DNA of 64,000 nucleotides, taken from NCBI GenBank assembly GCA_951406725.2, contig OX597815.1, positions 137,206,001 through 137,270,000 of the forward strand, given 5' to 3'. Shown piece after piece: positions 1-64,000 of the stretch. Within the stretch, counting starts at the first letter, position 1. Every line of letters starts with the position of its first letter. The notes beneath the pieces were generated by a model. The model was not told the origin of the DNA. It saw only the letters and a program-made list of their open reading frames with translations, and made no database searches. The stretch comes from Octopus vulgaris (Eukaryota). Both the position numbers and the translations under genes were made by a program.

Positions 1-2069
1 GTTTGATGGAGGTGAGACGTGAGCAATAACGAAAAAATTATTTACAAAACATCCATCTCTAGGTTAGCCCTTGAAATGTGAGTAATTTTAAAAGTCGCAG
101 TAGTGCAAAATATATAAATTGCATCAGTCTTGCTTATTATATTCAAAAGATGGAAAATTTCGATCACTTAGGGAGAAACACAACTATATCTGGCTATAAT
201 CAATAAATATGTAAACTGGATAGCGAGATAAATTATAACTGCTTTTCTCCATTAACACTGCATGCACAATATTTTGCAGTGTGTTAGCCGTAATGAAACA
301 ACTCTATTACCAAAAGCTTTCGATTTAAGATCATTCCATCTATCGGAATTCTCTGGCACTGCATTATCTCATATCATCTTTCTTTTTAAGGTATGATTCG
401 GTTGTTGTTCTAGAAGTTCGAATGACCACGTAGAAGCTCCTTTGTTGGCACATCGCGAGATACACTTAAGAAAAATAGTATATAGATAAACGTTATAAGA
501 TACCGTCAAAATTAACAGCACTTCGTTTCAAGTAGAGTGTGCTCCAATATGTTTGATAATGAAAACTATTCTTCAGGTTAAACGATTGACAATTATTAAT
601 AATATAATTTGATAGTTTTTCTCCGCTTCTTTTCAGATGTTAACTTTTGGAAGGGATCGAGATGCTTACCAAAGTCTGTATGCTTCTTTTTAATCAATTA
701 TTATGATAACGGAACAGCTTTAACATACGTTTGAATGTGCTTACACCATGTATTTTCAGTCACCTCAAAGTGCTTGTATTTTACTCTATGGATGACGTTA
801 CCCGTTCATCTCCGTGGATGTTTTCTGCCATTATGAGATATGAGTAACCAGAAACGATTAGGTTGATTGTGTATTTAATTTTAACCCCGTGATATATAAA
901 TATCAACTTGTTTTGTAATTTACTCCATTATTTACCTTATCTATGCATTGACATGTTAGAATCGCACAAAACGATACGATAGATTTCAGCTCAAAATACA
1001 TTACGGTTTTGTATAATGCTCATTTATATTCTGAGGTCGAATCTCAACAGGGTTACCCTTATTTTACATCCTTTTGAAATCTATACGCTAATTATCCATC
1101 ATGTAATAATAGCGTTTTAATTGATCAAAACATCCTTAAAATGTGAGAAAAATTGTAATTGTTGCTGATGGCGATAAGATCTTACACATACAGTAAAAAA
1201 AAAAGCTGTAACGTAGTATGGAAGGAGCAATTGGTCTAAATGTGAAAATGTTTTTCTCTGACCAACTTACCGTGAAATTATGTACCATCATAAAGTACTA
1301 TGGTTCTGCAAATTTTATCGAAGGAGGGTGTGAGTGAAAAAAGTTAACTAGGTAAAAGGACTAAACACATCGTTTAAGAGGTTGTTGAGCTGAAGAAAGC
1401 GTGTGAGACAAGAGAAGATATTGGAGTTTGGAGGTGAACCTATACGTTTTCAGTAGGTCTTTCTTTTAAAGACACAATATCTTTGTGATATCTAATATTT
1501 CCATCCTAGTTTTATGCACTTATGCATAGAGAATTTCGCTGTATGTGGTCCTTCAAATGTGTGATTGTGTGGGTGTGAACACTTGCATTTATGTAGTGAG
1601 TGTGTGTGCGTACGTGCGAGCGTGTGTGCAAGCGTGTGTGTGTATGTTTGTGTACGTGCGTGTGTATGAGTGTCTGTGAATTATTAAAATTACTCTAATA
1701 GGATTGGCAGAATTATCAGCTTTGGTTCATTATGTTCTGAGTTGAAACCCTATCGATGTCAAATTTGCCTTTCACCCTTTCTGGGTTGACAAAATGAAGT
1801 AGCAGTCATGTAACACAGCCGATATAATAGATTATTAACCTCATGACCCCAGAATATATATAGCAATTAAAAATCCTTCAGTCTTTGCTTTCAGTCCTGA
1901 GATTCTCAGACATTGTTCAAATTTTATTTTGTCTATTTATTTTCTGTTTAGCTTATCTTACCATTATTTTTTGTACCAGTTGACTCATCAACTCCCCCAA
2001 CATTTTGCCCTTGTGGCAAAATTTAAAACGATTGGTGTTGTTGTTGTTGATTAGACTCAGGTTCTTATG

Positions 2070-2295
2070 GCCCGTGAGCTAGCAGAATCATTAGCACTCC
2101 AGACGAGATGCTTAGTAGTATTTCGTCTGCCGCCTATCTATTCATCTGTAAACGCATCAGTTGAAATTCTGCCAAGGTCCACTTTGCCTTTCATTCCTTC
2201 GGGGTCAATAAATTAATTACCACTGAAACAGAGGGGTCGATGTAATCGACTAGTTCCCTCCCCACAAATTTCAGGCTTTGTGACAATATCAGAAA
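2070..2295 (+). mobile_element. tRNA-derived SINE with Nin/Deu-like central domain
   Basis: gtccactttgcctttcattccttcggggtcaataaattaattacc core followed by (ATT)n; related copies at ~1703-1830, 2853-3022, 40945-41070, 41290-41500(-), 51676-51965, 58336-58410, 63711-63870(-). Confidence 0.7.
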
Positions 2296-2307
2296 TTATT
2301 ATTATTA

Positions 2308-2388
<81 letters not shown>

Positions 2389-2396
2389 GTAGTATT

Positions 2397-2443
<47 letters not shown>

Positions 2444-2509
2444 AAAAATTAAGACACCTCCATTAGGATTAATTATACCTGTGCCTCTGTTAGCAGCAAC
2501 AGCAGCATC

Positions 2510-2586
<77 letters not shown>

Positions 2587-2852
2587 AAACAGCAGAAGCG
2601 GCAACTGTGTGATGATAAAAGAAGACCGGGGTGAAGACGAGGGAGGCATAACATTATTAACACAGTTGCAACACGCGCCTTGATTAGTCACGCAAAACGA
2701 TCAGCAAAGCTTTTGAAAAGAGCTTTTGTGTTCACTTTGGGGAGGTACTACATTGAAAATATTATAACCGTTAAGGAATCTCTACTGATGTGTTTACTGA
2801 TAGACAGACAGACAGGCAGACAGATATCAGGTCAACCCATAAATTCTATCCG

Positions 2853-3022
2853 AGTCGTTACGTTCTGAGTTCAATTCTGCCGAGGTCGACTTTGCCTTTC
2901 ATGCTCTCGGTGTCGATAAATAAAGTACCAGTTTCGCACTGAGTCGATGTGATCGACTTAACCCCTTTGTCTGTCCTTGTTTGTCCCATCTATGTTTAGC
3001 TTCTTGTGGGTAGTAAAGAAAT
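2853..3022 (+). mobile_element. 5'-truncated Nin-domain-like SINE nested in the mariner
   Basis: cgttctgagttcaattctgccgaggtcgactttgcctttcat...gtcgataaataaagtaccag. Confidence 0.75.
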
Positions 3023-3039
3023 ATATATTTAATTGAAAT

Positions 3040-4087
3040 TTAATCATCAATGTACTTTCCGTGATTATCTATGACTTCCTTCCATCTATTTACAAGCTTT
3101 TTAATCCCATCAATGTAAAACTGTTTTGGTTTCAAAGCGAAGAACTCTAAAATGTCAGTTTCGACTCCTCCTGGCTTGCGAAAGTTATGTCCCCCAAATG
3201 ATTCTGTAAACTACGAAACAAATGGTAGTCTGAAGAAGCAAGGTCGAGAGAATAAAGTGGATGAGGAATTTTTTCCCAACCAAGCTCTTCCATCTTCTAT
3301 GATGTGATCTTTGCAGCGTGGGGCTGCGCATTGTCCTAATGAAACATCACTCCTCTTCGATTCACTAAAGCGGGTCTTTTTTTCTTCGAAGCTTGGTTCA
3401 AACGCTCTAATTACTGACAGTAGACTTGAGCATTGATTGTTGCATTAGGTGGTAACAATCCAAAGTGAATTACTCCTTTGCAATCCCACCAGATAGAGAG
3501 AAGAACCTTTTCCCCATGAAGTTCCCTTCTCGGTTGTGGTTGAGCTTTTCCCTTTTACCAAGCCACTGTTTACGACGTTTAACATTTCGATAGAAGATCC
3601 ATTTTTCGTCACTAGGCACGAGTCTGTCCAAAAAGGGTGAAATGAGTTCGCGAGAACTGAGAGACGAGCAGATGTCAACTCGAGATTTGCGATTGCTTTC
3701 GGACAATTCATGAAGCACTCATTTTCCAAGTTTGGGAACCTTTCCAAGATGTTGAAGATGACGATAAACAGTTGTATGGTTTGAACTAAGCTTTATTGCC
3801 AATTCTTCAACTAATAATGCAGGATTTTCTTCAAGTAATGCTTCAAGGAGCTTATCATCAAACTCAACAGGACATCCTGTTCGACCTTCATCTTCAAGGC
3901 TGAAATTTCCGCTTCTGAATTTTGCAAACCATCTTCTGCAATTTCTTTCATTCAAGCATTCTTTCCCATACACTGAGTGTATGTTTCGAGTCGCTGAGGC
4001 TGCAGAGTTTCCTTTTTTGTACTCATAAAGCATTATGTACTTCAAATTTTCTTTGGATACTTCCCTGTTAGAAAGTGTTTTAATCAA
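3040..4087 (-). pseudogene. Mariner transposase pseudogene (frameshifts and stops)
   Basis: HTH part (MLYEYKKGNSAASATRNI...RRWFAKFRSGNFSLEDEGRTG), SDEKWI, H*DNAQPH and YSLDLASSDYHLF motifs spread over several frames. Confidence 0.9.
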
Positions 4088-4244
4088 AGAAATTTTAATT
4101 CTATTTTTCTGTAAAATAATATTTAATTAGTTTAAATGCACACAAATGCATAAAAATAATTTTTATTTCCATTAAGCATTCTAAAATACTGTTAAATTTC
4201 ATTTAAATTTCATAAAAATCGGACAGAATTTATGGGATGACCTA

Positions 4245-4307
<63 letters not shown>

Positions 4308-4394
4308 TACATGCATGCATGCATACATACATACATACATACATACATACATACATACATACATACATACATACATACATACATACATACATAG

Positions 4395-4539
4395 AAATTG
4401 AGCTTAGGACTTATTATTTTAAGCCTAGTAATTATTCTATCCGTCTTTTGTGGAGCCGCTAACTTACGGGGACGTAAACACACTAACACCTTTTGCCAAG
4501 CGATAGTGGGAGACGAACAGACATACAAACAAACACACA

Positions 4540-4612
<73 letters not shown>

Positions 4613-4757
4613 GGCGGGCTTCTTTCATTTTCCGTCTACCAAATCCACTCACTAGGCTTTGGTCTGTTCGAGGCTATAATAGAAGACACTAGCCCAAGGT
4701 GTCGCGCAGTGGGACTGAATCCGGAACCACGTGTATGGGAAGTAAGCTTCTTACCTC
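4395..4757 (-). mobile_element. Abundant tRNA-derived SINE (Octopus OR/OK-like) with internal microsatellite
   Basis: Reverse complement of ggtaagaagcttacttcccat..ggttccggattcagtcccactgcg...gtagacggaaaatgaaagaagcccgccg; same family at 11945-12252(-), 21848-22470(-), 23490-23880(-), 30840-31320(-), 35884-36292(+), 38040-38430(+), 42603-42705(+). The family name is recalled, not searched. Confidence 0.75.
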
Positions 4758-5672
4758 CATATATATATATATATATATATATATGTTCTTGTTAAAAATA
4801 ATAAAATATTCGTTTTACCTAAGTTCAAATAAATGAAATATCTATACATTAAAACTGTTTGTCCTGAAGAGTATGTGGTGGGCGATAGAACTTGCAATGC
4901 AGTGTGAATTCAGCTATCACTTTTGCTTACTGAAATAGGTCATGCCCTAAGTAACTTACAGAGAGTGATAGGAGTGGTAAGTAATGGGAAGAACAACTAA
5001 CAGACTAGAGTGAAGTAACCAATTGCAATGATTTTGCTTTTCGAGAAAGGTCACACGCAAAGAAAAATTAAATGATTTTAATTATATACAGATAATATAA
5101 ATATATTCTCTGCAGTAATATGATATAACATTGTTGGTTATTCGAACATATAGACAATATGAGGACAAAAGTGTTTTTCTAATCCTTATGCATGAGCAAC
5201 TTAAAAGAACGCTAAAGTATGATAACGGTATTATTACATCATAAATTACCCAAAATCTCAGATATGTCAGTTAATCTGAAATTCTGAAATCATCGATGCG
5301 CTTTTAGCTTCAGAGTTTGCGGATGCAGTTTCCATTCGAATTAAATACATCTTTAACCTAGCAAACGGAAATAATTTCATCTTCATACTTTTCTCTTCAG
5401 TAACACAATCTCTCTTCCCATCTGTTTTTCCTGTCTTTCTTGCCCCTCCTTGTCATTTTAACACACACTGTTTTCTTTTAAGCAGTTGCGCATTTTCACT
5501 CTGAATTTCCTTATGGGTTTTTTTCTCTATCTTGAGTCTTTTTAATGTAATCAAGTGTCAGTGTGTATGCGTGCTTCTGAACAAGCGAATGCATGTGGAT
5601 CAATCCATGTGACTGAATTTGTAGAAGTTATGTCTGCTTTTTTTTATTAAATACTCACGCACACACACATAC

Positions 5673-5762
<90 letters not shown>

Positions 5763-6081
5763 ACATGCACACATGCCTATCTATATAATGGGTGTGTGCA
5801 TGTGTTTTTGTATATGTATACTTGCATGGAATGTTTGTTATCTGTTTACTTCTCTGCCATAGATGCTTTTCTATCATCTTTTTCCTTCATAACAACATAT
5901 ATACGCTCATATATATGTGTATATGTATATGCTTCTATGAAGGTAGAAAAATTGAATTCAATGTCAGTGAGCGTGTAACTGTTTAAATTTACATATAAAG
6001 TACTACTTGAACGTAATTAGCGAAGAAATCCTCAATATAGGTACAAGAAGGAATTCTACACCATGTAGTGTAATAGTTGTC

Positions 6082-6149
<68 letters not shown>

Positions 6150-6928
6150 TGTATGTATGTATGTATGTATGTATGTATATATATAATATATTTCATCATG
6201 TTAAACCGTTAATATCTACATTTTGTCTCTTCTCTTTCCGTTTATTTTCGTTCCCTCAATTTTGTCCCTCTCAGTCCTTTTTTTTCGAAGAGAGTAGGCT
6301 CCAAATGCCAAAGGCTTTTCCATTCTTCTCGAGCATCAAATTAATACACCTGCTTGTTGTTCCTTCACTTATGATTGTCTTTTTCTGAAAATTTAAACTA
6401 TTTTTATATATGTGTGTGTATGTGTATGAGTGTGTGTCTGTGTGTGTATATGTGTGTGTATATATAGTTATGTATATATATATATATACATACATATATA
6501 TATATATACTTATATATATACACACATATATATGTACATGTACATATTATATGTGAGTGTCTGTGTTTATGGGGAGCGGTGTGAGGGCCTGTGAGTGAAC
6601 GGTCAGGATGTGGGCATTCAGGATCAATTCGTGGATCGGGTGATGCGTTATGCATTTGGATAAAACACTTCATTTTATGTTGCTCCAGTTCACTCAGCTG
6701 GCAAACAGAGTAATCCTGCTGCGGACCGGCTCCCCGTCCAGGTGGGGAATATATACGCTATGAAACCGGGAAAGCGGCTCTTATGAAAGGAAGGACCTTT
6801 TATCCTTTTCAGATATATATACATAGATAGATACAAATATTTATATAGATACATACGCGCGTATATATGTATACATATATACATATGTACACATAAATGT
6901 GTGTATGTGAGTATATATATATACATAC

Positions 6929-6964
<36 letters not shown>

Positions 6965-6986
6965 ATAATATTAACTATATATTTAT

Positions 6987-7017
<31 letters not shown>

Positions 7018-7026
7018 TTATTTATT

Positions 7027-7097
<71 letters not shown>

Positions 7098-7415
7098 ATA
7101 AAAATAGCAAAATTTATTTATTTAACAAAAACGAGAACCTTAATAACATACATATATACATTATAATGAGGTTCTCGTTTTTGTTAAATAAATAAATAAG
7201 TCAACATTCTAATATCCGAAAGCTGATGAACCAACTAAATTGCTTCACCATTTCTTTTGTGTATTATAAACTAATGGTAAAATATTTCTATACCTTCACC
7301 CATTTAATACAATAAGTAAGTTAATTGACTTTGGGTATTATACCAACAGTATATTGGATAAATATTATCTCTAAGTAGGTTGGATCCACAACCCCTAACT
7401 TGCTTGGTGTATGTA

Positions 7416-7545
<130 letters not shown>

Positions 7546-7650
7546 ATATAATATAGATAGATAGATTGACAGACAGATAGATAGGCTTTGTTCCCGCCCT
7601 CTGCCTATGTATATAAGTGTGTGTGTGTGTATAATTATATATATATACAT

Positions 7651-7680
<30 letters not shown>

Positions 7681-7687
<7 letters not shown>

Positions 7688-8636
7688 CAATATGTTTATA
7701 ATCCAGAAACATGATATTCACAGATAACCGCCAGACTTCGTATTCGTTTTCTATTCCTTCTGTTTTGCATATGTGAATTACAGGGTCTGTCATGCCCGGA
7801 GTCCAACTTTGATAGAAATAAGCATTCTTGACTGCTATTTCTATTTTTCGGTATGCGGTCAAGCAACCTGTTTTGCCTGTCCCTTTTTCTTATATACAAT
7901 ATATATACTGAACTTTACAGAAGTTCCTGCCGGTAATCGGCTATATTTACATACCGAATTCTACCAGTAAATAATTGGGGTTTTTTTAAAGCCTTTATAG
8001 AAATTATTTACTCTTATCATTATATTACTATTTGGATTTTTCACTCCCTTTGACAACCTATTTTTGTAATGCGCATGGCAGAATTTTGGAGGGAAGATTT
8101 ATGAATTCAAACGTCTATGTAGATTTAGCCTTTGCTCACTTTCTTCAAATATTTTGATGTCGCATGGTCAGAAGGTTTGAGGTACGTAGCATTTGATAAA
8201 TCTATGATAAATCTTTTTCAATGGAAAGCTGTGCTGAAGAAGGATGTGAAATATATATGAAATATATATGAAATATATATCAAAAATATATGGAATATAT
8301 ATTCAATATGTTTATAATCCAGAAACATGATGTTCACAGATAACCGCCAGACTTCGTATTCGTTTTCTATTCCTTCTGTTTTGCATATGTGAATTACAGG
8401 GTCTGTCATGCCCGGAGTCCAACTTTGATAGAAATAAGCATTCTTGACTGCTATTTCTATTTTTTCGGTATGCAGTCAAGCAACCTGTTTTGCCTGTCCC
8501 TTTTTCTTATATACAATATATATACTGAACTTTACAGAAGTTCCTGCCGGTAATCGGCTATATTTACATACCGAATTCTACCAGTAAATAATTGGGGTTT
8601 TTTTAAAAGCCTTTATAGAAATTATTTACTCTTACC

Positions 8637-8641
<5 letters not shown>
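7681..8641 (+). mobile_element. Non-autonomous HHR-bearing element (family D), ~1.5 tandem copies of a ~616-bp monomer inside (TA)n
   Basis: 7686-8020 is repeated almost identically at 8302-8640; both ends abut (TA)n; a hammerhead is present; second locus at 12685-13335. Confidence 0.8.
8229..8339 (+). ncRNA. Type I hammerhead ribozyme with long AT-rich loop II
   Basis: CUGUG-CUGAAGA-A-GGAU[~70 nt]AUCC-A-GAAA-CAUGAUG-UU-CACAG. Confidence 0.7.
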
Positions 8642-8689
<48 letters not shown>

Positions 8690-9777
8690 GAAATCCCTAT
8701 TAATCTCTCTAATATAATGAGAATATGTCTAGACTTCCTGAGAACAAGTTCTACTGGAAGGAACAAAACTCCAGCATACCCTAGAACTCCAATTGCTGAT
8801 GACAAGATTGAACCACTTATTTCTGCAGGAAAGTTTAGAGTTAATAAAGAATGTCTTTTCTAGGACTATTGCAACAAGATGCATACTCCTGTTTTTGTTT
8901 CCTAAATGTTTGCTAACCAAGAAATACGTTAACAACGGCTTAGGGCCAAGTGCGACACCTGTGATTAATAAATGCTTCAGAAAGTTCCCTGAACTGATGT
9001 TTTGAGTTTTAAGATCGCAGTGCTGCTCCAAGACACTGCTCTGACTGAGCTGGTGAGAGATTTTACCTGAATGTATTTCAACAAGTGTGAAGCATGACTG
9101 GGTTGGAACCAGTGTCTGAGGTACATTTTCAACTAAGGATGCTAAAGATGTAAACTGTCAGTTACTGCCTTCCAACGCCTAAAACTATTAAACAAAAAAT
9201 GGTTGCTTGTTTCATGGAGAAAACAATAAACAAGTTCGTTTTAAACAAGACGATACCTGTATATGTACGGTAAAAGAAATAACAAATACTGTTTAAAGAA
9301 AACTAACTCCAAAATTATGTTCTCATGAGGTCAGTGTTTAGATTTGAATCCATAGAGAATTTGAGTTTGTGTTGCGCATACACTTGTTGGAAACCAACTA
9401 CAAACTCTAAACAACTTTGATTAGTTGTGAAACATGAATGAAACAATAGGACATTTCTTGGTGCAATAGCTATCTCGTTGTTTCTCCAAAGCTTGGGTCA
9501 CTTAAAGAAATCTAAGGAACGATCTACTCCATATTTATTTGTAAACATATTTATATATGCTTTTACGGTTTCATGGATTTTAAATACATAAAATTACTAT
9601 TACAAAAATAATTAAAAATTGTTCTGAATAGGCTTTTAATTCCCCCAGGAATATATATAAAAGAAAGAAACAATCAAATTTGTACATAAAGTCATTTTAA
9701 TAATAAATTGGAGATTAGAGAGAGAGAGAGAGAGAGAGAATGAGAGAGAGAGACAGATACATATAAATGTTCGTGTG

Positions 9778-9805
<28 letters not shown>

Positions 9806-9812
<7 letters not shown>

Positions 9813-9970
9813 ATATTTCGGAATGGTCATATTGCCAGTTTAGCCAATAACAACACACGCACTATATATTTGGTGTTATTTTGCTTCAGTGTTATTTATT
9901 TTTTACATTAATCTTAATCTTATTTTTATTGGCTAAACTGGCAATATGACCATTCCGAAATATAACAATA
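9806..9970. mobile_element. MITE-like fold-back element with ~45-bp perfect terminal inverted repeats
   Basis: tattgttatatttcggaatggtcatattgccagtttagccaataa (9806-9850) and its exact reverse complement (9926-9970), TA-flanked. Confidence 0.75.
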
Positions 9971-10024
9971 TCTGTTTCAACACACGACTTCACATAAAAA
10001 ATCTTACACAACAAATATTTAAAC

Positions 10025-10066
<42 letters not shown>

Positions 10067-11015
10067 AATGTGCATACACACACACACAATTGAATTCCTT
10101 ACATAGTAATTACATACACATGCACACACATTATAAAAAAGCATATTCTCTTAATATTTTAGATACCTACTGTCCTACTTTGCAAGCTAGACTATCTTAA
10201 TTTATGTTATGTTGTGTACTAAACATAAACTTAAGTGTAATGTCGGAAGGAAAGAAGGGTCGCTAAGCTAAGGGAGGTTAAGAGAAGTTTAATGTTTATG
10301 ATTATGAGTTAAGCTACTTGTGAATCTAATAGGAAGAATATATGGATACAAGAATAGTAACAATTGGGAAATTAAACAATTAGCAATGTCGAAACGAAAA
10401 GCTAAAAATGAAAAGTGGCAAAACTGAAAAATGATGTAAGAAACAAAAACATGAAAAACATAAAAAGATGATGAGAAGCTGAGGCACTGTCTTTTTCTTT
10501 CTTTTATTCCTGTAAAAATATGTTGCTAAATAAAGTGTCTCTTCAAAAAGTGTTAACAAAACAAACGAAGACAAACATTATCCTTCAGGTGTATAAAATG
10601 AAGAACTAATACATTTTCGCTGAAATAAAATACGAATGTATTTTGAGTGAAATAATATGGTAATGGCATTGTTAGTCATTGACATAACATGTAGACAGTA
10701 TCAAGACAAAAGTGTGCTTCGTAATCGTATGCATGAAAAACTTCAAAGACAGTTAAACTATAATGAAGATAGATTACAGTATAAAGTACCAGAAAAATTC
10801 AGATTTTTGCGATATGTCAATCAACCTAAAATTATCGTTACTATCTGTTTCACATATTTACTGAATTTTCGAAGTTCGTTCTTTATCCATTCAATTTCAG
10901 TGCGACCAATATTTGTCTTTAGCGTAGAAAACGGATGTAATTTTAACTTCATAGTCTTTACTTCAGAAGCACAATATTTCCGCATTTGTTTGAATATGCA
11001 TGTGTCTAACTCTTG

Positions 11016-11082
<67 letters not shown>

Positions 11083-11089
11083 TCTCTCA

Positions 11090-11120
<31 letters not shown>

Positions 11121-11393
11121 ATTTATGTGCGCAGACAGGCACGCATACACACACACACACACACACACTTTACACAAACAAACACACACAGACTCACACA
11201 CATTTTTGTTACACAATTTTATACCTGCATTTCCTTGTCTACGTTTGTTATCTTTCCACTTTTTCTATTCAGGTATTCATGTGTTAGTATATATGTGCAC
11301 CTTTGACAATGCGTGCTTTTCAACGTATATGTAACTATGAATACATGTGTCTCGGAAGTATCATCTATCTAGCTACCTAGCTACCTAGCTAGC

Positions 11394-11487
<94 letters not shown>

Positions 11488-11625
11488 CACACACAGAGAG
11501 ATAGGTAGACAGGCAGACAGACAGACAGATAGAGAGAGCGAAAGAGAGATACATACATATATGCATAAAAAGACATTGACACACACTTGCGTTTGTATGT
11601 GCGTGTATATATATATATATATATA

Positions 11626-11677
11626 CTAAAACCAGCGAAGTGCAATGTTATACAATAAATGGGAATTATAGTCGTCA

Positions 11678-11738
<61 letters not shown>

Positions 11739-11947
11739 CATATATTTATACATATATTACTAAAACCAGTGAAGTGCAATGTTATACAATAAATGGGAAT
11801 TATAGTCGACAATATGTGCATATATATATATATATTTATACATATATTACTAAAACCAGTGAAGTGCAATGCTATACAATAAAGGAGAATTATAGTCGCC
11901 AACTAAATGTGTCGACGATCGTAGTAAGATTTAGTTGGCGACTATTC
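11626..11947 (+). repeat. Three ~55-bp direct repeats separated by (TA)n, ending in a hairpin
   Basis: ctaaaaccagYgaagtgcaatgYtatacaataaa..gaattatagtcg at ~11626, 11760 and 11850; atagtcgccaactaaat / atttagttggcgactat inverted pair. Confidence 0.85.
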
Positions 11948-12061
11948 TTTTATTCTTTTACTCATTTACCTGTTTCAGTCATTTGACTGCGGCCATGCTG
12001 GAGTACCACCTTTAGTCAAACAAATCGACCTCAGGACTTCTTCTTTCTAAGCCTAATACTT

Positions 12062-12094
<33 letters not shown>

Positions 12095-12252
12095 GACAGG
12101 CTTCTTTCAGGTTCCATCTACAAATCCATTCACAAGGCTTTGGTCGGCCCGAGACTATAGTAGAAGACATAGGCCTAATGTGCCACGCAGTGGGACTGAA
12201 CTCGGAACCATGTGGTTGGGAGCAAGCTTCTTACTTCACAGCCACTACTGTA
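11945..12252 (-). mobile_element. OR/OK-like SINE
   Basis: Same family as 4395-4757. Confidence 0.75.
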
Positions 12253-12265
12253 TAAGACTTTTTAT

Positions 12266-12331
12266 TCACTACGATCTTTTCGAGCCTGCGGTTCTGGTGC
12301 CTCGTAGGTGCATATGTGTCTTCTCGGGTGA
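12266..12331 (-). ncRNA. Degenerate type I hammerhead
   Basis: UCAC-CCGAGAA-...CCUACG/CGCAGG-CUC-GAAA-AGAUCG-UA-GUGA; core mutated. Confidence 0.4.
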
Positions 12332-12520
12332 CTTTTCGACTTTCTGAAATATCCTCCTTTTATTATTTCCCGTCTCGCTTTCAAATACAGAGGGGTTCCT
12401 GAAGTAAATGCAGTGTCATTGTTGTTGCTGTCAGGGAAGCGGAGTACTGAGGATAAGCTTCAAACAGCATACTACAAGGTGTATAGGCGAATATGAAACC
12501 ACATGCAAACACATACATAC

Positions 12521-12688
<168 letters not shown>

Positions 12689-12725
12689 CACATATGCAAA
12701 ACAGAATACGAAGTCTGGCGGTTAT

Positions 12726-12837
12726 CTGTGAACATCATGTTTCTGGATTATAAATATATTGAATATATATTCCATATATATTTTGGTATATATTTCATAT
12801 ACGTTGCATATATATTTCACATCCTTCTTCAGCACAG
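12726..12837 (-). ncRNA. Type I hammerhead (family D, inverted arm)
   Basis: Same core and helices as 8229-8339, on the minus strand. Confidence 0.7.
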
Positions 12838-12923
12838 CTTTCCCTTGAAAAAGGTCGCATGGTCAGAAGGTTTGAGGTACGTAGCATTTGATAAATCTAT
12901 GATAAATCTTTTTCAAGGGAAAG

Positions 12924-13036
12924 CTGTGCTGAAGAAAGATGTGAAATATATATGCAACGTATATGAAATATATACCAAAAATATATATGGAATATATATT
13001 CAATATATTTATAATCCAGAAACATGATGTTCACAG
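12924..13036 (+). ncRNA. Type I hammerhead (family D)
   Basis: CUGUG-CUGAAGA-AAGAU[loop]AUCC-A-GAAA-CAUGAUG-UU-CACAG; one stem II mismatch. Confidence 0.65.
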
Positions 13037-13352
13037 ATAACCGCCAGACTTCGTATTCGTTATCTATTCCTTCTGTTTTGCATATGTGAATTACAGGGTC
13101 TGTCATGCCCGGAGTCCAACTTTGATAGAAATAAGCATTCTTGACTGCTATTTCTATTTTTTTGGTATGCGGTCAAGCAACCTGTTTTGCCTGTCCCTTT
13201 TTCTTATATACAATATATATACTGAACTTTACAGACGTTCCTGCCGGTAATCGGCTATATTTACATACCGAATTCTACCAGTAAATAATTGGGGTTTTTT
13301 TTAAAAGCCTTTATAGAAATTATTTACTATTATTATTATATATATATATATA

Positions 13353-13736
13353 TCTCTCTATATAAACGGCAGTTTGTCTGTGCGTGTTTCTGTGTGTCTG
13401 TTTTCTCGTACCCTCACCCTGACCACGGCTTTCAACCGATTCTGATGAAACTTGACACACACATAGCCCAATGTCATAATTCAAAACTAACGCAGCGAAA
13501 ATTTTGAAAAGTTTCCCCAGTTCTGAAAAAAATCGATAAATTCGACATGGGGTCGAGAATCAGAAACACAAACCACAGACCGTCTAGGGGACGCAACTCC
13601 ACCTTTTTTAACTCTCAAATAAAATTTACCATAATTTTTTTTCCATTTTTTTGCTATTTTTTGGCTATAACTCTCTAAAAATGCTTTATAGTTATTTCCC
13701 TTATAAACCTGAGCAACGCCGGGCGATACTGCTAGT
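13353..13736 (+). mobile_element. Non-autonomous Helitron
   Basis: 5' TC(TA)TATAAA start; subterminal hairpin cctgagcaacgccggg; 3' CTAG followed by T; same 3' end at 32280-32344. Confidence 0.75.
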
Positions 13737-13922
13737 ATATATATATATATATATATATATGGAGGCGAACACATTTCTCCATGTGATCGGCTTGAAAATT
13801 TATTTAGACATTTGGATATTCTCCTACTCTTCTTAACGTGAAACCAATGGTAGTCTTATTTCACAAATAAAGAAATTATTTATTCACCAATGCGGTGTTA
13901 AGCACTCGTTCCAACGTTCTAC

Positions 13923-13992
<70 letters not shown>

Positions 13993-13994
<2 letters not shown>

Positions 13995-14695
13995 ATATTG
14001 GCAGGGCTGGACTGCTAGGTAGTCGGCCGTATGCTAGAAACAGATCATCAACGATCAAACTACAAAGGAAATTCTCTAGAGGAAAAACTCAGCGAACACC
14101 AGAACCAAATTTGGCGGGCAAGACAGATGAAAATTTATATAAAAAACAAACTTAAATGCATGCCTCGGTTTCGGCCTTTAACAAAAGAATTACTTACATA
14201 ATTCAAATGTCCGTGGCTTCATCAATGCATTCGGTCAGTGTAAATGCAAACTGAAAAAACTAACCCCAGGTTTCTGTGCCAAGACAGACACGTGCTTAGT
14301 TTTACCGATTACATCAGGGATAAAATTTCAAATGTCTTGGTTCTGGCGCGCTAAGAAATTCCTGAAGCGAAGGGCTGCAGTAAATAATTCACTGCGGTTA
14401 GTGCTTACTACTAGAGGACGTATTTATTTCAATATTTAAATAATGAGGGAGATAAATTAATATTAATTTTAATATCAATTTAAAACCAGTAGTCTAGCAT
14501 ACAAAAAATCTGAGAAGTCAGAGAAAATTCTAATATATGTGTATATTGGCAGGGCTGGACTGCTAGGTAGTCCGCCAAATTTGGTTCTGGTGTTCGCTGA
14601 ATTTTTCCTCTAGAGAATTTCCTTTGTAGTTTGATCGTTGATGATCTGTTTCTAGCATACGGCCGACTACCTAGTAGTCCAGCCCTGCCAATATA
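13993..14695 (-). mobile_element. Non-autonomous HHR element (family B): ~548-bp monomer plus ~30-bp restart plus 124-bp inversion
   Basis: tattggcagggctggactgctaggtagt at ~13996 and ~14544; 14572-14695 is the reverse complement of 13993-14116; abuts (TA)n. Confidence 0.85.
14155..14231 (-). ncRNA. Type I hammerhead (family B), variant core
   Basis: AAUGCA-UUGAUGA-A-GCC[~37 nt incl. GUAAGUA]GGC-C-GAAA-CCGAGG-CA-UGCAUU; C3U and U16.1C changes suggest this copy may be inactive. Confidence 0.6.
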
Positions 14696-15755
14696 CTAGC
14701 CACAGGGCTAGCCACACAGACGGGACAGATAACAAAGTAGAGCTTTTCTTTTTTGGGGAAAAAAACAAGTGGGGTAGGTTTTCGATCAAAAGGGATCGTA
14801 AAAGGGAAAGAAGAAGAGAAAAAAGGAAAGAAACAAAAGAAAAGAAAAAAGAAAATAAAGGAAAAAAGGGGAAAAACGATCAATAGGGATATCACAGTGT
14901 CATGATGTAAGGTGCAAAGGGGGAAGCGGATAAGGTTTATCCGTGGGAAGAAAAGCCTACGGAAAAGACCATGGTAACCTCGGTCAATATTGTTAAATGT
15001 TACCACATTTGTTTACAAGTGGGTAACCCTCTGGTTTTAAATTTTCGGGTTCATAGGATTATGCTCAAGGTGGCTTCGTCATTCATACGTGCCATCCTTG
15101 CTACATTCACCCATCTTTTTTTAAAACATTCGCTAGACAAAACTTGCCTCTCTACTCTCACTTTCCTTTTCAAGTGATACTTGAAGAAGTTGATGAGAGA
15201 TTGACCAGAGAGGTAAGTGTTTGTCTCCAATCCTTTCAGACGTGTCCACCAGATATATTCTTTCGCCATAGCCACAACGATGATGAAAATAGCTCTTCCT
15301 TCCCGTTTGAAGGAAGGATGCGTGACAATATTGACGATAGACTCGGCTGATAAACCGACTCGTCCCACACGTGACAGCAGTTGTTCGACATAAGCCAACA
15401 GGTCGGGAATTGTTGGACACTGCACGAGTGCATGCAGAACGGTTTCGTTGCTCTGGCCGCATCTCGGGCAATTCGGCCCCGTGTTTCTCGAGCCGTGTCT
15501 GTAGAGCTTATCCCGAACGGGTAGCGCTTCTCGGTAGCACTGCCAGGCCAGGGATCTCTGAAAGTTGTCCATGGGTCCTGGCCCGAAAGTCGTCCTGAAC
15601 AGGCGGGTCAGGTATTCCTCATCGACGTCCAGATTCGCCCCGAGCTCGTTGTCGCACCTCCCCTCCACTAATCCCCTATAGAATGCTTGGCTTGTGTTGG
15701 AGTCACTCAAGGTCGACCCGAGAGGGCAGAGTTGCCCTTCCTCGGCCTCTTTTTG
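14696..15755 (-). mobile_element. Tx1/L1-clade LINE, 5'-truncated 3' fragment (zf-RVT C-terminus plus 3' UTR)
   Basis: ORF 15051-15755: LAWQCYREALPVRDKL...CPRCGQSNETVLHALVQC...IWWTR; the N-terminus of the called ORF is a (GATA)n artefact. Confidence 0.8.
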
Positions 15756-15765
15756 ATAGATAGTC

Positions 15766-15869
<104 letters not shown>

Positions 15870-16342
15870 GAAAGTAAGAGCCAAGGATCGAGGTGTAGGA
15901 AGAAAGTGAGCTTCGAGTAATCCGTAGAAAATATATAGAAAGCACCTTTCAAGGACGATAGTGGTTTATTGTAGCGGAAGGTTGTGTATTTTTTCCATGT
16001 GGAAGTACGGTAAACTGAAAAAAATATTTTATATGTCACGGTAGGCAGTCAGTGTTGCCAGATATGCGAATAAAAATCCAAGAGTTAAGGATTGGAGTAG
16101 ATAAAATCCAGGCTTTCATAGTGAGTGAAACATCGGAAGTGGTAAATATCCAAGCGAGCTGTATGCTTCAGTCGTTAGGATGCTCATGTTAACACATGGA
16201 GGAATCGATTAAGCATATATATGTATGTATATATGTATGTGCGTATATATGTATGTATGTATGTATGTATGCATGTATGTATGTATGTATGTATGTATGT
16301 ATGTATTATGAGTCGATCTATGTATACACATACATTATATAG

Positions 16343-16804
16343 TCAACAAGTATGAGAGGTAAATATAGTTATGTAACCACTTGACATTCTTAAGATTACG
16401 GCTGTTTCGCAGCCTTCTTCATATTGTAATAATTCTAGTGAAGAAGAAATTATTCTTAGATGTTTATGCTAATATGCATTCTCTGCAGTATAAAATACAG
16501 TTGTTTGTTCACAAATTAAGGCAAATAAACAAAATTAGCTCATCAAATCTATAGACTCTTAAAGTTAAATCGCCAGTCTCACGATGATGTTCTGGTAATC
16601 TGATGACTAGCTTTCGTTATTTGCATTGATTGGTGAATATGCAATTACATTGTATAATGCAGAGTATGCATATTAACGCAAACATGTAAGCATCATTTCT
16701 TCCATACTGCAATTATTACTACATGGTGAAAGGCTGCGAAACGGGTGTAATCCTGAATATGTCCAGTGGTTAAATAAATATATTTACCTCACGCATTTCT
16801 TGAC
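16343..16804. repeat. Old diverged fold-back element with degenerate HHR in each arm
   Basis: 16343-16492 inverted against 16652-16804; AUUAC..AUGAAGA-AGGCUGC-GAAA-CAGCC-GUAAU at 16395-16430(-) and a counterpart at 16715-16751(+). Confidence 0.65.
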
Positions 16805-16979
16805 ATTTTATTGTTTATAAATTATTCCCGCCGTCGGATCATCTGGATCTCAGCAACAAGATTACTCTACATTATACTTCTCTGTGGACAGTCTGTCGAG
16901 TTTCTAAAAGGAGCAATCTGTGATAGCCACCCGATTCTCTAAATGCATATTTTATACATATATATATACACATATATAT

Positions 16980-17323
<344 letters not shown>

Positions 17324-17340
17324 CACACACACACACATAC

Positions 17341-17436
<96 letters not shown>

Positions 17437-17734
17437 GTGCTGTGACTGAGCACGTGCATGTGCTTGTGTGTGTCTTTAAGTACATGTATATGTAATTGAG
17501 GAGATATTACATGGGCATACGATGTACATACATATGATACATATACAAATATAAGAAATAAACACATATTAATGGTTTTATACATGCATATGTGTACGTG
17601 CGGGGGGGGTAACACGGTTGACTTATTAGCAATTTAACAATCTAAGTAAAAGTTTGAAGACGTCACTGTCGTGACGGAGGGTGCCGGCTTCGCTATATAT
17701 ATATGTGAGTCAAAACCACTCAGTAGCCAATATA

Positions 17735-17943
17735 TATATATAATATACATATATTAGTGAATGACAAGAGAACGGGTGTTACTTAATCAGTCAGTACATT
17801 ACTTGCCTTAGGACAAACAGCTGTAGGCTAATGAAGGCGCTTGCCTAATCTCTTTCTATTCATTGAGACTATTACCTACTACGATTAAAAAGCATAATTA
17901 CATTGACACGAGCGAAACCAATAACAATATATATGCGTGTGCG

Positions 17944-17988
<45 letters not shown>

Positions 17989-18007
17989 GTATACATACAT
18001 ACATATA

Positions 18008-18051
<44 letters not shown>

Positions 18052-18086
18052 TATATGTATGTATGTATGTATGTATACACATACAT

Positions 18087-18139
<53 letters not shown>

Positions 18140-18165
18140 ATGTTACATTAATCTTACCGTTTTAT

Positions 18166-18211
<46 letters not shown>

Positions 18212-18360
18212 GCATATATATTCTTATTGATTTCGCTCGTGCCAATGTAATTATGCTTTTTAATCGTAGTAGAGATTAGGCAAGCAAGACAAGTAATGTA
18301 CTGAATGATTAAGTAACACCCGTTCTCTTGTCATTCACTAATATACGTATATTATATATA
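17735..18360. repeat. Inverted repeat pair around a microsatellite spacer; right arm has two internal deletions
   Basis: 17735-17940 against 18208-18360; left arm carries the HHR-like remnant AAACAGCUGUA. Confidence 0.8.
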
Positions 18361-19156
18361 TATCTTCTCTATATATAAAACTGAAATGCGTTTTTACCCT
18401 TTGGCTCGCTTTCAATGCAACTACGTCCCGTCCGATTCGCTCCAAAATTTACAGGGACATGTAGAATGAGGTGACGATGCCCGTGGGCTACCTTAGAAAT
18501 CCCTATCTTAAAAGGTGTGGTTGCTAGGGGCCATCTTCTTCACTCACGCTACTTCCTCTGTTACCCTCTCACTCCTCTTCATTTATAACGTTGACAATGT
18601 CCACTCCCGTTATTTAATGTATTCCCCTCAACTCACTTTCACTTTATAAGTTTTGTCAGACGGCGTTCTTTGATGTATCTGTCTGCATTCATAAGGGAGA
18701 ATTATCATTGCCACAAACAACACACAATCATGAGAACAAATATTATGAATCAGATATTCATTGCGTTCATTTATATATATGTGTGTGTGTGTTCGAAATA
18801 TAAATATATATATATAACGTATATATACAAAGTGTATATATCTGTATTTATGTATATTAAACTTTTTAATACATTTGATAGTTATATATATTTTTAAACA
18901 AATTATAAATATAATTTAATAATTTTTATTTTAAATTTAAATAATTTAAATCTTTCAATTTTATATATTTTCTATATTATATTTTTATTTTTATGTTTTT
19001 GTTTTTGGTTTTTTTTGCCTATTAGTGGTTTTATCTCTAATTTAATTTATACATATATATATAATTTGTATATATAATGCGTGCACACACACACACATAT
19101 ATAATGTGTGCATTATGTGGTCGGTCGGTTCAGTTGAAAATATGCACACCTATGAA

Positions 19157-20241
19157 CCCTTTCGTTACTATATTTCTGACCAAAATACACCCCTTACGTG
19201 TTTCAATTAATTTCTAACATAATCATAAAGTTAGTCTGGTTTCATTAAACAACTATAACTATTTTATTTATCAATATATTAATTTGATTTTTGGAAGATA
19301 ATTTAATGAAATGTTCTCAATCAATTCTATACTATAATTTTTGTCACAAAGTGACTCTAATTGCAGGTAGATACAGGTAAATTCAACAAAATATAAAATT
19401 ATTAAAATTTTGTTCAAACATCGCTATAGAAAATGGGTTACTAGCTAATATTCAATTGGGTATACAACAAAATTTTACGATAGAATTTGTTATTCTGGGT
19501 AACTTTCTGATACCCATAATAATATTTATGGCAAAATAGTCTTAATTTCATTTAAGGTTGTGGGAAACCACTAAATATCTTTTCTTTCGCTTTCTTTACA
19601 TTTAGCGTAACGGTTCGTTTCCGCCGTAATGATTTCAAATAGGCTCATTCGAAAAAGTAAAAAAGAAATAGTCTAAGGCTTTACTCTCCTGGGAAAGTCT
19701 GTGGCTTGGTCCAGTTTCTTCAGAAAAATCACCGAAAGAAACAGTTTTTCAATTTTCACTCCATTCAGGTGCCAATTCATTTTCTTTATCGCTGTCGGAG
19801 CTCTCGGATTCACTGTTTTCACTTTCGGAAAATGAAACATCAGATTCATTATCAAATACCACGTGCTTTTTTTTTCAGTCATAGAGTTAGATTTATCAAG
19901 GTCTCAGTAGAAAATCCTTCGAATTCTGACTCGCTGCTTGATATGATGAAATTCGTATCCATTTTTTGTCAGAATTACAAATTTTGAAAACACAATAGGA
20001 ACAAATTTCGGAATAAAATCTCCCAAAGTTCACGGATTAAAATTACACTTCGATCGTTGTACAAAACTGTAGATGAACTGTTTACGAAATATAATCCCGT
20101 GTTTTCACGAATGTACGAAAGAGATTTGCTCTGATATTCTCATTTAAATATGAATAGGTAAATACGGACGGGTTTGGGCGGTTTGGTCACATTAACCAAA
20201 ATTTTTTTCGGGCGGCTTAGGGCGGTTTGGTAACGAAAGGG
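19157..20241. mobile_element. Non-autonomous piggyBac-type element
   Basis: TIR ccctttcgttac / gtaacgaaaggg; flanked by TGAA (mutated) and TTAA; no ORF. Confidence 0.75.
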
Positions 20242-20975
20242 TTAAAAGCGCTGGCAAGTTTGCATGACAACTATTTTTTTCCTCAAATGAAAGGCGTCAC
20301 CTCTAGGACAAAATTCTTCATCTTATAAAATGTGGCCCCAGTAGACCCGAATGAAATCGGGTTATATTAACCAAAATGTGAAAAGGGGTATAAGTGGGGC
20401 TGGAAGGGGATTAAAATTTAAAGGAGCGAGTGTTTAGGAATTCTCTGTTACATCAAGCTAAAAAATTTGCGTCCATGATGAAGAGGTTTTGAATGCTTGC
20501 CATGGTGAGTCTACTGTCGTGAGAAAGAATCACTTCAAAACTTGGTGTTTACGAATTTTCATTTATATCAAGTTCAAAATTTTACGCCAGCCGTTAAACT
20601 GTCAATACGTTGCTGTCCGTCGTTAAGAAATGCCAGCCATGGTGACTCTACTATCCTCACATTCAATCCCTTCAAACTTTGCTTTCCAATATTTTATTAT
20701 TTTTATTCAGCTCGCAAGTTCGTCTGTCCTTTTTAAATATTAGCGTTTTGCTGTCTGCCTTGAAGCAGACCTTTCCGTTGCCACTGCCTGATATTTATGA
20801 TTGATCTTTCTAAATATTTTATTTCTCAACTTACTCAAGATCTTTTGTTGTTTATAAATGGGAAAGAGATAGATAAAGATAGAGAGTAAGAGAAAGCGAG
20901 AGAGAGTCCGAGAGAAAAGAAAAGTAAGAGAGTGGGAAAGTGAGAGAGAAAGAAGAGAGAAACAAAGAGGGAGAA

Positions 20976-21262
20976 TCATCATCATCATCATCGTTTAACG
21001 TCCGTTTTCCGAGCTAGCACGTGTTGGACAGGAGGCTGCACCAGGCTCCAGTCTGATCTGGCAGTGTTTTTACAGGTGGATGACCTTCCTAACGCCAACC
21101 ACTCTGTGAGTGTAGTGGGTGCTTTTTTCGTGTCGCAGGCACAGGTGCCAGGGGAGCTCGCAGCCGCAACGATCGGTTGGTGCTTTTTACGTGCCACTGG
21201 CACAGAAGCCAGTCAAGGCGGCGCTGCAATCGGCCACGTTCGGATGGTGCTTTTTACGTGCT
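20976..21262 (-). mobile_element. SINE fragment with (GAT)n tail and internal tandem subrepeats
   Basis: Minus strand ggttggcgttaggaaggtcatccacctgtaaaaa...ggacgttaaacgatgatgatg; repeated ggtgctttttacgtg units. Confidence 0.6.
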
Positions 21263-21328
21263 GAAAGGAAGCAACAGAAAGTAACAACCACACTCTTACC
21301 CGCGCGTAGAGCGGGTCACCTTCAGCTA

Positions 21329-21391
<63 letters not shown>

Positions 21392-21640
21392 TAGATAGAT
21401 TCAAATGAATATGGTACTTAACTTTGATGCACCAGAATTTTTTACGGTATTACCCATAAAATTATGTGGGGTGATTATAACCCAAAAAATAAGCAACAAT
21501 TAACGGATCCATTCTTGTTGCTTATTTTTTGGTTATATATATATATATACATACATACATATATATATATACATATATGTACACATATATATATACACAC
21601 ACACACATTTATATATGGATAGATAGATAGATACATACAT

Positions 21641-21681
<41 letters not shown>

Positions 21682-21797
21682 TATATACGTATATATATAC
21701 AAATATATGCTTTATATATGAATATATGTATCAATATATATATACGTATATAGAATATGTAAGTATATACTTACGTGTGTGTGTGTATATATATATG

Positions 21798-21848
<51 letters not shown>

Positions 21849-22108
21849 ATATTCTTTTATCCTCTTATTCTTTTACTTGTTTCAGTCATTTGACTACGAC
21901 CATACAGGAGAACCAACCTATGTGGTTTTAGTCGAACAAATCGCTCCCAGGACTTATTCTTTGTAAGCCTTGTACTTATTCTATCGATCTCTTTGTCGAA
22001 CCGCTATGTTACGGGAACGTAAACATATCAACATCGTTTGTTAAGCGATGGAGTGGCGGGCGACAAATACTGACACGAAGATACAAATATATTCATATAT
22101 ATATATAA

Positions 22109-22194
<86 letters not shown>

Positions 22195-22230
22195 AATATA
22201 ATTGATATATCAGTTCCATTCTAGCAAAAA

Positions 22231-22268
22231 CTGTCTGATGAACGGCAACGAGAAACTCAGAGTAACAG
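22231..22268 (+). ncRNA. Minimal type I hammerhead in a ~110-bp insert inside a SINE microsatellite
   Basis: CUGU-CUGAUGA-A-CG-GCAA-CG-A-GAAA-CUC-A-GAG-UA-ACAG; canonical core. Confidence 0.8.
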
Positions 22269-22519
22269 ATTTTGTTGAATTTTCTGCTGCTTAAAATAAA
22301 GTATATATATGTATATATATATATATACGACGCGTTTCTTTCTAGTTTCCGTCTACGAAATCCACTCACTTCGGTCAGCTCGCAGCTATAGTAGAAGTTA
22401 CTTATCCAAGATGCCAAACAATGGGACTGAACCCGGATCCATCTGGCTGAGAAGCAAGCTTCTTACCACAATGCCATATTAAATATATATACATACGTGT
22501 GTGTGCATGTGTGTGTGGG

Positions 22520-22637
<118 letters not shown>

Positions 22638-22689
22638 TCTATTTTGGCGTCGGTGATTACACCAGCCCCGAACACTGACACCACCCACT

Positions 22690-23020
22690 GTTCTAAAAGT
22701 TCCAGAGTAAGGATCAGCTACTACAATGGTTTTTGATTCAAAGGGTCACAGCTATTGAATATAATTCCAACAAGAAAAGACTCTGAGAGGTCTACATGGA
22801 GGCGGGGTGTTGTTTTCAAGCTGCAGTTTGACATTCTGCTGTCAAAGATACCTGAAGAACCTACATCGTAGCAAAAGAACTCAAATGAGAACAGCAATAT
22901 CAAAGGCCCTTATGCACCAAAAGCCATCTACATAGGAATGGGCATTGCAAAGTGGTGTTACTGGCGATTGGTCAGCATATCCACAGCATTCGTGCTGAAA
23001 CACGTAAATTAATAAAATAA
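22690..23020 (+). mobile_element. Decayed 3' end of a CR1/L2-like LINE
   Basis: SRVRISYYNGF*FKGSQLLNIIP...FKLQFDILLSKIPEEP resembles LINE ORF2 C-termini. Confidence 0.55.
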
Positions 23021-23309
23021 TATATACTTATGCTTATATGTGTGTGTCTCTGTGTGTGCGTATGTACGTATATATATATGAGAGGCAGATATTCTCCATA
23101 TAGAATACACGACGAAGTGCTCAAGTGCTTTAAACTGGAACAGATGGCGGAATAAATGTATGGATAAGTAAGTTAGGCAAATCGAAATACAAAAGGTAAT
23201 AAATATATTTAATACAAAATATATACTTATATTTAGATATAAAAGGTCCGACCCACACAGAATAGAAATGATATCAGGAATTAAAGAGTTTGGATAAGAG
23301 TTTTACAAG

Positions 23310-23398
23310 TCCAACATCTGTTTCTGGGAGCTTGGTGGTCCGAGATAATGATTGTAAGTTGATGTGAACACCGGATAGCACCAGCCTCTCTTCAGGGA
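23310..23398 (-). ncRNA. Type I hammerhead with extended helix II, in a (TA)n-flanked element (23080-23470)
   Basis: UCC-CUGAAGA-GAGGCUGGUG...CACCAAGCUCCCA-GAAA-CAGAUG-UU-GGA. Confidence 0.65.
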
Positions 23399-23889
23399 AA
23401 AAAAGTTTCACATTTGAGACGTTGACAGAAAGGAGATTTCTGTCAACACTTTAAATGTATCTATGTGGTATATATATATATATATACTCTATACTCTATT
23501 CTCTATTTCTTGCTACAGTCATGTGACTGTGGCCATGCTGGAGCACCGCCTTTAGTCGAACAAATCAACCCCAGGACTTATTCTTTGTAAGCCTAGTACT
23601 TATTCTATCGGTCTCTTTCGCCGAACCACTAGGTTACAGGGACGTAAACACACCACCATCGGTTGTCAAGTGATTTTGGGGGGACAAACACACATACACA
23701 AACACACACACATATACATATATACGACAGGCTTCTTTCAGTTTACCTCTACCAAATCCACTCACAAGGCTTTGGTCGGCCCAAGTTTATAGAAGACGCC
23801 CAAGGTGCCACGCAGTGGGACTGAACCAGGAACCATGTGGTTGGTAAGCAAGCTACTTAGCACACAGCCACTCCTACGCCTATATATAT

Positions 23890-23953
<64 letters not shown>

Positions 23954-23998
23954 GATGGAATTCTTTCAGTTTCCATTTACCAAATCCACTCACAAGTT

Positions 23999-24105
<107 letters not shown>

Positions 24106-24504
24106 ATATATACATATATATGTTATATGCGTCATAAATGAAAGAGAAATTGTTTGGTGAAATTTTATGTGACAATAAGAAAATTCAAATATCACGGCTA
24201 ATTTTTCCCTAACTTAAAAACATTTCAATAAATTTACGTTATACACTTCTTGTCGTTTCCTCTTGTATCGTACTATATATTCTATGTGTCTTGTAGAATG
24301 ATACATTAAGAAGCTTTTATATTCAATATACTGTATAGTAATACTTCGGCAAATATTTGTTGGTAAAATGGCGATGAAACAGTTGCAGTAGTATACAATA
24401 AAGTGTGTTTGCTCAAAACAATCTCCCGTTTATACTTTCGTATAACTTGGCTGATATTCATGGATATCCGAGTGTGTCTTCAATAATAAGAACAGCTTTC
24501 CTTC

Positions 24505-24574
<70 letters not shown>

Positions 24575-24575
<1 letters not shown>

Positions 24576-24772
24576 AGATCGGTAGCCACTACACGTATTT
24601 TTTTCTCTCCTTGTTTCTCTGCTTGCTTTTTTCTGTGTCCCTTTCTGTAGAAGAGCGTAGGCTCGAAACGTAAAAGAATTTTTTCAATTTCCTGAGCGTT
24701 ATGCTAATACATCTGTTTGTTTTATGCACCATCTGTCTTCGTCTTTTGTTTTTTTTTCATGAACTCTCCCCC

Positions 24773-24775
<3 letters not shown>
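24575..24775 (+). mobile_element. ~200-bp HHR-like element (family A)
   Basis: Close copy at 43828-44030(-); diverged copies at ~6190-6400 and ~36310-36510; flanked by microsatellites. Confidence 0.75.
24641..24676 (+). ncRNA. Minimal hammerhead variant (CUGUAGA core)
   Basis: CUUU-CUGUAGA-A-GAGC-GUAG-GCUC-GAAA-CG-UA-AAAG. Confidence 0.55.
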
Positions 24776-24837
<62 letters not shown>

Positions 24838-24838
<1 letters not shown>

Positions 24839-25546
24839 TCCGTAAATATTAGAGAGCCAACTTTGAATATGTTAACTCTAAGTGCTAGAAATAGACCCAA
24901 CCGGTAAAGTTAGAGTTAACATATTCAAAGTTGGCTCTCTAATATTTACGGATAAATATGAATTTGTATCCCCGGTTTTTGTGCTAGGCCGCTTGGTGTT
25001 AAAATAAGGGTATTATTGAATTAATATCTATAATTTTATTCACCCTCATTATTGAATGTATTGATTTGATATGCTGCAGTAAATATTACATGCTGTATTC
25101 ACTTCCACTTAGCATTTACTTTCGGCGGGAAATTTGTAACTACAACCCTGAATGTAATTCATCGGACCATAGGAGAATCGTCGCTTGTAAGGGTCTGATC
25201 AATTATATTGACAAATGTTGCTGACGAATCATAGACAATTATGTAAGTATAATCTGCATATTTTGTTAATGAGGAAACAATTGTACAACATTAATCCATT
25301 ATTTAGTTGTAATTCAATTTCATAGCGTTGACTGTAGTGCTATTTCTATGTGGAATTATCATTGGCGACTTTACCGGTTGGGTCTATTTCTAGCACTTAG
25401 AGTTAACATATTCAAAGTTGGCTCTCTAATATTTACGGATAAATATGAATTTGTATCCCCGGTTTTTTGTGCTAGGTCGCTTGGTGTTAAAATAAGGGTA
25501 TTATTGAATTAATATCTATAATTTTATTCACCCCCATTATTGAATA
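24838..25546 (+). mobile_element. Non-autonomous HHR element (family C): 5' inversion plus ~487-bp monomer plus ~140-bp terminal direct repeat
   Basis: 24838-24910 is the reverse complement of ~25368-25440; 24910-25057 is repeated at 25397-25545; (TA)n on both sides. Confidence 0.9.
25214..25292 (+). ncRNA. Type I hammerhead (family C), palindromic helix III, long loop II
   Basis: AAUGUUG-CUGACGA-A-UCAU[~36 nt incl. GUAAGUA]AUGA-G-GAAA-CAAUUG-UA-CAACAUU. Confidence 0.85.
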
Positions 25547-25644
25547 TATATATATACACACACACATATTGTGCCCTTTTCACAATATGTGTGTATGTGT
25601 TCGTATGTATATATATATGTATGTATGTGATATATATATATCTG

Positions 25645-25675
<31 letters not shown>

Positions 25676-25712
25676 GTATATATGTTTTTATGTGTATATA
25701 TATATATATATA

Positions 25713-25959
25713 TTGGTAAAACGGTAAGATAACAAAAGAAAGAAAGAGACCTCAATATTATGTAAATAGAGGAAATTTATCTATACAATAATATGTTACA
25801 TTACTCGATAGTCAAGATAAAACTCTGAGTTTCAGATGCCGAAGTGGAAATCCACAACACCATCTCTTCGGTTATCTGGCTATTTGCTAAATAGCCAGAT
25901 AACCGAAGAGATGGTGTTGTGGATTTATCTTGACTATCGAGTAATGTAACATATTATTG

Positions 25960-25960
<1 letters not shown>
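25713..25960 (-). mobile_element. Fold-back HHR element (family F)
   Basis: Near-perfect hairpin 25786-25959 with a 3-nt loop; sister element at 30475-30754; terminal remnant at ~18146-18170. Confidence 0.85.
25816..25876 (-). ncRNA. Type I hammerhead (family F), U4C variant
   Basis: GAUAA-CCGAAGA-GAUG[22 nt]CAUC-U-GAAA-CUC-A-GAG-UU-UUAUC. Confidence 0.7.
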
Positions 25961-26009
<49 letters not shown>

Positions 26010-26107
26010 TGCATACATACCCACCTTTGCATTTCATGTAAATGTATACGTACTTACTCATATGTTTAGATCAATATATATGAATGTGTGTAACTATGTA
26101 TGTACGC

Positions 26108-26149
<42 letters not shown>

Positions 26150-26869
26150 AAAATAAAAGTAAGTAGAATGATTCACGCAACCAATGGCATGAATATGTTT
26201 TAATAAAGACGAATAACATTATCTTCTACATTAACTCATATGCAAGATAACTTTTTATTTTCTCAAATTATGTCCGCTTCTTTTTTATAAGAAAGACGTA
26301 GTACTGTGTCAATTTCACATGTGAGGAGGAAATTTCGAAAATCAAGAATTCTACACATTCACACGCATCCGCACACACATACACACACACACACACACAC
26401 GCACATATATATATATACACACACGCACGCATTCACTCAAGCTGATACAATGCAACCAATTATAATTCACTTGCGAATATATCTTGCTACCATATAGTAT
26501 ACTTTTCGAGCACACGCACACGCACGAGCACACGCACACACGCACACGCACACGCGCGCACAAACACACGCACACACGCACACATATATATACATATATA
26601 TATACGATCTTTCAATTCCTCACCTTTGTCGATGCGTGAGCTGGAGAAAAAGAGGAGCTACACTAGTACCTAGCCAAAGATCAATGTGAAACGAAAGTCT
26701 TGCTCAAATCAGCCCGTATCAACCGCTTTTCTAGAGGATGCTATGAGGCGGATGACGTAAACGGTATAACATTACTGAAATCTACAGACCATGTGTGTGA
26801 GTGTGTTTGTGTGTGTACGTGTGTACGTGTGTGCGTGTGTGTGTGTCTGTCTGTCAGTCTCTTTGATTG

Positions 26870-26961
<92 letters not shown>

Positions 26962-27104
26962 TAGATAGATAGGCTGTTCTAATCCAAAATAGAGGCGAGT
27001 ACCGACATTTCCAGCTGGTTTGCGTGAATAATTGTGGAAATATCTTCTACATAAAACCATAGAATCATCTGTGTGTGTATGTGTGTGTGCGTGCTTGCGT
27101 GCGT

Positions 27105-27143
<39 letters not shown>

Positions 27144-28049
27144 CTACCCTAAATACATGGTATTAGTCGGACTGTTGACACCGGGAATTGTCAATGTCGC
27201 AATTATAAGTCACTTAAATTCTGGTGATGCGTCTGAACGAAACATAAGCCTATTATAGAAAGTATCTTTTGCACTTTGATTTAAACAGCATATTCGCATT
27301 TTGTATTAGATTGAAATAATAACTTCAACAATTGAATGTTTTGAATCGATTTCTTTTCCATTCAAAGCTATATCCAAATACTCAGCCTAAACTCTAACCA
27401 TAAATGCTAAAGACCTATTCTCTAAAATACTAAAAATATACAATCATAACCACTGACGCTAAGAACAAACATTTTTTCTATTTTTTTTAAACTCATAATC
27501 CCTTATGTATAAAACAAAACTCTGATAATCAATTAATCCCAAAATGAAAATGTGCATCCTCCCAACAAGAGAACGGGAAGATTGAGCTAAAATAAAATTT
27601 TAATTTTTTAAAAAATGGTTCTATTTGTAGAATATCGTAATCTCTGCTGCTATAAACCCAAATAAATCGTTGTATTAGTATAAATACAAATAGAGAAATG
27701 GATGGATGGATGGATGGATGGATGGATGGTCAGAGTCCAAAGTGGCTAGTTCGGGTTTGCATTAAGTTGTGAAATTGCTGAAACAATTGAAAGGAGAGAA
27801 ATGAATAACAGTCAGAGTTTACATCCTGAGTTGCAGCCAGTTTTTCTGGGGGGTTCCAAGATTTCTCTGGAATCTTGAACAGCAGTGAACATTACCACTC
27901 AACTGCCTCGAGTTCCGCTATCAATTTGACACTGTGGTGTGGCTATAGTTGAGAGCAATAGTTCAGACAGCTAAGGACAAAAGTCCTCCATAGGACCAGC
28001 GTTCTGCTTTTTTTCTTCTGGAAATTCTCAGAATATTTCCGGCCATTTA

Positions 28050-29410
28050 CCTGCACATTGCTACCATCCTGGTTATATGAACATTAAACGAAGCATCACC
28101 CTTCATATCAATCCTCAAATCAAGCACTGTGTTCGACTGACTTTGTGAACACTGTTGACGATCTGAAAGCTTGACTTCCAGATTACTGGAAGCTAAACAC
28201 GTCACTCCTGACGTGCAAAGCCTACAGTTCCGGATTAGAGAATTAGTGAAAAGGGCGTTAACAGGAGCCATCATCAATAACAACTTGTGGTGCGCCCTAA
28301 AAATAGGCATTAAATTTCTGTCACGTAGATATAGCACAGTTTTAGAGTTAGAAAAAATAGACTAGAAAGGAACTTAGCACACTAGAAGAGGCACTAAAAT
28401 CTGAAAATGCTTCTAACGTGTTGGCAGCGAGATTGACTCTAGACCAACACACCAATGCCAAGCACGAAGGTTGGATTGTCAGAACTAAGTTACGTGCAAT
28501 GAGACAAGGGAAAATCAGCGCTGCGAGATGGCCCGCGTAGTAGAGACCCAACATGGCAATAATGCCACCATAGGGACTTTGATCGACCAAAATGGATGCA
28601 CGGTTAACGAACCCGACAAAATGTGTAAGATTCTTCACCAGCACTTCGCTCAGCTGTTCGGGACGAGCGGTGGGCCGGATCGCGAGATGGACTTCTCAGA
28701 CTTCCTGGTTGGTTTGCAGGTACTCTCAGCGCAGGAGGCCGATCACAGCTGCGGAAGTAGAAGAGGCCCTATCGGACTGCGTTCGGAGCAAGTCGCAGGG
28801 TCTAGATTGTCTGCCCTACGAGTTCTATTGTAATATGTCAGACTTGTTTGGGAACCTATTGGCAAATATCTACGTCGCCTGGCAACAGAACAGGAGCATC
28901 CCTAGCTCTGTGAGCCGGGGGACCGTGGTGCTGCTAAGTAATGACCCAAACAATGGGGACGTTATAGATAATTTTAGGCCCATCACTTTTCTTAATGCAG
29001 ACCTGAATATGTTGGCCAATGTACTAGGCAAGAGATTGGCGCATGTCGTCGACAAACTGGTTGGGAAGGCACAAACATGTGCAATTCCATCCAGAACAAT
29101 CCACGACAGCCTCCACCTCATACGCTACACTATAGACAAGGTGGGTAATAATACTGGTATTGGAGGGGTGCTGATACATTTAGATGAATATAAAGCATTC
29201 GATAAGGTTGACCATCACTATTGGCGGCAGTACTCGAGGCGGCATGGTTTGGACCGGACTTCCGCGGTTGGATCACCGCCTTATACGGAAACATTAAATC
29301 GGTTGTTCAGATGAACGGTTATGTTTCAGAGCATCGTGTGTTCGATTCACCAAGGATGTCCCCTATCCTCCCTTATGTATGTTCTGACCCTTGAACTATT
29401 ACTGCAGAGT
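28050..29410 (+). pseudogene. Tx1/L1-clade LINE ORF2 (reverse transcriptase) decayed fragment
   Basis: KSQGLDCLPYEFY, NFRPITFLNADLNMLA, AQTCAIPSRTIHD, LDEYKAFDKVDH and IHQGCPLS motifs with frameshifts. Confidence 0.88.
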
Positions 29411-30395
29411 TTGTGTATGCATAAGCTCACTCCTTTCATCAAATCGAAATTACCTGTACAGGTTCAATGGGTGTCACATGTCAGATGACGAAATGCTCGC
29501 AGAGTAACGTGAAATGAAGTGCTTTGCTCAAGAACACAACGCAACGCCCGGTATAGGAATCGAACCCACGATCTGGCAATCGTGAGTGCAACACCTTAAC
29601 CACTGAGCCATATACATATATGTGTATACATGTATGTATGTATGTATGTATGTATGTATGTATGTATGTATGTATGTATTTATGTATGTATGTACATATT
29701 GGTGTGTATACTCATGCTTATAAACCTATATCTATAAACTTTTGCTTGGTTAGCGTTGATGGTGACATCATAGTTTTGGCTTTATCAATTTCGTCACACC
29801 ATCGTTTATATATAGAAGTTGATAAATATGTACTCCAGAAAAAAGTATTGAATGTTAATTTGTTAACGTCTATAACTTAAGATAAAAATAAAACATTAAT
29901 ATAAAAGCTCCATTCCATCGTGAGTGCTTTCCAAATATTAATTGAAAACAAACAAAAAGTGTGACACACACATACGCACGCAGACACACAGATATATATA
30001 TATATATATATATATTGTGTGTGTGTGTGTATGTATATATATTGATGGATGAATAGATTTACATATTAGATATATAAGTAGATGCATAAATACGTATGTA
30101 TATATGACACGTCAAAATCCGGTGATCTGGCAATCTCGGCACTCTTAGGAGACAATAGTCGTCTTCCAGCGACATATATGAGCCCTTTTATACACCATGC
30201 GTCCACATTACAGATCTTCTCAACGTAAATAACGTATTCGGCGCACTAACAATGCATTTAGATTAAAGGAATAAAAGAGAGCGTGTGTGTGTGTGAATGT
30301 GTGTGTAAGCATATGTATGTGTATGCATCCGTGTATTATTTATGTTTCTAAACATTTTGTTCATGTGCATCTCTTTCTCGTTCTCACTCTCTCTC

Positions 30396-30450
<55 letters not shown>

Positions 30451-30474
30451 ATATGCGTGCGTGTGTGCGTGTGT

Positions 30475-30749
30475 TGATAGAAATGGTAAGACAACAAAAG
30501 AATGAAAGAGTTCTCGATATTATGCAAATAGAGGAATTTATCTGTAAATATAATATGTGACACTAATTCGGTAGCCATGCTAAAATTCCCAGTTTCGGAT
30601 GTCGGGGCGAAAACCTAAGCCGCCATCTCTTCAGTTATCGGGCCATTTTTTTCGATGGCCCGATAGCTGAAGAGATGGCGGCATGAGCTTCCGCCCCGAC
30701 ATCCGAAACTCGGAATGTTTGCATGGCTACCGAATAATATTTTATTTAC

Positions 30750-30754
<5 letters not shown>
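30475..30754. mobile_element. Fold-back HHR element (family F), both arms with hammerheads
   Basis: Arms ~30539-30646 and ~30655-30754; GAUAR-CUGAAGA-GAUG...CAUC-C-GAAAC at 30579-30639(-) and 30662-30722(+). Confidence 0.8.
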
Positions 30755-30825
<71 letters not shown>

Positions 30826-31126
30826 ATGTATATATATAATTCTTTTATTTGTTTTAGTCATTTGACAACGGCCCTGCTGTAGCGCCACCTTAAAGAGTTT
30901 TAATAGAAGAAATCCGAAGTCAAGACTTACTCGTTGTAAGCCTAGTACTTATTCTATCGTTGTCTCTTGCTGAATCGATAGGTGGCGGGACATAAACACA
31001 CTAGCATCGGTTGTTAAGCGATGGCGGGGGCAAAAACAGGTACATAGAAACACACGCACACACGCACAAAAACACACACACACGCTCTTACACGCACACA
31101 CGTACATATATATGTATATGTGTATA

Positions 31127-31181
<55 letters not shown>

Positions 31182-31346
31182 GACGGACTTCTTTCAGTTT
31201 CCGTCACAAGTGTTTGGTCGGCTTTGAGTCTATGGTAGAAGATATTTGGCCATGGAGCCATGCAGTGAGAATGAATCCGTAACGATGTTGTTGGGAAGCA
31301 AAGTCTTACAACGCAGCCATATTTATGTATGTAGTTATGTATATAT

Positions 31347-31391
<45 letters not shown>

Positions 31392-31749
31392 CGTTAAGGT
31401 GAAGGCTAGACGCTATTGACTTCGAATATTTTAGCACACGACTTTTTGCAAAATTATAAAAAAATCTATCTCAGATGCAGCACAGAATTTTGTCAGTGAA
31501 CAGGTCGCGGTCTCAAAGCGACGAAAATGTTGAAGTGAATCTAACGGTTTTTGTGCGTTTCTTGAATGTTTTTGTTTCTGCACACGACCTCAGATCAGGT
31601 CACTTGGTATATAATAAATCTGTATACAATCAAAACACGTACTGTGCATTTCTTCAGTTTAACGTTGATATAAAACCAAACATTAATATATATATATATA
31701 TGTTTTTATATATTTATATATATTCTGTTGAATTTTGTGAGTGGATATA

Positions 31750-31806
<57 letters not shown>

Positions 31807-31837
31807 GTATATATATATATATATGTATATGTATATA

Positions 31838-32342
31838 TCTATATATATAAAACGCTAGTTGTGTGAGTGTCTGTCCCCTTCGATTTAGATTCCTAACTCC
31901 TCCCACATTTTGCGGTGCAGTTTAACCAAATTCAGGTATCTTATAGTCGTGATTCATATCGAGCCCGTCTGACTATTAGCGCGCGTCAACGATGAGTCTA
32001 CGATTTTAAAAATAATTTAACATCATTTTTTATTCCATTTTAATGCATAAAATGCATCGTATGTCGATGGCGGCGGAGTTGGCGTCCACGCTCACAGCTG
32101 CACCTGTTTGCTTCTCCCCCTTCCCTCCCTCGTGAAGCTGTGGGGAAGGGAGTGTAAAGAAATCAATGTCGTAATGCGTTGTGAAGGAAACCAGCGTTCT
32201 TTTAGAACAACGACTTCATGGCTTGAAGACACCAAAACAAAAATGGCTAAGAAAGCCCGAATTTATAAGGGAAGTAACTCTCTAAAAATGCTTATATAGT
32301 TATTTCCCTTACAAACCCGAGCAACGCCGGGCGATACTGCTA

Positions 32343-32344
<2 letters not shown>
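31838..32344 (+). mobile_element. Non-autonomous Helitron
   Basis: TCTATATATATAAAA start; cccgagcaacgccggg hairpin and CTAG-T end shared with 13353-13736. Confidence 0.75.
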
Positions 32345-32384
<40 letters not shown>

Positions 32385-32437
32385 GTGTGTGCGTATACAC
32401 ATATATACATACACACACATATATATATATATATGTC

Positions 32438-32486
<49 letters not shown>

Positions 32487-32710
32487 TTGTACGGGGTATA
32501 CAGCACAAAACGGTTTTATTTTCATAACTGAATGTTCACCTGTATGAAAACCTGAAGAGAATAGCATATATTGTTTATGATAGCATGTAAGACGTACATT
32601 AATTTTAAACATGTCCCAAAATTTCACGAAATTTTTTCACTACTCGCTACATAAATGGGATGCGTATAGTATGTCTGTGCGTCTTTTATGCCTTCAATTA
32701 TGGTGTGTAG

Positions 32711-32760
<50 letters not shown>

Positions 32761-32822
32761 CATTATTGGTGAATTGAAGAAATGGAGCTGAACGCAGATT
32801 GAACAGAAATCGTTTTATTTCA

Positions 32823-32902
32823 TTCTACACGTGTTTCGAAAGGCACAAATTACCAAAATCCGATGGAATAATGGGACCATATTGTGTCTTTCTCTTCAGG
32901 AA
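32823..32902 (-). ncRNA. Type I hammerhead with 11-bp helix II, in (TA)n-flanked element 32760-33033
   Basis: UUC-CUGAAGA-GAAAGACACAA...UUGUGCCUUUC-GAAA-CACGUG-UA-GAA; palindromic helix III. Confidence 0.85.
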
Positions 32903-33406
32903 GAAAATAGGAAATCCGTTGGAAAAACAAAAACAGAACAGAGGCGGAGCAAAAACAAATCGAACTATGCTCCTAAGAGCCCATGGCGAAACTGTTTATC
33001 AGTGTATGTTGAGAACCGGTGGCTGAAGAATTCATATATATATATATATACTTGTGCGTGTATATATATATGTGTATATATGTATATATATACATATATA
33101 TACACACAAACACATAGACATATGTATTTATATGGTATATGTTTAACGCGCACATATGTAAATAGGTACATAGATATGAACATATAAGTGGGGGGGTTTC
33201 GTTTGTGCATGTATATATCTGTATGCACATAAATATAAACACACACACACACACACATATATATACGCACATGTATATATACACACATGCACACACATAT
33301 ATATATATATATAGATATAGATAGATAGATAGATAGACATATACATATATACATATATATATATACATATATATATGGTATGTACATATTTAAATGTGTA
33401 TATATG

Positions 33407-33460
<54 letters not shown>

Positions 33461-33551
33461 CACACACTTTCTCTCTCAAAACACATATGCACACACATTC
33501 ATATATATATTTGTATATAAAAAAAATATACATATATATATTTATTATTTA

Positions 33552-33597
<46 letters not shown>

Positions 33598-33600
<3 letters not shown>

Positions 33601-33912
33601 GATACAATAGAAAAGGTTCAAATCAGGCAGACTACGATTACTACATGCATATTCGGGTTTAACTAAGATAAAATAAGAATTGTCCAATTAGAAGCATATA
33701 TTGATGAATTAGAAATAGAAAAATATATGAATACTAAAAGTATAAATGAAAATATAGATATACAGATATATAAGCATGATAATAAGAGAATATAGACAAA
33801 AATAATAATGCAATATAGGAAAAAGGCGTTTCTAAAAAATTCAAAATATATCCCAATTATGTATGTTTTAATCGTAGTCTGATGATTTGAACCTTTTCTT
33901 GTGTATCTGTTT
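33598..33912. repeat. Imperfect inverted repeat (~60-bp arms) in (TA)n
   Basis: agatacaatagaaaaggttcaaatcaggcagactacgatta against taatcgtagtctgatgatttgaaccttttcttgtgtatct. Confidence 0.75.
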
Positions 33913-33997
33913 TACTTGTCTAGGACCTCGGGTTCGACTTCAGCACTTCCACGCTATGTTTTTCGAAAGAAAATTACAATTATATATATATACATAA

Positions 33998-34087
<90 letters not shown>

Positions 34088-35883
34088 TTATATGTGTGTG
34101 TTTGTGTGCATGCATTGATATAAGCATATATGAATGTATGTATGTATATACTGACCTACCTGCGCAAGATGTTACTTCTCCAATTATCGAAAGCATTCGC
34201 TGTGAAACCTGGTAGCAAATTAAGATGCCTTTTATTTGCTAGTGCAGATTGCAGAGCCTCGGCACTTATCATAAAATTTTGGGAGAGGGGATGGCTAATT
34301 AAGGAAAAAAAAAGGCGGAATTAGATTTGGTTAAAATATGACAAGTTATACATAGAGAGAATGGGATGGTGTACTGCGAGTGAAAGTGCGGTCGAATGTC
34401 TTTAGCTATGCTTGTGTTGCTCGTATGTTTTTGTTTCTGGGTGTGTATGAGGATTTGTGTGTCTGAGTATGTTTGGGTTAGTGCGGTCATTGCACTTTCG
34501 TGCATGAAGTTTTACTGATGTTTTAGTAATATACAAGAGCAGATAATTGCGATTCATAAGAAATTGTTTGTACATTTAAGTCGGACCGGTTGGCTACCCT
34601 GCTGCTTAACTGCTTGGCTTAAATCTCTAGTGTAATATCTGGGATAAGTAATCCTACATCAGAACACACATAGTGCCTCTGTTTGTTAACGAAAGTAGGG
34701 TAGACCAGATAAATTGGAAACTTATGTAAATAGAAAATGTATCTTTTCTCTGTTCGACTCCTAGCGAGGTCAAATTTACCTTTTATTCTTCCCTGTAACG
34801 GCATTGTATTGTGTTCGAATACAACAGAATTTGTGGAATTTTTTTTATCATATTACGACAAACGAAAACTATTGAGTTGTCTACAAGATAGAAAGTTTTG
34901 CATGGCTTAGTATTATTCTGCAGACATGGAGCTTTCCTTTTAACATTTATCCGTACAAAATCAACAAAGTAGCAAGCGTGCTGTAATAGACTTAATCGAT
35001 GTTTGGTAGACTCTGTGTTATAAACCATAATTATTTGCCTAAAAATGGTTTCTGCCCTGTCTAATATTTGGAAAATGATCAGGACTTCACAATGCCAAGT
35101 GAGACTTCTCAAATATTTATATTTAATCATAATATTGGATTCTTACATAGGTACAAAGCATCAAGTCTAGGGAAAAGGCACAGTCAATTTTATCGATACC
35201 TGGACTTAGACAGTACTTTATAAACTATTTACGTTTTGTCATAATATAGAATTCTTCTATAGACATAAGGCAACAAATTTCGGAGAGGGCTACAGCCGAT
35301 TTTATCGACACCAGGACTTGATTAGTACTTTATTTCATTGACTCGACAGAATTTAACCACAGAAGGTAAATGACAGCAGTGAAATGCCACATGTATCTTA
35401 AAGATTCCCCTACTTTACAAACCTCATTTAATCATAATACTAACTCTGATTCAAGAACAAGACCAGTATTTGACTGCCACTTTATTTTATCAAACCCGGA
35501 GAGATGAAAAGCATAGTTAACCTTGGCGTTATTTGAACTGAAAGCGAAAAGGGCCGTTAATACACCTTAAAGATTTTGCAAATCCCCACCCATTCTTTAA
35601 TCATAATATTTTGATTCAACTTTATAAGATACACATTTAATATCATTTGCTTATTTTATTGATATTTGTATTTATGAAAAATATATAACACACCATGTCT
35701 TCTATGCAATATAAATGTCCATTGCGCAAGACTCGCTTTCACAGTTTCCCTTTTTAAATTTTTTTGTTCAAAGCCGCTCCTACTCTCACACACACAAACG
35801 CATGCATACACATACATACACACTTCATATGTATATGCGTGCATGTATGCTTGTATATATGTATCTGTGTATGTGCTTACGTA

Positions 35884-36014
35884 CTGCTTCCCAGCCTCAT
35901 GATTCCGGGTTCAGTCCCACTGCGTGGAACCTTCGCCAAGTGTCTTCTCTATAGCCAGGGGCGACCAAAAATAGTGAATGGATATGGTAGACGGAAACTG
36001 AAAGAAGTCCGTCG

Positions 36015-36072
<58 letters not shown>

Positions 36073-36292
36073 TGTCTACGTCTGTGCCCCACACCAGCAC
36101 CACTATCGCTTGATAACCGATGCTGGTATGTTTACGTCCCAGTAACTTAGCGATTCGGCAAAAAAGACCGAAAGAATAATTACTAAGCTTACAAAGAGTA
36201 AGTCCTGAGGTCGATTTATTCGACTAAAACGTTTTAAGGCGGTGCTCCAGCATAGCCACAGTTAAATGATTGAAACAAGTAAAAGAATAAAA
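35884..36292 (+). mobile_element. OR/OK-like SINE
   Basis: Near-complete copy of the family described at 4395. Confidence 0.75.
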
Positions 36293-37997
36293 TATGAAAT
36301 GTAACTACATGCGGATTGTTGGCGATTTTTTCCTCCGTCTTCCTTTTCTCTTGAACTTTCCTGTCTCCTGTTTCTCAAGAAGAGCTTTGCTGGAAACGTA
36401 AAACGCCCTTTCTTTCCTTCATTTAGCGTCTTTTAATACTTTACATGTACCACTTCCTCGTGTTGTTTTTTCTGGTGTCTTTTCATCGTTTTTTTTTGGG
36501 GGGGGGGATTAATTATACACATACAAACACACATACACACACACATATATACTGGAGAAAGAGAGGGAAATCTATAGTCACTACATATAAGGGTTTAGGT
36601 TTGGCGAAGCTCTGACGTGCAGTGATAATAAATAGCTGTAAACTATATTTCTGCGTGAGATAGGATTAATTCGATATATGATTTCTGATCTAATTTCAAT
36701 TATAATCAAAATCGGTACGTTCAATCCGCGTGTTCCTGTTCACGGGTATATTGAAAGGACATTTGCTTGCATTTGTCTACGTACATTACAGCGACAACTA
36801 AAATCTGAAAAGTTTATAAGGTTTGCTTTTCATTTGAATTATCTAACATATGCTATTTAGTACATCATTAGTTAATTCATTTATTAACTAAATTGCAAAG
36901 AAACCGATATTATTCAACCCGAACTAATCTATTCAGTAGCGTCCGAACCTCTATTAACTATTAATTATTTAATAAGCCTGCTAGCTATTTGCGACATCGG
37001 TGTCTTAAACATGCTGATATTCTATGTATCTTAGCAGCGAGCTTTGACTGGCATGCTGTGATCGGACCCCCTCCCACTGATGATTTCCGATAGAATGAAA
37101 TCAAGGGATATGGGAGTTCCAGTATCCACGACAGACGATTCTCGTCTGCTGCAATCTGTGTGTGTTTTAATAAATCAAACGCCTGCATGGAAGAATCTCT
37201 CAAGGCTAGTAACGCAGTATTTGGTGTTCTAAAACGACATATATGTTAAGTTGGATATAATGTTTATTTATTAATTATATGTAGCTACATTTCTCCTCCA
37301 TGAACAGATTAAGTGGATACATGATCTCTGATAATGTTCCCACTAGAATAGGAACCAATAAGGGCAATCCTCCTTTTCTATTTAACAAAAGGATACAAAG
37401 GCCTCAAAGCCTAACAGCCATTTCATTGTATTTATCCACTTCTATTCGATTCACATCAAAGTGGTTTAAAAAGAAAAGATGTATGGTTCATCATACAATG
37501 TACCTGCTTTTGCACATCAGCTCATCTGAATATTGTCGCACTTTCTCCGGTGGTTACGAAACGGAAAGTCATGGTAGATCAGGCTAACATTACATATATT
37601 ATCGATGATGTAAAATATACCGAGGAAGAGTTTTGCATACTATACACAATCATCGTAGGAGCCCACTTGCGCAATACAGTGAATCAGAAAACTTCGATTA
37701 ACTGAGATAATCAAAAAGAGTCAGTAAACATAAATTCTTTCTTTGTCTTTAAATGAAAAGACAAATAAGGGATTTAACCGCAGTATCATCAAGAAATGGG
37801 AAATTTTCGGAAATTTAAACAATGCAGAGAAGGGTGAGTCAGTCATGTCGTTGAAGTCCACAGCTGATGTCAAATTAGGTTTCCGTCTTGTTAGTCGTCA
37901 TTTGAGAAGCAAATTTTACTGTCAGTCATATGGCATATAAAGAACGATATTCGACATATAAAAAAGTGTATGTGTTTATGCATACACACACACACAC

Positions 37998-38042
<45 letters not shown>

Positions 38043-38427
38043 TGCAGGAGTGGCTGTGTGGTAAGTAAGTAGGTACATAGATTATAATATGTGTGTGTAT
38101 ATCTGTACGTATTTGTCTACAAATTTATATATATAGGTGCTGGAGTGGCTGTGTGGTAAGTAGCTTGCTTACTAACCACATGGTTCCGGGTTCACTCCCA
38201 CTGCGTGGAATGTACAACTATCTTGTACTATAGCCTCGGGCCGACTAAACTCTTGTTAGTGGATTTGGTAGAGAGAAACTGAAAGAAGCCTGTCGTATAT
38301 ATGTGTGATGTTGGTGCATTTACGTCCCCGTAATTTAATGGTTCGGCAAAAGTGTCTGGTACAATAAGTATTAGGCTAAAGGTGGTGCTCCAGCATAGCC
38401 GCAGTGAAACGACTGAAACAAATACAG

Positions 38428-38481
<54 letters not shown>

Positions 38482-38670
38482 CTGTGTGTGTGTGTGTGTA
38501 TGTATTTATGTATATATACAAATATACATGCGTACAGACAAATATATATGTACATGTATATGTGTGCATGTATATCGTATACTTTGCTATTATTCAATCC
38601 TTAACTTGATAGCCATATGACAACAAGTCAACCGACACTAAAAATCTGTAGTGAGACATCTTTATTGATA

Positions 38671-38712
38671 TACCTGATGAGATTCAGACTGAGGGTCGAA
38701 ACATATGTTGTA
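38671..38712 (+). ncRNA. Minimal type I hammerhead
   Basis: UAC-CUGAUGA-GAUUC-AGACUGA-GGGUC-GAAA-CAUAUG-UU-GUA. Confidence 0.75.
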
Positions 38713-38756
38713 CCCAATAAAGTATTAACACCGAATCCATCATTAGTTAATTAATA

Positions 38757-38816
<60 letters not shown>

Positions 38817-39092
38817 TAAATTAGAGATAAAACCACTATTAGGCAAATCAAACATTGAAAAACATAGACCAAAACATAAAAATAAATATAATTAATATAA
38901 TATACAAAATATATAAAATATATAATTTAAAATTAAATTATTTAAATTTAAAATTTTTAATTTGTATTTATAAATTTTTATTATTTTTTTATATTTTTTA
39001 AATCTTAAATTTATAAATTTTTAAACATTTAATTTTTTAATATTATAATTTTTTTATATATAAGTTTAATATAATATAAGTATAATAAGTAA

Positions 39093-39137
<45 letters not shown>

Positions 39138-39307
39138 TGGAGAAAGTGTACAAAATATAGAAATGTATAATGAGTAAATGGATAATGAGTAAAGCACCGG
39201 CACAGTTTCGATTAGCTTTTGGTATCCATAGATTTACTGCAAGAACTTCTTAGTGGCGGTAACAGTATTATTAAGCTAGGAGATGGAAAGAGTAATAGAC
39301 TTTATTG

Positions 39308-39349
39308 GGTAAAACACATCTTTCGACCCGTTCTGGGTCTCATCAGGGA
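39308..39349 (-). ncRNA. Minimal hammerhead, same family as 38671, partly decayed
   Basis: CUGAUGA-GACCC-AGAAC-GGGUC-GAAA-GAUGUG-UU; flanks 39298-39380 are homologous to 38640-38725 in inverted orientation. Confidence 0.65.
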
Positions 39350-39631
39350 CATCAATAAAAAGTCTCACTAAAGATTTCTGGAGTCGGCTTACGTCTCTAT
39401 ATGTCCAGAGAACGATTAAAATCAGAGGAAAAAAATTATTGAAACGCAAAAAAACATTTAAATATGATCGTGGAAAGTATTTATTCTAGTTTAGAGAAAA
39501 TAACGTAATCATCTTTTGCCGTTACAAATGTTAAGAGCAAGAAATAGAAGTAGAAGTTGAAAGGAAGATAATACTCAGACGAAATACATTTTTTCTTGTG
39601 TGTTCGTGTTTGGACGCATATATGCATACAC

Positions 39632-39714
<83 letters not shown>

Positions 39715-39949
39715 CGCGCTCACACATGCACATCCAAGTATATGGGCATATACATGCAACTAGATACAGGCGTATACGCACACGTATGGATGAAAATATT
39801 CGTGTATGTATATAGGAACTCGTATACGCAAGTACACACCTGTACATACTATAAAGCAATGTACATTAATCTATTGTATGTACGTATATCTATGTATATA
39901 TATACATAAATATACGTGCATACCATAGATAAATATGTACCTAGATTTG

Positions 39950-40940
39950 TACGTAAAGCAAGATATACACGTCCGAAATGTTTGGTGTATCAAAAAGTAC
40001 TGTCTCGAAAGTAATAACAGTCTTTGAGAAAGAAGGAGAAACCTCGTCGAAACAAAACTCCGGAAGAAAATCAAAACTTTCAGATAGGGAACGTCAGACT
40101 CTTATGTGAATTGTTAGAAAGTATCATAAAAGTACAGCTCCCAAAATTACTGCAGAGCTTAATGACCACCTCGAGATCCCAGTTTCCACAAAACGGTTCT
40201 TCGGGAGCTACACAAAGCCGGATTTCACGAGAGGGCAACAATCGAAAACCACTACTTTCAAAACTAAACGTTGCAAAGCATTTAGTGTGGAGTAAAAACC
40301 TACAGAATTGGTGCCTAGAGCAGTGGAAGATGGTTATTTTCTCGGACGAGTTATCCTTTACCCTATTTCCGACCACCGGCTGAGTATACGTGTGGAGACA
40401 GCCAGAAGAAATATCTCACCCAGACTGCCTTCTTCCAGCTGTTAAACATGGAGGAGGATCTGTGATTATTTGGGACTGGGATGGAGGCTATATCTCGGAA
40501 ATCCGCCAGCCCACTGGTTTCTTTTCATGACAGAATTAATAATCAAGACTATTTAAGATTTTTATCTGATCAAATTTATCCTATGATTGCAGAACTGTTT
40601 CCGGGGGGAAACGCAATCTTTTAGGAAGACAATGCACTAATTCACACAGCTAAAGTTGTTACTGAATGGCACGAGGAACATGCTAGGGAAGCTGAACATC
40701 TTATCTGGCCACCACAATCCCCAGATCTCAATATTATTGAACATTTATGATGCATTTTAGAAAAAACAAGTAACAAGTCGATATCCTCCACCATTATCAC
40801 TACAAGAACTGGTGACTGTTTAGCTGAAGAATGGACAAAAATTCTTTTGGAAACAATTCAAACTTTGTACAAGTCCATACCTCGTAGAATTTAAGCTGTA
40901 ATGACTGCTCAAGTCAGTCCTATCCCATATCAAAATAAAT
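39950..40940 (+). pseudogene. Tc1-like (DD34E) transposase pseudogene
   Basis: SGRKSKLSDRE, WKMVIFSDE, VKHGGGSVIIW, F*EDNALIH and WPPQSPDLNIIEHL motifs. Confidence 0.9.
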
Positions 40941-41897
40941 TTGTCTGTACGTTCTGAGTTCAAATTCCACCGATGTCGACTTTGCCTTTCAGGCTCGATT
41001 AAATTGAGTACCAGTATCGTATTGGAGTCGATCTAATCGACTGGCCCCCTCTCCCAAAATTTCGGGCCTTCTGGTATTACTATTATTTTTATTTCGCTTC
41101 CCCTGAATATATGAGCATCGAAAAATACCCTTTTCGCATATTAGGTATGATAGGTGAAGTGGCATTCACTTCCGTTGAAGTGGTGTTCCTCATTTATTTC
41201 AACAATACATAATTGTATAAGACTTGTGTAAATGATCGATAGGGATGGTACTGAAACAAGTGTAGCAACTACAGCACTCATGTAATACAGGTTTCAAATT
41301 TTGGCATTGTGCCAGCAATTTAGGGTGATGGGATAAATCGATTACATTAACTCCATGCTCATCTGTTACTTATTTTATCGACCCCGGAAAGATAAAAAGC
41401 ATAGGAGACCTCACTAACGTTTGAACTCAGAACGTAAAGTCAGACGAATTGCCGCTTAGCATTTCGCCCGGCGTGCCAACGTTTCTGCCAGATCGCCGTC
41501 TTCATACTAATGTGAGTAATATCTTCATCATCTTTTACGTCTCTCCTCGAAAATAGAAAATACAAGCCAATTTATTTTTACAGTGATATGTTCTGCATAT
41601 TCTCTGCCAATCGACTACCTTAAATACCAATCTCAACGTGTAGATAGCTGGGAATTTGCATTTAATGGGCATAAGGAATATGCCGAAATTTTACTAAATC
41701 CAATTTTAAACTATGTATAATTACGTATATGCAAATTCAAACGTCTAATACACAAATACACATACGGTCTCGGTATGTCTGTGTGTAAATGCACACAAAG
41801 GCATATGTATGTGCATATATTTGTGTGTGTGTTTGTGTCTGTGTGTGTGCGTGTGTGTATACGAATATATATGCAAAAGCACACACACATATGTGTG

Positions 41898-41942
<45 letters not shown>

Positions 41943-42548
41943 CTCACTTTCCTTCCACTTTTCACTTCACTGTGTCCCTGTCATTTTCTCTCGCGCCTCC
42001 TTAATTCTTCTGTCCCTCTGCATCTACTTCTCTCTCTTCTCATCCCACGAGACCGATCGGCCAGCCTGCTCTTCCTTTTTGGTCTGACCATGGTCCGTGC
42101 AACATCGATATTCTTCCCTGTGTTTGTGAAATTCATGTATCTCTGCCGTAAGGCTTCATTTCCACACGCGCCAGCTTAGTTCAATTCGTCCTTAGTCGAA
42201 AGACACCTGTTGTTATGTTGTTATGTCATGTTGTTATGTCCTGTTATTATTTTTATGTATTTTTTAATGTATTTATATTTGTGTAACATTGTCCGTTTTA
42301 TCCGCCCTTGTTTTTGATTACATTCGCTGCTTTCTTCCAAGCAATCTAATACTCTAAGTTTTTTAGGAGGCTGGCCAGATTGGAACTATCTCAAGAATAA
42401 TCAGCCGAAATGGCGAGGATGATCTGGTTCTTGACTGAAGATAGAAAACTTCGAATGACACGCCTTGTTTTCTTTGTATCGTCTTTCTGGATGTTTTGTT
42501 GTCCCCTAGTTGTCTGGATGTTTTGCGTTCTTGTCCCATTTTGTATTT

Positions 42549-42589
<41 letters not shown>

Positions 42590-42898
42590 TATATATATAC
42601 ATAGGAAGTTTGCTTCCTAGCCACATACTTCCGAGTTCAGTGACTTCTGTTATAGCCTCGGGCCGACCGAAGACTTGTGTGTGGATTTGGTAGACGGAAA
42701 CTGGATTTTATCTGTTTCACTCCCTGTTTCGATCTTTATTCGCATTTATAGCAGCTCAAGGTGCTAACCGTGAGCTTTAAAATAGTTTTTTCAGCGTATC
42801 GAACTTCGATATGGGAATAGCTTAATACTTTTGATGCCAATAAATTATAATTTTTCCCAAACTTGCTACATATATGTATATATATATATGTATATATA

Positions 42899-43497
42899 GA
42901 ATTAGGGCTTAGTAAAATAAATTACTTTGCCACATACTGAACTTAGTAGAAATAGCAGCCAAAAAAAAAAAAATTTTCTTAGCATTTCTACTACTTAAAG
43001 AAAATTTCTCTCAGATAATGTTTACTCCAGACAGCTCACGAAGGTTTGGAGGTAAATACAGAAAAATATCACAAGTACATAGATCGTTTGAGTACGTCAA
43101 CGTTTCAAGATTAGCCAAATAAAATCAGCATTTCTTTCGTCAGCTCAAAATTTCTTAATTTGGATTTGGAAACACTAAAAAGAAGGAACTTTACCTATCA
43201 GCGTACTTGTCGCTTCAGATGAACCACTCCAACTAACAGTGTCAACAAATTCAAAATGCGCAGGCGTAAATCTCTGCACTCCCCATTCCACCCACGTAGT
43301 AGTAGAAATGCTAAGAAAATTTTTTTTGGCTGCTATTTCTACTAAGTTCAGTATGTGGCAAAGTAATTTATTTTATTTTACTAAGCCCTAATTATATAAT
43401 GTAATATTTTGAATTCGCCTTAAATGGTCCTTTTACATACTGAACACTTGGTGAAATTGATTAATTAATTAATTTTACCCTCAATTGTTGATATTAT
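42899..43497 (-). mobile_element. Non-autonomous HHR element (family E) with inverted arm
   Basis: 42899-42995 inverted at 43297-43393; right arm extends to 43497; both ends in (TA)n; shares its 3' motif with family D. Confidence 0.85.
43087..43149 (-). ncRNA. Type I hammerhead (family E), canonical
   Basis: UUUGAG-CUGACGA-AAGA[22 nt]UCUU-GAAA-CGU-UG-ACG-UA-CUCAAA. Confidence 0.88.
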
Positions 43498-43498
43498 G

Positions 43499-43537
<39 letters not shown>

Positions 43538-43671
43538 ATGTATATGCATATGTACATGTATGTATGTATATATATGTATGTACATATATATTAAATATAT
43601 GCATATGCATATATATACGTATATGTATATGTATATATATATGTATATATTTATACGTATATATATATATG

Positions 43672-43726
<55 letters not shown>

Positions 43727-43763
43727 GCCTATATATATATGTCTATATATATATACATATACA

Positions 43764-43830
<67 letters not shown>

Positions 43831-43920
43831 GGAGAGTTTACGACAAAAACAAAGACGAAGACAGGTGGTGTACAAAACAAACACAGATGTATTAGTATAA
43901 CGCTCAGGAATAGAAAGAGT

Positions 43921-43956
43921 CTTATACGTTTCGAGCCTACGCTCGTCTACAGAAAG
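43921..43956 (-). ncRNA. Minimal hammerhead variant (family A)
   Basis: CUUU-CUGUAGA-C-GAGC-GUAG-GCUC-GAAA-CG-UA-UAAG. Confidence 0.5.
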
Positions 43957-44031
43957 GGACACAGAAAAAAACAAGGAAGAAACAAAGAGAGAAGAAAATG
44001 TGTGTAGTGGCTAACGATCTATCATGGCGAC

Positions 44032-44090
<59 letters not shown>

Positions 44091-44383
44091 CATATATATG
44101 CACAATGAAAGATATTATAACTCTGAGCGTCTAGAACTTTGGGTTGATATCTAAATACCTTTTACTTCATACTCCTGTTCATTGTAAGATATTCCTTTAA
44201 CAAGGATAACTTCGGTGCAAAATTTTATATTTTATATTTTTACATCCTAAAATCATTGAAGCGTCCCTCCAAATACATTTTCACCATCATTACACTATAT
44301 TTCAAAAGTTAACATTTTCAGATAAGATTTGGTACATTCGCTGTGTAAGCGCGTGTGTGTACGTGTACGCACGAGTGTGTGTG

Positions 44384-44428
<45 letters not shown>

Positions 44429-44745
44429 ATGCGTGCGTACGTGTGTGTGTCTGTGTATGTGCCTGTGTCTGAATGAGTATGTTTGAATGTGAGACCCTGA
44501 TTTATCGACTAAAACTTGTTTGTGCTTCGAAACACAATGACAGATACGCCACATATCCCATTAATTATAAGCTTTTGGAATTATTATTATCATGATTATT
44601 ATTATTATTATTAATATTATTATTATTATCATTATTATTATTATTATTGTTATTATTATTATAATTCCTATGCCCACAGGCATATGGCGTAGTGGTTAAG
44701 AGCGCGGGCTACTAGCCCCAAGAAATCGATTCCAGGCAGTGACCG

Positions 44746-44797
<52 letters not shown>

Positions 44798-44822
44798 TAT
44801 GATGATGATGATGATGATGATA

Positions 44823-45194
44823 ATGACTGAAGCAAGTAAAAGAATAATATATATAGTAAAGACCCCATTTCCCCTTTGGACATGGATGACTATGGAATTA
44901 CACGTAGAAACTTATCCTCCGATGTACAAGTCCGGGCAAGGTTCTTTATGAAAGTCCAGCAGTCATCCATGCATAACAGCGTCCACTCTCCACGCGACCG
45001 ATGTTATCCAAGACAAAGGCAAATGCCGACGCAGCTTGGTACCAGTAACTCATTTCTGATGAGTGAACTGGAGCAGCGTGAGATAAAGTGTCCTGCACAA
45101 TAACACAACACAGCCCGAATTGATTACTTCACGATTGTGAGCACGACGATCGAACCACTAAGCCATGCATCTTTAAATATATATATATATATTA

Positions 45195-45280
<86 letters not shown>

Positions 45281-45457
45281 CTAAAGCAAGTAAAAGGATA
45301 ATATATATAGTAAAGACCCCATTCCCTCTTCGGACATGGACGACTATGGGATTACACGTTGAAACTTACCCCGCGAAGTACAAGTCCGGGCAGGGATCTT
45401 TATGAAAGTCCAGCAGTCATCCATACATAACAGCCTCCACTCTCCACGCGACCGATG

Positions 45458-45460
<3 letters not shown>
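44823..45460 (-). mobile_element. Tandemly duplicated SINE-like segment; second copy cut at the Penelope insertion
   Basis: 44823-45006 is similar to 45277-45460; tRNA-like head near 45100-45170. Confidence 0.65.
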
Positions 45461-45500
<40 letters not shown>

Positions 45501-45629
45501 TAAAAAGAATTCCAACCTTGTCTGATTTTCACGTTTTATTTACAATCTTATAATGATATATTATAAGATAATATATTATAATTGAGTAAAATAAAATGAA
45601 ATAGTAGAATGTTAAATATTCATTCTGAT

Positions 45630-45674
45630 TGAACTAGTACTTTCATGCATTGAATTCTGCAATCTTCGGGTTCA
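45630..45674 (-). ncRNA. Minimal hammerhead in Penelope pLTR (left arm)
   Basis: Mirror of 50454-50498. Confidence 0.8.
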
Positions 45675-46168
45675 TGTAGTAGTGTTGACAGTCATGCTTC
45701 ACAATTTTTGACTGTAGCAAGATGAGTGATTCTGTGCTATAAATACAGCTGGGTAGGCTCCAGAGTGCTAGGTTTTGCAAACTGTATTCTGACCAATCAG
45801 TGTGTAGTATCACTCAATTACTTAAGCTGATTGGTTGGTTGAGCTGATTGGTTTAGGCATCACGCTTTGTTGGACAGGTCAAGAGTCCTGTATCTTGACC
45901 CTGGCCGAAGCAGCAATTGTTGGGTTATTTTTAGAAATGTTGTAAATATCCTTTGTCAGAGATTTTTATATTTTTATATTTCAATTGTCATCATCATCAT
46001 TGTCAGCACCTTAATTATTGTTGCTAGTGGTGATGGTGGTGGCAATAGAACTTTTAACCCTAAATAAGATAATTTTCCTGCTATCTTCGTCTTGATCACC
46101 TTTAGTATTGTTGTTGTTGTTAGTGGTCATGGTCGTAGCAGTGGAAGTAATACCTCTAAGTATTATTA

Positions 46169-48262
46169 TTATTGCTTATTTAGCTTGGGTTCGAATTTAT
46201 CAATAAAATTCTTTTCTCTGATTTTCCTCTCGATTTCACTTGGGCTGTGTAATTTGTAGAATGGAAATATTATATATATTTTCCGACCACATGTTGCTAG
46301 GTGGTTACTCAAAGGTATCTGACGGACCTCTGGGTCTCTAATCTGTTGCCGGTGTACACGTGAGCGTTCTAATAGTGCGTTTCCCGTCTGACCTACATAT
46401 ATTTCTTCACAATTTGGGCATTTGATGCAGTAAATTAAATTTCTGCTTTTGCAGTTCATATTCGCGTTTGTGAATATTTTCCCGGTTTTTGTGTTTATAT
46501 ATTGACCGGTATGTATGAATTGGCATGTGCCACATCGGCTATCATTGCATTTAGATACCGTGAATGTTTGGTCTTTGTTGCTGAGGTCAAATTTTGCCTT
46601 TGTTAGTAATGTTTTCAAGTTTTTAGGCTGTCTTTTACTAAGCACCATAGCTCGATCCTTGATTATGTCTTTTAATTCATTACTTTGGGCAATGATTGGA
46701 AGGTTTGCTTTGGCAATGTTGAAGATATTCTGGTGACATGGGTTGTGTGTCACTATGAATGGTATGACTTGTTCTTGTTTTCCTCTTCCTTGGGTTGTCC
46801 TAAGTTGTTGTATAGGTATTTTTATAGCCCGCTGTATGCCATTTTCTATAAGTAGAGATGGGTATTTTTGTTTGAGCAAAAATTCTCTTAGTTCTATTAG
46901 GCGTTTGTTCCTGATATTTGCATCTTCTACAATAGTACAAATTCTTCTGGCTAGGCAGTATGGGATGTTACGTTTTGTATGTGGTGGATGGCACGACTTA
47001 AAATTTAGGTATTGATGTGTGTCTGTGTGTTTATAGTATATATCTGTGGTGATGGTGGTGTCATTTTTAATTACCATTATATCCAGGAATGGTAATTTGG
47101 TACTACTCATCTCCTTTGTAAATTTGAGAGATGGGTGTAGGTTGTTCAGGAGGATATTGAACTCTTCCAGAGTATTTAGAGATTCTGTCCAGATTATGAA
47201 ACAGTCGTCTAGGTATCTCTTCCATGCCTTTTCAATATACTTTCTAAATCCAGTGCCATAGTTTACCTCCACCTCTTGGTAGAGTTGTTCTTCTAAGTAT
47301 CCCATTACAGAGTTGGCGTAAACGGGAGCAAACCTCGTTCCCATCGCCGTGCCTCTAATTTGGATGTAATTCTTTCCATTGAAGAAGAATGTGTTATTTT
47401 CTAGAATAAGTTTGACTGTGTCTAATATAAATGCCACTGTGAATCTGCTGGGAATCACTTCTCTATGTTTTTCTAACCAGTATTTAATCGCCTTTATTCC
47501 TAAATCGTGTGGAATATTGGTGTAGAGGCTTACCACATCAAAACTTAGCAAAACTGAATTTGTTTCTGTTGTTTTGGGAAGATGGGACAGGAAGTCGATG
47601 TCATCCCTGATGAAACTTGGTATGTAAGTACATAGTGGTTTCAAAACAATGTCAATAAAATTGCTTAGACGGTGTGTAGGGCATGCTGGACCAGCTATAA
47701 TAGGTCTAAGTTTTAGGTCTTTTGGATGTAATAATTTTATGTACTCACTTTCTTGTTCTTTTACTGCCTGTTGAATGTTTTTTGATTTGTGTATTTTTGG
47801 TAAGCCGTAGAAGTTGCTGGGTTTTGGTTCAAAATTGGTGATGTAGTCTTTTTCATTATCCGTAAGTGAGTTGTGGTGTGTTGAAATCAGGTTGTTGATC
47901 TTTTTCATGATGTGGTGGTCTATATTTGCGGGTATTTCACAATAGAAGGTTGTATCCTTCAGTTGGTCTTCAACCAAATCCTTATAGTATTCGGTATCCA
48001 TAATAACAATTGCACCACCTTTATCTGCTTGTTTAATTATTATTGTTTGATCGTTTTGTATACGTTTACATGCAGACATCTCTGATTTGCTAATGTTTGG
48101 CCTAACATTGGTATTGCGTCTAAGGGGAAATTTAGACAGGATATCAATGTATTGGTCAAGGTAGTTATTTCTTCCTTTTGGTGGGGTGAAATTTGATTTA
48201 TTCCTTACTAGGGATTCATCAATCTCATTACTTTTGTTAGCGAAGAATTCTACACAACTCAC
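46169..48262 (-). CDS. Penelope-like reverse transcriptase plus GIY-YIG endonuclease (5'-truncated, frame open)
   Basis: IKQADKGGAIV, FYGLPKIHK, LRPII, FDVVSLYTNI, GTAMGT, RYLDDCF, LPFLD, DIYYKHTDTHQYL, CNDSRCGTC linker, NLIYCIKCPNCEEIYVGQTG, FEPKLN; the called start lies at the inversion junction and is not the native start. Confidence 0.95.
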   Translation of the reverse strand: MSCVEFFANKSNEIDESLVRNKSNFTPPKGRNNYLDQYIDILSKFPLRRNTNVRPNISKSEMSACKRIQNDQTIIIKQADKGGAIVIMDTEYYKDLVEDQLKDTTFYCEIPANIDHHIMKKINNLISTHHNSLTDNEKDYITNFEPKPSNFYGLPKIHKSKNIQQAVKEQESEYIKLLHPKDLKLRPIIAGPACPTHRLSNFIDIVLKPLCTYIPSFIRDDIDFLSHLPKTTETNSVLLSFDVVSLYTNIPHDLGIKAIKYWLEKHREVIPSRFTVAFILDTVKLILENNTFFFNGKNYIQIRGTAMGTRFAPVYANSVMGYLEEQLYQEVEVNYGTGFRKYIEKAWKRYLDDCFIIWTESLNTLEEFNILLNNLHPSLKFTKEMSSTKLPFLDIMVIKNDTTITTDIYYKHTDTHQYLNFKSCHPPHTKRNIPYCLARRICTIVEDANIRNKRLIELREFLLKQKYPSLLIENGIQRAIKIPIQQLRTTQGRGKQEQVIPFIVTHNPCHQNIFNIAKANLPIIAQSNELKDIIKDRAMVLSKRQPKNLKTLLTKAKFDLSNKDQTFTVSKCNDSRCGTCQFIHTGQYINTKTGKIFTNANMNCKSRNLIYCIKCPNCEEIYVGQTGNALLERSRVHRQQIRDPEVRQIPLSNHLATCGRKIYIIFPFYKLHSPSEIERKIREKNFIDKFEPKLNKQ

Positions 48263-49959
48263 TTACGGATAATGAAAAAGACTACATCACCAATTTTGAA
48301 CCAAAACCCAGCAACTTCTACGGCTTACCAAAAATACACAAATCAAAAAACATTCAACAGGCAGTAAAAGAACAAGAAAGTGAGTACATAAAATTATTAC
48401 ATCCAAAAGACCTAAAACTTAGACCTATTATAGCTGGTCCAGCATGCCCTACACACCGTCTAAGCAATTTTATTGACATTGTTTTGAAACCACTATGTAC
48501 TTACATACCAAGTTTCATCAGGGATGACATCGACTTCCTGTCCCATCTTCCCAAAACAACAGAAACAAATTCAGTTTTGCTAAGTTTTGATGTGGTAAGC
48601 CTCTACACCAATATTCCACACGATTTAGGAATAAAGGCGATTAAATACTGGTTAGAAAAACATAGAGAAGTGATTCCCAGCAGATTCACAGTGGCATTTA
48701 TATTAGACACAGTCAAACTTATTCTAGAAAATAACACATTCTTCTTCAATGGAAAGAATTACATCCAAATTAGAGGCACGGCGATGGGAACGAGGTTTGC
48801 TCCCGTTTACGCCAACTCTGTAATGGGATACTTAGAAGAACAACTCTACCAAGAGGTGGAGGTAAACTATGGCACTGGATTTAGAAAGTATATTGAAAAG
48901 GCATGGAAGAGATACCTAGACGACTGTTTCATAATCTGGACAGAATCTCTAAATACTCTGGAAGAGTTCAATATCCTCCTGAACAACCTACACCCATCTC
49001 TCAAATTTACAAAGGAGATGAGTAGTACCAAATTACCATTCCTGGATATAATGGTAATTAAAAATGACACCACCATCACCACAGATATATACTATAAACA
49101 CACAGACACACATCAATACCTAAATTTTAAGTCGTGCCATCCACCACATACAAAACGTAACATCCCATACTGCCTAGCCAGAAGAATTTGTACTATTGTA
49201 GAAGATGCAAATATCAGGAACAAACGCCTAATAGAACTAAGAGAATTTTTGCTCAAACAAAAATACCCATCTCTACTTATAGAAAATGGCATACAGCGGG
49301 CTATAAAAATACCTATACAACAACTTAGGACAACCCAAGGAAGAGGAAAACAAGAACAAGTCATACCATTCATAGTGACACACAACCCATGTCACCAGAA
49401 TATCTTCAACATTGCCAAAGCAAACCTTCCAATCATTGCCCAAAGTAATGAATTAAAAGACATAATCAAGGATCGAGCTATGGTGCTTAGTAAAAGACAG
49501 CCTAAAAACTTGAAAACATTACTAACAAAGGCAAAATTTGACCTCAGCAACAAAGACCAAACATTCACGGTATCTAAATGCAATGATAGCCGATGTGGCA
49601 CATGCCAATTCATACATACCGGTCAATATATAAACACAAAAACCGGGAAAATATTCACAAACGCGAATATGAACTGCAAAAGCAGAAATTTAATTTACTG
49701 CATCAAATGCCCAAATTGTGAAGAAATATATGTAGGTCAGACGGGAAACGCACTATTAGAACGCTCACGTGTACACCGGCAACAGATTAGAGACCCAGAG
49801 GTCCGTCAGATACCTTTGAGTAACCACCTAGCAACATGTGGTCGGAAAATATATATAATATTTCCATTCTACAAATTACACAGCCCAAGTGAAATCGAGA
49901 GGAAAATCAGAGAAAAGAATTTTATTGATAAATTCGAACCCAAGCTAAATAAGCAATAA
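48253..49959 (+). CDS. Inverted second copy of the Penelope-like ORF (more truncated)
   Basis: Frame open from the junction (HNSLTDNEKDY...); protein identical to the minus copy. Confidence 0.92.
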   Translation, partial: HNSLTDNEKDYITNFEPKPSNFYGLPKIHKSKNIQQAVKEQESEYIKLLHPKDLKLRPIIAGPACPTHRLSNFIDIVLKPLCTYIPSFIRDDIDFLSHLPKTTETNSVLLSFDVVSLYTNIPHDLGIKAIKYWLEKHREVIPSRFTVAFILDTVKLILENNTFFFNGKNYIQIRGTAMGTRFAPVYANSVMGYLEEQLYQEVEVNYGTGFRKYIEKAWKRYLDDCFIIWTESLNTLEEFNILLNNLHPSLKFTKEMSSTKLPFLDIMVIKNDTTITTDIYYKHTDTHQYLNFKSCHPPHTKRNIPYCLARRICTIVEDANIRNKRLIELREFLLKQKYPSLLIENGIQRAIKIPIQQLRTTQGRGKQEQVIPFIVTHNPCHQNIFNIAKANLPIIAQSNELKDIIKDRAMVLSKRQPKNLKTLLTKAKFDLSNKDQTFTVSKCNDSRCGTCQFIHTGQYINTKTGKIFTNANMNCKSRNLIYCIKCPNCEEIYVGQTGNALLERSRVHRQQIRDPEVRQIPLSNHLATCGRKIYIIFPFYKLHSPSEIERKIREKNFIDKFEPKLNKQ

Positions 49960-50276
49960 TAATAATACTTAGAGGTATTACTTCCACTGCTACGACCATG
50001 ACCACTAACAACAACAACAATACTAAAGGTGATCAAGACGAAGATAGCAGGAAAATTATCTTATTTAGGGTTAAAAGTTCTATTGCCACCACCATCACCA
50101 CTAGCAACAATAATTAAGGTGCTGACAATGATGATGATGACAATTGAAATATAAAAATATAAAAATCTCTGACAAAGGATATTTACAACATTTCTAAAAA
50201 TAACCCAACAATTGCTGCTTCGGCCAGGGTCAAGATACAGGACTCTTGACCTGTCCAACAAAGCGTGATGCCTAAA

Positions 50277-50391
50277 CCAATCAGCTCAACCAACCAATCA
50301 GCTTAAGTAATTGAGTGATACTACACACTGATTGGTCAGAATACAGTTTGCAAAACCTAGCACTCTGGAGCCTACCCAGCTGTATTTATAG
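50277..50391 (+). promoter_or_regulatory. Putative pLTR promoter: three CCAAT boxes and a TATA-like box upstream of the HHR
   Basis: ccaatcag (50277, 50294), ctgattgg (50328), tatttata (50383); mirrored at 45737-45851. Confidence 0.5.
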
Positions 50392-50453
50392 CACAGAATC
50401 ACTCATCTTGCTACAGTCAAAAATTGTGAAGCATGACTGTCAACACTACTACA

Positions 50454-50498
50454 TGAACCCGAAGATTGCAGAATTCAATGCATGAAAGTACTAGTTCA
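50454..50498 (+). ncRNA. Minimal hammerhead in Penelope pLTR (right arm), U4C variant
   Basis: UGAAC-CCGAAGA-U-UGCA-GAAUUCAA-UGCA-U-GAAA-GUAC-UA-GUUCA; palindromic helix III typical of dimer-active PLE HHRs. Confidence 0.8.
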
Positions 50499-50660
50499 AT
50501 CAGAATGAATATTTAACATTCTACTATTTCATTTTATTTTACTCAATTATAATATATTATCTTATAATATATCATTATAAGATTGTAAATAAAACGTGAA
50601 AATCAGACAAGGTTGGAATTCTTTTTATTAATATATTCTTCTATACACAATCACACACAC

Positions 50661-50703
<43 letters not shown>

Positions 50704-50988
50704 ATACTAATAAACAGGTGTAGAACTCAATAAACGTATGTTATATTTCTGAACGAAACGTTACTTGAGTACAGAGAAGTAATAAGGAAATAGACGACGC
50801 TGAAATAACGGATATTCTTTTGAACTTTATTAAGTACAGCTGCTGTTTCCACTCTAAGATATGGTAGACTCACTCCTGAGTGCCAGATGTTAGTCAGGCA
50901 CTCAATTATGAGTCCACCACATCTTATAGGGGTAACAGCTGTAAGCTAATGAATTTCTTAAAATAAACGTATATCACTTTGTCGTATC

Positions 50989-51031
<43 letters not shown>

Positions 51032-51675
51032 GTGCGTGTGTGTATACGACGGGCTTCTAGTTTCTAGTTACCACACAGCTGCGGTTACACGTATATATTC
51101 ATTTGCTTAATTACGTATGCTTGCATGCACAAGATGTTAGAAAATTTTCGTGTGATACCAAGGAGCGCATATAGCCTAACCAAAGTGGGTTAGGCTCTAC
51201 ACCATATCGAAGAAAACTACCCTAGGAGAAGGAGAAAAGCTTGAGATATATTGTTCATTGAGTTTGTAGAAAACTTTCGCACCAAATGTCTGCTATCAGC
51301 ATTTTCAAAGCGAGTGGCTGGTCCTGCGCCAGTTTTCACCATTGAAAACAAACTATTTGTGTGGATAATCTGTTATAATATTGGCCGTTGGAGACTAACA
51401 CATCGAAACGGACCGGAGATTGCACTATATAGAAAGATAGAGAGAGGTGGATAGAAAATGCGACAGACAGACACACAGACTCATAGTTAACAGATTGCGA
51501 AAATTAACTACTTTCGATCAAAATTGTTATATACATGTTAGATATTAATGAATCTCGTTATCGAAAAGAATAAGTATGAAGCATATTGTCTCCATCTACT
51601 TCAAGCCTATTTCAAATTTCCTGTTCTCATTTAATTCTTTGAAACATGTTATCTTTAATATACTCTCCATCAAAA

Positions 51676-51965
51676 GAGGCGGCGTGTTGATAGATTCGTT
51701 AGCACTCCGGGCGAAATGCTGCGCGGTATTTCATCCATCTACACTGAATTCAAATACCTATTTCTTTACTACCCACAAGGGGCTAAACACAGAGAGGACA
51801 AACAAGGACAGACAAATGGATTAAGTCGATTATATCGACCCCAGTGCGTGACTGGTACTTAGTTAATCTACCCCGAAAGGATGAAAGGCAAAGTCGACCT
51901 CGGCGGTATTTGAACTCAGAACGTAACGGCAGAGTTCAAATTCCGCCGAGGTCGACTTTGCCTTA
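51676..51965. mobile_element. Nin-like SINE inserted in reverse into a same-family SINE, creating a ~32-bp hairpin
   Basis: aaggcaaagtcgacctcggcggtatttgaactc / gagttcaaattccgccgaggtcgactttgcctt. Confidence 0.75.
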
Positions 51966-52572
51966 AAAATAACATACAAATGCATTCATATTTCACGTCT
52001 AATTTTATTGCCCCCTCCTTTTTCGGTTTTATTTTAATTATTCAGTTTAAATTTAAGTAACTATCTGTGTCACGAAGAATTTAAATAACACAATATTGAT
52101 CACAATAAACTGGACAAAACGTATTTTAATAGATTTATTCATTTATGTGTGTGTGCGTGAGTTTGTGCGTGTGTGTATGTGTCTGCATGTGTGTCAGTTT
52201 AGTGCAATTTAAAACAAATTAACAAACTGTGTCTGTATGTACGAGTGTGTTTTGTGTGTGTGTTTGCGTGTCTGTATGTGCGTGTGTGTATGTGTTGTGT
52301 GTGCGTTGCGTGTGTATCTGTGTGTGTTTGTGTCTGTCTGTGTGTTTGTGTGTGTGTCTGTCTGTGTTGTTTGTGCTTTGTGTGTGTGTGTATGTGTTAT
52401 AACGAATGAGAGTAATAGTACTCTTTAACTAGTCTAGAGTAGTGCTTCTCAAGCCAGGTGCCACCAACCCCTGGCGTTCTGTACTCTATAAATAAATTGC
52501 TCTATGCATATACCAGTAGTTTTTAATGGTGACCATTCTATGAGAAGAACATTGTATGAGATATTTAGTTAT

Positions 52573-52815
52573 ATTATTTACATTATTTACATTATTTACA
52601 TATGACGGATATTTGCCCTCATCTTGTTTGTTGTTAACACAACATTTCGGCTGATATACCATCCAGCATTCATAAGGTGTCTTGGAGAAATTTCGAACCT
52701 GGGTATATCAGCCGAAACGTTGTGTTAACAACAAACAAGATGAGGACAAATATCCGTCAAATGTAAACAATGTAAATAATGTACATAATTCCTCATTTCT
52801 TAAATATAGAACTGT
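52573..52815. mobile_element. Fold-back element with decayed hammerhead
   Basis: 52573-52660 inverted against 52702-52782; minus 52637-52680 reads ACAC-CUUAUGA-AUGCUG...CAGCC-GAAA-UG-UU-GUGU; the right arm has CAGCC-GAAA-CG-UU-GUGU. Confidence 0.75.
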
Positions 52816-53636
52816 AATATTTAGTTATGCCGAATCGCAACAAGGTGGCATTAAAAAAAAAGTTCGTAAAAGAAAAGGAGTGAGAATATAAAAAATATTT
52901 TGTGAAGCTCTGATGTAGCGCAAGATTATATTTATTCTGCAAATGCTTTCCGCCGTTATTTTATATTTCCCGAACATTCGATCAGTCAGACAAGTATGCT
53001 GGGTTTTAATGAAAAACGTGCTTTAATCCGAAATGACAGGGAACATCATTGTTGCATTGGTTAACACAGGCATTGTATGTTACACATAAAGGGTAGTAAT
53101 TCACAACTTAGTGTTTTCTTTTTGAAAAGGTAACAGAGTTTCTCTGCATGAGACGAAGATGTCGATGGCCTTTCTATCATAGAATGAACGTAAGAATATT
53201 TCTTTTTTAGTGGGGAAGGAGTGATTATTCATTTGATTTATTAATATTTACATTTAGCTTAAATTTCTGTTCGGTTTTCCGTGACGACTTTCTGGCTATC
53301 CAATGAGTTTTAACTCGGCAGCATTTCAAATTCCGCAAGCACAGCAGAAGGAATGAAGATGGTAGTTTTTGAAAGGAGTTACCTTTTTGCTAATTAAGAT
53401 ATGGCAAGGTAAAGCGAAACTATAATATATTCTGTTGAATATAGTTGATAGTTGCTGAAGAGGGCGTTGTATATCTTAACCGTTGCTACAGTACTTCATT
53501 TTATCACTTGTTAAAGATATCTCTACAGATTTTCAATATAAATTATTACCGGTACTGATATTGTTACGACGGTTTGTATCCGAGTACACCTAATATAAAC
53601 AATAATGAGATCGAAGATGAAAATTGAGTAATGAGT

Positions 53637-53677
53637 GTATATGCCATATTTCATGAGTTTTACTACTTCATCAGTAC
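53637..53677 (-). ncRNA. Possible hammerhead downstream of a decayed PLE ORF
   Basis: GUA-CUGAUGA-AGUAGUAAAACUCAU-GAAA-UAUGGCA-UA-UAC; weak helix II. Confidence 0.4.
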
Positions 53678-53779
53678 CAATCCTACCCAACTATCATCGT
53701 AACAAAACCAGTGCTGGCTTTTAGTTTTATAGAAAACCTGTAGACATGGCCTTAACAGGCGATTTAGTAACACTGCTAA

Positions 53780-54480
53780 CACAGGAGAATAAAGTATTTA
53801 CTTATAAAAGCGTTGAATATACTTTGTAGTATATTATGTTTGCATAATGAAGTACGGTGTCCTTACAGGCCATTGATACCCCCATTTTATTGTGGAGTTC
53901 TTTCCTCTTCTCCTTTAGGAACCAAATATATTTCAAAATGGAAATTACATTACACTTATTTCTGGAACTGTGTATTAGTGAACTGTGAATATGTAGATTT
54001 AACGGTATTTTTAGTTAGGTTGACCATATGTGTGCGTTTTCCTTATGGCCTGCCGATCTTGCAAATGCTTTGGACACCATTTCTTTCGGCATGCATTGTC
54101 TGACAAAAGTGTACCTAATCTTTTCCATACAGCTGAGTTCGGTTTGGGTTGTAGACACTTTATCAGGGCTAAAGATTTGTTCTCCCATATTACTGTCACA
54201 CCTACAGATTGCCTTAATAAATTTGGTGTTGAATATTTTGAGATATCTGTGCGTACTAATAAGTAAAATGATGGCTCCGTCAATATTTGTAGATACAGTT
54301 AAATTTTGGACAGATGTAAACCATATATTTTATACTTTTATCTTGATGCAATTTTTTTTTTGTGACATCCTTGCTGAATTCTTTGTGTTAAAACCACACT
54401 CAATCAAACGTCTATTTATGCGCGGAGAAATATCAAATATGGATATTTAAATATGACTCAGTTCGAATAAAATTTAGTAA
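53780..54480 (-). pseudogene. Heavily decayed Penelope-like ORF of a different subfamily
   Basis: IWFTSVQNLTVSTNI...YLKIFNTKFIKAICRCDSNM and ILKYIWFLKE resemble the PLE IWFNPP..STNIG..KIFN..SYSCM and LSKYIW motifs. Confidence 0.5.
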
Positions 54481-54502
54481 TAGTGTGTTATATATGGCAG
54501 TG

Positions 54503-54553
<51 letters not shown>

Positions 54554-54823
54554 ATGTGGGATTCTCTCGTCGTGAACAACATACGAAGGTTCAGTAAAAT
54601 AAGGCAGTAATCATATTCTATGGACACGAGAATTTGGCAAGTGGAACGAGATGAGGACTCACTTTGCTCGAGTGCTTGTGGATAATTGACTATGTGTTTC
54701 CTTGAGTAGACGGCAATGCCTGCTTTGCTTCGTGCTACAAAACCACAATGACAGGTAAGGTTTCCATTTAGAGGGGCGGCGTTTTACACACACACACACA
54801 CACAAATATGTGTGTGTGTGTAA

Positions 54824-55690
54824 AATCTAATCAACAACATGAACAATAATATTAACTTTACCATGGAATACAGTAAAACTCAACTACCATTCCTGGATAT
54901 ACTAATCATCACAAGAGATAAGATCATTGAAACAGATATTCGCTACAAACAGATTCTAAACAATACTTACTATTCTCCTCATGCCATCCCAAACACACGA
55001 AGAATAATATCCCCTTTAATCTAGCTTGAAGAATCTGCACAATTGTCTCGAAGCCTGAAAGTTATAATAAAAGACCCCAGGAACTAAAACAAGTACTGCT
55101 TAAAAGACAATATCCATTAATGCTAATAGACAACGGGATAGTACGTGCCAATGCAATCAATATCGAAGAACTACGAAAAACGAAAAACGTTCCAGATACA
55201 TCCAATAATCTACTCTTTATTACAACACACAACCCAAGAAACACAGAGGTTTACAGTATTATCCACCAGAACAGATCACTATTAAAATACAACCCAAGAA
55301 TGAAACAAGCATTCGAAATACAGAAAATAATCAAAAGTAAAAGACAAAGTCCCCCAAAAATTCTTAACAAGTGCTAAATTACCTTCCACAATTCCTACAC
55401 CAACAGTAAAAAAATTTGACCATCTCAATTGCGGAACCTGCATCAACCTTAATGAGGACACAACATACAAATTCAAATCAGGACATACTTTTACCGTCAA
55501 AAATCACATGTTCTTCATGGAATGTAATATATGCTGTCAAATGTCAAGGATGTAATGAAGATTACACAGGTCAAACAAAGCTTACTCTAAGAAATTGACT
55601 GACCATTCACCGACAACAAATATGAGACCCCAGCACTAGATAGATTCCACTGAGTAGTCGCATAGACATATGCGCAAATATTTGCAAATA
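54824..55690 (+). pseudogene. Decayed Penelope-like RT thumb plus GIY-YIG fragment
   Basis: INFTMEYSKTQLPFLDILI, SCHPKHTKNNIPFNLA*RICTIV, NVIYAVKCQGCNEDYTGQT, HRQQI*DP; homologous to 46169-48262. Confidence 0.9.
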
Positions 55691-56169
55691 TTTGTATGTA
55701 GACGTGTGAACCTGCTTTGGACGGTATGTGCAATTATTTGGGCTTATATTTCCCTGTGTATTGTGTTAACGAAGGAAGAAGGCTTATTTTTTGCTTTAAT
55801 TCATAAATTGGAGCCAATTCACAATTAACGTGAGGTCTTTTTAACTTTTTTTCACTATGTATATATCTATCTGGAGTTTTTGGTAATTTTTTGAAGTTAT
55901 CGCACTTGAAGCATGATGGGTCGTTTTCGTCCTTGCTCCCTTAATATAATTATATACATATGTACATTAATATTAATTTAATGTATAAATTGCTTATACA
56001 TTTTTATAGCATGCTGACTACTTGATAAAAATCATTAACGTGATTTTTATCCTTATATTCTATTATGAATAAATATATATATATATATACACACATACAT
56101 GGTTATATATATTTGCGTATATATTCACACGCACATGTACACACAGACACGCACACACACATACACACA

Positions 56170-56272
<103 letters not shown>

Positions 56273-56400
56273 TCCTTTTAAACCAGATGTGTGAAAATAC
56301 ACTGATGAGCTATGAATGAAATTATCAGACCGTATTTCTGTGTCCTTGCGTCTCAGCAGGTACGGATACTGAATCCATTTTTCCCTGGCCACTACAGTGA

Positions 56401-56447
56401 CCGTAGCTGATGAAGCGTAACGATGTCGAAACACAAGAGTCGTACGG
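56401..56447 (+). ncRNA. Type I hammerhead
   Basis: CCGUAG-CUGAUGA-A-GCGU-AACG-AUGU-C-GAAA-C-ACAAGA-G-UC-GUACGG; a weaker CUGAUGA..GAAA motif lies upstream at 56296-56337. Confidence 0.65.
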
Positions 56448-58011
56448 CAGATGTGAACCCCGCTACTTATTGTCTCTGGAATAATGATAGAGCTCTAATG
56501 TCTCTATAATAGGCACTGGGTATATCCATACATGAGCAAATGAAGATAACTCTAGAGTGCCGATAGCTCTTCTAGAAATAACACCATTAACGTGACCATT
56601 AATACGATACCCAATGTTCGAGAAAAAAACAGGGAATGATCATGACTTGAAGAATTTTGTTTCGTAGATTTACAATAATTATTGCACGTGTTTCATCTTC
56701 TCTAACAGTGTTACTGGAGTATGAGAAAGAAAAGAATCACGTGTATCTGTCTTATCGGGGGACATGGACCCGTTCCTTGTACTAGTGGAGAAGCAGTTAT
56801 AGGTAGTTAATCGGGACAAAGCGTACTGAATGTAGATTTAAGGAATCAGGATGAGGAGCGCAAACAGACTGAATAGATCCGATACACATTTGATCATACT
56901 CGTGTGATCATACTGTACTTGAGTCGATAAAATACGAAGATCAAGGAAATTCGCACAACAATGACCCTTCGTTACTCGTTACTTTTGTAGATTAGTATGG
57001 GTAGGCATTTAGAGCTGAGGTCTCGAAGAATGTATCATTGATTGGGATCCCAACAGACATACAAATCCTCGTAATACCGAAGACCACCAGGCCATACCAT
57101 CTCGAGTTGTGGGTGTAAAAGAAAAGGCGATGAAACAGAATGCGCAAGGCAGGGAACCAATCTGCAAGACATGTGGTAGTAAAAACAACAAGAGGGTATT
57201 CTGCTCACAAGTGCAGCAAAGACAAAAGGAAATGGAACAGTTGCAGAATCATCAGCATGCTACAAAGAATACTACTGCCCTTAAAGTACTATCGGTCGAA
57301 GTTCCGAAATCGCAAGAGGAGAACCAACTTAGCTGGAAGACGAATGAATCTGTACACCACTTACCGTCAGTGAGAACAACGAAGATTGAAGGAAGCTTGA
57401 AGAAAGGTGTGATCTACAGCAAAGAAAAAGAGTAAGAATTCTTTTGTCCTGAATACCAGAAGCTGACTCGCAGGGGCTCACTCCTATTCCAATAGTATTA
57501 CCCAATCATCTTAAAGCAATGAGGAGCTATGGAAACTGGAGAGGAGTGAAAACTCACGTGAACAAAACCAGCTCCACGAAAAGGGATGTAAAACATGAAA
57601 AGAGAATAGCATGAATATATAATTAGTTGATAAAATAAACCTTCTAGACTTAGAAACGCATCCGTGGAACAAAACAAACGAAGTGCGAAAAGAAAACACA
57701 GGAACCGAATACAAAGAACGATAGAAATTTACTCAAAACACCAGTAGAAACAAGTGAAGCTGCAGTTCTCAGAAGATTATGGACAGAATGTTAATGGGCA
57801 CTTTTGGGTGCATGAAATTCTACAATGAGAAGTGGAACAAGATCAGACTTATGCTGTGCTCGAGAACAACGTAGGTACCAAGTGCCCACTCGGTTGTGAT
57901 CATGTAACCTTGAAAGTATTCTTGTTTTTGGTTTCTAATCTAGATTACATCTTATGTTAATTGTTGTATGCATTTACATTATATATATATATATTTATAC
58001 ATACGGATGTG

Positions 58012-58029
<18 letters not shown>

Positions 58030-58082
<53 letters not shown>

Positions 58083-58202
58083 TAAATTCTTAATACTTTT
58101 ATAATGTAACGTCATCACACTTCCCCGTTTTCATATAACATTTTATATGGACTATTTGGGCCTAAGTTGAAAACAATTATTGCTGTTGCTGTTGCTGCTG
58201 CT

Positions 58203-58237
<35 letters not shown>

Positions 58238-58243
58238 TATTAC

Positions 58244-58298
<55 letters not shown>

Positions 58299-58425
58299 TT
58301 TTTTTTTATTTTTTTTTTTTTATTATTATCATTGTTCAGGCGCTGAAGTCGACTTTGCCTTCCATCGTTTCAGGGTGGTATCGGGGTCAATAAAATAAGT
58401 AACAGTTGAGCATATATAGTAAAAC

Positions 58426-58511
<86 letters not shown>

Positions 58512-58536
58512 ATTATTATTATTGTTGTTGTTGTTG

Positions 58537-58610
<74 letters not shown>

Positions 58611-58680
58611 TATCCTCATCATCATCATCGCCATTCTTTTATTGTTATTACTTTTATTTCTATAACGATAATAATAACTA
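58030..58680. repeat. Compound trinucleotide microsatellite (ATT/GTT/CAT)n
   Basis: Directly visible; a similar block lies at 2295-2585. Confidence 0.95.
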
Positions 58681-59179
58681 ATAAAATGACACAATGCACG
58701 AGTGAAAAATGAATACTTGAAGATCACAATCATGACGAATGTATAAAATTGTAAAGTAAGATTTTAAATATGATTATTGAAGTGATAACCAACACCTCAG
58801 ATTTTTCTTTTGTCAACAGTTCATTAATTGATATTGTCGCTTGTAATAATATCTAAGCATCATTCCGTCAATATCCATAGACAGCTCTCTCATCATCTGT
58901 TTTCTTTTCATTCTATATCATACTTTCTTTATTACTCTCTCTCTTTCGATCTCCCTCTCTCTCCCTTTCTTCCTCTTTCTCTCTATCTCTCTCCCTTCTC
59001 AATCTTTCCCTTTGCGTCATATTCTAGGTTTTTCTCTTCATTTCATTTCAGTTTTCTATTTTCGCCTCTCACTCTTAATCTTCATATTTCGACAAGCTAC
59101 TTTAAACGTTCCCTATCTATCTGCTCCTCTATCGCACAATATCTATGTATGGCTTTCCATCTATCGATCACTATCAAGA

Positions 59180-59232
<53 letters not shown>

Positions 59233-59869
59233 CAGACAGATAGATAGACAGAGAGACAGACAGGTAATTATATACGCATATGTAAATTCATACATACATA
59301 CATACATACATACATACATACATACATACATACATACATACATACATACATACATACACACATGCAAAAACACATACATATATATGTGTGTATGTATACA
59401 CGCATCCAGACATGCATGTACTGAAATATGTATGTATGTGTGAGCGTCCAAATGTGCACATATGCACAGATACGTATACATATATAGCTATAAATTTGTG
59501 CGTGTGTGTGTGTGTGCACATGACATGTGTGCATATGTATATGTGTGTATATCGGTGCTTCAATATGTGTACTCACTATATTCAATCTTTCGCTCTATAT
59601 CAATCTTGTATATGTCTATTGTTTCTTAAGATGTCTTTCTTAATTTCATTCCATCGACCTATCGATATATATATATATCTATCAATAGGAATGCTTGTAA
59701 ATATGAGTTTATTTGTGCGTACGTTTCTGTTGTTATGTAACACAGTAGCTATTCATGTGTATTTGTATTTATATTTATATTTATATTTATCTCTATCATC
59801 TTGGTATCTCATTATATATATATGTTTATATAAATGAATGTATCCGTATATTTTTCTAAATCAAACTAA

Positions 59870-59965
<96 letters not shown>

Positions 59966-60309
59966 AACTAACTATATATATAAACACTCATACATACATA
60001 CACATGTATTCACCCTTTCTTTTCCACATATCAACACTTTTACAAAATTCTTTCAAAATGTAAAATTAGAACAAAAATAAAACATAATAAAAATATACAT
60101 TTCTACTTGTCTTTTTTAACGTGTAACGGGTAAAATTTTTATTGTCATACAGTTGTATTGAATAAGAAGAATATTGAAAATAATATTTGAAAGACAAATA
60201 GGAATTAAAACAGTGTCTCTTTTACTAGGTTTTTTCCCTCTTTCTTTAATTTTTAAAATTCAATGTACTAGTATTGTATTTGTTTCTGTCCATATATATA
60301 TACGTACAT

Positions 60310-60340
<31 letters not shown>

Positions 60341-61715
60341 TATGTGACATATACATGCCATATGAGTGTGTATGTGTCTCTTTCCACGTCACTATTAGTG
60401 AGAGTTTAAAGGGTGGGATGGAGTTGAATTTCCCTCAGGATATGAGAATTAATAATGGTTTGGCTGGTTAGTTGTTTTTTTGTGAGATATGGTGTATGCG
60501 TCATTATGTTGTGCATTGTCTTAAATTTTTTTTTTAATGTCTTCTTTTTCGATTATGTCAAGTTCGATAAAGCAATCTATATATTGAAGAATTGTGATTG
60601 GTATTTATGAATGTAGTTTGGGCTGGAGTGGAGGTGGAAAAATGTATATTTACATATTTATTCAAACGGACGCTGGTGTATATCTATAATATAAATTGGA
60701 CATGGGCAATCGTTCTATTCTTTCTTTCTTGAGGTTCACAGCCAAATGGCTGGGTGGATTCGCGTAAAAAAAGGCTCACATATGGTGATGGGTGCATAGA
60801 TTGGAATTCAGTTTGTATTTTTTCCTAGCACCCATAGTTATTGAGAAAATCGATAAAAAATTTTTTCTAATGGAATTCCCCCGTTTGTTCCGCTATTAAA
60901 ACAACCAGTTGCTCACACAGCCGGCATATACCATTTCGCTAGCAACAAGGGGAGTACAGGATGACAGTCAGCCAAAACTTTCACTATGCTGTCTCTCTTC
61001 TTTTACCTCTTTGTGGGGTTAATAATCTTAATCCTTAGTTACAGTTTCTCATTCAAACTACATAATACGCAGAATTGTCGGATTATGTTTTGAGGGAGAT
61101 TTAGCTGCTACTTCTACCAGGTTTAGCTACTATGTAGAAGTCTCAACTTAAAATAGTTGGTGTGACATATCTTTAGTAGTTTTCATTATATACGTCATTT
61201 CGTGCTGAAGTGAACAGATCTTTTACTACAAAATTCTTGTGGAGAATCTCTCCAATCAGGTTTCTTTGATCTTTCCTTTCGATATAAAATATCAGATCAT
61301 CCCTACATCTTGTGTGTGGGTGGGTGTGTGTGTGTGGGTGGGGGTGTATACACACCACACATCCATATTATTTATAATTTTCACTTTTACTGGTAATATT
61401 TATGAAATCAGTGTATGATTTCAACGGAAATCTTATAAGCTGACAAGGTGACCAGAGTTTAACCCAAGACGTCGTGAGAGCCACTAATGAACATGCATTA
61501 AGCATCAAAATGCGAAATCGTCGATGATCTGACTGTATTTGCGACGATAGGGAGCTTGCCTCCCTTGTCACTTCATTAAGATAGTGCTTTCGTGGCTATT
61601 GAGTTTTTTTACTCTTATTTCTAGCAATACTGCTGTTGACTAATGCCTTTTGTCCCTTTAATGACGTATGTATTTCTACCTTTTGGTCGTGAGATAGCGA
61701 ATTAGCCACACATAT

Positions 61716-61791
<76 letters not shown>

Positions 61792-62795
61792 GAATGAGAG
61801 AGAAAGAGAATGAGAGAGAAAGAGAGAGAGAGAGAGAGGGGGGGGAAATAAATATATTTATTCTGGTAAAAAATATATTTTCAGAAAAATTTTATCAGAT
61901 CACGTGAGTATAAACAAAGTTATTAAAACAAATCCTGAAATCAATCACAGTTAATTTTGTAGAACTTGGCCCCAGCATGGCCACAGCTCATTAGCTGAAA
62001 CTGGAAAAATCAAAATCAAAATCAAACTTCTAAATATACAATGTTTTCAGTGTGTACTTTAATTAGTGTACAAAGAAAAAGAGTTTTGGGGCTGCCAACT
62101 TGCGAACATCCTACATATAATTGCTCATGAGAAAAAGCAAGGAGAAGCAAGGTTAAGTCCAACAACGTTGAGAGATTATGGTTTGTTTATGGACATAGCA
62201 AAACGTACTTTGACAGGGAACGTTATAAATTTAGTGACCCATCCCCACCCCACCACACTAGAACCTTCCCCGAATAATAAAAAACCTTCGTCCCAAATTT
62301 GGTACAGATTGATTCAGTGGTTTGACCGTGCAGAACAATAGGTCGTATGGCTAGGGGGAAATTGAAGATTCGATTTCGAATCTGAAGTGGGGCCAATATC
62401 CAAGTAGAAATAGTCACATCAGATTTAAATATGAAATATCGAGTGTAGAACAATTATTTGAATAACTCATGTCGATATCTAATGGGAATATTGAACTGCA
62501 AATTTATAAAGTTTATCTTATAAATTGAAAGATATCCTACCGTGTACAAGCGTGTGTCCGTATGAAGACCTTTCGTTATTTAGAAACCTTATGGTTTCTT
62601 TTGTCTTTAAACCTCTATTAAAGAGCGTTTCAGAATCGTCTAGCTTTAAAGTAAAAAAAAAAACTGACGTAATTTCCAGACAGTCAAATTTGGTACAGAT
62701 TGATCCAGACATACATACATATATATTAAGGAAAATAGCTTCCACAGAACTTATATATATACATACATACATACATACATACATACATACATACA

Positions 62796-62831
<36 letters not shown>

Positions 62832-63710
62832 TATATATATTCCCGGGGTGACAACTTCAAAAAGAAGCTATGTATGTCCAGCCACTTAAAGAACTCAAAG
62901 ATAAACTTGAGAATGAATAAAAGTTAAAAAAAAGAAAACGATAAGGGATTGTGTGTGTGTATGTGTATGCATGTGTGTGTGTATGTGTGTGTGTGTAGTG
63001 TGTGTGGGGGGGATATATACATACATCTTTTTCATCAACCAACATTTCTATCACAAAGCATTGGTCATCCATGGCAATTGCAATAGGAGAGGACTTTCGA
63101 AGCGAATTTTTCTAACTGTATACTCATGCCCACTCTCAACTCAAACTGAATTAACGTAACCTAAAAAAACAAATAGCTACTGTAGTATTGTTACTAAGGA
63201 TTTTAAGAAAGGCCTATACAAGAACGCATCGCCGGTGAACTACTGATAAAATATCACATATAAATTAGTGAGTGGAATTGTGGAACAAAAAACTATAATC
63301 TTAAAATTGAATTGTTTCCTATGATTTAAATATTTAGTAGACTATATTTCGTTGGTACCAAAAACAAGATACCGTGGTTTATCAGGAGACTGAGTAAATA
63401 AAAATTAAAGATGAAAACACTGACTTTTATAAATGTAAATACACTAAACAAGTAAATATTTAGTAATATATATGAAGGCTCAAAATAAAAGAAATACACA
63501 TGGCGTTCGCGCTGGTCGCTGATGTGGCGATTTTTCGTCTCACTCCGATATTTATTGTCTTCAACAAAGAATGTCTATAGGAGATGTTATCTCAGGATGC
63601 ATACCGCAGTAACTAGCCTGTTAATGCAGAGTGCTTTACATACCTATTTGTAGCTATGTAAAGGCTCAAATATTTATAGCTATTTATAGCTATGTAAAGG
63701 CTCAAATATT

Positions 63711-63870
63711 CTTTTCTACTCTAGGCAGAAGGCCCGAAATTTTGGGGAAGGGGGCCAGTCGATTAGATCGACTACAGTATGCAACTGGTACTTAATTTAT
63801 CGACTCCGAAGAGATGAAAAGCAAAGTCGACGCCCGGCGTGCTAACGTTTCTGCCAGCTCGCCGCCTTAA
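63711..63870 (-). mobile_element. Internally deleted Nin-like SINE with 16-bp target-site duplication
   Basis: taaaggctcaaatatt at 63695-63710 and 63871-63886. Confidence 0.8.
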
Positions 63871-64000
63871 TAAAGGCTCAAATATTACGATATCAATATA
63901 TATTTCTAAGGCAAATTTTTAAACGGTACTTTTTATAATGGCATGAAACAATAATGGATCAGATACCTAACAAATTATATAAACTACGAAATATTAGACA

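Follow-up and report, generated by a model that had tools for sequence, protein, structure and literature searches.

A hammerhead-bearing, ORF-less 487-nt repeat family in Octopus vulgaris: a probable non-LTR retrozyme mobilized by Penelope-like elements

Introduction

Penelope-like elements (PLEs) are described as typically combining a partial tandem, the pseudo-LTR (pLTR), with an adjacent 5' inverted copy and a microsatellite target (PMC8557442, PMC3846280). In EN+ PLEs, an optional tail of 30–40 nt is attributed to two start sites of the reverse transcriptase (RT). In vitro, a lizard PLE was reported to nick and extend both strands of AT-rich DNA and to start cDNA from fixed internal sites, with uncleaved RNA as the main substrate and with hammerhead-dead RNA being inserted normally (PMC11167929). 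A circular RNA template was proposed for all PLEs in 2014, and the same source describes the short palindromic helix III of the usual metazoan hammerhead ribozyme, whose cleavage is poor in the monomer and proceeds in the dimer (PMC4209133).

Retrozymes of mussel, a mollusc, are reported to have units of 350–390 nt and RNA that is mostly circular (PMC7229834). It has been argued that retrozymes are non-autonomous PLE derivatives, and 8 of 9 Xenopus retrozyme dimers were reported to stay uncleaved in vitro (bioRxiv 10.64898/2026.07.22.740005). In that preprint, Li et al. call a locus "active" when two consecutive units carry complete hammerheads, which is a criterion for loci and not for family membership.

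Here, we analyze a repeat, termed Family C, within a 64-kb stretch of Octopus vulgaris DNA (the window). A sequence-only reading had interpreted its layout as the footprint of a circular RNA. We consider Family C to be, with a probability of about 0.8, an ORF-less non-LTR retrozyme that was likely inserted in trans by the RT and GIY-YIG endonuclease of a PLE.

Results and Discussion

Anatomy of the insertion

The Family C insertion is about 0.7 kb long and comprises 1.3 tandem units and an inverted arm within a TA microsatellite (Table 1). The 487-nt monomer proposed in the sequence-only reading was recovered, with a repeat spacing of 487 that becomes 488 past a 1-nt T indel. The repetition of its first ~140 bp was also recovered and measures 149 nt, differing from the 148 nt at the start of the unit by 2 substitutions and 1 indel. 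The claimed 73-bp inverted copy across the monomer junction is exact (73 of 73 positions, or 74 when one base common to the flank is counted), covering 29 nt upstream and 44 nt downstream of the forward start, and it forms with 24910–24953 a 44-bp palindrome with a spacer of 28–29 nt. Because both ends of the insertion abut (TA)n, a target-site duplication is unreadable.

The absence of an ORF, also part of that reading, holds when the unit is read cyclically on both strands, the longest ATG ORF having 48 codons and the longest stop-free stretch 73 codons. A tblastn search with the PLE protein of the window gave no match near 24.8–25.5 kb, and an ORF for RT and GIY-YIG is absent from Family C, which is not an autonomous PLE. 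No tRNA was found in the 64-kb window.

It might be supposed that such a structure is an assembly artefact or a local fold-back duplication, given that the locus lies between microsatellites. This is very improbable, since 3 differences separate the two copies, other sequencing runs contain the same ends, and the anatomy recurs in element D, in Family A and in the PLE of the window, all described below.

Adjoining Family C, a palindromic repeat occupies 25719–26024 and 30481–30807, and a relaxed scan gave a hammerhead-like match within it at 25871 on the minus strand, which probably derives from the palindrome. Elsewhere in the window, ORF fragments at 3719–4126, 15051–15965 and 28489–29314 resemble what we take to be pieces of a mariner-type transposase, a LINE RT or zinc-finger proteins.

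Table 1. Coordinates of Family C and of the principal elements compared with it (positions of the window).
Feature	Position	Strand	Description
Left flank	24773–24837		(TA)n microsatellite, likely target
5' inverted arm	24838–24910	-	Exact reverse complement of 25368–25440
Forward unit	24910–25396	+	487 nt, 33% GC, non-coding
Type I hammerhead motif	25214–25292	+	7-bp stem I, CUGACGA, 46-nt stem II, GAAA, GUA; 1 in 5000 dinucleotide-shuffled units fits the same motif rule
Self-complementary helix III octamer	25277–25284	+	Monomer: 2 bp and 4-nt loop; two copies: 8-bp duplex, -6.4 kcal/mol
Terminal redundancy (pseudo-LTR equivalent)	25397–25545	+	97% identical to 24910–25057; ends at recurrent 3' end
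Right flank	25546–25570		(TA)n, then (CA)n
Element D	13994–14695	-	Unit of 548 nt, collinear with that of Family C; inverted arm of 124 nt; redundancy of ~35 nt
PLE (RT and GIY-YIG)	45459–50695		Inverted head to head between TA runs; 3' UTR with a hammerhead variant; no homology to Family C

The hammerhead motif

Stem I of the motif pairs 25214–25220 with 25286–25292 and encloses CUGACGA at 25221–25227, a stem II at 25229–25272 (-10.0 kcal/mol), GAAA at 25274–25277 and GUA at 25283–25285. Cleavage is predicted 3' of A25285, in agreement with the GUA site near 25285 in the sequence-only reading. The designation of the hammerhead as canonical is appropriate for the core and for helix III, which is of the metazoan type, but not for the long stem II or for position 10.1–11.1, where an A.G stands in place of the usual G-C and may weaken catalysis. 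Likewise, the count of one hammerhead per monomer is correct for the unit, but the whole insertion has only one, as the 149-nt redundancy stops short of a second. When folded without constraint, the core is paired (-13.6 versus -11.9 kcal/mol), placing the catalytic fold 1.7 kcal/mol above the minimum.

Rfam calls no hammerhead at Family C, either at the gathering threshold or at E<=10. At gathering there were 0 matches in the whole window, and at E<=10 the region 24700–25700 gave 58 matches, mostly miRNA-type hairpins on the palindrome and the TA runs and none of them a hammerhead. A metagenome scan with a 19-nt hammerhead pattern returned 69 loci with a best extension of 25 nt, all of which were taken as chance.

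Among 40 of the 58 variant rows from the contigs described below, 6 variants fall within 25214–25292, and all of these lie outside the core, stem I and helix III. In one sub-family, 25228 and 25273 are altered jointly, giving a U-A pair, and a 322-nt contig with 24 differences has at most 1 of them inside the motif (P about 0.01, a value weakened by the fact that contigs of repeats can be chimeric). Judging from this pattern of variation, the hammerhead appears to be under constraint.

Family copies in sequencing runs

Parts of the unit are present in 20 of 24 sequencing runs, none of which contains half or more of its words, and the 13 runs with shares of 0.22–0.45 carry four organism labels. 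Contigs from 4 of the 24 runs were aligned to one unit, with X15–X17, X19 and X20, whose shares are small, being left out. The runs consist of assembled contigs, which cannot show RNA ends, strand or circles, and the RNA type of X14 and X18 is a guess that is silent on expression. Family C is multi-copy, being represented by 42 contigs from organism A (X1) and 86 from organism B (X5). The identity of these contigs to the unit ranges from <90% to >99%, and sub-families occur under at least two organism labels.

The ends of the copies are informative as to how they were made. Among the loose ends (17 of 29 rows), five of the eight on the 3' side enter TA runs at the two end sites used at the window locus, namely at 25061 (X1, X5 and X18), in a variant via 25030 (X5), and at 25446 (X5), while the other three are indel variants. 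The ends at 25061 in X1 and X18 may represent the window locus itself; the X5 variant ending there differs in sequence. The two recurrent 3' ends lie 155 and 260 nt beyond the cleavage site and are 105 nt apart. On the 5' side, nine loose ends (among the same 17 of 29 rows) are scattered over 25039–25209. Fixed 3' ends with scattered 5' ends are the polarity expected of target-primed reverse transcription. The sequence-only reading had expected permuted copies, but random permutation was not seen, the 3' ends recurring at two sites instead.

A go-back joint from 25472 to 24985 closes the cycle in X1, X5 and X18, a diverged X5 variant wraps from 25451 to 24985, and overlapping contigs of several runs cover the complete cycle. 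Among the pieces listed, no unit is spanned whole by one contig, and arrays longer than 1.3 units were not seen in these short contigs. The fraction of aligned sequence that continues into unlike sequence is 0.04 and 0.07 in the runs labelled as DNA. One X1 contig and one X14 contig join the hammerhead part (25185–25282, ~90% identity) to 380 nt of unlike sequence, which may belong to a PLE body. The sequence of this loose end, upstream of 25185, has 0 matches in the window.

As a side observation, in the hammerhead sub-family of X1 and X14, which has U-A at 10.1–11.1, (TA)4 and 380 nt of unrelated DNA stand in front of the motif. This sub-family may represent the pLTR of a PLE, a sister family or a copy that has been truncated.

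Related elements and PLEs in the window

Element D, which is ORF-less, has the full anatomy of Family C, with inversion and tandem. The two are collinear along the whole unit, with 244 of 475 aligned positions identical (51%) and a local score of 69 (maximum of 300 shuffles, 48). In the local alignment, their forward starts coincide within about 3 nt and the ends of their inverted arms within about 10 nt. The hammerhead of D carries two core changes, C3U and U16.1C, and its circular fold has a z of -5.7.

Two further ORF-less families were observed. Family A (7663–8643 and 12684–13341) has a unit of ~600 nt, a hammerhead (8234, 12929 and 12832) whose stem II is very long and AT-rich, and a fold z of -6.1; both copies end at one 3' site in TA runs, one having 1.6 units and the other being inverted. 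Family B (42895–43490) has a hammerhead on the minus strand (43143) with a non-palindromic helix III, and its inverted arm lies 3' of the hammerhead, a polarity opposite to that of C, D, A and the PLE, which would imply the antisense strand as template. The similarity of Family C to Family A and to the minus strand of B is within that of shuffles, and the plus strand of B has a marginal similarity to the 3'-end region of Family C (52 versus a maximum of 51 in 300 shuffles).

The PLE at 45459–50695 contains an open RT and GIY-YIG frame of 697 codons. Its arms are 98.9% identical, and we call the element young. The hammerhead variant in this PLE, CCGAAGA at 50459 and 45669, is palindromic and lies 142 nt from the 3' end of the element. 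Among the best 120 homologues listed, the named ones are from bivalves or from symbiont bins of bivalves, in keeping with a molluscan host. A second, broken PLE fragment is present at 54857–55676, its protein being about 44% identical to the first. Alignments of the Family C unit with the 3' regions and UTRs of both PLEs scored within 300 shuffles, and an autonomous partner was not found in the window. The young PLE is a candidate source of the mobilizing protein and an example of the machinery likely to mobilize Family C.

Identity of Family C

Family C combines a type I hammerhead of conserved core, a short non-coding unit with GC below 45%, and a repeated, dispersed family, and it agrees with an animal non-LTR retrozyme in those sequence features that can be tested; its cleavage and circles are predicted. 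The locus itself has one hammerhead, where an "active" locus in the sense of Li et al. has two consecutive complete ones (bioRxiv 10.64898/2026.07.22.740005). As for the machinery, Family C has a pLTR with a 5' inverted copy, and TA runs follow its 3' ends in X1, X5 and X18. Mobilization by a PLE is proposed because the partial tandem, the 5' inverted copy and the (TA)n target match the published PLE signature, and it is favored further since the coding PLE of the same window has the head-to-head inversion and TA flanks, and D the whole anatomy.

The same layout raises the alternative that Family C derives from an autonomous PLE by internal deletion or as a 3'-terminal fragment, with a remnant between two pLTRs and an accompanying inverted pLTR, rather than being a retrozyme family in its own right. 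This layout equals the textbook figure of a PLE, pLTRs alone suffice for mobilization in trans, and the two contigs linking 25185–25282 to 380 nt of other sequence would be compatible with it. We nevertheless regard this as unlikely: contigs from several runs span the whole cycle, the diverged X5 variant also wraps, the 51%-identical relative D retains the whole unit in collinear order, and no coding remnant is present.

Taken together, we retain the retrozyme reading. The sequence-only reading was right in describing a reverse-transcribed, hammerhead-bearing, ORF-less repeat made from a template that continued across an uncut or re-ligated site, but the layout that it took as a circle footprint is typical PLE structure.

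Template of the insertion

We propose that insertion would begin with transcription of a more-than-unit RNA of Family C. A PLE protein would then nick both strands of an AT-rich target and prime cDNA at fixed sites internal to the RNA, as described for the lizard element (PMC11167929). A cDNA of 636 nt would extend from 25545 to 24910, through the uncut hammerhead, and a second cDNA of 73 nt, on the opposite strand, would start from 25440, with both being joined head to head; fold-back copying instead of joining would yield an identical product. Finally, the palindromic helix III is predicted to confine cutting mainly to RNAs with two tandem units, from which 487-nt monomers would be freed that are able to circularize.

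A cleaved linear monomer is ruled out as template, because the cDNA crosses the cleavage site. We give about even odds to an uncleaved linear tandem or partial-tandem transcript, which we place slightly ahead of a circle because the ends are fixed, the forward starts of C and D coincide, and the lone dimer-type hammerhead should stay uncut. Routes other than these two are unlikely.

The model of the sequence-only reading, in which a covalently closed circular RNA of 487 nt served as template and was traversed 1.3 times, is possible, although we lean against it. It accounts for a cDNA that crosses the cleavage site, excluding the cleaved linear monomer; it has precedents in the 2014 proposal for PLEs (PMC4209133) and in the mostly circular retrozyme RNA reported for mussel (PMC7229834); and the identities of the passes (97%) and of the arm (100%) are compatible with one template. 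Against it, a long PLE with coding capacity is likewise inverted and flanked by TA, the main in vitro substrate is described as uncleaved RNA (PMC11167929), and the ends are fixed rather than random, with the forward starts of C and D differing by about 3 nt. The go-back joint, found in three runs, is explained by a partial tandem alone, because a tandem gives the same joint without a circle. Similarly, the two recurring 3' sites are equally compatible with priming at fixed internal positions of an uncleaved tandem RNA and of a circle.

The predicted fold of the circle bears on this question in both directions. Its z of -2.7 and -2.1 (no shuffle as stable among 60 and 40, respectively) would suit a structured circle, but one control stretch of six (-3.1) and the PLE UTR (-2.9) reach such values as well. 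Furthermore, variants in a diverged contig break 11 of 23 predicted pairs, with a null mean of 10.1 expected at random, and covariation for the whole-circle fold was none. These data also bear on the notion of an endogenized viroid-like or HDV-like replicating RNA, which the size and the hammerhead might suggest. This is extremely unlikely, as the ribozyme is on one polarity only (one motif on the plus strand and none on the minus strand), the GC content is 33%, the ends are of PLE type, and the fold is branched and without covariation.

The layout of the insertion does not itself show circular RNA, the circle footprint not being diagnostic. By analogy with mussel, circular RNA of Family C may well exist (PMC7229834). 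A combined reading, in which Family C is an abundant ~487-nt circular RNA copied by PLE RT from fixed internal start sites, is rather doubtful. If it were true, the common register of C and D would reflect a conserved cis-acting signal used in PLE priming and strand joining, and Family C would be a minimal natural substrate for the circle-versus-multimer question of Penelope tandems.

Significance

Hammerhead circles as PLE templates (PMC4209133) and retrozymes as non-autonomous PLEs (bioRxiv 10.64898/2026.07.22.740005) are already published, and the significance of Family C, which adds a retrozyme family in a mollusc, is modest. Among the literature listings searched, no published report of cephalopod retrozymes was found, and the supplement of bioRxiv 10.64898/2026.07.22.740005 may list cephalopod cases. 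In a 2026 paper on Octopus vulgaris repeats (PMC13282606), neither "ribozyme" nor "retrozyme" occurs in the main text. Several short families with fixed ends and no ORF lie in this one 64-kb window and would serve well for testing which template PLEs copy.

Comparison with known systems

Family C can be compared with three described groups. Non-autonomous Chlamys PLEs such as MRC1 are also ORF-less, with pLTRs and head-to-tail copies made via PLE machinery (PMC8557442). They are green-algal, and MRC1-type elements are described as having 3' ends in common with known autonomous families, unlike Family C in the comparison within the window.

EN+ PLEs are described with the same partial tandem, the 5' inverted copy, the palindrome at the junction, the AT-rich or (TA)n target, two 3' end sites and a dimer-type hammerhead (PMC8557442, PMC3846280, PMC4209133, PMC11167929). 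Family C differs from these in being without an ORF and in having end sites 105 nt apart rather than a tail of 30–40 nt.

From animal non-LTR retrozymes, Family C differs in its 46-nt stem II, in the A.G at 10.1–11.1 and in having 1.3 units at this locus. Its length of 487 nt is above the ~170–400 reported in PMC7229834 and inside the 51–972 reported in bioRxiv 10.64898/2026.07.22.740005. As those two sources describe them, these retrozymes share with Family C the low-GC non-coding unit and the type I hammerhead, the tandem or partial-tandem and dispersed copies, and the co-occurrence with PLEs (PMC7229834; bioRxiv 10.64898/2026.07.22.740005).

What the first reader, a model, noticed from the sequence alone, without database searches (positions are those of the whole stretch)
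25370..25490. Second conserved structured motif (stem-TAGAAAYAG..CAA) on the strand opposite the hammerhead in four families: candidate antisense ribozyme or RT-recognition signal
Seen on the anti-HHR strand: C has gcgac-ctagcac-aaaaaa...gtgctag-aaataga-cccaaccggtaaa-gtcgc. B has gtagt-ctagcatac-aaaaaa...gtatgctag-aaacaga-tcatcaacgatcaa-actac, so the outer stem changes completely while pairing is kept. E has gttcagtatgt-aaaa...acatactgaac-ttagt-agaaatagcagccaa. D has ttcggtatg-taaa...cataccgaa-aaat-agaaatagcagtcaa. The motif always lies ~100-170 nt 3' of the HHR, near the element end. The U-AG-AAA-UAGCA-GCCAA string resembles the P1'/P1.1/P4/J4-2 segment of HDV-like ribozymes, but I could not place a canonical P3/L3. 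Inference: either an undescribed or permuted ribozyme giving ambisense, viroid-like processing, or a cis element for PLE protein binding.
Basis: partly seen in the sequence, partly recalled or inferred. Interest (0 to 1): 0.78.

Follow-up and report, generated by a model that had tools for sequence, protein, structure and literature searches.

The report
Retrozyme fold enclosing reverse-transcription start sites
Four families of short, hammerhead-bearing jumping repeats in this animal DNA share a nine-base word beside a stem that encloses one of two places where their genomic copies end, so the fold likely tells a Penelope-like reverse transcriptase where to start copying rather than being a second ribozyme on the opposite strand.

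Summary
The quoted strings and stems are real, but the interpretation needs turning round. Families B, C, D and E are 490-615 nt non-coding hammerhead units inserted in TA microsatellites as tandem or tail-out inverted pairs, like the intact Penelope-like element (PLE) in the same window: non-autonomous PLEs (retrozymes). On the hammerhead strand they share CTRTTTCTA next to a 7-11 bp stem (P2) closing a 72-94 nt multibranch loop, followed by an AT-rich hairpin. P1/P2 vary with pairing kept. Of 9 outer copy ends, 4 fall in one TA-rich hairpin inside the P2 loop and 4 just past the next hairpin. That points to an RT binding/initiation domain on the template (hammerhead) strand. Folding alone does not settle the strand. 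No HDV-like, hairpin, twister or other Rfam ribozyme fits either strand, and the proposed catalytic 'CAA' of the quoted C copy varies among copies. The motif was absent downstream of 15 hammerhead calls in 132 related PLE loci. No RNA data were available. Not found in my literature searches or in the scan's earlier notes. Verdict: real, probably undescribed cis domain of a known element class; antisense ribozyme unlikely.

The parts
25062..25545 (+). One unit of family C (non-autonomous PLE-like/retrozyme unit, period 487 nt)
   Evidence: 24910-25061 repeats at 25397-25549; head-to-tail junction also seen in contigs of 3 runs (loose ends at 25064)
25151..25209 (+). Hairpin upstream of the hammerhead; folds on the hammerhead strand
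   Evidence: -21.6 vs -10.1 kcal/mol on the other strand; 6 variants keep pairing on + vs 1 on - among 14 rows
25214..25292 (+). Type I hammerhead motif of C with 46-nt stem II and palindromic stem III; predicted cut after 25285
   Evidence: descriptor hit; only the variable core position 25225 is listed as varying within the two core boxes
25340..25348 (+). First copy of the 9-mer in C, in the TTGRCTG context shared with D and E
25365..25369 (+). P1 5' strand (pairs with 25476-25480; extendable to 25360-25369 with 25476-25486 by G.U pairs on + only)
   Evidence: variants 25361 and 25363
25370..25383 (+).
   Evidence: 7 substitution rows and 2 indel rows of those shown
25384..25392 (+). Second copy of the conserved 9-mer CTRTTTCTA (the quoted motif)
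   Evidence: no variant among the 40 of 81 rows shown
25390..25396 (+). P2 5' strand
25399..25425 (+). Hairpin Pa inside the P2 loop (two U.G pairs on +)
25437..25458 (+). TA-rich hairpin Pb; the inverted arm ends at the 25441-equivalent (END1, inferred RT start)
25469..25480 (+). P2 3' strand (25469-25475, after a U run) and P1 3' strand (25476-25480)
25483..25545 (+). AT-rich hairpin P4, CCCTCA-type word and END2 (25545, into a TA repeat)
24837..24909 (-). Inverted, 5'-truncated arm of the C insertion (unit positions 25369-25441), 3' end in a TA microsatellite
13985..14695 (-). Family B insertion: unit of 548 nt on -, hammerhead motif about 14153-14232 (first core base altered in this copy), 9-mer 14035-14043, P2 strands 14029-14037 and 14494-14502; inverted arm 14572-14695; both arms end in Pb
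7663..8643 (+). Family D tandem (period 610): hammerhead motif 8228-8342, 9-mers 7835 and 8451, P2 strands 8464-8472 and 8567-8575; possible extra helix 8443-8451 with 8472-8480
12684..13341 (+). Third D copy (9-mer 13148) with inverted arm 12684-12853 that ends before the motif
42895..43490 (.). Family E inverted pair: hammerhead motif 43087-43149 on -, 9-mers 42947-42955 (-) and 43333-43341 (+), P2 strands 43346-43356 and 43435-43445; left arm ends in Pb, right arm at END2
45500..50627 (.). Autonomous PLE (RT plus GIY-YIG) as tail-out inverted pair, ORFs 46169-48262 (-) and 48241-49959 (+), hammerhead-like motif 50453-50499; same insertion geometry but lacks the exact 9-mer

Best explanation
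The motif is part of a roughly 200-nt multibranch domain at the 3' side of hammerhead-bearing, non-coding Penelope-like (retrozyme) units, and it likely works on the hammerhead-strand RNA as the site where a PLE reverse transcriptase/GIY-YIG protein supplied in trans binds and starts cDNA. Shown: the units, the shared 9-mer, the P2 stem with pair-preserving changes, and the clustering of copy ends at two sites about 95-105 nt apart, one inside the P2 loop (hairpin Pb) and one past hairpin P4. Inferred from PLE biology: copy ends facing the TA repeats are RT start sites on the hammerhead-strand template. Inferred and untested: the protein reads the 9-mer and P2 clamp, the nicked (TA)n target primes in the TA-rich Pb hairpin or at END2, and the difference between the two sites is the one-sided PLE 'tail'.
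For: Geometry matches the autonomous PLE in the window: arms point their hammerhead-strand 3' ends outward into TA repeats. Of 9 outer arm ends, 4 (B, B, C, E) lie in the 5' strand or loop of Pb, 4 (C, E, D, D) at END2, 1 elsewhere; units hold 12-23 ATA/TAT clusters each, so the agreement is not forced. B and C END1 lie within about 6 nt in the B-C alignment. In PAc, RT starts at two internal sites in an AC-rich stem-loop downstream of the hammerhead, needs RNA 3' of the start, and the genomic tail is the stretch between the sites (PMC11167929); a one-sided tail and inverted 5'-truncated copies are PLE hallmarks (PMC8557442 passages). P4 is more stable on the hammerhead strand in 4 of 4 families (4.4-7.8 kcal/mol), the motif-bearing hairpin P0 in 3 of 3 (0.2-5.1). 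By eye, 5 single-sided changes keep a pair only on the hammerhead strand: D3 P2, 25336, 25361, 25363, and D 8474-equivalent in the extra helix.
Against: Strand is not settled by folding: z-scores hammerhead/anti are C -1.4/-1.8, B -4.6/-5.9, D -4.5/-4.5, E -6.1/-4.3; a strand-neutral count gave 11 G.U vs 9 A.C, no better than shuffles; Pa is more stable on the anti strand in 3 of 4 families; 2 single-sided changes favour the anti strand (24990 in C, Pa of B); linkers are A-rich on the anti strand, as loops usually are. No D arm ends in Pb (0 of 3). Ends at TA-rich sites can come from microhomology alone. The 9-mer is paired in D and E but at a junction in B and C, which fits one RNA-binding mode poorly. 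The partner PLE was not found: 0 of 15 hammerhead calls in 132 related loci and the window's own PLE have the exact word downstream. Only 4 related families, 9 ends.
Confidence: 0.5

Rival explanations
1. The 9-mer is a double-stranded DNA site (internal promoter or enhancer factor, or the GIY-YIG recognition site), while the stems are general retrozyme RNA packing.
For: Each family has the core twice within about 45 bp: direct in C, inverted in D and E, degenerate in B. Its structural context differs between families. PLE pLTRs hold an internal promoter and tissue-specific elements (PMC2377424 passages); the D. virilis endonuclease needs the tail sequence in DNA (cited in PMC11167929). Resemblance to a MEF2-type site is recalled, not tested.
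Against: Does not explain the constant spacing of word, P2 and END1, or pair-preserving changes in P1/P2.
Confidence: 0.18
2. The domain is an RNA structure of the hammerhead strand with another job (circle stability, export, 3' processing, switch that frees the hammerhead), and copy ends cluster only because Pb and END2 are TA-rich.
For: Metazoan retrozyme circles are predicted to be highly self-paired (PMC7229834 passages); the whole unit is structured.
Against: Ends pick 2 homologous sites among 12-23 TA-like clusters per unit.
Confidence: 0.14
3. The domain acts on the opposite strand (antisense RNA or first-strand cDNA) as a non-catalytic signal, e.g. for second-strand synthesis.
For: A-rich linkers on that strand; Pa more stable there in 3 of 4 families; z-scores as good or better in C and B.
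Against: cDNA started at END1 lacks the second P2 strand and cannot close P2; P4 and P0 favour the hammerhead strand.
Confidence: 0.1
4. An undescribed or permuted self-cleaving ribozyme on the antisense strand gives ambisense, viroid-like processing.
For: Conserved purine-rich word beside a helix; CAA kept in D, E and the first C copy.
Against: No ribozyme model matches; no HDV-like topology on the anti strand; the quoted CAA varies in C; only 8 invariant bases plus one purine are shared by all four families; junction geometry differs between B/C and D/E.
Confidence: 0.05
5. Shared ancestry and chance: the word is a surviving island with no function.
For: B-C and D-E are related; 6.5% of shuffles share some 9-mer.
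Against: Cross-pair alignments are near noise (z 1.2-2.4) yet keep the word; it shows no listed variant while the next 14 nt vary strongly (40 of 81 rows shown).
Confidence: 0.03

Closest known systems
Non-LTR retrozymes / non-autonomous PLEs of animals (PMC7229834; bioRxiv 10.64898/2026.07.22.740005)
   Same: Non-coding tandem units of a few hundred nt, each with a type I hammerhead; co-occur with autonomous PLEs.
   Different: Long stem II inserts (30-81 nt); a shared 3' multibranch domain with a 9-mer, which the parts of those papers I read do not describe; no pLTR homology shown here; circRNA not tested.
RT-initiation stem-loop and 'tail' of the Anolis Poseidon PLE PAc (PMC11167929)
   Same: Two internal start sites downstream of the hammerhead, AT-rich targets, tail between the two sites, RNA needed 3' of the start.
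   Different: Here in non-coding units; tail about 95-105 nt rather than 30-40; start hairpin enclosed by a long-range stem with an adjacent conserved word; no biochemical data.
HDV-like ribozymes of R2, L1Tc and other retroelements (review PMC6765202 passages)
   Same: Structured RNA in a retroelement that can also bind the element's protein.
   Different: No nested double pseudoknot found; lies 3' of a hammerhead; would be antisense.
Telomerase RNA template/pseudoknot domain (recalled; PLE RTs are sister to TERT per PMC8557442 abstract)
   Same: A long-range helix closes a loop holding the stretch where RT engages; D has a possible H-type pseudoknot with a U-rich first loop.
   Different: No repeat addition; pseudoknot not kept in the major C variants; analogy only.

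Membership tests
Non-LTR retrozyme / non-autonomous PLE | Type I hammerhead motif in the unit | tested here: met
   Descriptor hits for C, D, E; B by eye, first core base altered in this copy. Rfam hammerhead models did not hit.
Non-LTR retrozyme / non-autonomous PLE | Non-coding head-to-tail units of a few hundred nt | tested here: met
   Periods 487, 548, 610; junction in contigs of 3 runs; no stop-free frame of 120 codons overlaps B or C.
Non-LTR retrozyme / non-autonomous PLE | PLE-type insertion: inverted 5'-truncated arm, microsatellite target, one-sided tail | tested here: met
   hallmarks as in PMC8557442.
Non-LTR retrozyme / non-autonomous PLE | Homology to the pLTR of an autonomous PLE | tested here: inconclusive
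   No match to the window's PLE or to 132 related loci; the host genome was not available.
Non-LTR retrozyme / non-autonomous PLE | Transcription, self-cleavage, circular RNA | not testable with these tools
   Only contigs were on offer.
HDV-like ribozyme (antisense) | Nested double pseudoknot P1, P1.1, P2, P3, P4 | tested here: not met
   0 strict and 0 relaxed hits on the anti strand of 5 unit sequences; descriptor is my own from recall, without a positive control (attempt to get one failed). No HDV-clan Rfam match over the motif.
HDV-like ribozyme (antisense) | Invariant catalytic C in J4/2 | tested here: inconclusive
   CAA of the quoted C copy is changed at 25379 in contigs of 4 of 4 runs; kept in D, E and the first C copy.
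HDV-like ribozyme (antisense) | Self-cleavage | not testable with these tools
   Needs an in vitro assay.
Hairpin ribozyme | Both loop B strands and loop A in register | tested here: not met
   Second loop B strand (recalled motif) found in 0 of 5 anti-strand sequences; first strand beside the motif only in B; no Rfam hit.
Twister, twister-sister, pistol, hatchet | Match to the Rfam covariance model | tested here: not met
   None among the 13, 4, 1 and 3 matches at E up to 10.
Ambisense viroid-like RNA | Ribozyme in both polarities | tested here: not met
   Hammerhead on one strand only per unit; no second known ribozyme.
PLE RT-initiation element (PAc type) | Genomic copy ends at two sites 3' of the hammerhead | tested here: met
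   8 of 9 ends at END1 or END2.
PLE RT-initiation element (PAc type) | Start inside an AC-rich stem-loop | tested here: inconclusive
   Pb loops are A/C-rich in B and D, A-rich in E and C; Pb is weak on its own, 0 to -3 kcal/mol.
PLE RT-initiation element (PAc type) | Binding by the PLE protein and need for RNA 3' of the start | not testable with these tools
   Needs purified protein.

The most novel reading that the evidence does not exclude
These retrozymes carry a telomerase-RNA-like closed template domain: a P2 clamp, a conserved 9-mer and, in D, E and the first C copy, a pseudoknot (TTGRCTG pairing just past the P2 5' strand) present a TA-matching hairpin to the TERT-sister PLE reverse transcriptase, which would make it the first defined RNA recognition fold for any PLE.
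Probability: 0.2. Interest if true: 0.75.

Novelty: new variant of a known kind. Interest (0 to 1): 0.42.

Why it matters
How PLE proteins pick their RNA and why they start internally is open: the one in vitro study only bounds the binding region (PMC11167929). Non-coding units that diverged beyond alignment yet keep one word, one clamp helix and two end sites give a small, mutable candidate for that signal and a direct test that retrozymes are mobilised by PLE proteins. An antisense ribozyme would matter more but has little support.

Tried and rejected
No host genome held, so no genome-wide covariance model. Rfam at gathering threshold: 0 hits in 64 kb; E-value scans gave only palindrome-driven miRNA matches and noise, including a 12.3-bit CPEB3 match (E 4.1) on the hammerhead strand upstream of the hammerhead. 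No RNA holder listed for family C; run X2 is only guessed to be RNA; contig depth was not used. Pattern scans of viral contigs: 3 loci and 6 loci lie in long open frames without a hammerhead, rejected as chance; 0 for the D/E pattern. PLE protein alone found no relatives in metagenome or viral contigs; the alignment found 52 and 80 loci and none in viral contigs. nhmmer with the D/E alignment found only the 5 known copies below E 0.39. The 3 other window hits of the 9-mer (2592, 33718, 62413) showed no long helix or hammerhead core. Strand-neutral G.U count had no power, also on the hammerhead-bearing control part (13 vs 10). The variant classifier (10 kept on hammerhead strand vs 4, 38 rows) is biased by refolding, so only its upstream-hairpin part is used. 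Small hairpin in the B/C linker and a CCGG pseudoknot in C: not kept in variant copies. 3' splice-site reading: the AG is lost in 2 of 3 D copies. Relaxed HDV descriptor hits on the hammerhead strand (8 in B, 3 in E) are at the level of shuffles (1 of 30 had a hit) and were dropped. PMC5785218 (Lunse et al.) was not held.

Full report
Context. The window is AT-rich DNA full of TA microsatellites; no whole genome is held. It holds a Penelope-like element with RT and GIY-YIG domains as a tail-out inverted pair (ORFs 46169-48262 and 48241-49959), with a Cys linker of the kind described for Neptune/Nematis (PMC8557442 passages); its nearest named relatives come from bivalves and bivalve-symbiont assemblies. 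C, D and E give type I hammerhead descriptor hits with long stem II inserts of 46, 81 and 30 nt; B has the same layout by eye with one altered core base. All sit in or beside TA repeats as tandems or as inverted pairs whose hammerhead-strand 3' ends point outward, as in the autonomous element. Family C is present in many variant copies in runs of three coded organisms, with head-to-tail junctions. They are best filed as non-autonomous PLEs or non-LTR retrozymes (bioRxiv 10.64898/2026.07.22.740005, parts 1-3 of 5 read; PMC7229834, passages).

The observation. All 8 quoted strings are present. The only 9-mer with one wildcard shared by the four post-hammerhead regions is CT.TTTCTA on the hammerhead strand; 130 of 2000 shuffles share any 9-mer, 8 of 2000 one with two or more G/C, and 22 of 2000 random window stretches do. 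Ten of 13 exact hits in the window are in these families, all on the hammerhead strand. A perfect helix, P2, begins 5-13 nt into or after the word and closes 72-94 nt (7, 10, 9, 11 bp; null 151, 0, 14, 2 of 1000). P1 differs in 4 of 5 pairs between B and C, P2 of B has two more pairs than that of C, and P2 of D/E has one double-sided and one single-sided change; with 4 sequences the last is not significant (102 of 500 shuffles). In the contig variant table (40 of 81 substitution rows shown) none falls in P1, the word or P2, while the 14-nt linker between them has 7 rows and 2 indels. The families are related in pairs (B-C z 7.7, D-E z 3.6, cross pairs 1.2-2.4), so the effective number of independent observations is two to four.

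The motif is part of a larger domain. On the hammerhead strand each family reads: word, P2 5' strand, hairpin Pa, TA-rich hairpin Pb, one or two small hairpins (none in C), U run, P2 3' strand, AT-rich hairpin P4, and in B, C and E a CCCTCA-type word. C has the word twice: the first copy has the TTGRCTG context of D and E, the second the context of B. In D and E the word pairs with an upstream complement; in B and C it overlaps P2.

Which strand. Tests are mixed. Folding z-scores do not separate the strands, and a strand-neutral count gave 11 G.U against 9 A.C, like shuffles; it also failed on the hammerhead-bearing control part. Homologous hairpins: P4 is more stable on the hammerhead strand in 4 of 4, P0 in 3 of 3, Pa in only 1 of 4. 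Single-sided changes, read by eye, go 5 to 2 for the hammerhead strand. The hairpin upstream of the C hammerhead clearly favours that strand (6 against 1 kept pairs in 14 rows; 11.5 kcal/mol). A-rich linkers on the anti strand argue the other way. The stronger argument is geometric: of 9 outer arm ends, 4 (both B arms, C left, E left) lie in the 5' strand or loop of Pb, inside the P2 loop; 4 (C right, E right, D2, D3) lie just past P4; 1 (D3 left arm) ends before the motif. Units hold 12-23 ATA/TAT clusters, so agreement at homologous sites is unlikely by TA microhomology alone, though numbers are small and no D arm ends in Pb.

Mechanism. In the Anolis PLE PAc, RT starts at two internal sites in an AC-rich stem-loop downstream of the hammerhead, needs RNA up to about 55 nt 3' of the start, and genomic ends fall on those sites, the stretch between them being the tail (PMC11167929, main text read). 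The pattern here is the same, with a tail of about 95-105 nt that holds the second P2 strand. I therefore infer that the domain is the RT binding and initiation signal on the hammerhead-strand RNA (confidence 0.5). Binding, the role of the word and transcription itself are untested. The partner protein is unknown: 0 of 15 hammerhead calls in 132 related PLE loci (4 with under 260 nt of downstream sequence) and not the window's own PLE have the exact word downstream, and all but one of those hammerhead calls have short stem II.

The ribozyme reading. Rfam gave no ribozyme match over the motif at E up to 10 in C, D, B or E. My relaxed HDV-like descriptor, written from recall and without a positive control (one search failed to supply one), found nothing on the anti strand of 5 unit sequences; the second hairpin-ribozyme loop B strand is absent. 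The CAA of the quoted C copy is changed at 25379 in contigs of all 4 runs, but it is kept in D, E and the first C copy. On the hammerhead strand that same stretch can pair just past the P2 5' strand (9 bp in D, 8443-8451 with 8472-8480, one U.G in 2 of 3 copies), a possible pseudoknot that the major variants of the second C copy do not keep. An unknown antisense ribozyme stays at about 0.05.

Novelty. Five full-text searches and the papers read (also PMC4209133 parts 1-2 of 4; PMC6765202 and PMC2377424 passages) did not describe such a 3' domain in retrozymes or PLEs; most subscription papers and Lunse et al. were not available, and supplements were not read. The scan's earlier notes had nothing on this motif. 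Verdict: a real, probably undescribed cis domain in a known class of element; new variant of a known kind; interest 0.42.

Noticed in passing
window 46169-49959 and flanks to about 45500 and 50627: Intact Neptune/Nematis-type PLE as a tail-out inverted pair; its hammerhead-like core has a C at the second core position in both arms, and a long AT-rich stem follows it.
   Followed up: partly
window 14180-14200 (-) and 25237-25268 (+): B and C share a 13-nt exact word and a following U-rich word inside the long hammerhead stem II insert; all four motif families have long stem II inserts.
   Followed up: partly
window 16342-16804: Older inverted pair (73% identical arms) with a hammerhead-like motif whose stem II is about 130 nt; no 9-mer.
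   Followed up: partly
window 25719-25970, 30481-30757, 52573-52789: Short inverted pairs with hammerhead-like cores; in the first two, one arm carries a tail of about 60 nt that the other lacks.
   Followed up: partly
window 38632-38723 and 39299-39387: Tail-out pair of short hammerhead-bearing ends followed by AATAAA, a different pLTR type without the 9-mer.
   Followed up: no
window 33500-33950: Long imperfect inverted repeat (arms of about 60 nt or more) next to a TA repeat.
   Followed up: no
L004-L055 (genome contigs): 52 loci with PLE-like RT genes inside bacterial genome bins of symbionts or host-associated samples, probably host DNA in the bins.
   Followed up: no
L087:5262 and 5508: Tandem 246-nt hammerhead repeat downstream of a PLE-like ORF.
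   Followed up: no
L056 and L072, 80-130 nt after the hammerhead: A conserved stem encloses a TA-rich stretch just before the ORF start, an arrangement like P2 around Pb but with other sequence.
   Followed up: no
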